64,000 bases of DNA from Phoronis australis (GCA_002633005.1 NMRA01000163.1:710884-774883), one strand, 5' to 3'. Counted from the stretch's first letter, positions 1 to 64,000 are shown. Notes: generated by a model not told the origin, from the sequence alone. Program-made: numbers and translations.

Positions 1-730
1 AAATTACGTCAAAATGATCAAGTCTCATATCAATTCCACAGAGCTTTTTTATCCAGTTTTCAACAGTTTTGGACAAGTAAACAAGACCACTACAAATGAA
101 AAAGGTCTTCAGAATGAGAATTACAAAAAGTACAACTATCTGAATTTCTAACACCAATCTTACTCAAAAACTTATTGGTTCCGAGTAGTCTGTGAGTTAA
201 ACGTCTTTGAAACCATTTAAGCTGGACATCACAAGAAAAGTTAATAGAATAAGAATAAGCTTTTCTCCACCACTCATGGGGAATTACAGTATTCAACTGT
301 TTTTCCCAACTTTCCTCAAATTTGGGTTTTTTATATAGTTTTTGTATTAAGTGGGTATAAATTTGTTTATTGACTTTTTGTCTCAATATAAGAATGGAAT
401 TAAATGTTGTGCAAAACGGCAAGGTTATCTCGATTTCACTACATGGCCTAATTTGAGAATGACGAATAGTTTGATGAATTGCACTTCCAATACCCCAAAA
501 AGATGTAAATGATGGAGAAAACCTGTATCTTTCACAAAAACTCTCAGTCTGGTAAGACATAAAATGACCATTATGGTTCAACAAATCGTGGATAAAAATT
601 ATCCCTCTTTTATACCAGTCATTGTAGAAAACAAACTTTTTATCAATCAAAATATGTTCATTATACCAGAGTGGTTCGTAATAAAATTCCTCTTTAATGT
701 GAGTTTATACAAAATGGATGTTCAGGCTTC
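1..730 (-). mobile_element. L1/Tx1-clade LINE ORF2 C-terminal remnant (post-RT region with zf-RVT zinc knuckle), inside a BCR/ABR intron
   Basis: Minus-strand frame reads EPLWYNEHILIDKKFVFYNDWYKRGIIFIHDLL...KWFQRRLTHRLLGTNKFLSKIGVRNSDSCTFCNSHSEDLFHL(stop), matching the PLWxN...W...GI..I.DL and CxxC...E...H zf-RVT pattern of Tx1/L1 ORF2. An in-frame stop indicates decay. Confidence 0.85.
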
Positions 731-813
731 GATTCACTCTGTACTAGGCATATTGCAGCCTTGCCGTAAATTGAAATCAGGCTAAGTGCACGTGCCTTAC
801 ACGCACAACTTAC

Positions 814-866
814 ATGCAGAACCAGCGTGCCACGTTGAAATCTCACTACTGGTTTGTGCAGGAGTT
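814..866 (-). CDS. BCR: BCR/ABR-like RhoGEF, DH-domain exon ((E)LLHKPVVRFQRGTLVLH); gene continues past the left edge
   Basis: AG/GT-bounded 53-nt exon, phase 1 to 0. Resembles human BCR ETLLYKPVDRVTRSTLVLH. Confidence 0.88.
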
Positions 867-1696
867 CTGTAAAACACAATTAACATAACTGTTAGGATTA
901 CCATACCTTAATACATTTTTGCACACCCAGTTTCAAATTTAAAGTAACAACAGATTTCTTCACATTATAGATCAGGAAAGGTGTGAAGGATGTTACCTAG
1001 TCCTGAGTTAACTTTGTTTATACTGGACAACCCATGTGGAGCTGACGGCAGCCATGAAAGAGGGTGACCCAGTCCTCAATAATACAGGAATTCAACAGTT
1101 AGTATTATGGAATGAAAATAACGCAGATCTGTTATTGCCTGAGGTGAAAAAAATCAAACGATACTTTCCAGAGAAATGTCAATGTGCTAAACTTTCTACC
1201 TCACTATGTTTCCGTGTCAACAATGACAAACAAGAGTACACAGCAGCTTGAATTTTGAAGTTTCATAAAGACATACAACACAAGACAAAAGTAATCAGAC
1301 AAAATACCTTTCTCCCATCCGATAATAACTACTAGGGGACCAAATTCTAATTACAGAATATCTTAACGACCTAAACTTTCCCCGTTTCTCTTCATTCTCA
1401 GTCATGACTATAACACTTCTCTGATGATGAATTTGGTTTCCACCCAGCTGTCATGACAAGAAATTCCATGACATTTTGTTTGAATACTTTGGCATGTACT
1501 GTATGCTTCAAAATCCATGACATCATCAAGTAAAGAGCAACAAAATTGTTACGCAGGTGAGATATTTAACTCCTATCAACGATCAGTTAAGTTTTATTAA
1601 GCAGCTGAATTGTTCTTTAAAACCAGCAGTTTTTGTTGAATGTGAGTTTGAACACATAACCAGATGCACAGGACAAAGAAACACATCGTAGCCTAC

Positions 1697-1742
1697 CATC
1701 TAAGTCATAAACTTCCTTGTTATTTGAAGGGAGCTTCATGGC
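1697..1742 (-). CDS. BCR: BCR/ABR-like DH-domain exon (AMKLPSNNKEVYDLD)
   Basis: 46-nt exon, CAG|GCC...G|GTAGGC. Phase 0 to 1 bridges the flanking exons exactly. Confidence 0.75.
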
Positions 1743-2711
1743 CTGCAATATACAAAGATCAAACATGCCCTACATTTCCATGTGACAACCGCAAATAGGA
1801 GATCAGTTTAGAAAAACGTGGCAATGGGTAAATTGCCCCACTGGGCCTCGAATCTATGAGCAAGTTTGGCAGAGATATGAGACACATAATTTTCTGTAAG
1901 TTCTTTTTTGATTTGATTTTTGGGAGAGGCATTCTAAAGCTACCTCGGTAACGTGGCAATTTGTGATGGCTCTAAACAGCCAATTGCAAATCAAACTGAT
2001 AAATCCAAAGTTGGAATTTGTATATTATCAAGCAAGATGCGCTTGACAACAGCGCCAACATTTTTGCAGTTTTGATCAATGTTATAATAATATTGATTGG
2101 TTGCTCAGTATTGTCCTCATGCTAGAATCTGAAAGTAATGGGTATTGCGAATCAGTTTTTTACGCACATACTGGCCTGAGTTAAGCAATCGCAGTACGTC
2201 AATGGATATTTTTTGATGCAACATTGACGTGGAGCGTAGTAAAAATAGCACCATCCCTAAATTATGCCAGTGCAAATTAAATTTAAAGGGGTCTGTTTCT
2301 AATTATGACTTGAACAGTCAAGAAAATCATGCAGGAATTAACTAATTATAGCAAAATGGACTCAAAGTTTAATAGCCATCAGAACTGTTGCTATCTGTGT
2401 TCAATTTTATAGTGACTGATATCTTCTACACTTGTATGTACACGTTGTGACTAGAACTCAAGGCAAATGTGTCTTTAGATTTCAGCAAAGTATTTTTTAA
2501 ATATACTCAGCAGCAAACCATTGCTTCAAGTAAGTGCAGTTAAGTAACATGACACGGCACAACGACCTAAATGTATATTTTGACCAAATACTCTCATAAA
2601 TCCAAAATTGCTGTATATTCAAAACCTGAGCTCATGCAGCTTAAAAAGTGAACATAAAAAAGTAGATTGAAAGTATTAATTTTATCACCGGATCGCATAG
2701 GCAGTTCTTAC

Positions 2712-2819
2712 CTGTGACATTTCTCTGAAGCGCTCGGATTCTTGACAACACCTATGGAAAGTGGTCATTGCTTTCTGATAATTCTTCAAATACTCAACAT
2801 TGTCTGATGAGAAGACAGC
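2712..2819 (-). CDS. BCR: BCR/ABR-like DH-domain exon (AVFSSDNVEYLKNYQKAMTTFHRCCQESERFREMSQ)
   Basis: 108-nt phase-0 exon with polypyrimidine-CAG acceptor and GTAAG donor. Resembles BCR ...NYGVAMEMAEKCCQANAQFAEISE. Confidence 0.88.
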
Positions 2820-4086
2820 CTGAAAAAAGTGTTAAAACTATAATGTCATGTTCAAACCAAATGGGACAGTTTCAGAGATTCAGTTTTTAACCATGGCAAA
2901 TGAAATGAAGAAACACCTGATGTATACAGTCATGTGCATAGTTACTTAGATGACCAACAATGTCATTGCTAGAAGTTTAATTGAATTGCATTTTTCCCTG
3001 TTAAGCTGGTTAGAAAACGAAAATCTGATTTTCACTCTCATAAAATTGGTCTCATAATATTCCTTACTACGGTAGAAATTTATTTCATCTGTTACCAACT
3101 GAAATCATAGGCAATGCACATAATACACCATGCAATGCGCAATGTACACGCGCCATTTTTGAATTCTGAGTTTAGGGTTGGCCAACCTCAATAACCCCTG
3201 CAGTGTTTTCTTGAGTTATTGTCAGTTTTAATGTCCTTCAATGTAATGGAAGTAGAATAAAAGACCACAATACAATGATATCTTAGAAACAGCTGACCAT
3301 TCATATGAAACCTTCAGATACCATTCTTAATGCACTACAAAACACTAGTTGGAATTGTTTCTTAAATGTTTCATAATTGTGTGTCGGATTGACAAAACAT
3401 AGGGCTACGATTTTTACAAAAAATAATCAAAATTTATGGAAGAATATAAAGCGATAATTTAGGAAACAGTAACACTACTTTGGAGATTTTATTTTGAACA
3501 TTTATATCAAATGAAATTTATCGATGCTTTCCTATGAATCCACCGCTCTCTTTCGCTCAGTTTTACCAAAAAAAAACATAGCCATGTGACCCAAGTGAAA
3601 AGAAATTGTCTAAAAATGTCATCAGAAAAAATCGTCTACAGGGAGACCGCTGAGGGAAATCAGCTGTTACGGATTCATTTTCATGAAGGAGAGTAAGGAT
3701 CAACCAAAAAGAGAATTTTTGTATGCTTCTGAGAATAAAATATTATTGAAATCTCTATCAATAGCGGGTAACCTGTTCTGACAGTAATATCAGCTCTATA
3801 ACAAGTCCTTTAGAACAACGTAGAAAAATAAATATTTCTCCATAATAAGTAATAATTATGGAATGTATAAAGATCTCTGAAAAAATTGAGACTTTTAAAC
3901 TAAAAAATTTCAATGACGTAACTTTAAAAAACACCAAAGGAATTAGTGACACATTGGATTCAACATGCAAACAAAGTATGTACTAAGAACAAAGAAACAA
4001 AAAGCTCATTTTCAATCAACAATAAATACAATGTCTTACTTTTAATTAGGAAAAAATAGAGAGCACTGCCAATATCTAAAACGTAC

Positions 4087-4272
4087 TTGTTCCTTGAAAA
4101 TGTTTCCAATCATAGAGTTATCCGTCCAGTTCTTGACAACCGGCTCCAACATGGCAACAAAGTCCGAGTGACGTTGGTGAAGAGCGGGTATCTTGAAAAA
4201 CATGCACTCAATATCCTCCGCGCTAACCACAGGCTGGGAAGTTTCACCAGCCTTTTCCAATATGTTTCGCAC
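4087..4272 (-). CDS. BCR: BCR/ABR-like DH-domain exon (VRNILEKAGETSQPVVSAEDIECMFFKIPALHQRH...GNIFKEQ)
   Basis: 186-nt phase-0 exon inside ORF 4042..4299. TSQPV...IE..FFK.P.L...H matches BCR [25 protein letters not shown]. Confidence 0.92.
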
Positions 4273-4936
4273 CTGCAAGAATATTTTTTGACTGAACAAG
4301 TGTCTAAACTGTATTATACCGTATTATGCCGTATTATTAGTGAAGAACAATTTTATTGGGCATAGCGCCCAGTCAATTTAATGCGCACCCTCAATTAAGA
4401 TCAAAAAAGCGAATGGGTGTCTAAGTCTTTGTGAACACTAATCTCACATGATTTTTCCCCAAAATCTACGAGACTTGCCTACTTTAATTATTGACAGTCA
4501 GCATTTCAGCGACTCCTCACTTTATTCAGGTGCAAAAGTACTCTCCTAATGCTTTATTTGACTCATGCTCACAAGGCCGACGTTAACATAACTTCCTAGC
4601 ATTTCCTGCACAGACCGCAAGTGCAATTAACTCGCTTTAACCCCATCCTAAATTTAACCACCTGCTGCATTGACACCAAAGGGTAAAGGCAGTTTTATCT
4701 CAGTCGCCAACTGCAAATTAGTTGCTTGTCATTCTGTCAATGGTGACAACTTATAGAGTACTAATCAGCATAAAATTGACAAAATTTATTAGTCGAATGG
4801 GAGCAATTTAAAACTAATTTAACATTTTTAACTTTCAAGCGAAAAGACCATATAAAACAAATATTATTCAGAAAGCAATATAAAAGCATTGATTGAAATA
4901 TTAATATGCACAATGTAATATAATGAATATTGATAC

Positions 4937-5053
4937 CTCTTGTAGAAACTTGAGCGTGTCTACGTATTGTCGCTCACTCTCTAGAATACCATTAACCACC
5001 CACTTCCTCATACGCAACTTGTCAATGTCTGCAACCGACGCATACTCCACGGC
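4937..5053 (-). CDS. BCR: BCR/ABR-like exon at the start of the DH domain (AVEYASVADIDKLRMRKWVVNGILESERQYVDTLKFLQE)
   Basis: 117-nt phase-0 exon. MRKWV..GIL.SE..Y matches BCR/ABR MRKWVLSGILASEETY. Confidence 0.92.
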
Positions 5054-5192
5054 CTGCAACAGACGACATCAATATAATCCTCGACAACCTTGAAGTTTGT
5101 TTTTTCAGAATTCTCTAATACTACTTTTAAACTAACAATTTTCATCCCTCAAAAGTACATTTTCTGAATCCTCAAGAACTGAAATATCTTAA

Positions 5193-5546
5193 AGTGCCAA
5201 TAAAACCGCCTTTCACCACAAAAAATAATAATTATTATATTTTGATTTAGAATACAGTTACTATCAAATTGTCTTTCGATCAAACTGAAGATGATTTCAA
5301 GGCTTTGAAAGAAATCACAATTCATTATTAGAGGTCAGACTCTACAAGTTGGCTACCCGTAATGTCACAATGTCACAGTATGTCATTTTGTGCCCAGAAT
5401 ACAGTGTCAATGAATAACGAGCTGCCAGTTCTTTGCAAATCCAGATATCACTTCTTGCCTGAGTAATGGACCAAGGTGAAACGAATGCAGTAAGTGGGTA
5501 AGATCAAAAGTTCACCTTTTAGACAAAAGGTGGGTTTCGAGCCACT
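5193..5546. mobile_element. TTAA-flanked MITE (Kolobok-like, non-autonomous)
   Basis: Left end TTAA-AGTGCCAATAAAACCGCCTTT; right end reverse-complemented TTAA-AGTGGCTCGAAACCCACCTTT. Imperfect TIRs with TTAA on both sides. Confidence 0.55.
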
Positions 5547-8038
5547 TTAATTCAAACCTTGAAACGGGATACACCACTTCTGTGAATTTTTATAAATGCT
5601 TTAAACAAGAATTTTTAAAGACCGAAACGGCTAAACAACTTTATGTTTGGCAATCACGTCTCAGACCTATCATTTATAACCCACAATTATCACCACACTG
5701 ATATCAAATATCGCAGTCCCATTTAAAAATGACCCAGGTCTTCTACATGCAAAAAATATTATCACAACTGCTGAGAACTAATAGGATTAGAGAGAGCGGG
5801 GTGTCAACTAAGAGGTTGTTTGGCTGAGAACCAAGAACCCCTCTTTAAATAGAAATGGCAGGGTCATATTTTTAAGTGGGGGGACTGCAGTTTTTAATGA
5901 ACACCAGAACAGTCAAATAAATCATCAACTCCCAGTAGAAGGAGTCAGGTGGTTCCACAATACTACAGTTAGTTCCAGACTTTGGATGAACGGTAATTCC
6001 CATCGTCTATTCCCACATCTTCATTTTCGACCATGAATATCTCCATTGATGGAGGGAAAATCAAAAATCAAAGAAATGGTTTCCTCGACCAGACTACGGT
6101 AAAATCTCATGTGGACTGAATGGACACGACAAGGCGAAAACAAAATTTTATTTTCATATTTACCATGAAAGATATGTAGCAATAGTTTTTACATGTTCAA
6201 CAGTTCAAGGTCTGTACCATAGCTAATACCAGGAAAGATTTTGAATAATTACGGACATTCACAACAACATTCGAAGCCTCCAAAAATAACTATTTTGGTG
6301 ATTACATTTTTAAAAACTGGTGAGATTTTACTGCACTGAATCAACCCACACACTAAGTATTTGCTGACATGTGGAAAATGAATTTTTGGAGAAAAATCCA
6401 AGAAAGTCGACAATTACCTTAACAATAACTTGAAGAGTTTTAAGCCATGGCTATTGCATAAAAATCTTGAGACATGCTTGAGACTCAGAGCTTGAGAAGA
6501 CCAAGCTTTTCGCACAATAGAAAAAGAAATGTTGATTGTTCCCATGGAACGTCATTTTCAGGTCTTTAAAAGTGGAGGAGAGGAATGATAAACAGTGAAA
6601 GAAAAGAGGAAATGGCATAAAACAAAGGGCGGTAAAGCATTAACCCTGTACCATACATATCATCTCAAAAGGTCAACTGTGTGAAACTTGTAGATCACAA
6701 TCTAGGTGGCTACTTGTAAAAAAGGAAGACATTTAATGCATACAGGAAGTAAAGGGCTAATATCAGATGGCTGCTAGATCCTTGTGACATGTTTATCACA
6801 AGAGTTGCCACACACTACAAACAGTACTGTAAACGGAAAAATAATCAGACACAACGACATAGAAATCCATTGACATGAAACTGTGGGCTTGCAACAGAAT
6901 TGCCCATCATGACGGCTGACCACAATCAGAATTCAGTAGAACTAGTCTTGACCAGTCATAAAGGATCATCACCAAGGATGGAGGAATTCTATTATATGAT
7001 ATTACTTTAGCTGCTTGCTGTACCTCTTTTCTTACGGTAAAATCTCACCAGTTGGTACACAAGATGACCGACAAGTGAAATTTTAATTTACCACTTTTCC
7101 ATGAAAGATATGTCGCACCAAATTAATGAGTTCAACATCTATACCACAGCCACCAACAGACAATGGTTTGAGAAACATGACCATACACAGCAACGGTAGA
7201 AGAACTTTAAGCAATTTTAGCAAATCATTATTGCCCAAAAGTGGTGACATTTTACCGTACTTGTTTCCATGTTCTAAACTTGGCCGCACATTTTGTCTGG
7301 GAACTGGATGATCATGGTATTTGAACAAAGCATGAAAAGTAGTGCATTCTATTATTGTTTTGATAACGCATCACAATATCAAATATTGATCAAGGTTAAA
7401 CAATGTACTTTCAAGCAACTGGTCGCAGAATCCAATAAACCCAATCACCATCACAAAAGAAAAAATTGTCATGGAATTTTTCACTTCGAAACAATGTTAA
7501 CAGGAATTATTCATCAGATGACCTCCAAATGTCTTACAAATTGGCATCAATATTTCACTACTCTACAAAATCGATCTCAAAATTTCCATACCATGACAGG
7601 ACTAATCTCAGAATAAGAAGAACTCAAATTTAACTCTTAACAAGTCGCAAAACAACTTTTCTGCAAATTAAGGAAAATTTACCAAAAGTAAATTGATAGC
7701 ATCTATACAGAACAAACTAAAACGTACCTGATCTTTATCTTGGCAGAGACATTTGACAAAATAGCATTTTGCTTATCCGCCAATTACTGTGGGCTTAATA
7801 TTAGTGAATTAGCATGTTGACTGTCTTCGAATTGGCAAGATGCTTAACTATGTATCCTAAAAAATTAATTGGTGGTAAAACCAGTTTCACCACCAGATTG
7901 AATCTGTATTCATAATATTCATTTTAAAGTTAACCCAAGAAAACATTAAGAATGAATGTTTTTAGAGTATAATGACTACGGAGAAATGTATAGATTTTAG
8001 AAACACTTGAGTTTTAATCTCGTATTTCCATGACCATA

Positions 8039-9094
8039 GTGTAGTCGCCCTAATAAGCGCCCAAGGCGCTTAGAAAAGTTCGTTTCGGGGGAGGGGGGTG
8101 CTTATTATAGCTTAAAGCAGTTGAAACCCTACACTCTGCGATGTATCTGTAATCTACCACAGACTTTCAACAAAATTTTGGTGCATTGCGATGAAACTTC
8201 GTTGTTAAATTACAATCCTTTCTCAGAAAATTGTGCAGAAGTCACGGCAAAAACTCGCCGACTGATGCGTCGCTACCTCGCAATGGTCGAATTAGGGCAA
8301 CTTGAATTCTTGAATAAAAATACAAATTCGACACAACAAATTACCTGAAATCATCCTTAAGTTTTCCAAATAGCATCCCTAAGATTTTTAAGTTTCTGTG
8401 GAGTTGGGATTAACTGCAGATTAAGTCCAAATCTGCGCTACATCACACCCTGCAACATGAGAAAAATCTGGACGAACACATGTTATTGTCACGTGACGTT
8501 TGTTTTGAAGTTCGTCTGCGTGTGAGTGTCGAGTGAGCGAATGTGTGCGTGTAATTAGAGTTCATTTGGCAGAGCAGCAGGCCTACATGTAGGTTAAACG
8601 CGCGCTTCCTGGGCATGAGCTTTTAACACACTGATCAAGTTCTTTTATTAGTCTTCGATTCTCAGTTTTCACGTGTACAAAGAAATCTGGATTCTTGATG
8701 AGGAAGACCTGTACGGGAAAGATACAATACAATCCCATTAACAAGTACGCTAGGTCTGTTCTGAAAGGCCTGTCACCATAGAGACACGTCCCTCGCAAGA
8801 TCAGCAAAACTTTTGCGTTGTTTTTGAAGCACTGCGGAAGTTTGAAGAGTATAATCATGGCTAAATAGCCACATAGCAGCGAGGCTCGACGGTGGTATAG
8901 AAATTCCGTGCACAATGATTTTTTCAGGACTGTCGGATATTATTGATAAATTGAAGACGTTAACTGTAGAATTCTAGAACTGTAGGTAAAGCATTTTTCG
9001 CACGTACTCGTTCATGGGCTGGGTGCTTATCGAGATCTGAAAACACATGGGGGGGCGCTTATAAGGGCATGGGCGCTTATTAGGGCGAATACGG
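8039..9094. mobile_element. Non-autonomous Tc1/mariner (Tc2/pogo-type, CCGTA termini) DNA transposon
   Basis: TIRs GTAGTCGCCCTAATAAGCGCCC (8041) and GGGCGCTTATTAGGGCGAATACGG (9071-9094), TA on both flanks, and subterminal GGGGCGCTTAT repeats. Confidence 0.7.
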
Positions 9095-9561
9095 TAATTA
9101 ATATCAAAATTAATGTAGATGAAAATTTCATCAGTGTCAAGCGCTTTCATCCAAGACAAATTCATGAAATTTTGAGTGGTAAATCAATAATAATGCGGTA
9201 GCAATAAGGTTTTAATTAGGAGCAGTACTGTAGTTCAGTTACAATAGCTGTGCATGAGGCTCCTCTGAGGCTCCAGACATAATGTTTACACTGTAACAGA
9301 GATCAAGCTATTTTTGCCATATGGTGGCCAGAGTGGAACTTTGCCACACTGGCTGGCTCCTGAGCATCATGGTACTTACCAGGCTCATTTGACACCATAA
9401 GGAAGTTGAAAATAGTAATTGTCACACTGAAAGTCATTGGTTAAGAACTCAACAACTACAACACTTGAGTACAAGTGCTGCTTGGCGACAATTGACTAGA
9501 TATCTAGATGGAACTTGTTATGAGTGTGAAAACTTCAAAAGACTGTACTGTAACGTATAAA

Positions 9562-9621
9562 CATGCACACACATGAACACACACATGCACCCGCGTCTGC
9601 ACACACACACGCACACGCACA

Positions 9622-9655
<34 letters not shown>
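9562..9655. repeat. (CA)n/(GCAC)n microsatellite
   Basis: Directly visible dinucleotide tract. Confidence 0.95.
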
Positions 9656-9659
<4 letters not shown>

Positions 9660-12600
9660 TGCAAGTATTTAATACATCAACATATATTCTGATGTGGATA
9701 ACAGGCTGTTGAATGTAATACTTTTTAACAACTCCTATCATGCTAATATATGTCTTGTTACTTCACCAACAGTCCCATATACAAGGGTCCCATATTTTGA
9801 GAAACAGTTTGATGTCCATCACTCAGTGGAGATGCGAGATCCCTGTTAAAGTGACTGTGACCCAGATTTTGAGAACCAGTTTGATGCTCATTATTAAATG
9901 GAGAAAACTGGTTCACAAATGTGATCTCTGCAAGTGACTACCACCAACACTTCTGCTCTACACTCAGGACAGTCCTGTGTGATACTGCCAACTATTTTGA
10001 TGAACACCAGTTACAAACTTTGAGCACACAGTGGAAACCAACACTGATCAGAAATAAAATATTTGCATTTCATGTATCTGCTGTTACATATAGCCTCAGG
10101 ACTCCTACATACAAGGGTGAGAAAACAACAACAACAAAAAAAACAGCACAGGGCCCCCTTTCGCAGTGTCCTAAGGTCTGTCACAAAGTTAACAGTCTGT
10201 ATAGTCTGACACACCCATTAATTTTTACCAAACATTTGTCAAGTGATTTTTCTGTGCATTTCTGGTAAGTCAGGAATGCACAACAATCTAATTCTAATAA
10301 CAGCCATGAGTTGAGAATAACCTGTGTACTAGCTATGTTCTTTGTAATAAACTTTAACTTTTACCCCATTCATTCCCATACAAAACAGAGCTCTAATAAT
10401 TTTTACAACATGGAACTTGAGCATTCTGTCCTTTGGAAATCAAAACTGGCCATGATGTAATTTTAGAGGCATCTTTATCAGTGATTTGAGTAGACTGAAA
10501 GAGCAAAAAAGTGAAAACTAATGTCTTGATTTGTTAGGCAACTCTTATCTCAATGCCATCAGATTGATGTGTATAGGTGTGAAACTGCAAGTCCTTTGCC
10601 AAACAAGGACTTGTCATTTGATCAGGAAGTACGCTGGTTACATGGGTTGATCTATTCTCTTGCAGTGTAAGATCAGGAAATGACTAATTCCATGTGAATT
10701 GGGCCACATTATTAGTCAAATTTCATTAAAAAAGGAAATAGAAAAATCATGCGAAAATATAGCTTAAATTATCTTGTGTTAAACTGTAATATGGAAAATA
10801 TGTAAATTCAAGCCACATAAAGAATCTTGAACCTAAACCTTGTAGAATATTTCATAGGTGCTCAAGCCTAATCAACAGATACACTAATTGTGCCCTAATG
10901 GTATTCTGCCGCATACTGAGTAATGTTGTAAACTTTTTGACTCCGATGGGATGTTCTCATGAATTTGAACATTAAAAGGGCAATTTTTCAAAGATTTCTG
11001 TGTTTAAGACAAGCACGAAATGTACCTGAGGTATACTGTTATCTAGACGGTACGCTAAAACGCCACCACTTTAGTAAAAAATAATTACCAACGTTGGCCT
11101 TTCTTCATTTCTCAAAAGCTCGTAACATTATTGTGACTGACCATAGTTTCTCAAAATACTGTCTAATGCTAGCTATGTATGGTCAGGGCCCATGACAAAA
11201 AAGAGGAAATTTTTTACTGTCCCAAATACACATGTTGGGGGGGTGGAGGGGGGAGTAATTGCAATCATCACCAGTCATCTATTTCAGAAACAATAATGAA
11301 AGCAATTACATGCAACAAAAGACATTTTTTAAATTAAAACAACATTTGCAGTGTGAGTGACAGAACTTTATTCTTGATTTGCTGCAGAGACATAATTATT
11401 TTTGTTTCTTATAACTACCATACAAAAAAATTTGAAAATCAATCCAGATATCTGGAAAGGCTGAAGTATGTACACATTTAATTTAAAAAAAATTAATTCC
11501 AACGCAAAGGGAAAAAAGTCAAGACGAAAACTTTTGTCTCATAACCCAAGTGTTAGCATGTAAAAAATCAAAGTCAAAAAATCTACTTTAAACTATAGAA
11601 TACACCAATCACAATCACAGTAAGGTGGCCAATTTTTTCAGTTTCAAACAGTAATTCCAGGTATGGAGTTAATTGTTCATAAGCCGCGCTGGTGTAGAAC
11701 AAACTATGTGACTTATTTACACAAAAAATAACTACCAGGACCCTGAAAATAGGCAGGCAGAATTTGTAAACAATGGCTTATACCAATCAGATCATTCAGA
11801 ACTTGTCACGTGACCACTCCTATCTTGAACTGCAAACTTCGAGTCGGTCAAAATAATACTTTTTAACAAAATAAAACATGAAAAATGTCATAATAAATTG
11901 GAATACACCAACAGCAATTTAGAACTCTTTTTCAGCTGTAACGAAAATAGCACTTAGTATTCTGTTTCGGCAGCAAGTAGAAAATCGGACACAGGACTAG
12001 CAACTTGACAAGTACCGATACTGGCACGGGCTTGCACGTGGTCGTGGGATCAAATAAAAGAATTTCATACATCACTCACATCCCACGATTCAAATGCTAT
12101 TACACTCTGAATCCAATGAATTACCAGTTACAGTTGAATTTCTTTTCAGAGAGCGTTTTTCTTTTTTGTGTTTCATCGTTTTCAAGTGGTCCTCCACAGC
12201 GATTCAGTCATAATTGTCCCTCTGTCAAAGTTTACAGAGCATAAACAATAAATTTTGTTGTTTGAAAACACCTTGACTGTTTCTTTTATCCACTTGTTCC
12301 ACGAAATATTCTGTCTACTCCAAGCTCCACGCATTTTTGGTTGCAGAATTGCACTATTTGTCACCGTGATTTAATACCATATGAAGACGCCAATGATGAA
12401 CCACACTATCCCAGGTGCCCTAGAAATTACGATTTTCGTTCCTCCGGAACATAAAGAGCAGTTTCCGCCTTTCGAGTCGTTGGCACCTCCACGGTTAGAA
12501 ACCAATTTGCCGTGGAAATTTTAAGGCAAATCCGATTTTTTCCCGCAGAAATATATCAAAAATGCGCGAAAGGAACAATAGAAAAAAGTGAAAATTCGCC

Positions 12601-13260
12601 TTTCCGCGGAATATTCCAAGCCTTGATGGTACACAAGTGAAGACTGAGAAAAACTTTATTTAATGCGACTTGACCTTTACAAAAAAGAAAACGTAAATTT
12701 CACTTGTCTGTCATATTGTATTTTATCAGATTTTATCGGTAACAAGTGGAAATAACAGCCATGAAGCTTGGTTGTGAGAGCGGGAATGTGACTTCCCTTG
12801 GCTAAGTTTCCAATTCTGGTGTTCAAACTAGAAAGAACAAGTTGGTTAACTCAAAGCAAAACTTCTTTCACGACAAATATTTTTGCAAAGCTGGACTTTT
12901 AGTGGGAATAACTTCTATCCGGCACTAAGCACTCTTTCATCATTTGGCACAAAGCATATTCTATTGTCGCCACTGTATATAACAGGAAACGGCTATTGAG
13001 AGATCACCTGCCATTGAAAATGAGTAGATCGATTTTTGATGGACTCGTTTGTCCTTTCAAACTCAAAGAGTAACAGTATTTTGACCGTTTTACACGCTGA
13101 TGTCCTGGATGATAGCTTTGGGGTGGAATTCACTTTCTACCACGATAAATTGTAATGAAAAGGTTTGCACGATATTTTGTACCTAACCTATAAATAATTC
13201 AGCAGTTTGGGGAGAGAGTTGGCGGAGGAATTGTCCTTTGATGATTGAACAAACACTTAC

Positions 13261-13298
13261 CGCTGTCTTGTTTGCTTCTGAAGGCACTTCTTTTCCAT
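13261..13298 (-). CDS. BCR: Candidate 38-nt BCR/ABR micro-exon ((D)GKEVPSEANKTA)
   Basis: TTTTACAG acceptor and GCG|GTAAGT donor. Phase 1 to 0 joins the exon-1 donor at 15770 to the phase-0 exon starting at 5053. Confidence 0.55.
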
Positions 13299-13672
13299 CT
13301 GTAAAATGAATTGGAAATTATTGCATAATATCTACTACAAAGTGTTAGCCTGCCCTGAGATATAAGGGATCTGAGTAGTATGCAATTTGGTGAGTCCGAC
13401 ATGCAAGTTGTCAAAGCGACCTCAGATTGTGTGTGGCGAACTTGGAAAATCACAAGTCGCCACTAAGAGTATCAAAGTCAGACAATAATTCCCCCTTAAA
13501 TTTGTTTCAAAGTTTGTGTCGACTTCTGAATCCAAATTTGAATTTACTATTGCATAATCTTAAATTCATTGCCTTTGATTCAAACTTGTTTCGAAGTTCG
13601 TGAAATCATGCAGTGAATTTGCCATCACGATCACGGCAGTTAGCACACATCAATCACGTACTTAAATTACAA

Positions 13673-13692
13673 CCGGAAGTAAAGACGGAAGT
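13673..13692. promoter_or_regulatory. Tandem ETS/GABP-type motifs (CCGGAAGT ... CGGAAGT); possible internal promoter in the BCR/ABR first intron
   Basis: Two closely spaced GGAAGT cores in a locally CpG-containing patch within AT-rich intron sequence. Confidence 0.4.
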
Positions 13693-14873
13693 CAGAATTG
13701 CTCGGCAAAAATCGGGCAAGATCGGGGAAATACGCACCACAAGTGTATGCAATTGTCTGCATTCAACTTTTGTTAATTAGCGGGAGCAAAGGAGTTAGAG
13801 AATGAATACATGCACATATATATGCATTCGAGGGGACAAATTGGATAGGTACGCCTAAGTGAGAAAGGGGCATTTTACAACCGTACGACTCCTTTTTTAT
13901 TTTATTTTTTTAGTCAACGATTCCTATGCTGGATTGGCAACCACAGAATTTATTTGGTGAGCTAGGATTTTCAGTTTTGGCGACCTCAGACTTTGTTTGG
14001 CAACATGGTATTTTTGCCAGGTTGCCAATAATGGGACTTGGCCTAAAGCTAACCATCCAGCTATAACAAACATCATAATGCTATTTTGATTGTGAAGCCA
14101 ACTTAGGAGCTTCAAGCAGTATATTCTGGACAGGCTATTATCCATGATCTGAATCTAGGCCTTTGTCCAAGTCTCCATGTGTGGGTTATACAGCATGCTA
14201 ATAACATCTGGTCGGTAAAGCGGAACTAATTTAATCAGCTGATCTGAATTACAGCTATCTCCCACAAAATGTGGCCGATTTATGTGAGGACAAAACACTT
14301 TTTAATTACTAAATTTCTATGAGAAATTCAAATGTAGGCTCTGTTTCCGACACACAAAGGGCAAAAAATGAAATCAACTGCCTTCATTCTTCAGGCAACT
14401 CTTATTTTAAGGCTGTCTTGCAGTAATCGCGCAGAATGAGCGATTTTCTGACCATCCAGAGTTGTCCACCTGCCAACTCCGGACAGTCCATCACCACAGT
14501 GCAATATTATGGGCTGATCTAGACATAATTCTCTGTATGGCGGCATGGCCAATGATTTCTGACAATTCATCTACTAATTATTAGCACACAGGATTACTTA
14601 AAAGTACATCATTTGACTATAGTAACTTAGTATGTTCTCCAGGTCTTAAGTTCCTGGTCTAAAAACATTACAAATGACGAAAACACATAAATTATAAAAT
14701 TCATATGTGTGCAACTATCAGAAATACTATTCTGCATTCATGATCATTTTAAAATTATGGAATAGTGTTTTCTACCATATTTGACAAATGCTGACCTGGA
14801 AGATCTATAGATAATTTTCCTGCTGATATCTGAATCTTGGTTTCAACATCACTTTGCACTTAACAGTATAATT

Positions 14874-15662
14874 CAGGGGTATTCCGGGACTGCGCCTTTG
14901 CGCCATTACCGCATGAAAAAATAAAAAGGCACAAGTACATCCAAGGTGTTCAAAATGGGGTTCCCAATATTCCAGGGCGCCCATGATTCTGACGCGTAAC
15001 CACTCCCACCCCCAGCAATCCCCCCAGAAACACACATTTTTTACAAAAAATGCATAGACCAAGGTTTTTACATTTAAGTTTACAAAACAGCCTTCTGTAG
15101 TGAGCATTTTTACTAAAAAACACTGTAGACCAAGACTTACAATGCTATCAACCAAGTGTGAGCATAGCAATATTGTATACAGTATATACTTTGTATATAC
15201 ATCGTATATTTCTTCCTGCTTTGAAAAAACAGCCCAACTGTGAGCCTTCAGAGGCTTCCAAGTATTTGATCATTACAATGTGTGAGTCCAAACTTAAAAG
15301 GTTCCTATTGACAGTGGTGGTCCAAATGATACATTGGGCGTCCTTTCCAGGGCCTCCACATTAGTGCTAGGGCATCCCTTTGGACACCTAGAACGTACGC
15401 TGCATAAAGGTCTGAGTACATCACAGCAGTGCGTCCCTCAGGAGCATCTTTTAAAACGCAACACTCTTCCAAAAATGCAAGATTCTATAGACAACTTCGT
15501 CAGATAAACATGACTCTGTTCTTATTTTGATTGCCCTTCGAGCTTCTGTGTCATATGTTACCATTCAAATTACACAGCTGGGCACAATTTTTGAAAAAAG
15601 CACTTTTTCTCATGAGAAGCGCCCAAAGGGCACATGTTCAAACCTGATCCGGAATATCCCTA
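14874..15662. mobile_element. hAT-like non-autonomous element
   Basis: TIRs CAGGGGTATTCCGG and CCGGAATATCCCTA, with subterminal GCGCC/GGGCGC motifs. No clear 8-bp TSD. Confidence 0.55.
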
Positions 15663-15769
15663 GTAATGTCATAGTATTCATCTAAGACATTCCTAAAGAG
15701 ACCGGAAACATGCTATAACAAAATCGCCTATACTTTCTAAGAAACAGCTAACCCTTAATAATTACTAAC

Positions 15770-16478
15770 CTGAACTTACTCCCATAGCCTCCTCCTCTTC
15801 TTCGTCACCAATGTCAATCATTTCTGGGCTTTTTGTGTCAAAAATAAATGGTTTGCCAAGCATGTGGTAGTCCTTCATTGTCTGTGTAAGTCGCCTTTGC
15901 TTGCGTAACTTTTCAATATTTTCATAGTGCACTTCAGGTACCTCGTCGTCTTCAGACGAGACCGGCGTGGCTGTACTATCAGCGGGGTTGTCATAGATGC
16001 AATCAATACTAGAAATTGAAATGGCTTCCTGGTCTCTCGGTGCTATTTCATTATAGATTGGTTCAACTGCCAAACTGCTGTCATCAAAGTCAATTTTAGG
16101 GTTCTTGTTTACAACAGCATACACAGGTTGTTCAGGATATACGCCATTACTTTCACTTTCTCCAGAAACTGTTGTGGGGCTTGTTCCCAAAGCAGGACTA
16201 ACTGACGAATAACTGAAGTGGTCCATGTCACCAGTAGAGTTAGCTTGAGTTAATGATTCCATTATGTTAGCTAAATACTCCGTCACAAAATTCTCGCGTT
16301 CAATCTGTGCTTGCAATTCCTCACGCTTTGTGCGACTACAACTGAGGCAATCCTGGACCAACTCCTTGAAAACGCAATTGTTAGACTCGTCATCAGAGAC
16401 GAAGCAGGACAGATACGGTGGATCTGTCGTGGGGAACTGACGGCACCATAAGTCTTCAAATTCCTTCTTGTAATTCAT
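15770..16478 (-). CDS. BCR: BCR/ABR-like first coding exon: Bcr-Abl oligomerisation (coiled-coil) domain plus acidic linker rich in Tyr motifs
   Basis: MNYKKEFEDLWCRQFPTTDPPYL...LSCSRTKREELQAQIERENFVTEYLANIM resembles the BCR N-terminus FAEAWKAQFPDSEPP...LERCKASIRRLEQEVNQERFRMIYLQTLL. Two possible donors: exon ends at 15780 (GTAAGT) or 15770 (GTTAGT). Confidence 0.85.
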
Positions 16479-17279
16479 ATTGTTCGGATCAAATAGCACT
16501 AACAATGAAAAAATTGAAAGTCCCACCTCGTGTGATTCATTGCTGTTTACTTCCTACTTCGAAATACGAGTAGAGTTACTAGAATTTATACAAAACATTA
16601 TAGTAGTTTTTTTCCAATCCAAGTTTGTCAAAAAGTCATTAATTGATGTAAATACTGGTTTCAAGCACTACAGATAAATATATTTGTGTATTTTTTCTGT
16701 ATATATGATATAATAGATAGTTTTAGGACATTATATTTTATTTTGCTAATATAAAGACAGCTCTGTTTTGATCGCGTTCCAGCTATGACCACCAGATGTC
16801 GCACTTTGACGTACTGACCCCTGAGTAACATGATTAATGGGAACTGAAACCAATTTAACGTGCCATATGTCCCTCGTGATAGAAGAAGCGGCTATTGTCT
16901 TCATTAGAAAATCGGCACATCACTATACGAGGGAAGCTGACAGTGAATGTTCTCATGCATACATGATACATGTCTAAATAAAAATAAAATTCTCAACAAG
17001 CATGAATATGGTTTTCGCGCGATTTTACAGTGAGCTTGCTGCTCTTGGAACTTGTTCATAGTTGACAAAAATATACTTTCTAGCCAGAGGTCAAAACCCT
17101 TTGACAATATTTATCTATCTCTCAAATTAAAGCATATGACACCAGTTCATTTATCACAAAATTCTTCAACAGAAATTAAAATACTACGGTATTCGCAGCA
17201 ATGACTAAATACAGTGGTTCGGGTTATTTATCATGTAAAATGCAATACTGAATTCGTATCTGTTGGTAAAAAAGAATGT

Positions 17280-17830
17280 TTACCACACTTTACTTGTGTT
17301 GTAACATGCTGGGGTTTCCACAACTGCCGTCGACTACAAATATTACAAAAACGTGCTGTTCGAAATATTACCTCACCATACTTCCTAGCTCACTGACCCC
17401 GACGTTATTTCTGTCACTAAATCTTCTTCCCTTAAACGACATTTTTCACATTTCCTGTCTAAAAATTTTCCACAAGTCTTGTAATAAGCCCTTACCCCCA
17501 TTTTTCGCACTCAGATTCTCATGATGATATCAATCTTGATTCATCCAAACGACAAACACTAATGTCCCCTCAAGATACGACTATTTTTGTGAACAGTGAA
17601 CACTTCCACCACTCAAGCCATTATTACCAATACCACTCACAAAACTCAAGAGCCTCCGCAACTTTATTTCTGAACTTATTAATTGTTATATTATTCCACA
17701 AAACACAGTGGAAAGATATCTACTCACTTCATTCACGTCATCTCCTCAGCCACAAATACTCACTTGTTACAAAACTATTCAGAAAAATGCTCAATATCAA
17801 ACTGCAGAATCTTTGCATCTCAGCATCCAA
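17280..17830 (+). mobile_element. CR1/L2-type LINE ORF2 3' remnant
   Basis: Frameshifted pieces WG...RLQILQKRAVRNITSPYFLAH / PTLFLSLNLLPLNDIFHISCLKIFHK match the LQKRAIR...Y..HT.PLF..L.IL...D post-RT motif. Confidence 0.7.
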
Positions 17831-19185
17831 AGTCACTCAAGCTTTGAAATTTTAAAAGTAGGCTATTAGAGAGATGTTTCTTACCTATTACTCCTGATTC
17901 TTGTTTTCCTGCGCTGTGTAATGACTTCAATGAATCATACAATGATATATTTATGCCTGCCTAGCCAGTTTCTATTTTTTATTTTTAGTTCTTTTTTACT
18001 TTGTAATGTGTTTTTTTATAGTATAATATAATGCGTAACGTATTCATTCGTTTCTTTACTTTGTTGGGCCAACTAGGTTATATCATTCTTAAGCTGTACC
18101 TTATGTTAGTTTCTCCTATTATTGCATCGGTAGTTTATATTGCATCCGCGAACCCGTTTGGCGAAGTGGGCAAAAAGTCCGCCTCAGAGAAACAAAAATT
18201 CCGAGCAAATGAGACAAAAGACAATTAAAAAGGCGACTTCTGAATGTGGTACCCCGTTTTTTTAGTCCTCTCGCTTTTTTGTCAGCAAAAGGTCCACGTC
18301 GCCAGAAATTCGAGACCTTCCCTGTTAAAGGCTGGGTGTACGCAGGTATTTTAATCCCTAGATTTTTCCTTCTTTACATGTACACATTTTACATAGATAT
18401 ACAGTCATTTTGTTGATACTCAACACAGGTTGCTGTTTCGCTCATGTAGTGAGAGAAAGTGTTGAAACGAATACTTAGTTTATTTTTGACTAACTACAAG
18501 TGTGGATATAGGTGGCTTTCATGCAAGCGGCTCCTTTTTAGCCTTTTGAAAGTCTCCTTGCCTTGCTTTGATATTTTTAAAGTAATCGATGACTATTATA
18601 TATATAGTCTTCGGGAAACCTTAGTTAGTACTTGTTTACCTTCGACTACTACAAGTCCCACTCTTTTCACTTTAAGTTGCATGTGCTTAGCAAGTCAAGT
18701 AGGAACGACTTGTGTAGATGCATGACTAGGGCCTATAGTCGTCTAGACTTGCCGAGACCAGTCCTTCGGAAGTTTTCCTGAGTGGATCGGGGCCGCGGTG
18801 TTCTCCGAGTCGCAGTCAGCACTGACTGGGTGGTGCTTTAGCTAAGCTGATGCTTAATACTGACATATATTTTAGTGAACGGTTATCCAATTTAACAGTG
18901 TGAAAATAATTATTCGAATAAAAGTATAGAGGCCAGTGCATGCATGCCATCTGTAACAGCTGGGAGTAATAGTGATACAGAAGTGCCGGGCCGTACACGC
19001 ACGGGACAGAGAGTGCGCAGCATTTGTCTATGATACTAGCGGGCCATGCATGGTCACCGGAGAATTCAGTTAATCATAACAGCATGGTCTCCTGGGCAGC
19101 ATGACAGCACATGCTAGGCGCAGCAATATGAAAACAGTGGGGGCTCGGGCCCCCAGCTCCTTGCCAGTACACCTCCCGTAGACCA

Positions 19186-19314
19186 TGGGCGGCGAAACAC
19201 TGAAAATGTGGGGATATATCCCCCACCAGTCCTCTATGTTGCGCCGCGTATTGTGTACACGCGGTCGGCATTGCCAGTGAACTTAACCTGAGTGCACCGA
19301 ATCGTAAAACTTCA
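19186..19314 (+). repeat. About 130-bp interspersed repeat; second copy at about 21621-21758
   Basis: Both copies share ATGGGCGGCGAA...CCCCCACCAGTCC...GTGAACTT(A/G)ACCTGAGTGCACCGAAT(C/A)GTAAAACTTCA. Confidence 0.8.
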
Positions 19315-19571
19315 TGACGGACCTATTCCTGCCGAAGATTCAAGCCAAAACACAATTAGTTTTGTTAACTGAAGCGCATTCTCTGCCAACACAATAGAGA
19401 ATCAGCTGGCTGGGCTGCCTCCGTAAAGAAGGCATCACCAAATTCTCCAACTGAATAGAACTTGTGACCTTCCCTTTGACCCGGATTTTCATATGGAGGA
19501 AAACCAGAAACCTCTTATATGGTAGTTACATTGCATACATTTAATCATATTTCTTTTTGGCCAAAATATGA

Positions 19572-19763
19572 GTACGAACTTTAAAATTTGCGCATATGTA
19601 AGCGACGGCATATTTATCGGTTTATTGTCTCCCAAGAAAAAATTCACAATATTGCAATAAGGTGACACAGTTGTAGAACAGATTATACAGGTACACAAGA
19701 CACAATAAACCGAAACATCAATCAACATGTTGTTTACATATGCGCTGATTTTAAAGTTCGTAC
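19572..19763. mobile_element. Small MITE-like element with about 30-bp inverted repeats
   Basis: GTACGAACTTTAAAATTTGCGCATATGTAA at the left and TTACATATGCGCTGATTTTAAAGTTCGTAC at the right. Confidence 0.6.
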
Positions 19764-22700
19764 GCATACCTTTAAGCCGAATTTAGGTCATGACAGAAAT
19801 ATAATTTTTCACCTATATATTTTTGGTTTCATATTCCAATAAAAGGTAATACATAGTTTTTTTCTGATATACATGTACAACCTATCTTAACTGTTCTTTT
19901 GCTATTTTGCCAACCAGAATACCAATTACAGTCAATTAACAACTGAATGAATAGTATTAAAAATATTCGTTTGTTCAGGCTAAAATGCAAAGATCACGAC
20001 ATTACAAGTATACAGTAAATCCGGCTCAAGCACCAACTATTTAATTTTTAATTTATTTTTTAATATTTAAAATGAGGGTAGCCTCTTCAGTGACAGGACT
20101 GCTTTCAAGGGGGCAATCGACAACACCGATAAAATAATATAACAATAATTAGATACAGGTAACAAAGCAGCAATTAAAACAGGTTGAGGATGAAATTTTG
20201 ACCAATAGAGATGAAATAAAAAGATGATACTAGATAGCGAGAGCATGTACAATAATGAAAAATGACATAATTAAGGTGTAAGAATGGTTAAGTAAATAAC
20301 AGCCACGTTTTAATTTTAATATAAAGTTCGACAGTATTAATTGAATTGGACCGTTTAATTTCTGGGATAAGAGAGTTCCATATCGCAGCAGTAGCATACT
20401 AAATAAAAGATCTCTTGCCGATCTCGGATTTCATTTTTTAAAAGGAACATTACCAGTAACGGAAGAACGTGTAAAGTATATAGCTTAACTGCTACTGAAT
20501 TTATGGCCGAGATATGTTGGAGCCAAGTCAATGACACATCTATTACACGCAACAGACAGAGATATATTTATTTCTTATTATTTTAATTTAAAACAATGTA
20601 ACATTTCAGATTGCACTAACTTATATCAACATCAGAATTATATAATAATCACCGAAAAAAGTATACAGAAAACACCAGCATGGCATGTGCAGAGTGTACA
20701 GTAAGTCTAAACATCAATGAAGTATGTACACTGTACAATAATATACTTAGCTCTTTTAATATTATAAACACTTGTTTATGTTTAGATCAATTACAAAACA
20801 AACAGCAGCAACAAGTCATTGGCCTGGTCCACAACATTAGAAATGAACCTGTGGGTCGCACCAAAAAGAAATGAGCAAAGCGTGATATAAAGATACGCCT
20901 GGCAACTGCTTCACGAAACTCAACTATTGATAATGTTTGTAAAAATACAAGAGGAATTTAAGAGCATGGCAGAACCCCTATTCAAAACAACATCAAATGG
21001 AGCTGGGAGTTGTCCCACATACACCTTAGTGCAATATATAAAAAAAACTGCAGATTCCCGTTTGAGACGTCACACCAACGATATTGTGGGACATGCAGAC
21101 AGACCTTTGTGAATACTATGTCTCCCACAACGTGCTGTGGGGACAAAAATCACGCCAACGACATTGTGAGAAAACACAGGCGGACTGCCACAAGCTTGGA
21201 CTGTAAATTTCAAAAAAATGAATGAAAAAATCACATAGCTTTCATGTACAAAGTTTAAATAACGATGTTCATACACCACTTTTCTATAGCACAGCTCAAA
21301 CTAGCACCAAGCAAACGCCAAGGCACTGGCAGTGGTATATATCGTGTCTACATTTTGAGAACCGGTTTTCTCGACTGAACAAACGATATCAAACTGGCTC
21401 TCAGAATTTTGCATGTAATATAGGACTATTGCAAGGGATACGGCAATTAACCCAATGTGACAAGAACTTTGAACTGACGTTTGTACCTGGCATTATGTCC
21501 TCGCATTATATCACTACTCAGTCTTCTTTAGCTACTTCTCTCATAAATCATTCACGTATTTTATAGTCCTTGTTTGTTCTCCATCTCGTGTTAAGTAGTT
21601 CATTGTGTCATCATCAACCAATGGGCGGCGAAGCAAAATGTGGGGCTATAGCCCCCACCAGTCCCCTATGGTGCGCCCCCCAAGCAGCATCACGTATAGT
21701 GTACACGGTCGGCGCTGCCGGTGAACTTGACCTGAGTGCACCGAATAGTAAAACTTCAGTTCGCGGGGCTATAGTATCGCTCAGAGTTACGGCACCGCCT
21801 TCACGAAGTACAAATGTAATCGATTCAAGGTCCATCGTCATTAACAAACTTGACTTTTGGAGCACTTTAAATCATTTACTGGTGTCAATTTGCTTTCATA
21901 CATGTCTTTATATAGTAAACAGTTTTAAAAAAGCGCTGAATTGGTTCAGGCGGCAGGCGTTTTCTTGTTCTTACCAAAAGTCGCGGAGTGGGCGCAGGTC
22001 TTACGTGAGTCAGCGAGGTACCGGTACAGCCAGCCACAACAAAACATGCAACTTAACAGGCATGTTCACTGACCTTTTGAAAAATGAAAATACAGTTCCA
22101 GATAGCTGTTTTTTACTTTTGATAATTAACTCGCTGGAAAGAAGATTCAGATACATGTACGTCGGTTCACCACATACACTGCCGGAAACAAATTGTAACC
22201 CTAACGGGTTATTTTCCGTTTAATAAGTAAAAATATAACTTCAAGCAATACCGGTAATTGAGTTCACCCGCCAGAGGCGCTTATCTGAAGAATTAATTTT
22301 CAAACGCCAGGTTAGTGAAAATTAGATCTGCTATACAGTACACGATGCAGCCACCCCCCCCCCCCCCCNNNNCCCCCCCCCCCCGCCAAGCCCCATAATT
22401 TGCTGGAGCCTGGACCCGCACTGTCGCATGCAGATCGTGGGGCAGTCGCGAAAAGAAAGGCATGTAGCTAAACATGGAGAAGAGAATCAATTCCATGGAA
22501 CATTTAAGAACTACTATTGCATCACAGTTTACCTTTTGAGTAACTTGGGGGCATTGTTGTAAGGGTGACCCATTTTTGATTCATACGGGTATTTCGAAAA
22601 AGCCGACAAAATGTGCAAAGCAAAGCTTTTGCAGGCCATATTAATTAACTATTTTTTTAAATTCAAGAAAATAAATTTACTTATTTTTTCTTTTGAAGAT

Positions 22701-22967
22701 CGTCACTAGCTACATTTGTTTGCAGTCACCCTTGTCGAAACCAGACTGACGGGGGTGCGATTTTTTGACGAGCGTAAATAGTACATGCTCAAAGTACTTT
22801 ACATATAGTGGCGATCATAAACAAAGATTTCATCGATTTTTGGAGTTCAGCTTAACTCATAAAACCGTATTAATAGCGTCACATGATGGAATGAGCCAAA
22901 ATACTTATCGTATTTGGTCTCTTAATTGCTCTCATAAAACCGCCCTCTTAATACATGTATCAGTTCC

Positions 22968-23308
22968 CAGGTGGCGGATCTAGGATACCATAAGGGGGGC
23001 CAACACTTTGTCTCGGGCAATTGCGTAAAGCACGACTGCATGCGCGCACCCAGACCCAGCCTGAAATGAAGGAGGGCTTGGATTTCTGAGAATGTGGACC
23101 TTCTTGTTGAAATGCAACCGCACGACTAAAAAAACAAAAACAGGAGACGCTTCCTGCACCTTCAGTTATTTCAGGCGCTTCGTCTTTACCAGGGTTAATT
23201 CGTAGACTCAGTATTTCCTCACGTTCTTGCTGTCTTCCTGTTTTATTTTTTGGCGGTAGCCATGCAAGGGGGGTGGGAGGGCCCCCTGCCCCCCCCCCTA
23301 AATACGCA
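22968..23308 (+). mobile_element. About 300-bp hAT-like MITE family (CAG..GGCGGATCTAGG terminus); relatives at 46313-46608, 49119-49426 and inverted at about 18141-18325
   Basis: Blocks shared between pairs of copies: GATCTAGGATACCAT..GGGGGG, GCGCGCACCCAG, GACTAAAAAAA and G/C-tract ends. 18160-18210 is the reverse complement of 49318-49380. Confidence 0.65.
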
Positions 23309-25690
23309 GGATTCCTTCATCGTGATGAGGATTCTACTTCCGTCACGGCCAACAAGAAAAAAGAAACCATCATCATCCACTCAAAAAAAGCTTCAGATGA
23401 CTGGGGCTGGCGAACCCCGCTAAAACTCTCTTTCTCACTAGCTGTGACGAAAGGTACTAACACGTGGTTCCTCTTTGGGTCACCAGTGCTAACCCTTGGT
23501 ACTACTTGAACAAAGTAACATTCGCCGGACATTACCTTTCTACAAAATTGAAAAGAACCTAACTTACGGCTGCAGTGGACAACAAACCAGAATCCACACC
23601 ATTTCATGTTCTACATCCCACTCAAGATAACAAGGTGTCAAGTTCTAAAATAACAGGATCAACAACTTTCTGGATCATGGTCTAGACAAAATGATTTTTC
23701 ACGACAAACATACAAAGCAGTTGAGCCTGTTCGGTAAAGAAATTTAAATGAAAACTGTCCGGCATTCACAATTTTTACCTACAGGCACACGTGATTAAGG
23801 TTATGTGGGACCCTAGAAATAAAAAAAAAAATCAAATTACGCACCTTTGGCCCACCATATATCAGAAATGGCTGATCCGATTCATCTGAAATTTTCAGAA
23901 TCCATATCTGCATAAGAGGTTTGTCAAAATAGCCGTTCCGTGATTTTTACGAAAAAATCCAACTTGCATCAAGCAATGACAATTTAGACAACAAGTAACA
24001 GCGTCATTTAGATTTCATATTTAGCAATTACATCAAATGAAATTTGGTCATTATAGTGACGCTGTTGTTTGTTGGACGGACCTTTTCTTTTTTGCTAAAT
24101 CTCACTGCAATGACATGGACACTTACCCAATTAATGTCAGACTTAAAACTTAAAAATCAAACTCTACAGGTTGTATACCTCCAGAAAATATATACTTTTA
24201 TTGACATCTAAATATTCTTGTAAGTATTGTAGGCAAAACACAATTAGTCACTAAGGTCCTGCATAACCTTTTACATTACATAGGTAACCAACATGGTTAG
24301 CATCTCACAGCAAAGATAATGGCCAAGGGGAGAAATGTGTAGGTTGATTTGGAGACAAAGAATGACAGAAAATCAACCACAGTTCGAGACATCACCTGCA
24401 TTTGTGCATCATGAACAAATGGTTACATTCCTGTTAAAAGCATCTTTTTGTATTACAAATTCCATTTAGTAAACAAATTGAATTCCCTAACACTGAAAAA
24501 ATAGATTATTGATAAGAGAATACACACATGTCAATATGTAGAAGCCAATGGGTTACAAAGGAACTGGACAGGTATGGTTACTAAGATTACAGGGCACCTG
24601 AACAAAGAATGTGCACCACAAATTGAGAATTAAAATGATTGGTAAGTCTCAGTTCTTAAACTGAATGCATGGAAAAACAACAGTGAATGTCCACTAAAAG
24701 ACAGAAGGATGCTAGAGGGCCAGCAAGCTAAATACATTGTAAAGATGTGGTAACCATAAACAAGATAAATAGTACAGCCAAATGTGCTGGGTGGCCTGAT
24801 CGGTAAGAACACATTGGGAAATCCTACAGCAAAAAAGTGCATGATGATGGACATAAGTCACTTAAAGGAGTCCTGCATTTTCAAAACTAGTTTGATGCCT
24901 GTTATTCAGTTGACGAAACAGTGGAAGTTAGCAAAGTTGAAAAAGTAACCCTGGACACACATTAAGTAATCGCTCTGTGTTATTCACTCACTCTACATAA
25001 TGTGCCTGCTGTTGAGTGCAGGGCTGCTGTGATTGGATGCCTATTTTCTTACCTCATAGCCAAGAAGAGCATTTGTCAGGATGGGAATGTTGTAGGTTTT
25101 TCCACAAAACTCTCAATACTTATAATGTATCATATCTTACAAGCATTGGAGGTACAACGCAAGTTTTGGAATGTACCATTGAGTTCAAACGTTTGTCTGG
25201 CATACATTCCAACTAATGCAAAAGGATTTTCTTAAGGTTTGAATATTTTACAATCATTCCTACTTTTGCAGTTGAATTTTATGGTTTTCCTCTCTAACTC
25301 CTTGTTACTGAATCTACACAAATCACCTGAATACTTACTACCACAACACAAAACTTTGACTACCTTTAAAGGGACACTCTCACTGAGAAATATGATTTTC
25401 TTAGATCAGACTAAGTAGGGATGTGGCTCGTGGAAGTTTTCATTGACAAACTGTGATTACCGAGTATTAGTAAAGGTTTGCCTATAAGGAGAGAGAAATT
25501 GAACAACATCCATACATTTTTGTCACTGAGTCATCATATAGACTAAACACACCTACACAAAAATGCAATAAATATTTAAAGACAACAATGAAAATCGCAA
25601 AACAGCAGGACATCTAAGAGTTAACCACTTAGCCATCTGCACATGTACTTGTCTTTCATTTCTGGTGACTTAGATGATTCTCTATGATCA

Positions 25691-25854
25691 TTAACCGAGA
25701 AGCTTTCTTATTTGTCTATTTTGGTTTTCAAGCTTTGGCTGTGTTTTGTCTACTGCGGCGTTGATTCGATCTAACTGTTCATTTTGGTGCACAATCTCTC
25801 CTTGAAGATCCACACTAAGACCTTTGAGTCGGTTTAATCCAGCAGAGATGTCAC
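25691..25854 (-). CDS. SNAP29: SNAP29 exon 3 (C-terminal Qc SNARE motif and stop)
   Basis: (G)DISAGLNRLKGLSVDLQGEIVHQNEQLDRINAAVDKTQPKLENQNRQIRKLLG*, phase-1 acceptor TTTTTTCAG. Confidence 0.93.
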
Positions 25855-26780
25855 CTGAAAAAATCACACTTTTGACATCTATTGGTGGAATGATGACATG
25901 ACAACTGCAAACAGTTTCACCAGTAGATAAAGAGGGAGTGTATTTCCATGATCTCTTTACATCACAGTAAAATTTCACCAATTTCGGACAAAAACAATTG
26001 CCACAATTGCATTTTTTTCATTTTTCAAGACTTCTTCAATATTGTTGTGAATGCTCATGAGTTTTCAAAATATTGTCTGTCAGTAGCTATATCACAGCGC
26101 TTGAATGTTTATATTCAGTTGGTACTACGCATCACAACACACAGCATCCCTTTTGTTTTAATAAAAAAACTGTAACCAAAATATTTTGTAAGCAGTAACT
26201 CATGTGGTTTTCCTTATACCACTGCCGCAACAAGATGGTCCCATATTACACAGAAACACCTGAATCTCATGGTATTTACCCACAATACTGCAGTATCTGT
26301 CTACCAGTTCTTTAGTAGCCTCATTGTCAGAAGTTGATGGTGGATATTTATTCTGACATTCATTTTCGCATCACTGGAATTTCTCATGATATTTTAGGTG
26401 CCTTGCTTTTTTAAATTTTACTCGAGTGCATTAACTGTATGGCGACCTTATAATGCCAGCAAAGTTTTAGTGTTGTGATGTGGGCTATAACTTTGACAGC
26501 AGAAAGTTGGATAAACTTGTGAGGATAAGATACTTTTCCGGCATTATTCCCAGAACCAGCTTGGCATTTTCCACACGAACCCAATAAAACAATGCATTTT
26601 CCAACCTCCAAGACAAAAGAGATTTCTGTCCGGGACTGTTCTATTGGAAAATCCAAAATTCAATGCATTACAGCTAACTGCATTCAAATGGTCACACTGT
26701 GGACAAATTAACAGTTAAGACCATAAAACATCAACTTTTACACTGAGACTATGTATAGTACTGGGTTCCATTTAAGTGAC

Positions 26781-26993
26781 GAAAATATTGAGTAAAGATC
26801 CCCTTTTGGAACCAAAGAAACATTCCTTGATATGGTAAGTGTACAGCCGTTTCATCCATATATCACGGCCTTGATTCACCAAAGGCAGAGGGCGCACACG
26901 GTGGTGCGTGAGATATGGACGGAACGGCTGTACACTTACCACACCAAGGAACGATTCTTTGGTTCCAAAAGGGATCTTTTACTCAATATTTTC
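26781..26993. mobile_element. Foldback/palindromic MITE with arms of about 85 bp in SNAP29 intron 2
   Basis: GAAAATATTGAGTAAAGATCCC..TTTTGGAACCAAAGAA..GGTAAGTGTACAGCCGTT is mirrored at 26908-26993. Confidence 0.8.
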
Positions 26994-27223
26994 AACTTTC
27001 ACAATGACATTACATGAGACTTAATTTGCGGTAAAACAGCAATTATTAAAAATTTATTAAAGAAGTAACTTACTTTTTGTCTTAGTTGACTTGAAATCAA
27101 AATATCTCACAATCTCAATAACATAACTTAATCGGAATCGTGATCTTAAAATTGAATCAAAATTAAAAAAACACATACACTGATTTAAGAACATCAGTAC
27201 ACCACAAAATATGACGTTAAAAT

Positions 27224-29693
27224 AAACAAGAGCAACGCAGAGCGTTGAAATGCGCCCACAATTGCACCGCATACGGTATCCTTCTAGGGTTGTTTATTGG
27301 TACCATAAAGTGGCTAGTAGAGGGCATATATGTGGTATGTTGTACTTTGCAAAATGGAAAGGCATGGTCCTTGTCTCCTCAATAGGCTAGGGGCAAAATG
27401 TGAGCAATCTTCATAATACAAGCACATCCTATACACCAGTTGCTTAAAGCACCACAGAAACATAGCATTAAAAACAAATTTACCAGCATACGAGATTAGC
27501 ACAGCATTAGAATGCCAGAAACAAATTTCTACTTGGAACTTTTCCTTCATAGTCACGAAGTAACACAAAGTACACACCTGAAGAAAATACAGAGGTCAAT
27601 GTAAAATACTAAAATTGCCACTAGAGGCAAATACTAAAATTGCCACTAGAGGAATACCGGTAGTCAGAATCATCCTAAAGTCGTCATCGTCCGTTGTCAA
27701 CATCACATAAATACACTTGCTAAATTTAGTAAAGATCCTGCAAACGGTTTGGGAGATACAGCCATGGGCGCAAAAAAACAAAACTGCCACTAGGAGGCGC
27801 CACAGTAGTCCAAATCGTCTGAAAATCATTGTCAGCTGTCTTCCTTATAGTAAGCACATACACGCCAATTTTCACAATCATCCTTTGAGCGGTTTGGTTG
27901 ATAGAGGGGTGGACGCAAAAATACAGACTCGAAAACAGTAAAAATGGCCACTAGGTGGCGCAAACTACGTCGAATCCATCTGAAAACAGTAGGATAGCGT
28001 CATCTCACTAATAGGTGCCTACATACCAAATTTCATGAAAATCCGTTCAATACTTTTGAAGATACAAAGGTAAGCGTAAAAAACTAAAATTGCCACTAGG
28101 GGGCACACCGGTAGTCGGATCCGACCAAAAGTCGTCATCTTCCGTTGTTAACATCATATAAATATACTTACACAATTTGTAAAGATCCTGCGAACGGTTT
28201 AGGAGATACAGCCATAGGCGCAAAAAAACAAAACTGCCACTAGGAGGCGCCACAGTAGTCGAAATCGTCGGAAAATCATCGTCAACCATCCTCTACATAG
28301 TAAGCATATACATGCCAATTTTCACAATCATCCTTTGAGCGGTTTGGTTGATAGAGGGGTGGACGCACAAAAACAGACTCGAAAACACTAAAAATGGCCA
28401 CTAGGTGGCGCAAACTATGTCGAATCCATCTGAAAACGGGAGGATAGCGTCATCTCACTAATAGGTGCCTACATACCAAATTTCATGAAAATCCAATAAG
28501 GACTTGTGAAGATACAAAGGTAAGCGTAAATAAACTAAAATTGCCACTAGGGGGCACACCGGTAGTCGGATCCGTCCAAAAGTCGTCATCTTCCGTTGTT
28601 AACATCATATAAATATACTTACACAATTTGTAAAGATCCTGCGAACGGTTTAGGAGATACAGCCATAGGCGCAAAAAAACAAAACTGCCACTAGGAGGCG
28701 CCACAGTAGTCGAAATCGTCGGAAAATCATCGTCAACCGTCCTCTACATAGTAAGCATATACATGCCAATTTTCACAATCATCCTTTGAGCGGTTTGGTT
28801 GATAGAGGGGTGGACGCACAAAAACAGACTCGAAAACACTAAAAATGGCCACTAGGTGGCGCAAACTATGTCGAATCCATCTGAAAACGGGAGGATAGCG
28901 TCATCTCACTAATAGGTGCCTACATACCAAATTTCATGAAAATCCAATAAGGACTTGTGAAGATACAAAGGTAAGCGTAAAAAAATTAAAATTGCCACTA
29001 GGGGGCACACCGGTAGTCGGATCCGTCCAAAAGTCGTCATCTTCCGTTGTTAACATCATATAAATATACTTACACAATTTCGTAAAGATCCTGCGAACGG
29101 TTTAGGAGATACAGCCATAGGCGCAAAAAAACAAAACTGCCACTAGGAGGCGCCACAGTAGTCGAAATCGTCGGAAAATCATCGTCAACCGTCCTCTACA
29201 TAGTAAGCATATACATGCCAATTTTCACAATCATCCTTTGAGCGGTTTGGTTGATAGAGGGGTGGACGCACAAAAACAGACTCGAAAACACTAAAAATGG
29301 CCACTAGGTGGCGCAAACTATGTCGAATCCATCTGAAAACGGGAGGATAGCGTCATCTCACTAATAGGTGCCTACATACCAAATTTCATGAAAATCCGTT
29401 CAGGACTTTTGAAGATACAATAAAAAAATAAAATTGCCACTAGGGGGCACACCGGTAGTCGGATCCGTCCGAAAGTTCGCACATGCCGTCCCATTCATGA
29501 ATGGAACATAGGTGCCAAATTTCATGAACGTATGTCAAAGGGTTTTGGAGATAGAGCAGCGGACGCCGGACGCCAGACGCCGGACGCCGGACGGACGCCG
29601 GACGGACGGACGGACGGACGGACGGACGGACGGACGGACGGACAGAGATGACGGCATAATGCGTCCACATATAAATATGTGGGCGCATAAAAA
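27224..29693 (-). mobile_element. Helentron-associated non-autonomous element (HINE/DINE-1-like) with internal tandem array
   Basis: Subterminal inverted repeat ATGCGCCCACA (27250-27260) and TGTGGGCGCAT (29678-29688). 14-bp hairpin at 29659-29688, (GTCC)n microsatellite at 29559-29645, central tandem repeats, short hairpin CAACGC-AGA-GCGTTG (27233-27247) and T-rich ends on the minus strand. This is the DINE-1/HINE layout. Confidence 0.85.
27605..29530 (+). repeat. Higher-order tandem repeat: about 4.3 units of 450-451 bp, each made of three diverged monomers (144/161/146 bp), every monomer with a CTCF-consensus motif
   Basis: The unit recurs at 27642, 28092, 28543, 28994 and 29436. Motifs are GCCACTAGGGGGCAC, GCCACTAGGAGGCGC and GCCACTAGGTGGCGC. 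Confidence 0.92.
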
Positions 29694-30104
29694 TGAAACA
29701 GTGCAATAGAATTGATAGGTTTTCAAAAGTATTACAAATCGAGGTGGTTTTTAGAAATCAACATGTTTATTTCGCATTTTCCCAGAGGTTTTGCAGTGTA
29801 GGTGTTTGTAACCCAAAAACAATTTTAGTGAGCCCCAATTGGTTTTGTAATAGGCAAAGACCAAAATATGAAATTTCTAAAAAATGCAATGATGAATCAA
29901 AACTGTCAAACCCCTATGAGAAAGTTTTACAGGGACATTGAGTAATGTTAGCATGGTTTGTGCCACACAGCTGTCACTTGTCAACATTTGATCTTTTGAC
30001 CTTGTGTGAAGACATATACTAAGCCTTAATTGAAAAATTTAGGACTTTACTGAGAAAAAAATAAGAACTCTTATTTTACAGAATGAGAATAACTTTCAAA
30101 TTAC

Positions 30105-30441
30105 CTAAATAGTTATCCATTTCAAGTTCTCTTGCATCGTCACTCATGTGAGCCTCTGCTTGCGCAAACCCACCCGTGTTAAACTGGTGAGTATTTCTTG
30201 TTGCCTTAGAACTACCTGCAGCCGCGGCTTCATTGTAATTTGGTAAATTAGTCCTCGAAGATTGATTTGGATCCCCAGTGTCGCTAGATGATTCCTGTTG
30301 ACCTTTAGAGAACCAGTTTTTAATCCCACCAAATATACTTTTAATGTTATTGATATGACGCTGGGATACTGTTAGATTCTTATCAATATCTTGAACTTTT
30401 CTCTCAACGTTGTCAAGCTGTTCACCCTGATGATGAAGTTC
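30105..30441 (-). CDS. SNAP29: SNAP29 exon 2 (end of Qb SNARE motif and linker)
   Basis: ELHHQGEQLDNVERKVQDIDKNLTVSQRHINNIKSIFGGIKNWFSK...DDARELEMDNYL. 337 nt, phase 0 to 1. SQRHIN.IKS.FGG is characteristic of SNAP29. Confidence 0.95.
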
Positions 30442-30817
30442 CTGAAAATTAGAGAAGACAGCTCATCAACCACAATAACGCCAGAACAGAATGTTGTCAA
30501 GAGAAGAAACTTATCAGGATGATTGGAGGCCCAACCAGTAACCTACGAACTAGGACAAGAGCAGCTTTAAAATGAGCCCAAGTTTAAATAACTACCATAA
30601 CTACATTGTAAATGAATCCAAGATTTGGACATAGGCCCAAAAACAACACGCATAGTGCAACTGTGCCTATGTTGTAGCACATGCTTATTTACCATGATTG
30701 TGTAAGAATTGTCAGATCACTGCCTTGAATTGAAGGGATGATATTGTAAACAAGTTTTAAGAATCAAATGTGTACGTGTTATCATAGACCTTAGAAGGGA
30801 TAGATTAGAATAAGAGT

Positions 30818-31380
30818 GCAGTATATAAAACGGTCACTTACTTAGAGACGTGGTTGGTTGTTAGCAGACATTTCGACCTGGTCCGCCAGGTCTTTGTTGA
30901 TGAATGAGAGATTTCCTGCCTTTCACTCGTTAAGAATGCTGGAGTACACGGGGGGTAAGTGGAGTCCTCTGTCCCAGTTCAAGAGGGAGCGCTGACTGTT
31001 GATGTTTATGGCCTCTTTGAGCTTACAAGTATGCCAATTTTGTTCTTTGGCCAGGATCCTGGATGACGCAAGAGAGATGTTGTGCCCAGTCGTCAAAATA
31101 TGTTCCCCCACAGCTGTTGGGTCTGTCTAGTTTCAGATGTTCTTTGAATCTGGTAAGGAACAGTCTCTTGGTTTCTCCAATGTAGGTGTGGAACAAAATT
31201 GGCATACTCGTAAGCTCAAATAGGCCACAAACATCAACAGTCAGCGTCCACTCTTGAATCGGGACAGAGGACTCCACTTACCCCCGTGTACTCCAGCATT
31301 CTTCATTTAAGTGAAACTCGGGAAATCCCTCATTCATCGACAAAGACCTGGTGAACCAGGTTGAAACGTCTGCCATTCCC
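30818..31380 (-). mobile_element. 5'-truncated Penelope-like retroelement with GIY-YIG endonuclease remnant and inverted pLTR
   Basis: YIGETKRLFLTRFKEH...(AV)GEHILTTGHNI...RILAKEQNW...KLKEAI.I...LNWDRG is the PLE GIY-YIG pattern. 31191-31373 is an inverted copy of 30864-31045. Flanked by the 12-bp direct repeat TAGAATAAGAGT (30806-30817 and 31381-31392). Confidence 0.88.
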
Positions 31381-31654
31381 TAGAATAAGAGTCACAGGTT
31401 CAAAATTTAGTGATAAACGAGCCAGGACTGCAGTCTCAACACATATGCAACAGCAGTAAAAACAATACAACCGCACAACCCTTATTCGAATGCCCCAACC
31501 ATGAGATTTTCATTGATCTAAATTTTAAATTTTCCCCAAATGGACATGGATTCACCTAACAACAGGTGGCTAAATGGGCAATTGAATATGAATAACTAAC
31601 ACTGTTGTCCCTCCACACTCATCATGTTTAAGTGGTGCTAAATATCACAGACCT

Positions 31655-32790
31655 ATTCATGTGGAGAATTTCTCCATTACACAGGTCACAGCTCTGAGTC
31701 CCTCAGTCCCAGACAACCTTTAGGATCCCTATTCATCATGCCCTTAGTATTGCTGTAGATCTGAGCTAATGAAGTGGAAAGTTAATAGCTAGCACTACTT
31801 TCTTAACAATGGTGGTCCTTATTACACCCAGATTGTTTTTCTACAGCATTTGCACAGAGTTAAAGCCTGCAATATGGAGAGCAGTTTTAACTTAGTACAT
31901 TAGTACATTTTAAATATTTCAAAAAGATTAAAAATTAATTTGTGTTGATCTTGACAAAGGGCCACTTCCCAAAGGAAGGTTGGTTTCAAATATTTTTCAC
32001 ACCTGTTTTCATTACTTTATTATAATACTAATGTCTACTTGCTTTTTTTTCTTACCGGTTAGGGTTGCTATCTTTTTATTTTGTGTTTGCCCGACGCATC
32101 AAAACAACTTAGAACAGAAGTCATCCCTGAATTTTCCAGATTACAGCTACACCAAACATGTCACAGCATGTCCATTAATTCAAGTTCAATCTTTATCAGA
32201 ACTCAAATCATAAAGTATATACAGACCTGCAAATATAGTGATAGCCAAACTGAAGATTTGGAACATCTGGACAATATAGGTTGCAGTAATTGCATGACTA
32301 TTCTAACTTTTCCTCAGTCATAAAAAATGAAATCACAGCTCTTGCCCACCAATGTAGCTTTGATGTATAATCCACGTGATATTGTTAACTCTGATCAGCG
32401 TTTGTAAATCACCGAGTATATCAATACGCGCGGTAGTTTATCTTCAATCGAACCCAATGTTTGTAGTTTTTAGCTTAATAGTTCATCGATTTTTAAAAAT
32501 AAAAAACCAAATTCCATCTGAATACAGCTGTATTATTTGCTTTTAATGGAAACTGTTGGTTAATGCATTTTGAAAATTCGCCAGTATGTACAGGCAGAGG
32601 TGTTTACTATAGTTTATGGTCGGTAGCACTTAATTGGGTCTTGCTCGCACCGGACAATGTGGTCATCGCAACTGAGTCCGACTCTGGCGCTGCTCTCTCT
32701 TTGATCCCTATAAACGCTGCTCCAAGGGACGAGCAGTGAAAAGTCACGCATATCTTTAGAAATGCGTGAATTTCATGTAAGCCTATTATT
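31655..32790. repeat. About 1.15-kb old repeat; diverged inverted copy at about 51880-53095
   Basis: Colinear reverse-complement blocks, e.g. GATATTGTTAACTCTGATCAGCGTTT (32378) vs AAACGCTGATCAGAGTTAACAATATC (52284); AATTGGGTCTTGCTCGCA; TATCTTTAGAAATGCGTGA. Confidence 0.85.
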
Positions 32791-33265
32791 CACAGCATGT
32801 ATATGTACCTATAAAACAATCTATGAATTTTACCCAGTGTATTCAACGAAATACAAGCTAACGAAGCTGAACTTAAAAAAATAATGACGGCGCTGGAGCT
32901 GGGTGACCATATGCAACATATCAGTGTCTTTAATCTTAGTGTGACTGTCAAGGCTCAACGGCCACGCCTCGGGCTTATAAGCACACTTCAAAACCAGGAA
33001 GTGATGAGTCGTGACTGGAAGACCACGATTACATCCAGTTAGTTATTGTCGATTCGATCAACTGTTCTCGTATTTTGTCTCACAGCACCACAATTGTTAT
33101 TCAGTTGGTCAGTTCAGATGCATGAACGACACGGCGGAAAACCGATTATCTTACCCACCCAAACTGCAGATGTTGGCCTACTTTAACCACTAGAGTCGTA
33201 GACCGAGTCATCGAGAAATGTGTTAAGCTTTGTGACTCACAACGTTAACAACTCGCTTGCCTTAC

Positions 33266-33433
33266 CTCAGCCGTACTAATTCCTATTTGTTCGGATTCAT
33301 GAATACTCTGCAGAGCCCGGTTACAACTATCCAATTGTCGATTTTTTGAAGCTTCGATTTGATCCAAGACTCTTGCCCTCCGAGACTCCACATCAAATTC
33401 ACAATCGTCGTAATCAAAATAAGAATTCGACAT
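33266..33433 (-). CDS. SNAP29: SNAP29 exon 1
   Basis: MSNSYFDYDDCEFDVESRRARVLDQIEASKNRQLDSCNRALQSIHESEQIGISTAE|GTAAGG. 168 nt, phase 0. Joined CDS is 669 nt (222 aa). Confidence 0.93.
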
Positions 33434-35111
33434 TTTTCAGTAGCCTATACGAAGTCAGTAAACAGTTGGGTTGCGTAGTTGTAGTAAATCAAAAGCTGAG
33501 CAAAATGGTAAACATTTTCCCTACTTTCCAAGTGAATTGTAAATGTAATGTTGTTGCATGTACGATTTTAATGTAAACAAGGCATAAAAATGATAACTGG
33601 TATCTAAACTTGAAAAACATGAGAGTTACGGTCTCGCTGGTTCCCTGCGTGCCGCTAGGTGGGGCGGTAGCCGCGCCAGCACGCAGGTATCACTTAAAGA
33701 CATAGTTTCACACCAAAACAACTGCTTTTCAAAACAAATAATAGCACTGTGTGAATCTGTTGCACAGGCTGTTCTTGTCCGAACATCTTGGTTAATGAGA
33801 AAAACCCAGCAGTAATGACCTTTTTCCGACTTCAGCCGAGACGAGAGAACAGGCATAATGTGGTTACATAACTACGGTCTGTGATGTCAAACTCAGGAAG
33901 ACAGCTGTGTATTGCAATGGCTACAAGCAGCCAACCCTCCATTGTCAGCATGCAGTGAGTAAAAAGGGAAACACGTTTTAATTTAACCACTTATATGATT
34001 GAAATTTGAGTGGAGGTGGCAATCTCAAAGACAGAATTTCAAGCACACTTGAAATGGAAGTCTTCTGAAATTGTTTTTTAAATTCATGTGTTAATCTATT
34101 GACAGAAAACAAAACCCAAGGCATCAAGCAATAATACCTGAAGATGCCAATGAACATATCATTTCAGCGTTTCATTACGGCAAGTCAATTCTATCATGCT
34201 TTTGTCACTGAGTCATAGAAACCAAAGAACAAATCAGAGAACGATTATGACTTATTAATCCACAGTTCAATTAAAATCAAGTGCTTTCAGTCGGAATTAT
34301 ATATTTGGCTTCTGCAGTGAAAGACTTTCAAGGTAGTTGAAGGTTCACGCTACTGTACATAAGTCACAACTGTACAGTGCAGTAAAGTTTATATGTGAGT
34401 TAAAATGATCTAATCTTTTACCAAAATAAGTAACTTAGAATGCACAGTATTTTTGAACATTTAAGCATTACAAACGTTATCCAACAACAAGACAAATTTA
34501 CATGATATGAAAATGGATATGCCTAACTATTACCATGGCGACCAGGTATTTCCTTATATTAAAATTCGACAAGCATGATTTGAAAAAAAGTTGCATGTAA
34601 AAAGGATTGGAGGTTGGAAGCTTCGCAATCCAACATGGCCTATTACTCTAATTAAGAGCCTTTATATTTTGGGCCTTAATAAACTGAATTAAGAAAGCAA
34701 AAAGTTACAACGCATGTATTGAAAGAACGATTCAGCTGTACGTAAAATTTAGAAAAATATGAATTATGTTGTGACACATAACCAAACCTTGAAGCGCAAT
34801 TGACTTTAAAAGAAGAAACGATTTCAAAACTTTCCCAATTGTTTTAAAGCTGAGTGTATGGTCAACTGAATGAGATATTCACACTGCAATAATTAGAATA
34901 TTCCTTATGTTTTTGTACAAAAACAAACATTGTGCAAAGTTGCTTTTTGTAGTAGCTTTCCACTAGCCAATAGATCACAGCTACGCCACGAGTGAGCCCA
35001 GTGAAACACCCCCATCTGCTGATCACCATACAACGTGCTGCTTTAGTAAAACTCTTAGGAGAGGTAATGAGACATTATTGGTAATGACTTCATCCTCCAT
35101 GACTGATGGTT

Positions 35112-35333
35112 TTGTTATACCTATTGTATTGCTACCTGAAGCTCACTTCTCTACTTACTATAGTTATAAAAAAGCGGACTCTATTGTTATATGTATTGTA
35201 TTGCTACCTGAAGTTAACCTCTCTACTTACTATAGTTATAAAAAGCGGACTATGTTGTTATATCTATTGTATTACTACCTGAAGCTAACTTCTCTACTTA
35301 CTATACATGTAGTTATAAAAAAGCGGACTCTGT
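35112..35333 (+). repeat. Minisatellite, about 3 copies of a ~70-bp unit (..TACCTGAAG..CTCTACTTACTATAGTTATAAAAAGCGGACT..)
   Basis: Unit visible three times in tandem. Confidence 0.85.
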
Positions 35334-35566
35334 TGTTTTTGATTTCATGACTTGGATGTATACTTTTATTGATCTGAAATGGTATTTTAAGTGTTTGTTT
35401 GGTTTAACACACTTGGGATTTTTAAAGCCCTTTGATTAAAAAATATGCAGATGTTGAGTCTTGAGCCAGGCTGTTAGTTAAAAATGTGGGTGTGGACAAG
35501 TAAACAGTTGTAGGCAGTTAATATGTGTAGATACCTTTAATGTATTTTTGTATTCATTCATTTCAG

Positions 35567-35885
35567 AAAGTTGTTGATTTGCATGAGAATTAAAGTAAGT
35601 CAAGCGGGGATGCCGAAAAGTCTGCACCCAGCGGTCCCTATTGTGCCTGTGACTGTAGAGGGAATTGTCAGTGGAGCTGTCGGATTAGGCATGGCGCCAG
35701 TAACTGCAGCATCTTTGGTGCTACCATCAGAAACCGTAGATAGAGAGACAGTCCACCTAGCGAAATCCCATCCGAGTCGGACGGCCACTGGCGGACATTG
35801 TTGTTTCATGGACCGTAGAGACGTGTAGCGAGTGTGCGTGCAATAAACAGATGTGGCAAGATATCACGGTTCCCGTACGTCAGTA
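35567..35885 (+). pseudogene. Degenerate KolX-like (P2X7 C-terminal-like Cys/His domain) exon
   Basis: Follows a TTTCAG acceptor. Across frameshifts and stops: YCACDCRGNC ... NRR*R / RQST*RN ... GHCCFMDRRDV / SECACNK ... ARY. Spacing is compatible with the recalled WCxCxxC ... YRxF ... GxLGxxxRRxxPxC consensus. Confidence 0.4.
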
Positions 35886-37703
35886 AAAAAGCAATGGTGC
35901 TTTCTGCACTGCCTACGGCTGCAGCAACAGTTAATTTAAATTCGTGACTTATGCTTTTTTGCTTCCTCAATGATTAAGATAGGTGATGTTCATGATTGAA
36001 ACAGAGGATATTCAGTCTGCGTGAAACTGTTGCCAGTCATTCAGTGATGGACTGGGTGATTTTAATTTAATGTCTTTACTGTTTCCTGCGTTTGATTGCT
36101 GATATGGAACATTATCAAAAATTGTTTGCATGATTTTGGGAACTACTGATTAGTTTATTCTATGCCCATTGATGCTTCTAATTACTTTTTTCATTTCGTT
36201 CTGCAGTCTTAATACATTCAGATCTAAAAGATAATTACATTTACTATTATTTACTATTTCTATTATTGTTATTTATCATATATTTGTTTTTATATCTATT
36301 CTTGATTATTTATTATTATCTATTTTTTGTTTATTTGCTACTACTTATTTAAATTATTTCTTGTGATCCCACACAGTCAACATCCTGGCTGTGAGTCGTT
36401 GATCAATAATCTATATTTTATGATCATGATATGGACTTCAATGCATAATTAATATTACTTTTTTGGTTTGGTAACCTACTTGATTATTTGCCATAGGAAG
36501 TGGTGAAGGAAGTGTTCTTTTAAAGGCACATTGAGCCATACATCTGTGAGCTCTTAGATAGTATGTGTAGTACCTTGGAAACTTGTTACACTCCAGTGAC
36601 GATGTCGTTTGTTTAGATTTTTGTTTTGACATGGGTCTTAAAACATCAAGTCAGGAGATAAGGTGTCGTTACTGTATGTTATTTACTTTGAAGTTGGCCT
36701 GCCGACGCAGGCTGAATATGTCTTTAACTAACTGCTGATAGTTGAGTTAAAAACTGTGAATTATTTACTAGAGCTGGAAAGCTTCGTAAAAAATACCCAA
36801 AATGGATTGCGTATTCAATAGGCATCTTGGCTGTTTTATGGGGCATACAAGGCAGGTTTACTGGAATTAAGGCAAGAGTTCCATCTCTTGCTGGTTTGGA
36901 AACCCTACCCCTTTTGCCTCCAGTTTCATTCACCACAACCCACCCCAATTAGCTACTCATTTCAGATACCATCGGGCACGGATGCTTGGGGTCCAGTGAA
37001 TCAGTCCCAAATAGCGACTCCACTGTTCCCTAAAACTACTACGTTTTTGGGAGTTTCCTACGTTGAATTCTCAATATGATTGAAAATAAGAAGGGATCTT
37101 TTCATGCAATGCGCCAAATTTAAGGACCAAGTCCTTAAATGTTTTGACTGAATTAAGAGCTCAGTTTTTAGTTATATTTTTATAAAATGTCATAAGTCAA
37201 AAGACTCGGAGCTCATAATAAAGATAAAATGATAGAAAAATATAAAAACTGTGAGCAAAGAACAAAAAATGCCTAAAAGATTTACCAAGGATCCAGGGTG
37301 GGGGGTCAAAGGCGTCTGGACCCCCCATTTTTCTTGATTGTTGTGATATCAGTGCCCTTATAACAGATATATTACTCACGCATAACAGTTAGTGCAAGAC
37401 TATAGTTTCATTGATTCTGAGTAAAGGAAGTTCTAGAAAATTATATGGTATTACCACTTCCATTATAAGAATTGCATGCTGCTTACCACCGTGGAGTAGT
37501 TTAGTTAGTTCCAATAAACTATTTGACACAGCAAGGCTTATATTCCGAGTTCGTTATATCAGAATATTCCACTGTCGGATAAACAAGTGACCAGTGTTCA
37601 AGAAACAAGTAAGTTGGCAAATGATGAAGTAGGTTACCAAAAGCGAAAGTGAGTGTTTCGCGAACTTGGAATTCCAAGATCCCTCAAGTGATCTTGAGAT
37701 TAA

Positions 37704-39157
37704 AGACATAGTTTCACACCCAAAACAACAGCTTTTCAAAATAAATAATAGCACTGTGTGGATCTGTTGCACAGAGCAGTTCTTGTCCACACAGCTTGGT
37801 TAATGAGAAAAGCCCAGCAGTAATGACCTTTTCCGACTTCAGCCGAGACAATCCTGAGAACAGGCATATGTGGTTAAATAACCGTCTATGATGTCAGACC
37901 AGGAAAACAGCTGTGCATAGCAATGGGTACAAGCAGTCAACGCTCCAAAATTTTGCTTGCTTCATTTGATAATTCCTTTCAATTTCATTTGTTGGCATAA
38001 TTACATTGTTTTTTGCCAAGGAGAAGTAAAGACCAGTGTATCACAGATACTCAAGCCTAATACAAAATATTGCAGTTTACATTTTTTTTCATTTTCAGCA
38101 GTGAGTAAAAGGGGTGACACCTTTTAATTTAACCACGTATATAATTGAAATTTGAGTGGAGGTGGCAATCTCTATGACAGATTTACAAGGATACTTGAAA
38201 TGGAAGTCTTCTGAACATGTTTTTTTTAAAGTTATGTGGAAATCTATTGAATTAATAATAAACCCAAGGCATCAAGAAATATTACCTGCAGATGCCAGTG
38301 AACATATTATTTCAGCCGTTCATTGCGGCAAGTTAATTCTATCATGCTTTGGTCACTGAATCATAGAAGTCAAGGAACAAATCAGTTGACGATTATGATT
38401 TAATCCACAGTTCAAATTAAAATCAAGTGCTTTCAGACGGATCTATATATTTGGTTTCTACAGTGAAAGACTCTCAATGTAGTTCAAGGTTACTGTACAT
38501 AAGTCACAACTCAAGTAATCTCAGTACAGTAAAGATTATATGCGAGTCAAAATGATCTAATCTTTTACCAAAATAAGTAACTTAGAATGCACAGTACATT
38601 AGAAGCATTACAAACCTTATACAACAACAAATTTACATGATATCAGTGGATATGCCTAACTATTACCATGGCGACCAGGTATTTCATTACATTAGAATTC
38701 GACAAGCACGAATTGAAAAAAATAAAAAGGATTGGAGTCTGGAAGCTTCACAATCCAACATGGCCTATTTCTCTAATTAAGAGCTTTTACATTTTGGGCC
38801 TTGATAACTTGAATTAAGAAAGCAAAACGTTACAACGCATGTATTGAAAGAACGATTCAGCTGTACGTAAAATTTAGAAAAATATGAATTATGTTGTGAC
38901 ACATAACCAAACCTTGAAGTGCAATTGACTTTAAAAGAAGAAACGATTTCAAAACTTTTTCAACTATTTTCAAGCTGAGTGTATGGTCACCTGAATGGGA
39001 TATTCACACTGCAATAATTAGAATATTTCTAAAAAATGTTCCACAAAAACATAAACATTGTGCGAAGTTGATTTTTTGTAGCAGCTTTCATCAAAATGTA
39101 TCAAAGCCAAAACTTCACCAAAAACAAAATAGCCGATTGAACATGCCCTTCAGTTCA
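37704..39157 (+). mobile_element. Kolobok-like left arm, copy B
   Basis: Starts TTAA-AGACATAGTTTCACAC; colinear with 33698-34960 and with the reverse complement of 43623-45208. Confidence 0.8.
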
Positions 39158-40960
39158 GTAGAAGTCGCCATGTTGTCGGTGCCGCCGGAAATGAGACTAA
39201 ATCCAACGGGAATTGTGAGCATTGTTATCACTCAATAAGTAACATCTGCTTGGCTGAAACCAATGAAAACTATTGAATCGCTCAGAATAGTAGGTATAGA
39301 TCTTTCTCACTAAATTCCATCGTAAATTTTTGGTGAAAATAAATTATGCCAGTATGACACACATTCAATCATTAACCCTAGCATGCATGCACCTGTACAT
39401 GTACATAGAAATATGCGTGCGAGAGCTCGTGAACTCCAGGATCTAGGATATGTCGTAAGAAGGGACTAACCTCAAATTTCGAAGGAAACTTTCTCTTGAC
39501 ACTTAAATGAAGTACCAAAAGCTTTTCTATTGTTCCCTCAGGGGTGCCCCATACCTGCCTGTGGAAGCTCAGATAGGATACTCCTATGTAATCCATTTAT
39601 TTGCCAAGCAGTCTACACACAGTGATACCAACGGAAGGACCGCATAAAATGCCCCCTCCTCCTTTCTGCAGGCTTGGGACTGGCAAGATGCAACACATAA
39701 CAATGTGATGCAACTTGGCGGAGTTAGGCATTGTGGTTTCAACTGGACGTCATGCTAAACAGAACTGGCACAGTGGATTTTTGGAAATAATTCTCAGAAA
39801 AATAACACTCGAAACTGCATTTCCTAAGTTGTACATTGTCAAACAAGAGCAACACAGGAGGTTGAAATGTACTCACGAATGCATCGCTAATGGTGTGCTT
39901 CTGGGGGTGTATATTTGTATCATAAAAATGGCCAATAGATGGCACAAAATACATCTTCTTATGAGGAAGTTTAATTTTTTTAATTTTTGTGATACGTGTG
40001 TCCATGCACTATAGGCAACAGATTCGCAACTACACTCAGCTTACGGTAAGTGTATTCTGACGGGAAATTTTTGCATCTATTTTACTGTCCAGTAAAACGA
40101 AAAAAAAAAATTATTTCGGCATCGAAACGCTGTGCAAATTCTTCCAGTAGTAGAACTATTGGTATCGTGCTACTACCACCTGACCACGACCATTATTAGC
40201 AGACAATGTACTTACCAGAAGTAAAACATGCTATGTCTGCCAGGTGTCGAACAACCAATCAGTTTTAGTGAACAAAAATTGACAAATTTTAAAATTGGTC
40301 ATGAAGATATGACTTCCCAAACTACAGCTCATTTTGGCAAAACTTTTCTGATAATTTGAATGGGGTAGGTGAATTTGGGGCACTCCGGGCCCTTACTAAG
40401 GCCAAAAAAGTATGATACATTTCTAGAGAGGACAGACAAGGGGCTATCAGATGCACAAAGAATTTTTGAAATCGAAAACAAAGTAATTTTGGACCCAAAA
40501 ATGACAGTTGGGTGGGTCACTTTGGTGGACCACTATTACCTAATTAACGGGCCGGTCACGCTGAAACTTGGGGGCTGACCATTTAGAAGATTGGCCTTTC
40601 GAATAAGAACATAAACTTTAAAATCGAAGCCTATATATAGTCCAGGGTTTTTAGGAGGCGGAAAAAGTTTTTGTCTCCATTTTCAAAAATTCTTTTCCAG
40701 ATCGAGGTAGAATGCTGATAAATTAAACCCGCCAAGTTTGAGTTGGATTGGATCATTAGTAAGGTCACACGGCAAGATCAAAGTTGAAAAACATCATTTT
40801 TAGACCTTTTCACGCCTTAAAAATTTTTTGACCCCGATTTCAAAACTTCTTTCATTGTTGGATAGCCCTTTACTTACTGACTCCAAAAACGTAAGTCGCC
40901 ACTTCTGGTAAGCCCTAATAAGGTCACAGCAGAGGATCAAAGCTGGCGTGCGTTCAGTAG

Positions 40961-41005
40961 ACGCTAGGACCTACGCTAGGACCTACGCTAGGACCTACGC
41001 TAGGA
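40961..41005 (+). repeat. 12-bp tandem repeat (ACGCTAGGACCT) x ~3.7
   Basis: Directly visible. Confidence 0.85.
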
Positions 41006-41859
41006 ACTAGCTAAAGTCTAGTCAAGGTCACGTGTTCTCATTTAAAATACACGGCAATATCTCACGTAATCTCGCGAAGTCTTGCTTTTTAGCGAGGTCC
41101 TTGCGTTACTGAACGGGAGGCTGGTCTCTACAAGTAATTTTAACAAAGGGAATACTATCATTTATCATAAGCATTCGGTTCAAGCCGGTGTGGCAGATTC
41201 TTTAACTTCAGGTATACCAGGGTTTACCTTAAATGTTTCCTTATCTTTATCCTCCGGATTCCTCTTAATATTTCCGTAACTTAAGTTTACACTTAAAGTT
41301 AGTTTCAAGATTTTCCTTATCGTTAACTTAATAGATGTTTTGTATGCACTTGAAACAATACTATGTTACCCCTACTTGCATTATTTTGCAAATTTCAAAA
41401 CTTTAACTGAGTGCAAATAATAATACGCAATGCTCATCTGAAAGTGCGGGAAAGTCATCTTTAGTCCATATAAAATATCTGTTGTCCAACGTTGCAGTCA
41501 GAGTAGAGTTTAAGAGTTCACGAAGGACAAGAGGCACACACACCCGATGAAGAAGTTAACCAAAAGCAAGAGGTTTAGGCAAAGCCACGGCACACAGTGA
41601 GGAAAAGTATAGAGCTATCAGGTCACAAACAAAATTACCTGACTGTCAGCTGTAAAATGAATAACTAATTATATATTATTAATAGGTAAATGCTGTATTG
41701 GCCAAGGGTCCAAAAAGGGCAACCTTTTTATATGGCAAGTACTTACAAATAGACTGCTTTGAATTACAACATGATTGAACAATTTGAAAGAGCAAATTAA
41801 ATTGGATTAAATAGTGGATTTTTCTGATTATAGTTCAAGTATGATAATGAATGTTTATA

Positions 41860-43242
41860 TTGTACTGAAATTTCCATTATAGTCTTGGGACATTTCATCG
41901 AAGTGAACACAAAAACAGTGAAGCAGGTGACAAAATAATGATGTTTTGTGGAACACCACTTGATAGATACATTCATCTACTTATTCATCCAGTTGTGGTA
42001 GAAGAGAAGACACAAATATTGGTCCATCAAACATTTCCCTGGTCTTGGCAATCCATGCTCCGTGATCCCTTGCTGTCGCCATCGGGTGGTGTCTTTGGGC
42101 CACTTCATTTGTTCCTGCATGAAGCACTACCGCGTCATATCCTCCCGTGATGTCAGTCTTTGCAGCAATGAAAAGGAAATAATTTTTAAGCAACTCAAGT
42201 GTCATATGGTTTTTACATCAATAATATTAATAAAATGGCAACAACAATGATTAAAATAATAACAAATATTATTAAAATAGAAATAACACTCATAATATCT
42301 ATACTTATTGTAATACAATAGCCTGTAGCAAAGAATAGGTATGAAACATGAAAATAATAAACTCAACAACAATGCTATTATTCACATACAACGACAAATT
42401 CAACAATAGTAATCACACACCGTGAACGGATTTTCAAACACTTCAAAAATAAGGTGGTACAAAGGTGAGGTAACAAGTAAAAAACGAATATTTATATGCG
42501 ACTTCATAAGCGTAAAAAGAACAAATTTAATTTTCATTCCAAATTTGATTTTCATTTTTAGCCAGACTATATAGCGAACTGAAGTTTTGATTTTGTTGTC
42601 ATGTTAAACTCACCATCTGAGCAAAAGGTAACACATCTTCCACTATGTACTTTAAAGTCGATTTTGATGTTGCGGCTACTCTCAATGTACTTGTAAATGC
42701 TACCAGTGATCAGCTTAACCTAAGAATATGTATTAAATGAAGATTAATGACAATTACCAAAATTAGCAAAAGACAAGGGGCCCTCCATACTGCACAGTGT
42801 TTCCCACAACCTGACGAATTTGGGAATTTGGATTGCTTCCGTCAAGTCTGAAAACTGAGTCACACACTCAGCATGACACAGTGTAGATTTTGATTTTCAA
42901 ATATGAAACAGGGTCCATTAGGAGGCTGATGACTTTTTCTCCAGTGCCATGACCACTGTTTTCTTTCAACACTACGACCAATGACATTATGCACATCAAA
43001 GATTAGGAATGTATCCAAACAAACCCGATCTCATTAGAAACAGGTACTAGCGGCGTTACAGAACTCTACCCTAGCCCTTGGACTAATGGGCATGTTGTAA
43101 AAAGGACATTTGACAACTACACAAGACATTATTTGAGAAAATAATGTTCCAAGAACTCACCATCATTCTGACCGGATTGTTCAAAGCTGATCTGATGTAT
43201 GAAAGTCTCACTGCTATTAGAATCAACTAATACACATGAATA
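41860..43242 (-). pseudogene. Spliced SGNH/GDSL hydrolase-like (LINE ORF1 esterase-type) pseudogene, cargo of Kolobok-like copy C
   Basis: Exons 43242-43161 (UTR + MM|GTGAGT), 42719-42614 (VKLITGSIYKYI...HSGRCV; blocks I/II) and 42162-~41860 (AKTDITGGYDAVVLHAGTNE...IFVSSLLPQLDE* ... KWC....FV ... VHF; blocks III/V). Phases fit if the third acceptor CTG derives from CAG. Confidence 0.6.
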
Positions 43243-43622
43243 CTGTGGAAATAATAACTTAAAAATAGTTACCAAGGTAACAAAACAATTATTCTAGCCC
43301 TTTAAACAATATTATTAAAACAAACGAGCCTAAAATGACGTTCAAACTGAAAGATGATGCACAACAAGGTGATAACAACTACACAACGGGAATCCTGAAC
43401 AAGTGAACAATGAGCACAATCGAGTAATTTCGCAGTAGAAGTAGTAAGGCAGGCAGATTTTCGCTAAATAATCGCTTGAAATCGCAGTTGATTTTCTGTC
43501 TCAGTAATGCCGGAAACCAAAAGGAGGTCACATAGAGGATCCGGTAGGTTGACCTCCCTGCGCGCGCACAGACTCCAGCTCTTCCGGTGGTGTAGTGGGG
43601 AAAACAAGCGTGGCCTTTTTGC

Positions 43623-45208
43623 GAACTGAAGGGCTATTTTGTACTTGGTGAAGTTTTGGTTATTGTTTACAATTCGACTCCATTAACTTACATACTTGAT
43701 ATTAATATTTTCTGAATCCTCTCGCCAGGGTTATCATGGTGATTCCAAAAATATATTACTCGTAGCGATTAGGCTCTTCTTATTGATGCATTCACCGTTT
43801 TTACGAGGTACATTTTGATGAAAGCTACAACAAAAAGCAACTTTGCACAATGTTTGTTTTTGTACAAAAACATAAGGAATATTCTAATTATTGCAGTGTG
43901 AATATCTCATTCAGTTGACCATACACTCAGCTTTAAAACAGTTGGGAAAGTTTTGAAATCGTTTTTTCTTTGAAAGTCAATTGCGCTTCAAGGCTTGGTT
44001 ATGTGTCACAACAAAATTAATATTTTTCTAAATTTTACGTACAGCTGAATCGTTCTTTCAATACATGCGTTGTAACTTTTTGCTTTCTTTATTCAATTCA
44101 TTAAGGCCCAAAATGTAAAGGCTCTTAATTAGAGTAATAGGCCATGTTGGATTGTGAAGGTTCCAGCCTCCAATCCTTTTTCCACAGCAAATTCTTATTT
44201 TTTCAAATCATGCTTGTCGAATTCTAATGTAACAAACACCTGGTCGCCATGGTAATAGTTAGGCATATCTACTTTTATATCACGTAAATTTGTCTTTTTG
44301 TTCGATAACGTTTGTAATGCTTAAATGTTAAAGTACTGTGCAGTCTAACTTACTTATTTTGGTAAAAGATTAGATCACACATAAACTTTACTGTACCGAT
44401 ATTATTTCAGTAGTGACTTATGTGCAGTAGCGGTAACCTTCAACTACCTTGAAAGTCCTTCACTGTAGAAACCAAATAGATAATTCCGACTGAAAGCACT
44501 TGATTTTAATTTGAACTGTGGATTAAATCATAATCGTCCTCTGATTTGTTCTTTGACTTCTATGACTCAGTGACCGAAGCATGGTAGAATTAACTTGTCG
44601 TAATGAATGGCTGAAATAATATGTTCACTGGCACCTTCAGGTGATATTTTTGATGCCTTGGGTTTGTTGTTATTTCAATACATTAACACATCAAATCCAT
44701 TTCAAGTGTCCTTGTAATTCTGTCATTGAGATTGTCACCTCCACTCAAAATTCAATTATATACGTGTTTAATTAAAAGGTGACACCCTTTTTACTCACTG
44801 CTGAAAATGAAAAAAAAAATAAAACCGCACTATTTCGTATTAGGCTTGATTATCTATGATACACTGGTTTTTACATCTTCTTGGCGAAAAACAATTTAAT
44901 TATGCCAAAAAATGGAGTTGAAAGGAATTATCAAATGAAGCAAGCAGAATTTTGGAGGTTGACTGCTTGTAGCCATTACATGTACAATACAAAGCTGTTT
45001 TCCTGAGCTGACATCCAACAGACAGTTATATAACCACATACATGTATACATGGTCTCAGAATTGACTCGGCTGAAGTCGGAAAAGGTCATTACTGCTTGG
45101 CTTTTCTCATTAACGAAGCTGTTCGGACAAGAACTGCCCTGTGCATTAGATTCACATAGTCCTATTATTTGTTTTGAAAAGCAGTTGTTTTGGTGAGAAA
45201 CTATGTCT
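43623..45208 (-). mobile_element. Kolobok-like left arm, copy C (inverted)
   Basis: Ends CTATGTCT-TTAA at 45201-45212; reverse complement colinear with copies A and B. Confidence 0.8.
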
Positions 45209-45324
45209 TTAAACGAATAATAGAAGAATATGGGGTATGAAATAAAAAGAAATGTGGTTCATAAGCAAACTTTATTAACAGTCAACACATGTGTATACAT
45301 ATTAACTACACCTAAATACATTAG

Positions 45325-46120
45325 CTGTGAACCAATCTCTTAGCCGGTACGGCGTTTTCCCGATGCTCCCAACTTGCTCGATTCTATAGCCCAATAACAA
45401 GTTGGGAAGACCACCCCTGTAGCCAATATCTTACACGACTGATTAACTCCATTCTGGAATTGATGGTTGGAAGGCCCGCTCTCTTTTGTTTGATAATTGC
45501 GCTAATCTCCGCATGACAGCGGTTTCCCGTTCAGTGACTTTACCCGACGTAGGGGGTTCTGAGCGTGTGATACCCGGTAACATCTAGCTTCTTTGTTAAC
45601 TGCCAAGCACACTCTTTTGTCTGTTATGACAACAAGCAGGCCAATTATCTACCAGGCTTATTACAGACCAAGTGTGAACACAGTCAAACTCAGAGTGTCT
45701 TCGGAGGAATAGATTGTCGTATTTTTCGGTTGCAGTTGGGCGATTTTGGCGATCGAAAAACTAAACATGATCACCATTTGACGAAGATTTCAGATATGCT
45801 ATTGGTTTATGTTCAAATATGTTACAACTCAACTTTTATATTTAACAGCACAGCCCAGTCAGGGTAGATACGATCTTATTGGAGATTAGAGCAATTATCG
45901 AACAAAAGAGACTCCATAAATGCCAGAATGGAGTTAATCAGTCGTGTCAGATATGGGCTACAGGGGTAAACTGGCAACTTGTTGTTGGGCTATAGAATTG
46001 AACAAGTTGGGAGCAACGGGAAAACACCGTAATGGATCAGATTGTATCGCATGACTGGGCTGTGCTGCTAAAAATGAAAGTTAAGTTAAAACATATTTAA
46101 ACATAACCCAATAGCATAAT
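45325..46120. mobile_element. Non-coding element with interleaved inverted repeats (A..B..A'..B'), resembling the DIRS ITR/ICR architecture
   Basis: A 45348-45457 pairs with A' 45923-46031; B 45795-45875 pairs with B' 46039-46118. Confidence 0.55.
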
Positions 46121-47479
46121 ACCTGTGACAAATACATGTACAACGAGCTTTGAAAAGTGAACAAGGATCAGTAGGTGAATGCTGGATCTATAAGAAAATC
46201 AAGTAAATGGAAAATCTATTATTCTCTGTTTCCACATTTTGACAATGATAATTTATTTGTCAGCAGATTCAAACAAGATCACCCATCGCATTCAAGTATT
46301 TTATGTACTATACAGTGGCCGATCTAGGATACCATTAAGGGGGGCGGCCCAACATGTTGCCTCAGGGAATTGGGCAAAGAGCGATTGTATGTGCACAAGG
46401 GGCCCGAAAGTTGTGGGAGCAGATAATGTAGACCTTCTGTTCAACAAATCTATCGACGCCGCGATCTGAGATCTGAACCCCCCATCCGCTACCAGTCCTA
46501 GTTACTGAACTCCCTTTTTCTTCGTGCTTCACGCTGTTTCTGTTTCATTTTGCTGGCGGCAGCCAAGGGGGGGGGGGGGAGGGCAGGCCCCCTGGGTCAC
46601 CGCCTATGCTATAGACAACTAAGTACAACCTATAAATGAAAGCGTTGATGGAACAAACACTTTCCTGATAGAAGACAAACCTTCAAGGACAATGACAAGA
46701 GCATAAAAAAGCTGAAAATCCCCTATCTTGCATAACAAAAAAAAAACAATATTAACACAACTTATAGATATGTCATTACCTCTGTATGCTCCTCACTCAC
46801 ATGAGAACATTTGTATCAAACATTACTGTATGCCACCATGTTTCAGTCCAGTTGTTAAATGTTATCAACTGTATTTAGAAATGTCGACAACCTGCAAACT
46901 TGAAAGACGCCTATTCATATGTTACCTCACTCAGTCTAACATGGTTGCTTTTCAAACAGCGAATGCTGGGCAGTGGTTTGTAAGATATTGTGCCAAGGCA
47001 AGTGGTATGGACAGTATTATTTCACTGGGCCACTTTTGTCTGCATATCATAAAGTCTTAACATACATTAGCGTATTGTTATGTGGGTCTGTAGCAGAGAA
47101 AGGCAAAAATACCGTAGGCCAGAAACGTCTAATCATCTCTATGAGAACATTCAAACCTGTCAACAGAACCTCAGAGAGTTGTGTTCTGTAACTATTGTCT
47201 GATTGTCATCAATATTAAGACCTGATGATATCACACAGCATACCGAGGAAAAACTAATATTCATTAAATTGCACATTTAAAAATGAAATTAGTATTTCCA
47301 CTTCATTTGCCAAAAAATAACACTTTTACTCAACAAGTGTTATCTGAACTTCTTCCTTAGTAATCAGATGAGAAAAGATAACAGATCCCTGCTTAAGGCC
47401 ATGCTGGCAACGATTGACGATGTCATTTAAAGTGAGGTATCCATGATAGCAAGTACCAGCATATGTTGAAGAAAACAAC

Positions 47480-47770
47480 AATAGTTTCAGGTCGACTTGA
47501 CATGTTTCGGTGTCATTTATTCAAACACCATCATCAGAAGACTGAGAGAATGCAGTGGCCACCTAGCTAGGGGGGCTGAGGTAAAAGGTACAACGGAGCA
47601 TGACGCACTGTTCAATGCAAAACCCTTTCCGGTACGGTAGGTACAAGTAGTATAGTAGGCAGTAGGCAACGGCTATACGGTACTGTAACTTAGTATTCAT
47701 GGTATCCTAGCTCTTATCCTTTTCATAAGGTCCCAGGTTGCCAGTCATTTCAGCCCCTCGGTCACCCACC
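47480..47770 (-). mobile_element. Penelope-like element 3'-end remnant
   Basis: Minus strand gives a frameshifted DRGAEMT/ATWDLM, resembling the PLE GIY-YIG C-terminus, followed downstream by the hammerhead motif. Confidence 0.45.
47494..47542 (-). ncRNA. Minimal type-I hammerhead ribozyme (Penelope-type)
   Basis: Minus strand: gtCTT-CTGATGA-t-GGTGT-loop-ACACC-GAAA-CAT-GTC-AAGtc. Intact core, 5-bp stem II, palindromic ACATGT stem III, GUC cleavage triplet, short stem I. Confidence 0.75.
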
Positions 47771-50700
47771 CAATCATCCCAGTCAAGCTACGTCAGTTTA
47801 GAAACAATTACCAATTAAGACCAGAATAACATAAAGAATGGGCAGTAAACATAATTAAAACGGAAACAATAACTCACGACAAACGAATTCATGTCCACCA
47901 TTCGACTGACGGCGAAATTTTACTTAACAGCTGCTCACTAGATGTCGCAAACGCTTGCTTAATCTCAAGATCTCTTGCGTGAAATAGAAATAGAAATTTA
48001 TTCCAAATTCACTCAAATTTCCAAGTTCACGCACGTCAGGCTCAACTTGTCGAACAGACAAGTCATCTGTTAACGAACAAGACAAGCACGGCAAACAACA
48101 GAGGGCGCCACTTGAAAACGAATGACGTCACGGAGTCTCAATCTGAGTGATCCCCGAACCTGCATTATGGTATTTTTATTTTGGGATGAGACAAAAACTG
48201 GTGAGGCTTTGCTGGGCTTTGCGCCATTGGACGTTTTGAAGCTGCAGCTGAAAGGTAAGATCATGACTATTTCTGCTTTATTCTGCAGAATTTGCATTGC
48301 AATCAATACAATAGAGTGAAACAACCGCTTTACTTGTTAAGATACAACATCTTTCTTATTTTGTTTTTTATTTTGACAGACATCACCCTCAAAATCGGAT
48401 AATACAGTTGATGTTCTTTTTGTGAGATTAAATGATGAATGACGCAGGTATCTGTTTCAAGACGTAATTAGCCATCTTGTCGAACTTCAGTTTTCCAATC
48501 CTAACCTCGGACCAACAAGTGAGGTCAACTATCGACGGTTGTGTTCATAGCATTCCGGGAGGTAGCGCAATGATCAAGTTCTGCATGCGCCGCAGTCCCC
48601 GAGCTTCCGTCCCAGGTCCGGGGGTTCTGTACAAGACGTGCCGTCCGGTTCATGGTAACCCCTGAACTAATAGATACGTAAATTTAGTCATGCATTTATG
48701 TTTGAATGTAGATATTTATGCATATATGTAGTCATGTAACCTTTTTGCGTATGTATTCAGGCTCTCAAAATGAAAGAATATAGCCGTTACTTGCCTTCGT
48801 GTTAAGTTGTATTTCAGAAAATAGTCTCATTGCTACGCAATACAGAGTTGAATACTAGTTTGACAACGATTGAAGACGCTAATGTTTCCGAGCATTTTGT
48901 GATTGAATTAAAGGGCATCGGAGAAGTGTTGGCAAACTTTGGAACACCAGTAGCCGAATCCACGGAAACGGCTCCCCCACATGAAATCACTAGTCATGTT
49001 CCATTGAAAGGCCGAAATTTGACATAACGGAAGAACAACTCTCATTTCAAAAGTGAGTCCCCAGTGGTATCAGCTGCATCAATTTATGGGAACTGTCCTC
49101 ACCCCAGAACGCCTGTGGCATGGGCGTAATTGGTAGGAACGTGTCGTAACTTGCACGCGCGCACCCAGCCTAAAGTATTGCGGGGCTCGAATTTTTCGGT
49201 ATGCGGACCTTTTACTTACAAAAATCAACGAGGACTAAAAAAAATAAAAATTAAAAAAACGGGCCACTAGGTTCGGGTCTACGAATTGTGCATCCGCGTA
49301 GAATTCCTGTGGACGCATTTGTCTCGTTTACTCGAACTTGTTGCTTCGCTAAGGCGGACTTTTTTGCCCAATTCGCCAAATTGGAGGACTCCTTCGATCC
49401 CTCCGAGGCCCCCTGGGTGCGCCCTGAACTTGGGCGTGTATTTTGCCCTATACTGAGGTATCTTCTCGATGGACATTTCGGCTTCTGGGTGTCGTGTCGC
49501 GGGGTGAGTAAATCTAACAAGTTAAATATCATCAGTATCGGGGCGGGGATATCATCATTTGGCCAGTATTGTTTCGTGTACCTTGACCCTCAGGTTTGCA
49601 GTGGTCCGAGGACTTTGAATGTGCGGTGGCACTACCCATTAGGCCAATGTGGACAATATCTTCCCTTGTCCGCAATTGACTTACTCCACACTGCATCATT
49701 CAGCTGTAATATAAGGCAGAAGCTTACCAAGCTCATTTTGTTCAAAAGCCAGTGAATTTTATGGCAGTCGTACAAAAACAGCATATTTGGTTCCAATTGT
49801 GATTTTTTGAAGTTGATGCGATGTGCTAGTTTTAAGTTGTCCAAATTTTGGAATAAAAAAAAATCCGTACGACAGCTTGAAGTTCAGAACGGGTCGGTAT
49901 ACGTTTTTCTCAGCATCGCTTGATGTCGGTTAAAATGGTTCAGGCTTTCTTTCCCCCTGCGTCACCTGATGCCAGCTGAACTTGGTCGAATTTTTCTGTC
50001 TACAAAGTGAGTCGGCGGTTTTCAAAATGACCCATACACAGGTCAGAACCAATTTTGTATTTTTTGGCCTTTTGAGGTTTCAAGTATGGAAATTGTTTGA
50101 ATCCCTGGCCAAAATCTTTGAAAAGAAGTGGATGCTCGTTGATGAAAATAACTATTTGCATTTTTTAAATCGTATATAACTATACCTTTGAAGCCCCGTG
50201 CAACTGTGTTTTGAGCTGAAAGTGTAATTATATTCAAATAAAACAAAATTGCTAGGGAGAATTAAATAGCAGAAACAATTGTTCATCTCATCTACTCCAT
50301 AGCAAGCTGTGTCAAGTTTTTAGTATTAACTTGCCAAATTAAAAAACCTTAAACCAGTTGAACCTGAAGTGGACATTAGCAAATCATGTTCTTCAGCCGC
50401 GGTTAGTTCGAATGGATAAGTCAACAGGAAATGGACTTAGCTTGTTAGCGTGTCTTCACAAGCAGTCAGATTAGCGTAATGGAAAAACAACAAAACTGAG
50501 CCAAAATAGTCTCAGCAGGCTGACATTTTTGTCTTGAAGCAGATTTCATAAAAGCTTTGTTATTAACTGTCTGTCCTGTTGCAGGCAATATTTGTGTTGA
50601 CTACGTGAAGTTTTAAAGAACATACGAAAAATGCTTTGCTTTTACACGCCATGGTTATTAGTTATTATGTGGCTGTCTTTATTTTTTAGTTGGTCTTGGC

Positions 50701-50773
50701 ATCGCCTTCTCTGTCGGCCAAGCCACTTTTAAGATAATTATGTAAATTAACTGATATCTTCTGACGAGAAGAG

Positions 50774-50835
50774 GACAATGATTTTTGGACGACGCCAACT
50801 ACTGTTGCGCCTCTTAGTGGCAGTTTTGTTTTTGT
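50774..50835 (-). repeat. Solo fragment of one HINE array monomer (CTCF-like motif)
   Basis: Reverse complement AAAACAAAACTGCCACTAAGAGGCGCAACAGTAGT...TCGTC..AAAATCAT matches the monomer at 28225-28283. Confidence 0.7.
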
Positions 50836-51879
50836 TTTATGTGAGTTTTTGTAGTTTCGCAATATGATGGTGATGTTTGAAATAAAAAATTGAAACTTGT
50901 TTGGAATGGCGTCTCAATTTCTTGTTTCTGAGGTTACATGTTTTTGTTACCCTCGTCATTCTTAATGTTATTGATGGAAAATCTGCGATTCCATGCATGA
51001 TGCGCAGATCCAATTGGGTACAATGGTATAAACATTAACATTGCGAGTATTTTATTTTAAATTCTGAATCCACCCAATCGCTGCTGTATTTTGACACAGG
51101 GTGTATGATACAATGGTTTAAATTTTGAGACAATTTTGAGTGTCAAAATGTACACAATTAATTTTCCACTTAGGATAAACACTCAGAGTATCACTGAGGT
51201 ATCACCAGCAGTCTTACAGATTCATTTGTGACGGCGCAAACATGAATATACGCTAACAAAGACATTTTTTCAATTTTCATAAAGCGTGTATACATTGTAC
51301 ATGTTCTTGGTTGAAGTAGACAATTACAGCCAGTTTTAGGAACTGTCTATCCAAGCACATGGTAATCATTGGCCAGCAGTGTTTCAGTGAAATTCATTGG
51401 CGGATTTATGAGGGTGGGTCTTTTCACGACCTTATAATGACCGTTTAAGCAACGCGTGGGTCACATGTTTACAAAGCTTTACGTTACCAATATTCTAAAA
51501 CCTCGATAGTATTTAAAATTTCAAATTTTCTTCTGAAAAGTTACCGGCTTCCCTGAGGACACCGTGCTTTTGTTTACATATCGTTCAATATGGCGGACCG
51601 CGTGTCACGCGCTGTCTGGCTTGCGAGTACAGTCGTGTCACCTCTATGTATATAGCTCATTGGTCAGCCCCTCGAGCTGGAAACTCTCTCGCGCTGGCGT
51701 AAGATTTAATTCTAACCACAGTGGAAAAATCAGCCGGGATCACCTTTTCAATGTTGTGGCAATTTCAATGTTGAAAAGTGACCCAAGGCATCCATGACGA
51801 TCCTTCCTCTCGTGAAAAAGTGACCCTCGGCAGAGGCCCTCGGCTTTGAAGTTTGTTGGAAGGTGTTTTACACAGGGGC

Positions 51880-53095
51880 CGTGAATAATACGCTTACAAG
51901 GAAGTCACGCATTTCTAAAGATATATATGCGGAAATTTTCACCGCTCCTCCTGAGCGGCTTGTATCAGGATCAAAGAGAGCGAGGCGCCGGAATCAGGTA
52001 CCGGTACAATTGTGATGACCGCATTGCCCGATGCGAGCAAGACCCAATTAAATGTAATTATCCGACCATAAACTGTATTAAACATCTCTGACTGTACATA
52101 ATGGAGAACTTTCGAAATGCATTAACCACTAATTTTCGTTATAGACGAACACCACGGAGGTATTCAGCTGGAAAAAAACAACCAGGTAGGGTTTTCGATT
52201 TTCAAAAATCGATGACATAATAATCCAAACCTACAACCATAAACTACCGCGCGTTTTGATATAGGCCTACGCGGTGGATATATAAACGCTGATCAGAGTT
52301 AACAATATCACAGGGATTCATTTTTTTAATATTCTTTCAATCTCGTTTAACCAAATTTATGACCAGGAAACAATTGTACTTAACTTGTGCCCACTTTTCA
52401 TTTTTTATTAATGACAAAGAGCTAGTCAGAATAGTTATTTAGTCAGTGCCACCGAAAATGTCCGGAGATTCCAAATTTTGAGTTTGGTTATTACCATATT
52501 TTCACTTTTTTATTTATTTTATGATTTGGGTTCTAATAAAGATTAAACTTTAAGGACACGTGAATTGTTTAGGGTACCTGTAATGTGGTAAGTTTAGGGA
52601 TGGGCTCACAAAGAACTTAATTAATTAAGTTTAGCTGGCGATCAAAACCTACCACTGTTTTGATACTTCAAGTTTAAAGCTTAGATAAAAAAGTTATCAG
52701 CGCGTACCCGGTAAGAAAAAAAACAAGTGGGCAGAAGCATTAAAAATTAAATAAAGAAAACCAATACGAAACTTGTCGTTCCTTTAGAAGGTGGCCCTTT
52801 AATTGTGAAGAAAAACACAAGTTAAACTTTTTATTCATTTTGTAATGTTTATAATGTACCAAGTTAAAACTACTTTCCAGATTTGCAGGCTATAACTCTG
52901 CAAATGTCAAATAAAACCAAATTGGGGATACTAACAACAACCATTGTTGAGACAATAATGCCAGCAATTAACTTTCCAGTTCATTCGCTCAGATCTACAT
53001 CAATGCAAAGGGCGTGCTGAATAGGCATCGGAAAACTTGTCTGGGGCTTAGGGAGTCATAGCAGTCACAATTGTAAGCGAGAAATTCTTCACGTA
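51880..53095. repeat. Inverted, diverged copy of 31655-32790
   Basis: Colinear reverse-complement blocks over the whole length. Confidence 0.85.
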
Positions 53096-53289
53096 TTAGT
53101 TTTTCATGAGTAGGCGAAGGTGTGTGTAGGCCTATAAGACATGTATCATCAGCATACATGATTGTTTCAAGAGAAGTGAATTTGTGGAGGTCATTTACGA
53201 AAGAAAAACGAGGGGACCAAGAATAGATGCTTGGTGTACGCTTGTGATGATTTTTGGAGCGTGAGTTGACTGACTGCCGGCTCTCGATA

Positions 53290-54090
53290 ATTTCTTGAAG
53301 AATAAATGCTCGACTCCAGTTATACCCTAAAATGAAAGTTTATCTAGCAAGATACTGTGGTCTATTGCGTCAAAGGATTATGTAAACTCGAAAAAGATGG
53401 TTGTTGAGTTTATCCCCTTGCCCAGATATCCGTTAATTCTGTCACCTACTGTTTATTAGAAATTCAATTGATCGTATTTTTTGATAACCATATCGATGTT
53501 CATATATAGATTGTAGTAACAGGTAGTCATAAAGCTGGCCATAGGCATTTTTTTCAAATAATATTGAGAAGGCAGGAAGTAGAGAGATAGGCCTAGTAAG
53601 CCATTTCTTTTGTATATAGGCATAGTCTTGACAATTAATTTTTAAATCAGTTGGAAAACAACCTGTCTCCAAACGTTGATTGATGATGATAGCCAGTGGT
53701 TTTATAACGAGCTGATCAATCAGTTTTATAAGTATGGTAGAAATGTTGTCGAATCCTGTGCTAAGTTTTGTTGTGCTATTTCCTAGGGAATTTAAAACAT
53801 AGTTTTTATTTACTGCTTGAAATTTAAATTTTGTTTGCTTCAATAAAAAGAGTAAAATTTAGGATGAATGTGGATTGGTAATTGCTTAACAATAATGATG
53901 GGCCAATATGTATTAAGAAGTTGTTGAATTCATGAGCTATTGATGTTTTATCAATTTACTTTTGTTTGTTTTGTCATATATTCTGGTGATTTGGTAGACT
54001 TGTTGTTTGTATTAAAATACGCTTGATCACATTCCATGTCTTGTTGGGATCTTGCTTATTGAGTTCTTTGTGAAAATAAAGTTTTTTGAA
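53290..54090 (-). mobile_element. CR1/L2/Jockey-group LINE reverse transcriptase remnant
   Basis: DPNKTWNVIK...IAHEFNNF...IG, KLSTGFDNISTILIK, KPLAIIINQ.LETG.FP..LK, RPISLLPAFS.LFEK and FDAIDHSILLDKL, with frameshifts. Confidence 0.88.
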
Positions 54091-54564
54091 GTTTGAATAA
54101 AAATTCAAAGTTTTACTATAGGTACAACGCCCGAATTTCATTAATATTTGTTAAGTATTTGATACTACAACATGATGAGGTGTGCGACTGAAAAAATCGT
54201 CTGTGTTCGGTTAAAACATACCATGTGTATCCTATATATTGTATGTAGTGACCAGTTGCAATTCAATAAACTCCGTACTTCCAGTCAAGCGGAGTGACTA
54301 CACGGTCCCCACATATTGACAACATGGCCGCAAGGCGCATGTCGTGCAATATATAGGCTAGGACGGCCTACGCCAGTTCTAAATCTTTATCTAGTCACAT
54401 GATTCAAAACAAGCTAAAGTTTGTCTAGTTTTTGTCTATTGATAAATTATTTTCGATGGATATACCGGTGTGGAAAAACAAATGAGAAAAATCGTAAAAT
54501 GCCGTTCAAAACTAGTTCTGATTTTTCTGTCCTAACGTTGAGGATGAGGAAACGCATTGATTTG

Positions 54565-54572
54565 TGAGTGTT

Positions 54573-54603
<31 letters not shown>

Positions 54604-54608
54604 GGGTG
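54565..54608. repeat. (GT)n microsatellite
   Basis: Directly visible. Confidence 0.95.
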
Positions 54609-56587
54609 TATGTTTCGTCCTCAAAACAGTACAGCGCGTTCGACATAGACGGGTAAACTGAACCGTTGGCATCACTATGAAAAAGTATGACCCTGAATTG
54701 AAAGTTAGAAATATTTTTGATCCATTTTAGTTTGATATGTGAAGAAGCGCTACTAATCGTTATCCAACATAGGTTTTCAAGAGTTTCCAAAACTACTCAT
54801 AATTAACACCGGGTTGGTATTGAAATTTCAGTCGCCGTAACAGCAGAAATGGTGCCACATTAGATATTGGCGTACATACAATGTATAGACAATGTACCGA
54901 GTTTTGCTCACGGTCATGTGTTTTCACTGACTAAGCTAAGTGGCAGGGCCAAGGGTTTCTCTTTACTGATGTACAATGAGGTGAATAACACGGGCACATT
55001 GTAGGAGCTGCAGACACCTACATGTGCGGTATTGTACTTCAATGACTGAATAAAAACCACCAGTCTTCGTTTTTTTGAAACATAACAAACTTATGCCTGA
55101 TCAATGATCGGCTCAAACCGGTCAGTATGCCTACGGCCCGGCGAGAGCGCGGGCAAGTCGATAGTTGAAAATGAAAAGGTGAACACTTTTCCGCCGGGAT
55201 TTTGAAAAGTACCGCCAAGCAGAAAGTCTACGAAACAGTAACCCAAAAGCGGCACGTTTTAAGCCAGTAACGAGTACTCCCGGCAGAGACTCGGTGAAAC
55301 CGCATTTGCCGCGGCCCAAACAGCTTGCAGGTGTAGCTAGAATTCTCATTATTGATATAGCTAGGCCTACTTATTTCACTTATGGCCAACTTGAACCTCA
55401 GGGTCTATACATGTATAGGCTAGGCCTATTTAGAATTCTCATTTTTAGCGTTGCAAGTCACTTCCTTTTTCACATATCGAGAAAATACAACCTATTACAC
55501 GTAATACGCCCGTTTGAGCATCGCGTCCGCGGCGTTCAAGGTCTAGCCGTCACCGTGACTCGGCCCGATACCCCGGGGCCTACCGCGGCCTCCGCGTTGT
55601 GACTGGCCTTCAGTCAGTTCGAGCCTGCCACTACTAGTGGACCACCCACTTCATTGTTTCGATACGCCCGGCGTGATTGTGTGAAGATTAAGCTAATGCA
55701 TCGTGTTCCTTTGATCTCAGAACAAATTGCTGCGAATACGAATTCGTGTTGGCAAACAATCAACACGTCAACCACTGGCGCTTTGTTGAACTCAGTATGA
55801 AACGGAGTTCAGCGGGTGGTACGTCACTCAGTTCGCGAACCACTACGTCAAATTGTATGGTGTCTTTAGATGGACAATGCAGTGGCAAGTAGTACCAATG
55901 GCAAAATTGGTTTAAGTCTGTCGCATTTTGGTTGACTTTATGCCGTTGAATGGATTGCTGAAAGAAATGGTTTATTTTAGAATCGTTTAAACGTTGCACG
56001 GTTTCAGTCATTCAGGGGTACAAGGGAAACGCACGAAAAAACGCCTTCGGTACATATGGTGGCAAACAAGAACACGTTAACCTACTTCGGTAATAAACAA
56101 GTGTTATCTGGCACGCTTAAGACTTTAGAATATGTAACAAGAAAGTATTTTAGATAGAATATCCCAGTAAGGATTCATTTGTCTGCTTTAGACACCGTCT
56201 CTATTGTTCATCAAAAAGAAAACGCTACGATATATTTGAAATATAAATAGATTTAAATTACATGTACGTAGTTTTCTTAAATAGCGGAGGGATATTTACA
56301 TAAGAATGTTTTAAGGTTTTTCGCACAATCCTATTCCAATTTTGCACACATTAAGATTATTAAAATCTATATGCGACCGTATATCGTTGTAACTGAAAAA
56401 TTTGTTCTTAATTTATTGTACTCGGAAAATTGATTAAGAACTATTTTTCTGAGAGCCTTAATACTGTAAACTGTTCTTCGCCTGTAGAGTCGCGGTCATT
56501 GTTCGGCAGCAGGGAAGTTCTGCTGTTTCTCAAGACTGCGCTTTAATTTTTGTTTTTCTTTGTCAATAGTATTTTAGAAACGTTAAC

Positions 56588-56699
56588 ATGGTCACGGTGA
56601 ACAAGAATTCAGAGGATATTGGAAATGGTCGAAGATCTAGAGGAGCAAGTCCTTCGAACGGCTATTCTGACGACAGCAGCGCCTCCGATCCCGAACCTG
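56588..56699 (+). CDS. RCOR: REST corepressor (CoREST/RCOR) exon 1
   Basis: MVTVNKNSEDIGNGRRSRGASPSNGYSDDSSASDPEP|GTAAGT. NGRRSRG.SP resembles the Drosophila CoREST N-terminus. 112 nt, phase 1. Not in the ORF track. Confidence 0.85.
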
Positions 56700-56794
56700 G
56701 TAAGTTTACCTGCAGTCCAAGAAATAGGAGTGTTAAAGTGAAGTGACTGTCTTCGATTCACAGTTCTGGGTATCCTTTTATTTTTGTTTTTCAG

Positions 56795-56851
56795 AGGGAC
56801 AAATGCAAGTTGGTTCGGATTATCAAGCTGTAATTCCGCCATTCAATCCAA
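56795..56851 (+). CDS. RCOR: CoREST/RCOR exon 2 (start of ELM2 domain); later exons not found in the window
   Basis: (E)GQMQVGSDYQAVIPPFNP vs RCOR1 GMRVGPQYQAVVPDFDP. TTTTCAG acceptor, GTAAGT donor, phase 1 to 1. Confidence 0.88.
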
Positions 56852-57892
56852 GTAAGTTTGCTCGACTTCCAACAGATGGCGATTGTAATGTCAAGCCGTG
56901 ACTTTTGTTTCTGCCACTGAGTGGTTGTGTTGATCCCTCAGTGACAAGTGATCACAATGTTGATGTGGTTTTCACTGCATTAAGATCAATGATTTTCTGT
57001 TTGGGAAAAAGCAATTGACCATTTTTACCAATAACACATGTTTCGTTTTTGCTTTATATATGTTTATTAGTGTTTACTTGTTGTTTTTGTCAGGTAATAT
57101 TGCAACCCTTTCTCAGTGTTGCACATAGACATGCCAATATTTTATGTGCTATCAGGTATCAAAACTAATGCCAAGTGACCAATACATAATGCAGCTTTAA
57201 GTTGCCCCCTCCCCGCTTTTATTAGGTGACAACTTTTGAAAACCAAATTTCTGTTTGGCTCCATATTCAATAGGATTGTCCTTGTTACATACCACTCCCC
57301 TGGACTCTTTAAAGCCAAGAAATTTCCAACATCACGATCTGATCTGGTATTACATTAGATAAAAAGCCTATTGTGTTGGNGACTCTTTAAAGCCAAGAAA
57401 TTTCCAACATCACGATCTGATCTGGTATCACATTAGATAAAAAGCCTATTGTGTTGTGGTAGTTACAGGGTCAGAGCTTACATTCACACGAAGGAATCAG
57501 CAGTTAGATGTTAAAGTCTAATTTCTCTGTAAGTCAACCGTTTTTCTCCTTTCAAAGTTTTTTTGGTGATAGTATTTCATACAAAACACATCTTCTTCAC
57601 GACATTTGCTGAACGTCATGTGGATATGGTATTTTTAAATATTGGATAGCGCCGGGCGCACTGTTTACACGAGTCATAAAGTCATAATTACTGGGTTATG
57701 TGAGCTTATCAGATGAATGCGGACAATGATTGCTGACTTTTTCCCCTTGCTATCACTGTCACATTTCTTGTCTGCTTTTAAAAATTAAAAAAACTGACCA
57801 CAACAAACTGTTCAACTGTGCTATTTAAAACTTTCAAAACGAAAATGTAAACAATAATTTTATCACCCCAGTGTGTTTATGATGGATCTAAT

Positions 57893-58003
57893 NNNNNNNN
57901 NNNNNNNNNNNNNNNNNNNNNNNNNNNNNNNNNNNNNNNNNNNNNNNNNNNNNNNNNNNNNNNNNNNNNNNNNNNNNNNNNNNNNNNNNNNNNNNNNNNN
58001 NNN
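57893..58003. other. Assembly gap (N run)
   Basis: Run of N. Confidence 1.
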
Positions 58004-60831
58004 CTGACTGGACAGCCTGAAAACTGTGGCTAGCCTGCAAAGTAATCCCTTCAATATATTCCTCTCACTATAGGGTCTAGGAATTTGCAAAAGAAAAATG
58101 TACATTAGCCCAAAAGTGGTATGCTGATAATGTTTTGAGTGGCATCTAACGTAGCCTTAAAAGGGGACTGTAGTCAAAATAATGTTGCAGTTAATTGGTT
58201 CTAACATACAAATAAAACTCATATTTGCCTTTCTTGCGTGCCAAACAAAAGCCGATTCGTATTCATAGTTAAATAACTGAATTCTGAAAGCGATCGCTGA
58301 TTGGCTGATGTGTCAGTGACGTGAATGGCGGGGTATAGACATCCATTGCTTATGTCATATTTTGAAGAGTTTACATCGTAATTTATCATTGTATCAATCG
58401 TCCTTATTTTTTACTGTTTGCCACAGTGCTGTAAAAGGTTCGCTATGCCTTTTTGTATGGCACCTGCTTGCTCAAAACGAAAAAGGTGTCTTCTAAAGGG
58501 ATGGTCATCGCATACCATCGTCGGGTTACCAAAGCCTTGGCCCAAAGTTATATACTAAATATAGGCCTACAGGTTTTCAAGAGCCGATATGGGTAAAAAT
58601 GGACAAATAAAGTCTGACTTAATGTCATTAAAACTAAACTCATCCGTGAGTAAACATAGGAACCAGGTTCCTAGAGTAAACTAACTTCTGTATTTACCGG
58701 TGTTGGAAAAGTTAGCGATTGCTTATCGGCTGCTAAAATTGTGATGTGTTCTCTTGAGTTAGTTTTTTGCGATTACGTCACCTAACCTTTACCAGTTTCT
58801 TTTTCCCCCGATTCTTTTATCAAGTGTTCGTCGCTGACGGTACCTACTCGGTGATAGCCGTGTCGCGGATCTGGACGGCGGGGACTGGTTTAGATTTTGG
58901 CGTCAAAATCCAATATCGCAGTGTCTAGGTCTATGTGACTTTTTCACTAGTTCGCACCTTTCATTAAATTGCCCGCTATTCGGTCCAGTCCTAGTCGGCA
59001 ACCCGCACGGACGACAGCGAATAGACGAATTTGTTATTCGGTTGCCATGGCCATTCGCGTGGACGTCCCTTCACTTTTGCATGATTGGGTTTGAACTTGA
59101 AGAGGGTGGAGGCATTTTCATAACCGGTAAACGCCGCACGCGAACGCTTTTTATATCCGTGGACCATAATTTGCCGGGGATCTGTACTTTAGTGGCGTCG
59201 GTGACCGAATGCTTATCATACGCTAACAGGATTTGCACGCAAGTGGACGAGAAAGCACGCACCCCAAAATATCCAGCGAAGTACTCGGCACATCAAAGAC
59301 TTGATGGCGCTGTCACGGATTGAAGTGAGCTAGTCGCTATATTCAACTCGCTTGTTTAACGTACGAGTTTCAAACTCAAAAAAGAACAATAAGTAAGGCA
59401 AACGACCAACATGGCACTTTTTAAAAATTGAGAAGTAGGCCTAGCTAAGTAACAGCATATATTTCAAAATGGATGCATTTTAACAGAAATTACTGAATAG
59501 TCTTCAGAATTATGGACTAAACACCGATTAGTTTGCCAAATTGATTAGGACGGGTTAGTCATTGTCTGGCTTAGACTCGCTTAGACATTGGGGTAACAAA
59601 ACCCCAAAAGTTAGCAAAGGATTCGTCTCTTGAAATTTGTCTAAATTTGTGAAATAATTGGGGTGCCACTTCAGGGAAAATCGGATGTGAATGGGAGAAT
59701 TGGTGGCGGCAAAACGGGTGAAGGTGAATGTGGCAATCATCCCGGCCGGGGTGGGAATTGATGGCAATGAGTACCCCTTTCACCTCCGGCATGGTCTTTG
59801 AAGTATCTGGCTACCCCGTGCTATTGATCAGTCGGCCTCTACTAGTTAACCTTCATATACATCCATGGATCAGATAATCTTTTAGTTTTAAGAACTCAAT
59901 ATGTAAATTAGCAGGTTGTAGATCTCGGCAAAAGCCCGAGATAAAAAAAACTCCACCAGCATTTGCATCCATAAAAAAAGCATTTGCACTTGTATTTCTA
60001 ACAGGTTAAAGAACAGTGTTATTTGCTTCACAAAGAGGAACTTGAATGTCAAACAGCATGTATCTGCCTTGGGTATATACATCTCATGCTATATTTGAAG
60101 AATATGGTACCCTAAGTATCAATTATTTTTGAAAAGTTCATGACATATCTTGTGGCATGTTAATAGTTTAAAGTGGCTATCAACATGCCTTCCCTCACAA
60201 AAAAAATAGATTTAGACCACTTTGTCTTACAACTCTGAATTTCAGGTCTCAAACTGTTTCTTAGTCAAACTAGAGGTGACTTAAGAGTTTGAAAGAACTC
60301 AGTGACCACTTGTTGTTGCTTAAGACCAGAGTCTGCATGTTGACTTGTCAGTGCTGGTCGTTTTATGTGCTAAGCATAGGCTGAAGCCCAGAAGTCACTT
60401 CTGATGTGAGTACAACTTGAGACCAATTTTATAGTTAGTTGTGTCAAAACTATATACATGTTCTGGTCAAATTTGTTCATACTAACTCTAATCACATATC
60501 TCATTTATTTTCAGATTGAAAAAGTACCTTCCTTGTTTTTAGCAAGTAAAAACAGAATTTTTCGAAAAGAATTTTTTACAAAAGTTGTAAATTCGAAAAT
60601 TTCAATGACCACTGGGTTACCATGGCACTTGTGTGATTTATACAGAAAAATGTCCAATTTATTTGAGTGAAAATGTGAACGGCAGGTACTGTAGGGAAAT
60701 TGCTAAACATTTTTGGTCAGTATGGAAAAATCCAAGCAAAACAAAAAATAACAAAGGACACACCTTTTATCACAGGTTTTATTGCATTTAGTTATTTGTC
60801 AAATAAACTGTAACTTGTTATCCTTTTTTAG

Positions 60832-61323
60832 ATGTCTCATTCTTCCATCCCAAATTCTCCTCTTTTTGAAGTGAAACAACAGCTATTGTCCGATTCAGGA
60901 TTTAGCTCCCCTGATCTATACAGCCGGACAACAATTGAGAACCAGTCCCTAGAGTACATTGACTTGCACTGCTTCGAAACCTTGGATTTCTCCCAAGATT
61001 CTCAGAACCATGCCCTGACAGACTTTACCTCTGACGGAAGTGAATTAGACTTGGAAGACCCATTGGGACTTGTCAACTGGGAAAATGAGCTTCCTGTTCA
61101 GCTGAGGCCCCGCCTTTCTAGGACCCCACCAGGATCACCTCAACTGTCGCAGTATTCCCATTGGTCCGATGTCCAGTCTCAAGAGGTGCCAGACAGTGGA
61201 GACAGTGACGTAGAAAGTTTACCAGACAGCCAAGGAACATATGAAGATTCAGACATTGAATACGCTCGAGACTTGGATTCTTGCAATGATGCTGTGGTGC
61301 CCAATGTGTGCCTCGAAGAGTAG
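60832..61323 (+). CDS. Putative 163-aa acidic Ser/Asp-rich protein of unknown function, nested in an RCOR intron
   Basis: Uninterrupted ORF starting right after a TTTTTAG acceptor, higher GC than its flanks, AATAAA at 61340. Not in frame with RCOR exon 2. Confidence 0.45.
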   Translation: MSHSSIPNSPLFEVKQQLLSDSGFSSPDLYSRTTIENQSLEYIDLHCFETLDFSQDSQNHALTDFTSDGSELDLEDPLGLVNWENELPVQLRPRLSRTPPGSPQLSQYSHWSDVQSQEVPDSGDSDVESLPDSQGTYEDSDIEYARDLDSCNDAVVPNVCLEE

Positions 61324-62060
61324 TTTGGGACATAAAAGTAATAAATTGTAAAACACGACTATAGGCATGCAATGGTGGACCAATCCAGAATCAGTTGTTA
61401 TTTTTTCCTAACACTGTTAATCTGAGTTTGTCTTCATTTATTTTATTTATTGAAGAACATTTGATGAAGAAGTACACCGTTCTTTGTAAATCTGGCAGCA
61501 ATTGTAATAGCACTATAATTTTACATTGGTGCTGATTTTCTTTTGGTGTCTGGTATTTAATTTAACAATTGTGAGCAGAGTATAACCATCAAAGCACTAA
61601 TCTCTACAACACATGGTAGCACCTCACCAGTTTGGGAAAACTAAAATTGCCCCATTCTCATTTTCAAAAGCTTCTAATGTAATTATGAAGGCCCATGTTT
61701 TCTCGAAACTCATGGTAGATACGGATTGAGCTATCCTAGAAACAACGAGAAAATGAAATTTCCCGTGTCAGCCACTGTGTCCAAAATTGGTGACAATTGA
61801 CCTTACTCTAGACTAGCAAATGAACAGCCTGTTTGGCCTGATTCAAAGAGAAAAATTCTCATGGCCATTAAAATGTTACTATTTGTCCAAGAGAGCTTTT
61901 CAAGCATGCCTTTGCTTAAGCAATAAATAGCTACAGGTGCTAGAAGTAGACTTTTGTCAATAAACTGAAAAATGAATCATGAGTGGGTAAATTAAGAAAA
62001 AAATCAGAACTTCACCTGTTGTACAATCTGTTTCCTGGAACATCTTTTAAAAGAATAATG

Positions 62061-62182
62061 TTTTGTTGTTGTTGTTATTGTTGTTATTGTTGCTCTTGTT
62101 GTTGTTGTTGTTGTTGTTATTCTTGTTGTTATTCTTGTTGTTGCTGTTGATACTTTTATTGTTGTAATCTTTGTCTTGTTAT
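62061..62182. repeat. (GTT)n/(ATT)n degenerate microsatellite
   Basis: Directly visible. Confidence 0.9.
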
Positions 62183-62602
62183 TCATTCATGTTGGTGTTT
62201 TCAAGATTGTATGAAAAGTTAGATAAAATATGCTTGTAAATATTCTGTCTGACCTACTAGATTATTTATGTAAATATGGGTTTTATTGTTATTATGACAT
62301 TTGATGTAAAAACTAATGGTTGTATTTTTGAAATTTTCCTATTAATTGTAACCAGTACCTATGATTTTATGTTCTTTGTTATAACTAGGTGTTAGTCAAT
62401 TTTGTACTCCTTTCTCCAGTTGTTTTTCCCCAAAATGCTCTTTTGTTCTTATTTAGTTACTAAACAAGGTTGGGCAGATAGCTTCGACTTTGTTGATTAA
62501 TATTCTTATATGTTTGATACAGTTTTTATCTTCCAAGGAAAAGTACAAATGTGTTTTGTAATTCTGCATTTTTCTATGCAGTGAAGTTTGTGCTAATTTA
62601 AA

Positions 62603-63551
62603 GGGATACTATAGGGCGATTTGTCCAATTTTATCAAAATTAATTCTGTTACCTTTCATATAAATGGTTCTTCCAATAGTTATAAAAGCGGGTATTCAGC
62701 CAAGCAAGCTTGCGTTGGTAGACCGAAGACATTAGCTTACAATTGCAGCAAAAAATATTTGCTTATGGAATGAAAACAGTGTATACTATTCCATAATTTA
62801 TGAATTCTATTCCATAATCTATGAATTCTATCCCATAATTCAACATTACAACCTCATCGACCAATCACTTCAGTGGCCGTCGTAGGTTGCACTAGTATGG
62901 TCTGGAGCATATTCCCGGAACATTCACTTTTCACCTGTCTGATTTATCGTGGTCTTGTTTGATTTCGCTTCTGCTGGCAAGAAACTTGGTCAACAGAAAG
63001 CACTTCTGAGTTAAAACAGCTCTTCTCTGTGTCACTTAAAGGGCTGTGATTCAAGATGCACGTTCTTTCCCTACAGCATCCAATTAATTAAGTGGCCCAA
63101 AGCGTTGGTAGCACTCCTGACTTGGCAAAACCTAAATAATTGGATAGTATACTGGACAACACCTCGATCTGCTTACAACGAACGGCCTAGTCTACTAGTG
63201 AACAACAGGACTTTGCATTGTGGAACAAATTTGGCGCGAAATTAGGTTTGATTGACACATTGCAAGAAAACAAGTTTCATGTGCTGGGAAGGACTTCCGA
63301 AAATGTAAGAGTAAGACGGAATATATTTGAAATTCTCACCTATTTGGCCATGAATGAATGCATATCTAAGAAAACAACGGAATTTATTGTAAAAGAGATA
63401 CACGTATCATTAAGGAATTTTCAATTCTGTTCCAGACTGGGGGATCAAAAGAGCCACAGTACATTATTTGTGTTTTCCAATGATTTAGGTGATCTAGTTG
63501 TAATCAATATCTGCTAAAGCAAGGTTTAATAAAACAAGGTTTGGTATCCTT
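62603..63551. mobile_element. Possible TTAA-flanked non-autonomous DNA transposon
   Basis: Left TTAA-AGGGATACTATAG, right GGTATCCTT-TTAA; only short TIRs. Confidence 0.35.
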
Positions 63552-64000
63552 TTAAGTGAAGATCTGTATCACTTGGATGTGAGTTGTTGTTTGTACTTGT
63601 TACTGTGGTCATCGTATTTTATTATCTGATGATCTGTGATAGTTCTGATTGTTGTTGCTCTTGTTATTGGTTTTATAACAAATAAAACGAACATTTCACG
63701 TAATTAACACTTCAGTTGTATCTGGGCCGATAACTTGTCTTATCAGTGCTTATCTGCAGTTCGTGAATAGTCCTTGCTTATTTAATGGTAGGAAAACCCT
63801 GAGGGAAAGACTATGACGTCTGATCTACGACTTCAATTTTTAAACGATATACATCATGTCTGGTTCTTTTTGGGGACATCAAAATGTCATGACGTCACGT
63901 TTTCTCAGAACGCCAGTGTTGCAACGAAGACTGAATTGACCAAAAACGCATTCGTTCATTATACAATTGGTCGTATTTCTGTACCTGCCCACATATGTTA

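Follow-up and report, generated by a model that had tools for sequence, protein, structure and literature searches.

The SNAP29 locus of Phoronis australis raises the question of why an intron should hold an array of close matches to the CTCF consensus, all in one orientation: are the sites kept because a protein binds them and, if so, does the host profit or the element that carries them? We have addressed this question in a stretch of 64,000 nucleotides (the window), in which positions are counted from the first letter.

A Helentron of the HINE type in an intron of SNAP29

The array is part of a non-autonomous Helentron of the HINE/DINE-1 type that measures 2470 bp (27224-29693) and lies on the minus strand, its orientation being assigned by the published HINE convention. 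The left end was determined from junction contigs and reads, and the right end was placed from the terminal structure alone. Read along the minus strand, the element consists of a T-run, an 11-bp 5' subterminal inverted repeat (subTIR) with an inverted repeat partner, a (GTCC)n microsatellite, the central repeats, a second subTIR, a 3' stem-loop and another T-run. The 5' subTIR (29678-29688) is the exact reverse complement of the 3' subTIR (27250-27260; 11/11), which was recognized by this match. Together with its partner (29659-29672) it forms a terminal hairpin at 29659-29688, with 14-nt arms (29659-29672 with 29675-29688) that are 93% complementary and a predicted DNA fold of -10.1 kcal/mol. 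The microsatellite (29560-29643; (GTCC)n on the minus strand plus a 7-bp variant) was detected by Tandem Repeats Finder (TRF) with periods 4 and 7, and the stem-loop outside the 3' subTIR (27233-27247, minus strand) folds into a 6-bp stem with a 3-nt loop. The central repeat (27629-29559) was resolved by TRF and alignments into 4.1 copies of a 451-bp higher-order repeat (HOR) of three monomers, A-B-C, plus a terminal monomer that is fused to the microsatellite.

The same order of parts, with subTIRs of 11-15 bp, is given for HINE/DINE-1 elements in the accessible text of PMC4067079 and PMC7492417. The structural hallmarks of the group are present, i.e. both subTIRs, the 5' inverted repeat, the 3' stem-loop and a (GTCY)n stretch followed by central tandem repeats, and the contigs that cross the left end display the interspersed, high-copy distribution and T-rich target. 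The Helentron-type identity claimed in the initial annotation is thus borne out, both by this anatomy and by the junction contigs. No target-site duplication is apparent in the flanks of 27224-29693, for which the filled site and a deduced right end are at hand. The element is overlapped by only two stop-to-stop frames, of 93-105 aa, one of them made of microsatellite; judged by its sequence it is without coding capacity, as is usual for a HINE. There were no Rfam matches at E<=1 over 27100-29800, which leaves the reading as a structured RNA or tRNA-derived SINE without support. A scan for bacterial promoters gave no matches either, a result that is irrelevant for animal DNA.

The coding exons of SNAP29 were located by tblastn with three homologues at 33254-33436, 30157-30456 and 25694-25852. 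Together with the GT/AG splice sites they delimit coding intron 2, between the second and third coding exons (25855-30104, minus strand), and so confirm that the element was correctly assigned to this intron. The SNAP29 exon has its best named homologues in a nemertean, an annelid and a brachiopod (three of the 18 matches were named to species), which points to a probable spiralian host. Nothing links the array to SNAP29; the insertion is one of hundreds or more.

The window holds several other features. The same SNAP29 intron contains a 213-bp foldback (MITE-like) element at 26781-26993, with 87-nt arms that are 87% complementary, which is multicopy by contig depth. A dispersed repeat of about 1.3-1.4 kb occurs in three copies that are 84-87% alike, one of them inverted (33694-34960, 37700-39100 and 43809-45212). 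Decayed LINE-like fragments were found as a pair that is 68% alike (31661-32796 and 51878-53092) and as a zf-RVT match at 90-704. Finally, a RhoGEF-domain exon at 4045-4323 on the minus strand (Pfam E 7e-5, below the curated cut-off) possibly belongs to a BCR-like gene adjoining SNAP29; in humans BCR and SNAP29 presumably share one chromosome band.

A high-copy family and its RNA

The high copy number and mobility of the family are evident from DNA run X1, in which the region 26300-28085 recovered 24,537 contigs. In the flank the summed depth is about 50; it climbs to 1e5-1e6 precisely where the element begins on the left, and at 27224/27225 272 plus 141 contigs depart into unlike A/T-rich flanks, yielding at least 413 distinct junction contigs in this one run. 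Because summed depth is not copy number, we state the family size only as hundreds or more insertions, related subfamilies included. Some joints connect the element end straight to a C-type motif and thereby reveal shorter subfamilies.

Two remnants lie in the window itself. One, of a related subfamily (39841-39960, minus strand; 76% over 104 bp), combines the same end with one 18.7-bit CTCF-type site at 39929. The other is a lone B-type monomer fragment in opposite orientation (50768-50836, plus strand; 85% over 60 bp), in which the site has decayed to 12.9 bits through a change at a high-information position. Near-identical pieces of the element, devoid of flank, also turned up in runs X6, X7 and X8 (organisms B and C and a marine metagenome), among them one of 539 bp (8 differences, 10 gaps) and one of 287 bp (5 and 7). 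These pieces may reflect a close relative, horizontal transfer or contamination, which look alike in such data, and they were left out of the evidence.

The family is well represented in RNA, at about 1,600-2,000 reads per million (approximately 0.2% of the reads) in three raw runs of one study. Most of these reads stem from diverged copies, and 749 of them run past the left end into unlike flanks. In the regions 27200-28085 and 28500-28950 the first-mate strand ratios in the three runs were 34, 29 and 132 to 1. Passive intronic passengers would be expected to give about 1:1, and so either the element directs transcription or an A-rich plus-strand RNA was captured by oligo-dT. The ratios do not fix the strand of origin, since the library chemistry is unspecified; if the libraries were of the dUTP type, transcription would be from the minus strand, i.e. 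in the element's own 5'-to-3' direction.

An array of co-oriented CTCF-type sites

The trimeric 451-bp repeat and its recurring word had been described in the initial annotation, and both were recovered. TRF reports a period of 451 in 4.1 copies at 27629-29476 with 95% matches, the spacing within the HOR is 144/161/145-146 bp, and all 14 of the starts given for GCCACTAG were found on the plus strand (27786, 27947, 28092, 28236, 28397, 28543, 28687, 28848, 28994, 29139, 29300, 29436, 27617 and 27642). The three monomers have indeed diverged strongly, A, B and C being 52-67% identical in a first alignment. HOR copies 2-4 agree with one another at 98-99% and with copy 1 at about 90%.

A scan with a CTCF matrix had been suggested as a check. 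We used an approximate vertebrate count matrix, with a maximum of 29.6 bits, as the sole motif matrix, and it yielded strong core matches: the 12 intact, co-oriented sites score 23.0-25.4 of the possible 29.6 bits, which by this matrix corresponds to p of about 1e-8 to 1e-9. They are the top 12 scores in the 64 kb, the next best being 19.2 bits. When the bases of one HOR were shuffled 30,000 times, no shuffle attained 23 bits and 0.03% attained 20 bits. On the plus strand, the sites are those of monomers B1 (27784-27802, 23.0 bits), C1 (27945-27963, 25.4 bits), A2 (28090-28108, 23.2 bits), B2 (28234-28252), C2 (28395-28413), A3 (28541-28559), B3 (28685-28703), C3 (28846-28864), A4 (28992-29010), B4 (29137-29155) and C4 (29298-29316), and of the terminal monomer A5 (29434-29452); those in A3, B3 and C3 were also covered by the variants of the family.

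At the edge of the array TRF and the matrix scan identified a 25-bp duplication (27604-27658, plus strand; 27604-27652 in TRF) with two decayed cores at 27615 and 27640 (11.1 and 8.6 bits), in which the G run is one base short. The duplication is common to other copies of the family, and many copies have an intact site there, as seen in pieces of such copies and in loose ends at 27624 and 27677. A further CTCF-type site, absent from the earlier list, lies in the left arm (27311-27329, plus strand). It scores 7.3 bits in this copy and 16.5 bits with the family-majority letter at 27315, where a change from T to C is present in 1254 of 1257 plus-strand reads of run X10 and in all the depth of DNA run X1. 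The left arm has no alignment with monomers A, B and C above shuffle level.

As for the surroundings of the cores, the optional upstream (M2/U) module of vertebrate sites, sought by an approximate consensus, does not occur; A-tracts lie upstream of every core. All three monomers carry a 3' cytosine, which would map to matrix position 17; a preference of invertebrate CTCF for such a cytosine is described in the accessible part of bioRxiv 10.64898/2026.10.19.759930.

The motif outside the family

The twelve copies are not evidence in themselves, because they go back to three or four independent variants that tandem duplication has multiplied. The same caution follows from organisms that lack CTCF. 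In viral contigs, a search for paired motifs found one locus, a 14-bp minisatellite (L148:2001-2181, minus strand); a search for motif plus HINE box found none; and one for the repeated HINE box found 29 loci, none with the microsatellite or at least three motifs. In prokaryote genomes paired motifs occur at 29 loci, and the 11 of these that were inspected are repeats, either coding or short and non-coding, and none is a HINE. Two bacterial loci, L164 and L171, are non-coding tandem repeats (50- and 166-bp units) in which the unit is the CTCF consensus. Because tandem runs of the same consensus thus occur in prokaryotes and in a viral contig, without any CTCF, we rejected motif copy number as evidence. 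The consensus repeats at L148, L164 and L171 provide a useful null for claims about motif arrays in general.

A straightforward explanation would be that the motif is a generic box of HINEs. The four 7-mer cores occur 54, 35, 11 and 42 times (142 in total) across 3.37 million characters from the oyster HINE supplement, which is at or below a rough chance estimate of about 60-110 each, and the oyster satellite consensus file contains one 7-mer core word, in a non-CTCF context. In addition, we used a set of at least 118 metagenomic HINE-like loci, chosen by the shared box plus microsatellite and hence blind to the motif. Of the 100 among these that extend at least 150 bp upstream of the shared box, none contains a CTCF-type match at p<1e-5 in that 150 bp, and one contains a match at p<1e-4; the loci belong mostly to two families and are without assembled arrays, which makes them a limited control. 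The generic-box explanation is rejected, as the motif is missing from the oyster arrays and from the metagenomic HINE-like ends. Judging from these sequence sets, the motif is family-specific.

The Phoronis window also has lone CTCF-type sites outside the family, on the plus strand at 16786-16804 (19.2 bits), 48092-48110 (16.3 bits) and 33649-33667 (11.5 bits). The first is located about 230 bp before a minus-strand frame of 262 aa, perhaps exon 1 of the RhoGEF gene, and the last lies directly upstream of the first coding exon of SNAP29. The 19.2-bit site suggests, by its sequence match, that CTCF-type sites exist in this genome.

Constraint on the motif

The initial annotation would have had to be abandoned if conservation in the motif did not exceed that in the remainder of the monomer. 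It does exceed it at both levels that we compared. Between the monomers, A, B and C agree in 13 of 15 core columns versus 50 of 129 elsewhere (Fisher 4e-4, with a test that was picked after the motif had been seen). In an unbiased scan statistic the motif emerges as the best 15-column window of the monomer, with P=0.027 (range 0.027-0.033); this unbiased result is borderline because there are only three or four independent variants. Variation in the 19-mer is confined to six positions, all of low information (P=0.003). When the left-arm site is added in its family-majority form, the core-only P of this test is 0.034, and of the five core positions that then vary, three (7, 11 and 16) switch only between the two bases favoured by the matrix. 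In every copy of monomer B position 12 is a disfavoured A (6%), and the first sites of a subfamily have decayed; perfect sites are therefore not required everywhere.

Among the copies of the family, none of the 39 variable positions falls in the 57 motif bases of the 451 (P=0.004), counted over the 40 of 78 variant rows that were listed, each row being a variant with a share of at least 12% and the 40 covering the 39 positions. Among these same 40 rows, the circular shifts with zero motif variants number 7 of 451, all within 5 bp of the true placement. Five or more motif positions among the remaining 38 rows would erase the signal, and when the count is limited to the DNA run, with 24 of its 27 rows listed, the test is weaker (P of about 0.04). 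The retention of CpG in the motifs versus elsewhere (0/2 versus 10/20) does not differ significantly (P=0.29), and a specific protection of CpG in the motifs finds no support on this basis.

Could such a pattern arise neutrally? A CTCF-like word may have been present in the ancestral monomer by chance or capture and then been duplicated, its slow change reflecting luck, local gene conversion or alignment bias. The small number of independent variants, the borderline scan statistic and the arrays in organisms without CTCF agree with such a history, as does the fact that the polymorphism count covers the 40 listed rows and that read depth, which peaks over the motifs, could dilute variant shares there. 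Against it, the comparison of monomer types and that of copies across the genome, which are partly independent, point the same way, and the positions that vary are of low information. When divergence as in the flanks was simulated neutrally on a star tree, only about 2e-4 of 400,000 trials retained p<1e-6 at all three sites. A purely neutral origin strikes us as distinctly improbable. The constraint on the motif, which is shaped like the base preference of CTCF, is real and moderately supported; constraint as it should be seen at a functional CTCF site is present at modest significance.

The constraint need not come from CTCF. The box could be read by another factor, such as a different zinc-finger protein or the Rep/helicase of a Helentron, or could act as a DNA hairpin during array expansion, its likeness to CTCF sites then resulting from a quasi-palindromic shape. 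The core of monomer C folds into a perfect 5-bp stem (-4.6 kcal/mol), the A-tracts and the GTCG box that flank the motif are conserved blocks as well, and conserved palindromes or low-variability boxes are described for the monomers of clam DTC84 and oyster HINEs in the accessible text of PMC3879986 and PMC7492417. Monomers A and B, however, break the stem without compensatory change (only -2.9 and -1.8), which disfavours a pure hairpin. The substitutions track the degenerate positions of CTCF and other HINEs transpose without the box, so that an unrelated reader or a hairpin is, all considered, unlikely.

Host insulator or selfish element

CTCF orthologues have been reported in molluscs and annelids and are absent in flatworms. 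If CTCF does bind the array, each insertion could be an oriented boundary that blocks enhancers or anchors loops, and the family would be a mobile host insulator that reshapes genome folding. This would fit the strong, co-oriented sites under constraint, the enrichment of CCCTC-like motifs at squid TAD borders and the transposon-borne CTCF sites established in lamprey (PMC5504073) and zebrafish (PMC9341505), as far as the accessible text of these reports goes. Nevertheless, hundreds to thousands of strong intronic boundaries are likely to be harmful, and the constraint between monomers arose in master elements and needs no host benefit. In addition, annelid CTCF motifs are mostly single, in promoters and without directional arrangement according to the accessible part of PMC7854359. 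In a 2026 preprint (bioRxiv 10.64898/2026.10.19.759930), the available part of which also reports that invertebrate CTCFs prefer promoters, invertebrate orthologues bound DNA in replacement assays without forming loop-extrusion TADs, and a loop-extrusion insulator for the host is less likely for that reason. We regard a role as host insulator as quite unlikely.

The reading that we favour, with about as much confidence as doubt, is that of a high-copy selfish Helentron whose monomers keep a constrained CTCF-type site and probably recruit host CTCF at each insertion for the benefit of the element itself. It builds on what the sequence and the reads show, namely the HINE anatomy, the spread, the 12 strong sites, their constraint and the strand-biased RNA. 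An autonomous Helentron would supply the Rep/helicase that copies the element in trans by a rolling circle, via the subTIRs and the 3' hairpin. One ancestral site would have been multiplied by duplication, and master copies that retained it would have been favoured, since host CTCF would bind there. A nucleosome comprises 147 bp of DNA and the sites are 144-161 bp apart, so that a fully bound array would leave too little free DNA for nucleosomes. The occupied array may thus form an open, methylation-protected patch of about 1.7 kb, which could shield the element from silencing and help it to be transcribed or copied; any local barrier effect on host genes would then be incidental. Of the original proposal, which read motif retention as selection for protein binding and the element as a mobile carrier of oriented CTCF clusters, the Helentron, its mobility and the CTCF-shaped constraint stand, and the word insulator is weakened by the literature on invertebrate and annelid CTCF.

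A stronger version, doubtful in our opinion, would have an actively spreading element in which a selected, oriented cassette of at least a dozen CTCF sites has evolved, too tight for nucleosomes; by means of host CTCF the element would stay open and be transcribed from one strand, and so scatter portable chromatin boundaries through genes; the family might then be a major source of CTCF binding in the genome.

Relation to known systems and significance

Mammalian B2 SINEs disperse CTCF sites, and DXZ4, ICCE and DXPas34 are CTCF-bound tandem repeats at fixed single loci. Among the HINEs, the closest likeness is to oyster Cg_HINE, clam DTC84 and the pearl elements, for which the available text of PMC4067079, PMC7492417 and PMC3879986 describes the same 5' subTIR with inverted repeat, (GTCC)n and central repeats of 140-180 bp. 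The 3' subTIR with stem-loop, the T-rich target, the position-specific terminal monomer and the low-variability boxes in the monomers are shared with HINE/DINE-1 elements in the same three sources, and central repeats of 140-180 bp with such boxes are likewise known from the accessible parts of PMC7492417, PMC8268682 and PMC3879986. The Phoronis element differs from the HINEs described there by its three-monomer HOR, with units 52-67% alike, and in that its most conserved block is the top-scoring CTCF core, which the oyster HINE arrays lack.

Other mobile elements are comparable in function. In the accessible text of PMC6927752, Helitrons of Caenorhabditis spread clusters of heat-shock elements and are thus also rolling-circle elements that disperse dense sites for one host factor; that case concerns HSF-1 and overlapping short sites, with occupancy and gene effects demonstrated, whereas the Phoronis element is known from its sequence. 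Canonical CTCF cores are dispersed by the lamprey hAT-Tip100 repeat #274 (PMC5504073) and by zebrafish SINE3-1a and HATN9_DR (PMC9341505), but these have vertebrate hosts and ChIP or footprint support, and the available text describes no array of at least 12 co-oriented sites. The VNTR of SVA (PMC5007689, accessible part) is a mobile tandem repeat with clustered CTCF-family sites as well; it differs in belonging to a hominid retrotransposon and in having weak motifs that are mainly bound by BORIS. For the Helitron-minisatellite PATC insulators of C. elegans, the accessible part of bioRxiv 10.64898/2026.08.08.743475 proposes that internal repeats are anti-silencing and possibly kept by a selfish element; these differ by a DNA-mechanical 10-bp periodicity, in a species without CTCF and with no protein-binding motif. 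Our full-text literature search, which covered few subscription papers, found no description of CTCF arrays or sites in a Helentron or HINE. HINE central repeats, transposon-borne CTCF sites and Helitron-borne clusters for host factors are thus already known, and the CTCF-type array in a Helentron would be new.

Conserved boxes in HINE monomers have been called likely protein-binding, without experimental evidence, in the accessible text of PMC3879986. If our reading is true, it provides a named protein candidate for the conserved box in HINE satellite monomers, and it extends the transposon-driven spread of CTCF sites from single vertebrate sites to arrays in a rolling-circle element. Data on the role of CTCF in spiralians are very scarce. 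The family places one and the same oriented cassette of 12 sites at hundreds of loci or more, where filled and empty alleles probably coexist, and would offer many natural replicates for that role and, if the reading holds, a natural experiment on CTCF function outside vertebrates.
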